Shown here piece after piece: positions 1 through 4,383 of a stretch of 4,383 bases of DNA. This DNA comes from a virus (lineage: Duplodnaviria; Heunggongvirae; Uroviricota; Caudoviricetes), in IMG/VR virus record IMGVR_UViG_2778261156_000002; one strand, written 5' to 3'. The notes under the pieces were generated by a model, which saw nothing but the letters and a program-made list of their open reading frames with translations, had not been told where the DNA came from and searched no databases. The position numbers and the translations under genes were made by a program. The stretch's first letter is position 1; every line of letters starts with the position of its first letter.

Positions 1-47
1 GGTTTACCTGCACCGTCTTTCAGTACACCTGAAATCTTTACTGCCAT
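1..47 (-). CDS. stf: Side tail fibre protein, N-terminal fragment (first 15 codons; gene continues beyond window start)
   Basis: ATG at 47..45 on the minus strand preceded by a purine-rich GGGGTGA. Translation MAVKISGVLKDGAGK matches my recall of the N-terminus of lambda Stf (orf-401). Position immediately downstream of lom matches lambda gene order. Only 47 nt are visible, so the call rests on a short match plus synteny. Confidence 0.6.
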   Translation of the reverse strand, partial: MAVKISGVLKDGAGK

Positions 48-57
48 ATTCACCCCA

Positions 58-85
58 CAAAAAAGCCCGCCTGAACCAGCGGGCT
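58..85 (-). terminator. Rho-independent terminator downstream of lom
   Basis: Inverted repeat AGCCCGC (64..70) / GCGGGCT (79..85) with an 8-nt loop. On the minus strand the stem is followed directly by TTTTTT (plus-strand A-run 58..63... actually 59..64 region). It sits 27 nt after the lom stop codon. Confidence 0.6.
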
Positions 86-111
86 GTCATAACACTGTGT
101 TACCTGGCTAA

Positions 112-711
112 TCAGAACTTATAACCAACACCCACGATGAACCCGTCAGTGCGCCAGTCGCCACTGCCGGAGCCTTCATAAGCGACATCAATGGCCACCG
201 ATTCGGTCGGGTTAAACTGCACGCCAGCTCCCCACGCCAGAGACGTGTTGCTGTGGTGACCGTCATCACTTCCGGTCAGCACATCATGCGTTTTCCCCTT
301 GTTGTCAGTTACGCGGAGATAATCCCCGGAGAAAGTCGACACACGGCTGTAAGCCACACCCGCCATCGCATACGCGCTGAACCATTCATTCACGCGCACA
401 GACGGTCCCGCCATCACGCTGAACCAGCGGTTACGCACGGAATCCTCATGCCAGCGGGTATCGCTGTAATGCGTTTTTTGCTCATCTTCAGCGTTGGCAT
501 AACTGAATGACGTAATCAGCCCCAGCGTGTCCGTAAACTCATAACGGTATTTCACGTTAATCCCGTTCAGATTATCGCTGCCGGGAGCGTTCGTACGGGC
601 ATGAAGATACCCTGCGCTCAGTGTGGCCTGCTGCTCAGACGCCCATGCAGGCGCACCGGATACGGCCAGACAGATGGCTGCGGACAAAATGGCTGCATAA
701 ACTTTACGCAT
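112..711 (-). CDS. lom: Lom outer membrane protein (Ail/Lom/PagC/OmpX family small beta-barrel); prophage lysogenic-conversion 'moron'
   Basis: 199-aa ORF. N-terminal signal peptide MRKVYAAILSAAICLAVSGAPAWA with an AxA cleavage motif. Alternating amphipathic beta-strand pattern and a C-terminal ...GVGYKF ending in Phe, typical of outer-membrane beta-barrels. The sequence closely resembles lambda Lom as I recall it. Sits between J and stf as in lambda. Confidence 0.93.
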   Translation of the reverse strand: MRKVYAAILSAAICLAVSGAPAWASEQQATLSAGYLHARTNAPGSDNLNGINVKYRYEFTDTLGLITSFSYANAEDEQKTHYSDTRWHEDSVRNRWFSVMAGPSVRVNEWFSAYAMAGVAYSRVSTFSGDYLRVTDNKGKTHDVLTGSDDGHHSNTSLAWGAGVQFNPTESVAIDVAYEGSGSGDWRTDGFIVGVGYKF

Positions 712-715
712 AATT

Positions 716-721
716 ACCTCT
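716..721 (-). promoter_or_regulatory. Ribosome-binding site for lom
   Basis: Minus strand reads GAGAGG-TAAT-ATG, i.e. a Shine-Dalgarno-like element 4 nt upstream of the lom start codon. Confidence 0.5.
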
Positions 722-734
722 CGCTTTTCTGCAA

Positions 735-760
735 TAAAAAAGGCGCCATTTCTGGCGCCC
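735..760 (-). terminator. Rho-independent terminator downstream of J (between J and lom)
   Basis: Perfect GC stem GGCGCC (742..747) / GGCGCC (754..759) with a 6-nt loop. On the minus strand it is followed by TTTTTTA (plus-strand A-run 736..741). It lies 19 nt after the J stop codon. Confidence 0.65.
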
Positions 761-778
761 GTATTGGGGTTATAAAAT

Positions 779-3700
779 TCAGCTGATACTGATGCCTGCG
801 GTGGCTTTCTTCATCACCACAACCAGCAAATCGCTGATACTTGCTGTGGGATACCAGTCATTTACCAGCCATGCTGACACCGAAAACTCCAGCGTCATGT
901 GGCCGCGACCAGCTGGCATATCAATAACACCACTGTAAATCAGCGTATTATCCAGCGCGGTATGGTTATAAATTTCAGCACCGTTTTTCCGTACTATCAG
1001 GCGGCATGAGGAGTAGATATCAGTATGATCTTGCTCATGTTTAGCGCCACTGAATGCCACCGCCGGGATAACAATTTGCCGGTCAAACGGCTGATCGTCA
1101 TAAACCCTGACGGTAATGGTCCCTGATGGCCACCGCTCCGGTGCACGGGAGTCCCGGGGGAAAGCCTTACCCACTGTTTTGACAATATCACCTTCAATCT
1201 GGTTGGCTGACAGTTTCCCCTTAATCTGACAGTTCTCATTAATCGTGACATTGTTGAGCGTCCCGGCGTTCGCATTCACACTGCCACTGATATCTGCATT
1301 TTTAGCGGTCAGCTTTCCGTCTGATGTCAGGGAAAATACCGGAGGACTGCCACCGCTGGTAATGGTGGGGGCTGTCAGGCGCTTCAGGAACACGTCGTTC
1401 ATGAATATCTGGTTGCCCTGCGCCACAAACATCGGCGTTTCATTCCCGTTTGCCGGGTCAATAAACGCGATACGGTTAGCGGCAACCAGAAACTGGCTCA
1501 GCTTGCCTTCCTCCGTGTCCTCCATGCTGAGGCCAATACCCGCGACATAATGTTTGCCGTCTTTGGTCTGCTCAATTTTGACGCCCCACATGGCATTCCA
1601 TTTATCGTTAGCGTCCTTCCACTCTTTCGAAAACTCATCCAGTCTGCTGGCGTTATCCTCCGTCAGATCAACTTTTTCCAGCAGCTCTTTACCGAGATGG
1701 GATTCGGTTATCTTGCCTTTGAAAAAATCCAGGTAACCTTCCGCATCATCGCTCGCCCGACCGACGGCCTCCACGAATGCCGATTTGCCAACGGTGTTCA
1801 CACTGCGAACGTAAAAATAATAATCATGGCCCGGTTTGATATTGATACTGGCGGCTATCCAGTACAGTCCCGTGCCAAGGTAGCGGGCTGTGGTTTCAAC
1901 CTGCCTGATATCGGTAATCCGCGTTTCCGAGAACCAGAACTCAAACTGTACCGTCGGATCATAAGCCGCAAGATGCGGCGTGGCAGTTATCTGAAAATAG
2001 CCCGGCGTCAGCTCAATCCGCGACGGCGCTGCCGGGGCGGCAATCCGGAACGATACCGACGCCGGATCGCCCTGCTGTCCCCACACATTTACCGCCCGGA
2101 CCGTCAGCGTGTAACGCCCCAGCGCCAGTTGCCTGAAGCGGTATGTGGTTTCCGTCGTCCGGGCCGTGCTGACCAGCCGCTCACTGCCGTCATCCGCTGT
2201 TACGGTCAGACGGAGCAGGAAGTTCACGCCCTTCACCACCTTCGGCGTGTCCCAGCGCGCCAGCACCTGATATTCCCCGCTGTCTGCGGTGACTTCGGCG
2301 GTCAGGTGCTGCACCGCTGGCGGCGTGACACCATTCACCGTGCCGCTCTGGTCGCCGTCAAAGTGCGCCCCGTTATCCACGATGGCCTCTTTTTCCGGTA
2401 CATGCTGCACGGCGGTGATGGCATACGTGCCGTCGTCGTTCTCACGGATACTCACGCAGCGGAACAGGCGCTGGCGCAGCGTCGGCAGCTTCAGCCCCCA
2501 CACGCTGTATCCGGCAACGCCGTCAGGAACACGGCTAACTTTCACCTTCACGCCGTCGGTGACGGACTGAACCTCCACGCTGACCGGATTGCCACTTCCG
2601 TCAACCAGGCTTATCAGCCTGGTGCCGGAGGATGGCAGCGTGATTTCACGGTCGAGCGTCAGCGTCCGGGTCTGGCTGTTTACCGCCAGCACGCGCCCGC
2701 CGATGCTGATACCGGCATAGTCATCATCACAGATTTCAATGACATCACCCGGCACATGGCGAAGCCCTTCTGCGCCCACGCTGAAGTCCACGGTCTGCGT
2801 TTCCAGCAGTTCTGTTTTAATCAGCCACAGCCCGGCGCGGTGTGCCTGCCCCCGGCTGGTACAGCCAAAAGCATCCATCTTCGTGACGTTACGACCGTAA
2901 CGGGCAATGGCCTGCGTATCCTCCACAAGCTCTGTCGCCGTCTCCCAGCCGTTGTTCGGGTCAATCCAGTTCACCTCAACGGCATTATGGCGGTCTTTCA
3001 GGGCGCTGAAGCTGTAGCGGAACGGCGCGCCATCATCCGGCATCACCACATTACTGCGGTTATAGGTCCACACCTTATCCGACGGTCGGTCCTGCACGAA
3101 CGTCAGCGTCTGCCCGTTCCATACCGGCATACAGCGCATCGCCGAGCAGAAATCACTGAGCACATCCCACGCCTTGCGCTGTGTGGTCAGGTACGCATTA
3201 CAGGTGATGCGCGGCTCCGTACCGCCAAAACCGTCCGGCACTGACTGGTCGCAGTACTGGCCGATGACATACAGCGCCCATTTATCCACATCCGCCACAC
3301 CAAGACGTTTCCCCATGCCGTAGCGTGGATGGGTCAGCATATCCCACAGACACCAGGCCATGTTATTGCTGTATGCTGGCTTAAACGTTCCGTCCCAGAT
3401 ACCGCTGTATTGCCGCGTCTGCGGGTTATAGTTCGACGGCACCTGCAGAATACGCCCGCGCAGATGATAATTACGGCTCACCTGCTGGCTGCCGAACTGC
3501 TCCGAATCCACCCGTACGCCGACCAGTGCCGTGTTCGGGTAGCACTGTTTCACATCGATGATTTCGGTGTATGACGACCAGAGCGTTTTGTTCTGCAGCT
3601 GGTCTGTGGTGCTGTCCGGTGTCATCCTGCGCATCCGGATATTGAACGGTCGCGGCGGCAGGTTATCCACCACCACCGAGGCCAGATACTGCGACGTGGT

Positions 3701-4174
3701 TTTGCCCTTAATGGTGATGTCTTTTTCTGTCACCCAGCCACCGTTACGTTGTATCTGAACCAGCAGGCGGACTTCCGACGGATTCCGGTCACCCTTTGAG
3801 GTGGTTTCCACCAGTGCCTGCACACCGAAGGTAAAGCGCAGACGGTCGATGTTTGCAGACGTGATGGTCCGGGTGATCGGCGTGTCGTATTTCACTTCCG
3901 TACCCAGCACCGTCTCGGAACCGGAGGATTCAAATCCCTCCGGCGGTGTCTGCTCCTGCTCACCTGCCCGGAACACCACCGTGACACCGGAGATGTTGGT
4001 ATTCCCCTCACTGTCCAGCACCGGTGTACTGTTCAGCAGCACGCTTTTTAATCCATCCACCGGACCTTCAACCGGCCCTTCGCTGATGGCATCGATCACA
4101 CTCAGTAACTGCGTGGATTTCAGGTTATCCTTCGCTTCGCGCGGGATATGCCCCTTACTGCTGCCTTTACCCAT
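779..4174 (-). CDS. J: Host specificity protein J (central tail fibre / tail tip, receptor-binding protein)
   Basis: Uninterrupted 1131-aa ORF. N-terminus [34 protein letters not shown]... and most of the length match lambda gpJ (about 1132 aa) from memory. GGAG Shine-Dalgarno 8 nt upstream of the ATG. Flanked by I upstream and lom downstream exactly as in lambda. Confidence 0.96.
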
Positions 4175-4182
4175 TCGTCATG

Positions 4183-4187
4183 CTCCA
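4183..4187 (-). promoter_or_regulatory. Ribosome-binding site for J
   Basis: Minus strand reads TGGAG-CATGACGA-ATG, a GGAG Shine-Dalgarno with an 8-nt spacer. Confidence 0.55.
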
Positions 4188-4196
4188 TAAACGACA

Positions 4197-4216
4197 AAAC
4201 CGCCCGGAGGCGGTTT
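4197..4216. other. Intergenic stem-loop between I and J (8-bp stem, 4-nt loop)
   Basis: AAACCGCC (4197..4204) pairs with GGCGGTTT (4209..4216). On the minus strand it reads AAACCGCC-TCCG-GGCGGTTTTGTCGTTT, so it is followed by a U-rich tract. Function unknown; could be an attenuator or an mRNA-stabilising or processing structure inside the late operon. Confidence 0.4.
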
Positions 4217-4233
4217 CACATAAACGTTTTTCA

Positions 4234-4383
4234 TCAGCGACCAATCACCACAACCTGACCACCATCCCCTTCGTCTGCCGTGCTGATCTCCTGAGAGACC
4301 ACCCGCGACCCCACGCGCATTTCACCGTACAGAACGGGCAGAACATTGCCCTGGGCAACCATGTTATCCAGTGAGGAGAAATA
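4234..4383 (-). CDS. I: Tail assembly protein I, C-terminal fragment (last 49 codons plus stop; gene starts beyond window end)
   Basis: Minus-strand translation from the window edge is YFSSLDNMVAQGNVLPVLYGEMRVGSRVVSQEISTADEGDGGQVVVIGR*, with the stop at 4236..4234. This matches the C-terminus of lambda gpI as I recall it. It is missing from the ORF track because the start codon lies outside the window. Confidence 0.88.
   Translation of the reverse strand, partial: YFSSLDNMVAQGNVLPVLYGEMRVGSRVVSQEISTADEGDGGQVVVIGR

Follow-up and report, generated by a model that had tools for sequence, protein, structure and literature searches.

The window, by which I mean the whole stretch of 4,383 nucleotides analyzed here, comes from a lambda-like prophage of E. 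coli and spans the distal end of its late (tail) operon, with the gene order I - J - lom - stf (Table 1). The four genes and all of the hairpins are on the minus strand. The window is 100% identical to prophages of four RefSeq E. coli chromosomes. The I translation ends in ...GGQVVVIGR before its stop codon, and the RefSeq label in an identical prophage is tail assembly protein. J matches lambda J (PDB 8iyk) over its full length, and the C-terminal receptor-binding domain PF12421 is present among its gpJ domains in Pfam. The stf gene, annotated in RefSeq as a prophage tail fiber N-terminal domain protein, shows 96% identity to lambda orf-401/stf in the last alignment window. The intergenic gaps are 67 nt between J and lom and 64 nt between lom and stf. 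Neither the Q gene nor the late promoter is included in the window. A 564-aa plus-strand ORF antisense to J, for which no Pfam match was found, was treated as an artefact.

Table 1. Positions of the genes, hairpins and spacers in the window (arrows run in the direction of transcription)
Feature	Position	Strand	Remarks
stf start: RBS GGGGUG and first 15 codons (MAVKISGVLKDGAGK...)	1..56	-	ATG 47->45
T2 U-tract TTTTTGT (UUUUUGU)	57..63	-	its end is 9 nt upstream of the stf ATG (47)
T2 stem-loop AGCCCGCT-GGTTCA-GGCGGGCT (RNA AGCCCGCU-GGUUCA-GGCGGGCU)	64..85	-	8 pairs, 6 of them G-C
lom 3' UTR UUAGCCAGGUAACACAGUGUUAUGAC	86..111	-	conserved; diversity 0.0065
lom, Ail/Lom outer-membrane beta-barrel protein, 199 aa	112..711	-	PF06316
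lom leader	712..732	-	Shine-Dalgarno GAGAGG (722->717)
T1 U-tract TTTTT-A-TT (UUUUUAUU; tail also given as TTTTTTATT, TTTTTATT)	733..740	-	
T1 stem-loop GGGCGCCA-GAAA-TGGCGCCT (RNA 3' arm UGGCGCCU)	741..760	-	8 pairs, 6 of them G-C
Spacer from J stop to T1 AUUUUAUAACCCCAAUAC	761..778	-	TTATAAC(C) motif, common to the 199-aa lom class
J, tail tip attachment / host specificity protein, 1131 aa	779..4174	-	4174->779; stop codon 781->779; Pfam gpJ domain set
I-J gap hairpin AAACCGCC-UCCG-GGCGGUUU (4216->4197), then UGUCGUUUA	4188..4216	-	
Tail assembly gene I, 3' end	4234..4383	-	ORF runs off the window; stop 4236->4234

The names lom and J had been given to these genes in an earlier sequence-only reading of the window, and both are borne out by Pfam. 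The J product has the full set of gpJ domains. The lom product matches the Ail_Lom family (PF06316) with E = 8e-124 and 411.3 bits (cut-off 23), residues 1-199 aligning to profile positions 1-199. Read directly from the translation, it has the signal peptide MRKVYAAILSAAICLAVSGAPAWA, followed by SEQ... (the junction being AWA/SE), and a C-terminus ...VGVGYKF typical of an outer-membrane beta-barrel. Among PDB entries it matches lambda Lom (9wso, E = 1e-48) and OmpX/Ail (about 1e-19), and an eight-stranded beta-barrel fold is very likely from these similarities. The protein is 45% identical to lambda Lom. Its scores fall short of the NCBIfam equivalog cut-offs for Rck (113 versus 258 bits) and OmpX (99.5 versus 176 bits), and it is therefore an orthologue of neither. 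Thus, Lom matches the family of the 8-stranded Ail/OmpX/PagC/Rck barrels (PF06316, PF13505) but, unlike them, is phage-borne.

As shown in Table 1, a hairpin lies between J and lom (T1) and another between lom and stf (T2). T1 begins 18 nt past the J stop codon, and its stem ends 29 nt before the lom ATG (position 711). Its folding energy is -15.1 kcal/mol (z = -4.9), and none of 200 shuffled sequences folded equally well. T2, which starts 26 nt past the lom stop codon, folds with -15.0 kcal/mol (z = -4.1). Each consists of a GC stem-loop with a short loop and a U-run on the sense strand, located in an intergenic region past a stop codon, as expected for an intrinsic terminator. A generic terminator scan found three sites in the window versus 3.8 ± 2.0 in shuffles, a count that is not significant alone. 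In a strict scan of both strands, which required a perfect stem-loop with dG of -12 or lower and six or more T among the 8 nt after it, exactly T1 and T2 were found in the window and nothing in 60 dinucleotide-preserving shuffles. T1 and T2 are also the two top-ranked sites across 13 kb of the source prophage. On the plus strand, there is no T-run beyond the T1 or T2 hairpin. Tandem late-operon terminators distal to lambda J were reportedly mapped by Luk and Szybalski in 1983.

The T1 structure is conserved among relatives even where its sequence is not. Compensatory (double) changes were found at four of the eight pairs, the stem variants being G-C to A-U and C-G to U-A, and 94.6% of the alignment cells are paired, versus 37-63% in slid registers. 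Some T1 alleles have an inverted loop, in which the central 8 nt are inverted. Wholly different hairpins occupy the T1 position in lambda (stem CGTCCG-GGAA-CGGGCG), in a Citrobacter prophage and in one further locus (L012). In nearly all of the variants and replacements, the stem ends 27-30 nt upstream of the lom ATG. The T1 U-tract is unchanged in the related intergenic sequences examined except two, namely L033 with a T-to-C change and lambda with a shorter tract. T2 is retained in lambda, Citrobacter and others and itself varies little; in a class with a 152-nt spacer (L094), a non-homologous 13-pair terminator stands in its place. The lom 3' UTR preceding T2 is identical in lambda even though the Lom proteins have diverged. 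Structural conservation is thus seen as compensatory change (T1) or as analogous replacement hairpins. Folding, the strict scan and conservation together confirm that lom is bracketed by two hairpins with U-tracts, one after J and one before stf, as the sequence-only reading had noticed. Judged by their sequences, T1 and T2 are genuine elements resembling intrinsic terminators, which lie on the coding strand and have been maintained in evolution.

Phage lambda (NC_001416, 18.9-19.7 kb) has the same gene order, J - lom - orf-401 (stf), with gaps of 61 and 64 nt. In lambda, too, a hairpin with a U-tract precedes the lom ATG by 29 nt and a second one lies immediately upstream of stf, while lambda Lom has 206 instead of 199 residues and lambda J has a different C-terminal domain. 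Stx-converting and other lambdoid prophages of E. coli (for example VT1-Sakai, JLK-2012 and Stx2a phages) share 92-96% DNA identity from the J end through lom to the stf start, keep both hairpins, have an annotated Lom outer membrane protein and differ only at the allele level. The terminator-flanked lom arrangement is therefore ordinary and already described, being known for lambda and Stx phages, and the present result matters little beyond confirming it; lom is a textbook prophage accessory gene.

Is the bracketing by terminators specific to lom? A third hairpin was found in the I-J gap, where a stem-loop of -13.3 kcal/mol (z = -3.7; none of 200 shuffles folded equally well) is followed by a T-rich tail. 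Lambda carries the same I-J hairpin with the loop TGCG. With this hairpin and its tail, J is bracketed too, in lambda as well as in the window, so that flanking terminators are neither peculiar to lom nor diagnostic of a moron. The sequence-only reading had called two flanking terminators the classic architecture of a moron, a claim that needs qualifying here: bracketing alone is no proof of a moron, because the essential neighbour J is bracketed likewise.

The lom promoter was then sought. The sequence-only reading had placed the upstream terminator about 24 nt from the lom ribosome-binding site. That figure is in fact the distance from coordinate 735 to the start codon, and only 10 nt lie between the end of the T1 T-tract and the Shine-Dalgarno sequence. 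It had also reported no convincing -35/-10 pair, and this was reproduced in two ways. A consensus promoter scan gave no minus-strand match near lom. A sigma-70 weight-matrix scan of the 400 nt upstream of lom, a method that can miss weak, activator-dependent or alternative-sigma promoters, found nothing above shuffles in the window, lambda and four other relatives; the best scores were 6.7 in the window and 5.0-7.9 in the five relatives, while the median best score of shuffles was 7.7-8.6. The TTATAAC(C) motif in the J-T1 spacer (nucleotide diversity 0.073) is not a scoring promoter. The TATAAC after the J stop codon lacks a -35 element, and a start there would fall upstream of T1. Two further candidates were rejected by eye: a TGGCGC-N-TTGCA sequence overlapping T1 has a spacing 3 nt too long for a sigma-54 site, and a PhoP-box-like pair upstream of lom falls in non-conserved J coding sequence. 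No promoter for lysogenic lom expression is known from any lambdoid phage. An independent lysogenic transcript of lom, if there is one, must start either in the 29 nt that separate T1 from the ATG or before a strong terminator, and both are awkward. The sequence thus leaves almost no room for such a promoter.

Published data on lom expression are diverse. Lambda lom was reported to be expressed in lysogens (PMC1151598, PMC7067206), while a lambda microarray study did not detect it in the lysogen and described the lom promoter as little known (PMC2147009). The expression of phi24B lom was described as constitutive and uncoupled (PMC3342100, PMC4651098), its level being similar with or without induction (PMC3342100), and O157 lomW rises upon stationary-phase entry (PMC2241611). 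According to PMC9836094 and PMC12366544, which cite the ribosome profiling of Liu et al. (2013), Lom rises strongly late in the lytic cycle. The claim that the cassette is insulated can hold only for unmodified RNA polymerase, given this late rise as those two papers relay it.

These features are probably best explained, and I hold this with good confidence, if lom is an accessory gene of the late operon whose flanking terminators block ordinary RNA polymerase in the lysogen and are read through by Q-modified polymerase. Q-mediated read-through of terminators across the whole late operon is established for lambdoid phages. The putative Rho-independent terminators stand a few nucleotides before the ribosome-binding sites of lom (T1) and stf (T2), with a weaker hairpin before J. 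While the prophage is repressed, ordinary RNA polymerase straying through J should stop at T1, and any transcript covering lom should stop at T2, so that lom would be uncoupled from its neighbours and stf-tfa would not be expressed. Termination at T1 and T2 in this prophage is a prediction from their structure. After induction, Q-modified polymerase would ignore the terminators and J, lom and stf would form one late mRNA, which would account for a high Lom level late in infection. The low lysogenic lom expression reported for lambda and Stx phages must then be due either to leakage through T1 or to a start, weak or non-canonical, that cannot be located by sequence. For termination in vivo, read-through and the expression pattern, this proposal draws on established lambda biology.

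It is possible, if doubtful, that lom is an autonomous moron, that is, a horizontally acquired cassette with its own promoter and with T2 as its terminator, transcribed mainly in the lysogen as an adhesion/serum-resistance conversion gene. T1 would then simply terminate the unit upstream, or be what is left of the end of an earlier moron. According to the account of Juhala et al. (2000) given in PMC3594210, a classic moron consists of a promoter, an ORF and a terminator and has a deviant base composition. The sequence-only reading of lom as a classic moron stands in part. A downstream factor-independent terminator of its own is present (T2, 85->57), and the label agrees with the literature, in which lambda lom is described as a moron expressed from the prophage or as a lysogenic-conversion gene (PMC3594210, PMC7067206, PMC1151598) and reviews list Lom among prophage-expressed moron products (PMC3594210, PMC7067206). 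The induction-independent level of phi24B lom also favours autonomy, and the behaviour of lomW suggests host-type regulation. On the other hand, the upstream element is a terminator almost touching the Shine-Dalgarno sequence, none of the six lineages has a sigma-70-like promoter in the 400 nt upstream (their best scores being below the shuffle median), and the base composition of lom does not deviate from that of J (GC 55.5% versus 56.6%; 57.3 ± 4.0% in 600-nt J windows).

The distribution and mosaicism of lom bear on the same question. It was found in 78 of the 79 loci that have this Stf N-terminus and enough upstream sequence, the sole exception being an IS200-type replacement, and 4806 of the 5426 complete E. 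coli genomes contain the region. Most sequenced E. coli carry this lom allele. Thus, lom is not sporadic in this lineage. No empty site without lom was found in 80 loci with the same Stf N-terminus, only the one IS200-type replacement. In HK97, stf follows J after a 207-nt gap with no lom between, which would suit an acquired cassette, but the flanks are not homologous and the J-stf gap has no hairpin; HK97 was hence rejected as a true empty site. The HK97 record does have morons with putative terminators annotated between I and J. The HK97/HK022 morons, as summarized in PMC3594210, resemble lom in being accessory genes between essential tail genes with a factor-independent terminator downstream, and they share expression from the prophage with it only insofar as this has been reported for lom relatives. 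Compared with that description, lom has no detectable promoter of its own, no compositional contrast and a nearly universal presence in its lineage. Moreover, the joint with lambda falls within lom and at neither end of the cassette: identity to lambda is 88-96% over the last ~100 nt of lom, T2 and the stf start, but 28-86% (mostly 28-68%) in 50-nt windows of the remaining lom sequence. The alignment indicates that the lom cassette is not one evolutionary unit.

I regard it as unlikely that the hairpins are instead punctuation of the late mRNA, i.e. processing sites or barriers to 3'-exonucleases through which the relative stability, and with it the dosage, of J, lom and stf is set, their resemblance to terminators being incidental since Q-modified polymerase never stops there. 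All three gaps of at least 59 nt, including the I-J gap without an accessory gene, do share one design: about 17-26 nt after a stop codon comes a GC hairpin with a U-rich tail, and some 10 nt further on a Shine-Dalgarno sequence with its start codon. The T1 U-tract and the lom leader also form a 29-nt block, reaching to the ATG, that is almost invariant (diversity 0.0012; one variable column in 59 haplotypes) and far more conserved than coding sequence, the diversity of lom being 0.089 at the third codon position and 0.026 at the first two. However, the long uninterrupted U-tracts right after the T1 and T2 stems are the signature of intrinsic terminators and are not needed by a stability hairpin. 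The terminator and mRNA-stability functions are not mutually exclusive.

The 29-nt block and the structurally conserved T1 have a slim chance of forming a dedicated regulatory leader for lom. An activator- or alternative-sigma-dependent start could overlap T1, or T1 could be a regulated terminator whose leak sets the lysogenic Lom level. Either option would explain lom expression from a repressed prophage without a recognisable promoter. That the palindromes act as DNA, as recombination joints or protein-binding sites at module boundaries of mosaic lambdoid genomes, is hardly plausible: modules are exchanged nearby (one Lom with at least four J C-terminal types), lom is mosaic relative to lambda, some T1 alleles carry the 8-nt inversion and an IS200-type element abuts the stf ribosome-binding site in one locus (L166), but the compensatory stem changes and non-homologous replacement hairpins keep no sequence-specific site, the T-tract lies on one side only, on the coding strand, and the recombination joints seen in a small sample fall within J and within lom instead of at the hairpins.

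What Lom does may be broader than first proposed. Adhesion and serum resistance, suggested for it from its family in the sequence-only reading, are still candidates but not the sole ones; a 2025 study reported that expression of lambda Lom gives a strong defence against lambda-vir (PMC12366544). Lom regulation gains some renewed relevance from this protection, and the short lom leader and the 3' UTR, both extremely conserved, are the places to look for it. PADLOC gave no match for lom. Genes for receptor blocking or superinfection exclusion adjoin receptor-binding protein genes in other phages, for example llp in T5 and cor in phi80/N15. By analogy, lom also adjoins a receptor-binding gene, J, its late expression is strong and the lambda protein defends against lambda-vir (PMC12366544), so lom may be comparable. 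It differs from llp and cor in the PADLOC result and in showing no J-Lom pairing. A matched pair of J receptor domain and Lom, expected if Lom blocks the cognate receptor, was rejected since one Lom type (94-98% identical) occurs together with at least four types of J C-terminal domain, which have identities of 41-61%.

The window was also searched for small RNAs. Rfam gave no RNA family at E < 1 except one spurious lncRNA match; therefore, there is no known small RNA in the window. The microRNA-size RNA 24B_1, located downstream of lom in phi24B, was set aside as irrelevant since the phi24B context differs, and it is absent from the analogous lambda region according to its authors (PMC4426718). 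The equally conserved 26-nt lom 3' UTR together with T2 has a likewise slim chance of giving rise to a 3'-UTR-derived small RNA.

Two hairpins followed by U-tracts, T1 in the gap between J and lom and T2 in the gap between lom and stf, lie where the sequence-only reading had placed them, and the gene order on the minus strand is I end, J, lom and stf start. The assignment of lom to the Ail/Lom family also holds over its whole length. A generic terminator scan gave three sites in the window against 3.8 ± 2.0 expected, that is, no enrichment. Under a stricter definition, in which a stem-loop had to be perfect, reach dG ≤ -12 and have six or more T in the next 8 nt, T1 and T2 were the sole sites on either strand of the window, and none was found in 60 dinucleotide shuffles. 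They also rank first and second across 13 kb of the source prophage. Thus, the two hairpins are real and not due to chance.

Features of the lom region, with nucleotide diversity from 59 distinct haplotypes of the class whose lom matches the window type (199 aa)
Feature	Coordinates	Strand	Description	Nucleotide diversity
Tail assembly gene I, 3′ end	stop codon at 4234	minus
I-J gap hairpin	4216→4188	minus	GC-rich hairpin with U-rich tail, dG -13.3 kcal/mol
J	4174→779	minus	1131 aa; complete lambda gpJ Pfam domain set
J, last 132 nt				0.163
T1	760→741	minus	GGGCGCCA-GAAA-UGGCGCCU, dG -15.1 kcal/mol, then UUUUUAUU	0.085 (stem-loop; changes mostly compensatory)
T1 U-tract to lom ATG	712-740	minus	29 nt; one variable column	0.0012
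lom	711→112	minus	199 aa; PF06316 (Ail/Lom) whole-length match, E = 8e-124
lom, first and second codon positions				0.026
lom, third codon positions				0.089
lom 3′ UTR	86-111	minus	26 nt	0.0065
T2	85→64	minus	AGCCCGCU-GGUUCA-GGCGGGCU, dG -15.0 kcal/mol, then UUUUUGU
stf (side tail fibre)	ATG at 47	minus	first 15 codons

Is lom a classic moron insulated by these terminators, as had been proposed from the sequence? A moron, as summarised by Cumby et al., is a gene that has been added, brings a promoter and a terminator of its own and differs in GC content from the genes beside it, and Lom is counted among moron products (PMC3594210). T2 provides the terminator. A scan for consensus promoters found nothing near lom on the minus strand. 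A weight-matrix scan of the 400 nt upstream of lom scored 6.7 at best in the window, while the best scores in lambda and four further lineages were 5.0-7.9, and in all six lineages the best score was below the shuffle median best (7.7-8.6), in agreement with the earlier failure to see a convincing -35/-10 pair. The gap between the T1 U-tract and the lom Shine-Dalgarno sequence is only 10 nt. The composition of lom is not distinctive (GC 55.5%, against 56.6% for J). Nor is its presence sporadic; lom is found in 78 of 79 loci with the same Stf N-terminus and enough upstream sequence, and the lone exception is a replacement by an IS200-type transposase. HK97 has J followed by stf with no lom between, but it was rejected as a clean empty site since its flanks are unrelated and lack a hairpin. 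The moron interpretation is thus only partly supported. On historical grounds an autonomous moron is plausible, but two of the features that define one were looked for without success.

J is also bracketed by terminator-like hairpins, since the I-J gap has its own, lying 22 nt 5′ of the J start codon and kept in lambda, where one base of the loop differs. The three gaps that measure 59 nt or more are built alike: stop codon, hairpin, U-tract, about 10 nt, Shine-Dalgarno sequence and start codon. Moreover, the unit is mosaic. In 50-nt windows, lom is mostly 28-68% identical to lambda, with one conserved stretch of up to 86%, while its last ~100 nt, the 3′ UTR, T2 and the stf start show 88-96% identity. 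A mosaic joint relative to lambda (L001; window ~1-215) lies within lom. One Lom type (94-98% identical) occurs with at least four types of the J C-terminal receptor-binding domain, which are mutually 41-61% identical (window 779-1183, 135 aa, and the loci L048, L087 and L090). The C-terminus of the window J is a closer match to PDB 9wca ('A8 gpJ') than to lambda J. The bracketing of J and the mosaicism weaken the idea of lom as a neat cassette.

The spacers on both sides of lom were extracted from 120 lom-containing loci of species-representative genomes and viral contigs. T1 was found in all J-lom spacers of the 199-aa class, with the stem versions GGGCGCC/GGCGCC, GGGCACC/GGTGCC and GGGCGTC/GACGCC, an extended AAGGGC... 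form, and further alleles whose central 8 nt are inverted (CAGAAATG vs CATTTCTG). Different hairpins occupy the place of T1 in lambda (CGTCCG-GGAA-CGGGCG), a Citrobacter prophage (AGCGCTC-ATTC-GGGCGCT) and another compared locus, L012 (GGGCACCT-CAGG-AGGTGCCT). The distance from the stem end to the lom ATG is 29 nt in lambda and most of the 199-aa class, and 27-30 nt overall. When 14 distinct spacers were aligned, 94.6% of the T1 cells were paired, against 37-63% in slid registers, and the unpaired cells are those of lambda, whose hairpin is three columns off register. Both sides have changed in four of the eight pairs, and the covariation score was reached by none of 500 column shuffles. T2 varies little and is kept in lambda and the Citrobacter prophage, while a second class of lom-stf spacers (152 nt, about 20 loci) has instead a non-homologous 13-pair terminator just 5′ of the stf ribosome-binding site. 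Retention of the structure while the sequence is replaced gives good comparative evidence that T1 and T2 function in RNA, as hairpins plus U-tracts of the intrinsic-terminator type. The diversity values indicate stronger constraint on the lom leader and the 3′ UTR, the latter being the same in lambda, than on the coding sequence. The U-tract and the ribosome-binding site account for part of this constraint, and the ribosome-binding site alone does not fully account for it. The hairpins might also be mRNA-stability or punctuation elements, which is compatible with their acting as terminators. A role in recombination at the DNA level is unlikely, because the stem changes are compensatory and the T-tract lies on one side only.

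Some variants were seen in particular loci. In L045, L049 and L067 (T1 at ~2452-2471 in locus coordinates), the central 8 nt are reverse-complemented, with CCATTTCTGG replacing CCAGAAATGG, which is a loop inversion preserving the hairpin. The 152-nt spacers, seen for example in L094 (3098-3251), have a long imperfect hairpin before the 13-pair terminator, and the stf allele that follows begins with MTVKISG. One viral contig (L166, 1-1600) has a cspA-like gene and an IS200/IS605-type transposase in place of lom, and the terminal hairpin of this element adjoins the stf ribosome-binding site at the usual T2 end.

The favoured reading is that lom is an accessory gene for an outer-membrane protein, set within the distal part of the late operon. 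In the repressed prophage, T1 and T2 would halt unmodified polymerase, so that lom would be uncoupled from J and stf-tfa would stay silent, while Q-modified polymerase would pass both after induction. Read-through of terminators by Q-modified polymerase is established lambda biology, and Luk and Szybalski (1983) reportedly mapped tandem lambda late-operon terminators distal to J. Such read-through would account for high late Lom expression, and low lysogenic expression may come from a weak or non-canonical start or from leak-through at T1. Two papers that cite a lambda ribosome-profiling study describe strong Lom expression at late stages of lytic growth (PMC9836094, PMC12366544). Standard examples of lambda genes active in lysogens include lom and bor (PMC1151598, PMC7067206), and the Stx phage phi24B expresses lom constitutively, uncoupled from induction (PMC3342100, PMC4651098). 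In one array study, lom was undetected in the lysogen, and its authors described the lom promoter as poorly known (PMC2147009). Lom expression confers strong defence against lambda-vir, and its proposed role is preventing non-productive adsorption (PMC12366544). Lambda Lom (206 aa) is present in the solved structure PDB 9wso (chain C; two such chains in the entry), and no J chain of 9wso was among the PDB matches to the window J.

The bracketed arrangement is already known from lambda and Stx phages, and the window adds a further allele of a prophage region that is almost ubiquitous in E. coli. Its bases 1-960 are 100% identical to prophages of four E. coli chromosomes in RefSeq. Of 5426 complete E. 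coli genomes, 4806 have related copies (median two per genome), which also occur in 222 phage records, chiefly of Stx-converting phages. The NCTC9088 prophage lies at the Qin/ydfJ locus and has the usual lambdoid tail gene order. A plus-strand 564-aa ORF antisense to J (window 1550-3244), with an arginine-rich translation and no Pfam match, is probably an artefact of J codon composition. The exact lambda J-lom junction was also found in low-coverage contigs of about a dozen assemblies of unrelated taxa (L013-L024 and others), including Neobacillus, Kitasatospora, Pseudomonas, Shewanella and Bradyrhizobium. Several of these contigs match the lambda genome in size (~48.4-48.5 kb), and the assemblies appear to be contaminated with lambda DNA.

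Follow-up and report, generated by a model that had tools for sequence, protein, structure and literature searches.

The stretch of DNA analysed here (the window; 4,383 nucleotides) carries a J gene that raises a question of host recognition. The encoded protein follows phage lambda gpJ closely along most of its length and departs from it at the C-terminal end, and the question is which outer-membrane receptor such a protein would bind. The first-pass annotation had held the C-terminus of J to be the determinant of host range, and rightly so. The C-termini of the natural variants 1A2 and A8, when placed on lambda gpJ, switch delivery to OmpC (PMC11338833). All genes in the window lie on the minus strand, and the order I - J - lom - stf is present, as for lambda-type J. 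The features are as follows.

4234..4383, minus strand: 3' end of the tail assembly gene I, with 94-95% nucleotide identity to lambda and named from the annotation of matching records.
779..4174, minus strand: gene J (tip attachment or central tail fibre protein), an open reading frame of 1131 aa plus stop codon.
1255..4174, minus strand: lambda-like part of J (residues 1 to ~973), delimited by protein and nucleotide identity to lambda and comprising the hub domains, FNIII domains, helical shaft and beta-prism fibre.
782..1252, minus strand: receptor-binding end of J (residues 975-1131), in which an Ig-like receptor-binding domain (RBD) is preceded by a short linker.
782..1174, minus strand: full-length match to Pfam Ig_GpJ_C (PF12421), on J residues 1001-1131.
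741..760, minus strand: terminator-like hairpin plus T-run in the J-lom spacer (8 pairs, 6 of them G-C).
112..711, minus strand: lom, encoding an Ail/Lom outer-membrane beta-barrel protein of 199 aa (Pfam Ail_Lom, E = 8e-124, full length).
64..85, minus strand: terminator-like hairpin 3' of lom, from the terminator scan.
1..47, minus strand: start of the side tail fibre gene stf, whose translation MAVKISGVLKDGAGK... matches the lambda Stf N-terminus MAVKISGVLKDGTGK.

The stf gene extends beyond the window edge, with only its first codons inside. The two hairpins are labelled terminator-like only, because the number of sites in the terminator scan of the window was not above the shuffled expectation. 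J is intact: its 1131-codon open reading frame carries FNIII-A_GpJ, Phage-tail_3, Ig_J, Ig_J_second, Phage_Tail_Tip and Ig_GpJ_C in this order, each well above the cut-off and full length, and the lambda-type domain series is thereby complete in Pfam terms from the hub domains through the C-terminal Ig-like RBD.

The window protein was aligned globally with the gpJ of NC_001416 (1132 aa) and identities were counted in 50-residue blocks. Overall identity is 89%, with a single gap of one residue. Residues 1-950 are ~97% identical to lambda (43-50 of every 50 residues), after which identity drops to 38/50 in residues 951-1000, 24/50 in 1001-1050, 21/50 in 1051-1100 and 11/32 at the end, the C-terminal ~155 residues being 43-46% identical. 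The initial description of J as nearly identical to lambda gpJ over ~980 residues, with a last ~150 residues that are alignable yet heavily substituted, agrees with this alignment, in which the boundary falls at residue ~974 and the divergent end holds one indel; the identity found there is far from the more than 95% that would speak against such a description. The protein strings then quoted, including the lambda C-terminus given as ...VMVIKKQALGISVV, are also correct.

At the nucleotide level, each 100-nt interval between gene I and about position 1255 of the window is 88-100% identical to lambda, with sparse mismatches, and below that position the mismatches are dense. The upstream boundary of the divergence thus lies at J residue ~974, the 100-nt intervals flanking the break being 91-100% identical on the lambda-like side and 45-65% on the divergent side. 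The divergence runs beyond the J stop codon, through the spacer and into lom, to about position 184, downstream of which identity to lambda is back at 94%.

184..1254, minus strand: non-lambda-like block, consisting of the J RBD, the J-lom spacer and lom codons 1-176, delimited by nucleotide identity (45-72% to lambda per 100 nt).

The interval originally marked as divergent, 782..1240 (J residues 979-1131), therefore captured the C-terminus of J but fell short in extent, since the block continues past the J stop to ~184. The Lom protein shares 44% identity with its lambda counterpart and 94% with that of the Stx phage phi330. Because identity breaks sharply on both sides and the block continues into lom, it is an exchanged mosaic module of ~1.07 kb with sharp edges and not the product of gradual drift or chance variation; the view of the J C-terminus as a mosaic hotspot is borne out. 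The RBD would have been acquired through recombination as part of this module, together with most of lom.

The classes to which J ends of this kind belong were delineated by using the C-terminal 152 residues of J as the query in a translated search of phage genomes. RBDs that are 92-95% identical are present in PhiR46_1, many Stx2a phages, 2G7b and vB_EcoS-640R1, and the same class was found at the DNA level in VT1-Sakai and JLK-2012; the J proteins of WGPS2, the PPompW series, PhiR5_1 and PhiR55_1 also belong here, at the same level of identity. The members of this group share the I-J-lom-stf context with the window, whereas mosaic variation of the usual kind is seen in their N-terminal J parts and elsewhere in their genomes. 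About 62% identity was observed for Stx1a phages, phage 1717, 4A7, ev017 and PhiR47_2, 45% for lambda, and about 41% for 434, cdtI, WGPS6 and phiSTEC1575. Judged by these sequence comparisons, the divergent J end is a distinct RBD class (PF12421) and not a drifted lambda domain.

The abundance of the class was examined in complete E. coli genomes. The 399-nt core of the RBD is present in 3,379 of 5,426 genomes (62%), usually in two copies, nearly all of them 90-99% identical. The lambda RBD occurs in 98 of the same 5,426 genomes, with identity never below 99%; the five records listed come from K-12, B and DE3 laboratory strains. Because of these counts, the window RBD is to be regarded as an ordinary natural E. 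coli form, the commonest in the prophages of this species, and the lambda version as the unusual one. About 1,535 records hold the Phi330/A8 class at 90% identity or more. The particular variant in the window, defined by an HEQDHTD hairpin together with R1090 and D1106, has only six database records at 99% identity or more. The hosts given in GenBank for phages with this RBD class are E. coli C, ECOR13 or O157, not K-12; among the PhiR phages, those with the window class have E. coli C or ECOR13 as host, while those propagated on K-12 carry a 434-type RBD. The PhiR phage paper deals with ManYZ and SNIPE only and holds no outer-membrane receptor data (PMC13190303), and the literature searched gave no receptor assignment for the J proteins of VT1-Sakai, the Stx2a phages, JLK-2012, 2G7b or the PhiR phages.

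The structure of J residues 975-1131 was modelled with AlphaFold2 (pLDDT 83, pTM 0.75). The predicted structure is an all-beta domain whose PDB matches are the A8 gpJ 713 RBD in its closed and open states (9wca, 9wcb) and lambda gpJ (8xck, 8xcj), with TM scores of 0.80-0.86; the match to 9wca_F has a Foldseek E-value of 3e-19 and a TM of 0.84, and that to 8xck, a TM of 0.86, places the model in the fold of the lambda RBD. Most entries in the homologue set collected for the model alignment were fragments of genes, several with frameshifts within the RBD; these were excluded first. The resulting alignment has a conserved beta framework (GTITVR, DDQxFDRQ, YSxCxLxVxKNG, DMPAGxG and another motif) that is broken up by variable stretches. 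Such a pattern is consistent with the published account of the lambda RBD, in which four bottom loops of an Ig-like domain insert into LamB (PMC11101478). The variable stretches with a predicted role in receptor contact are as follows.

1124..1156, minus strand: loop R1007-S1017, the first variable RBD loop, different in sequence from lambda and four residues longer than in phi330/A8.
1016..1054, minus strand: beta-hairpin F1041-I1053, the most variable part within the RBD class and the predicted receptor-inserting hairpin.
848..865, minus strand: loop V1104-P1109 (VNDWYP), the last variable RBD loop, which aligns with A1015-P1020 (ANNWTP) of phi330.

The assignment of contact residues follows an AlphaFold3 model of phi330 made by another group, in which the hairpin E953-S962 lies inside the OmpC barrel and A1015-P1020 at the OmpC rim (PMC12502783), and not the solved 9wcb complex. 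The hairpin F1041-I1053 aligns with the phi330 hairpin E953-S962 and is five residues shorter than in phi330/A8; residue 1106 is D, N or G within the class. Variation was counted over 125 core positions in eight database representatives of the class plus 1A2. Of the 23 variable positions, 10 fall inside the 13-residue hairpin F1041-I1053, a clustering with p = 1.5e-4 in a sliding-window permutation test. In a Fisher test, loops and strands did not differ significantly in within-class variability (p = 0.33), a result explained by the assignment of the variable hairpin to strand in DSSP. A clustering of this kind, as seen in the sequences, is what selection on receptor contact would produce.

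The nearest characterised relative of the window RBD is the gpJ variant 1A2, known from a lambda chimera of Eligo Bioscience and the Bikard laboratory (PMC11338833; bioRxiv 10.1101/2025.02.28.640725). Brödel et al. replaced the C-terminus of lambda gpJ from residue 964 with those of the natural variants A8 and 1A2 (PMC11338833). In MG1655 without lamB and ompC, the A8 and 1A2 chimeras delivered DNA only when ompC was supplied on a plasmid (PMC11338833). The 1A2 and A8 C-termini were rebuilt here from the supplement DNA, which is recoded or diverged and was machine-read with indel errors, using frameshift-tolerant alignment. The window is identical to 1A2 at 133 of 146 readable positions (91%) of the last 152 residues, with no indels, six positions being unreadable and two more doubtful. 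The two share the RBD class, the loop lengths, the linker ...NNVTINENC... and the C-terminal strand, and the window RBD thus falls in the 1A2 class as delimited by identity of about 90% or more and the same loop lengths. They differ in 11 credible substitutions (Q983R, I984V, K985L, I997L, F1041L, Q1048K, D1049E, H1071R, R1090H, D1106N and S1129T, window residue first), and in their N-terminal parts, 1A2 being an engineered fusion to lambda residues 1-964 whereas that of the window J is natural and 97% lambda-like.

The next relative, A8, belongs to the phi330 class, its sequence agreeing with phi330 J at 139 of the 147 positions that could be read. Compared with the window, the A8/phi330 RBD has the same three-dimensional fold (TM 0.84), 63% identity, and an identical linker and last strand, but its first loop is four residues shorter and its central hairpin five residues longer; by identity and loop lengths the window RBD lies outside this class. 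Phage phi330 forms no plaques when ompC is deleted, and complementation restores plaquing (PMC12502783). The PDB entry 9wca is A8 gpJ in the closed state and 9wcb the open state bound to the OmpC of EDL933. On the strength of the 1A2 chimera, the phi330 plaquing and 9wcb, the nearest characterised relatives (91% and 63% identity) both use OmpC, and by this analysis the J of the window very probably binds OmpC and not LamB.

The proposal that the phage uses a different receptor or a different LamB allele is supported in its first part, through the 1A2 class and its use of OmpC in lamB-deleted cells, and finds no support in its second. A domain that still binds LamB, in an allele other than that of K-12, would fit the shared lambda RBD fold (TM 0.86 to 8xck), and LamB, OmpC and OmpF are all trimeric porins, point mutations in lambda J being able to switch it to OmpF (PMC11101478). 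The lambda RBD (8xcj, 8xck) likewise resembles that of the window in its Ig-like fold with bottom loops and in its placement, at the tip of a fibre with 97% identity. However, the two RBDs are 43-46% identical, the variable loops are not conserved, and by sequence and the four contact loops L1-L4 the window RBD lies outside the LamB-binding class, its loops being different, with one indel. Moreover, both the selection and the testing of the 91%-identical 1A2 were done in recipients lacking lamB, and it requires ompC (PMC11338833), and neither the window class nor the nearest classes have been linked to LamB. Binding to another LamB allele is thus very improbable.

FadL and LamB have reportedly been described, in older work, as receptors for some Stx2 phages, which would favour another outer-membrane protein such as OmpF, FadL or BamA as the receptor. 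The J of Gifsy-1, which binds OmpC, BtuB and OmpX (PMC12312913), would also be compatible with such a choice. Against it, both of the closest characterised relatives use OmpC, and the use of BamA is a feature of short-tailed Stx phages with an unrelated tail protein (PMC12502783); a receptor of this kind is very unlikely.

Other J proteins were compared as well. The RBD of phage 434 is a homologous domain and 434 uses OmpC, but at 40-42% identity and with longer loops it forms a separate class, to which the window RBD, lacking high identity, does not belong. Gifsy-1 J, although an OmpC user, was considered as a close relative and set aside, as the identity reported between its C-terminal region and that of lambda is only 18%. 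A receptor-screen preprint concerns GpJ of the Drexlerviridae type and calls the lambda C-terminal domain not comparable (10.64898/2026.04.02.716166).

If OmpC is the receptor, its allele becomes relevant. A8 uses the OmpC of both MG1655 and EDL933, whereas 1A2 uses that of EDL933 and not that of MG1655 (K-12) (PMC11338833). Of 23 OmpC variants, three (G1, G2 and G40) do not support delivery by 1A2; with each of the remaining 20, delivery reaches at least 76% when the MOI is highest (PMC11338833). The E. coli NCTC9088 chromosome contains a 99.9% match to the window; matches to thousands of other E. coli prophages are at 90-97% and those to many lambdoid phages at 93-96%. The OmpC of NCTC9088 can be aligned to the EDL933 chain of 9wcb with no gap and about ten substitutions, while two indels of four residues each, in surface-exposed regions or loops, separate it from the K-12 OmpC (GFTS present and TIAG absent in K-12). 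By sequence, the lysogen would therefore have OmpC of the kind that 1A2 accepts and not of the kind that it rejects; this is circumstantial evidence from one genome, and it fits a 1A2-like use of OmpC by the J of the window. The probable allele range would be EDL933-type and most natural OmpC alleles, excluding the K-12 allele.

The window variant would probably behave like 1A2 despite the 11 credible substitutions. An OmpC binder with a range unlike that of 1A2, accepting K-12 OmpC too or a narrower set, is nevertheless possible, if somewhat doubtful; the cause would lie in the substitutions of hairpin 1041-1053 and at residues 1090 and 1106. Four of the 11 substitutions fall in predicted OmpC-contact stretches, namely F1041L, Q1048K and D1049E in the hairpin F1041-I1053 and D1106N in the loop V1104-P1109; the concentration of within-class variation in the hairpin is expected if the hairpin tunes allele specificity, and the related RBDs A8 and 1A2 already differ in allele range, A8 accepting and 1A2 rejecting K-12 OmpC. 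On the other side, the loop lengths are identical to those of 1A2, the loops of the host OmpC are of EDL933-type length, which 1A2 accepts, and there is no direct sign of a shift. The combination of HEQDHTD, R1090 and D1106 might even confer a new specificity within the class, directed to an OmpC group beyond those of 1A2 and A8 (such as G40) or to another general porin, which is unlikely.

The genomic setting bears on whether the domain is in use at all. The matching prophage of NCTC9088 occupies the Qin/ydfJ locus. In it, the portal gene carries an annotated frameshift, stf is broken and the side tail fibre genes are partial. It is conceivable, though the weight is against it, that J is a relic of a defective prophage, that the NCTC9088 copy may never enter a virion, and that the RBD has no current role in adsorption, its divergence being inconsequential. 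However, the J reading frame and all its Pfam domains are intact, the frameshifts may be assembly errors, and defective prophages donate tail modules through recombination to lambdoid phages that infect the cell, the RBD being a host-range cassette that is still usable. Such a reading also concerns the use of the domain and not what it binds.

Binding to OmpC being the preferred reading, we infer the receptor and the opening mechanism of the window J from its homologues; the fold, the sequence class, the module boundaries, the prevalence and the host OmpC allele are established in the present analysis. The last ~157 residues of J would form an Ig-like RBD with the lambda gpJ fold, of an allelic class other than that of lambda and shared with 1A2, VT1-Sakai, many Stx2a phages and most E. 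coli lambdoid prophages. The RBD trimer at the tip of the central fibre would dock on trimeric OmpC instead of LamB, its bottom loops (R1007-S1017, the hairpin F1041-I1053 and V1104-P1109) meeting the porin at its extracellular face. The bases of the RBDs would then spread, the beta-prism fibre would twist, the helical shaft would flip, the FNIII strings would be released and the tail tip would open. This cascade of fibre twisting and tail opening was worked out for lambda on LamB (PMC11101478), and because the fibre is 97% identical, the downstream opening mechanism should match that of lambda; the closed and open A8 structures imply a similar opening.

The RBD class of the window is of the OmpC type, very widespread and already described, and it has previously served to redirect lambda particles to OmpC in gene delivery to the gut. 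The value of the present finding is thus small as a discovery and lies in annotation: a near-lambda J in a lambdoid prophage should not be taken to imply the use of LamB, as the receptor is decided by the last ~155 residues of J, of which the lambda version is the rare one. Natural variants with changes in the contact hairpin provide a ready source of altered specificities for OmpC alleles and are useful for studying the co-evolution of prophage tail tips with porin loops.

Comparison with lambda revealed a non-lambda-like block in the window that exceeds the C-terminus of J, the tip attachment protein, and reaches into lom; terminator-like hairpins lie directly 3' of both genes.

184..1254: non-lambda-like block, comprising the J C-terminus, the spacer between J and lom, and codons 1-176 of lom
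741..760, minus strand: terminator-like hairpin directly 3' of J, with a G+C-rich stem followed by a T-run
64..85, minus strand: terminator-like hairpin directly 3' of lom, with a G+C-rich stem followed by a T-run

The window has no more terminator-like hairpins than expected from shuffled sequence. The window Lom is 44% identical to lambda Lom and 94% identical to that of phi330, a phage of the next-nearest OmpC-using class of receptor-binding domain (RBD). Despite this similarity in Lom, identity between the RBDs of phi330 and the window reaches only about 60-63%, so the RBD and lom are not always transferred as a unit. Antisense to J, a plus-strand open frame of 564 codons (window 1550..3244) is most likely a by-product of J codon composition and not a gene.

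The RBD class of the window, shared with the gpJ variant 1A2, was identified in 3,379 of the 5,426 complete E. coli genomes, with a median of two copies, and the phi330/A8 class in approximately 1,535 records at an identity of at least 90%. The LamB-binding RBD of lambda was found in only 98 complete E. coli genomes, every match being at least 99% identical, and its carriers among the matches listed are five records of laboratory strains. Several database J fragments of the window's class (P0021-P0023, P0030, P0042, P0044) carry frameshifts inside the RBD, around its first loop and the next strand, and may represent pseudogenised prophage copies or sequencing errors.

The host side was examined in E. 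coli NCTC9088, which matches the window at 99.9%.

NCTC9088 2236313-2280695 (L003): matching prophage, at the Qin/ydfJ locus
L006 (ompC region of NCTC9088) 7853..8956: ompC

This prophage may be defective, since the annotation gives a frameshift in the portal gene and the genes for the side tail fibre are partial; alternatively, indel errors in the assembly may be responsible. NCTC9088 OmpC has loop lengths of the EDL933 type, aligns without gaps to chain A of 9wcb (A8 gpJ with EDL933 OmpC) and is set apart from the K-12 protein by two indels of four residues each, in keeping with the published allele preference of gpJ 1A2. Records of PhiR phages (PV340545, PV340565, PV340571, PV340555, PV340559) were compared for host and RBD; the host named for those with the window's class is E. 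coli C or ECOR13, and those grown on K-12 carry a 434-type RBD, a pattern consistent with the finding reported for 1A2 that it does not work on K-12 OmpC.

Within the class, 10 of the 23 variable positions fall in a beta-hairpin at J residues 1041-1053 (window 1016..1054; permutation p = 1.5e-4), with variants including HEQDHTD, HEREHTD, HEKEHTD, HERENND, HERKNNN and HPRKDKE. This clustering of the within-class variation suggests that the hairpin is under diversifying selection against OmpC loop variants.
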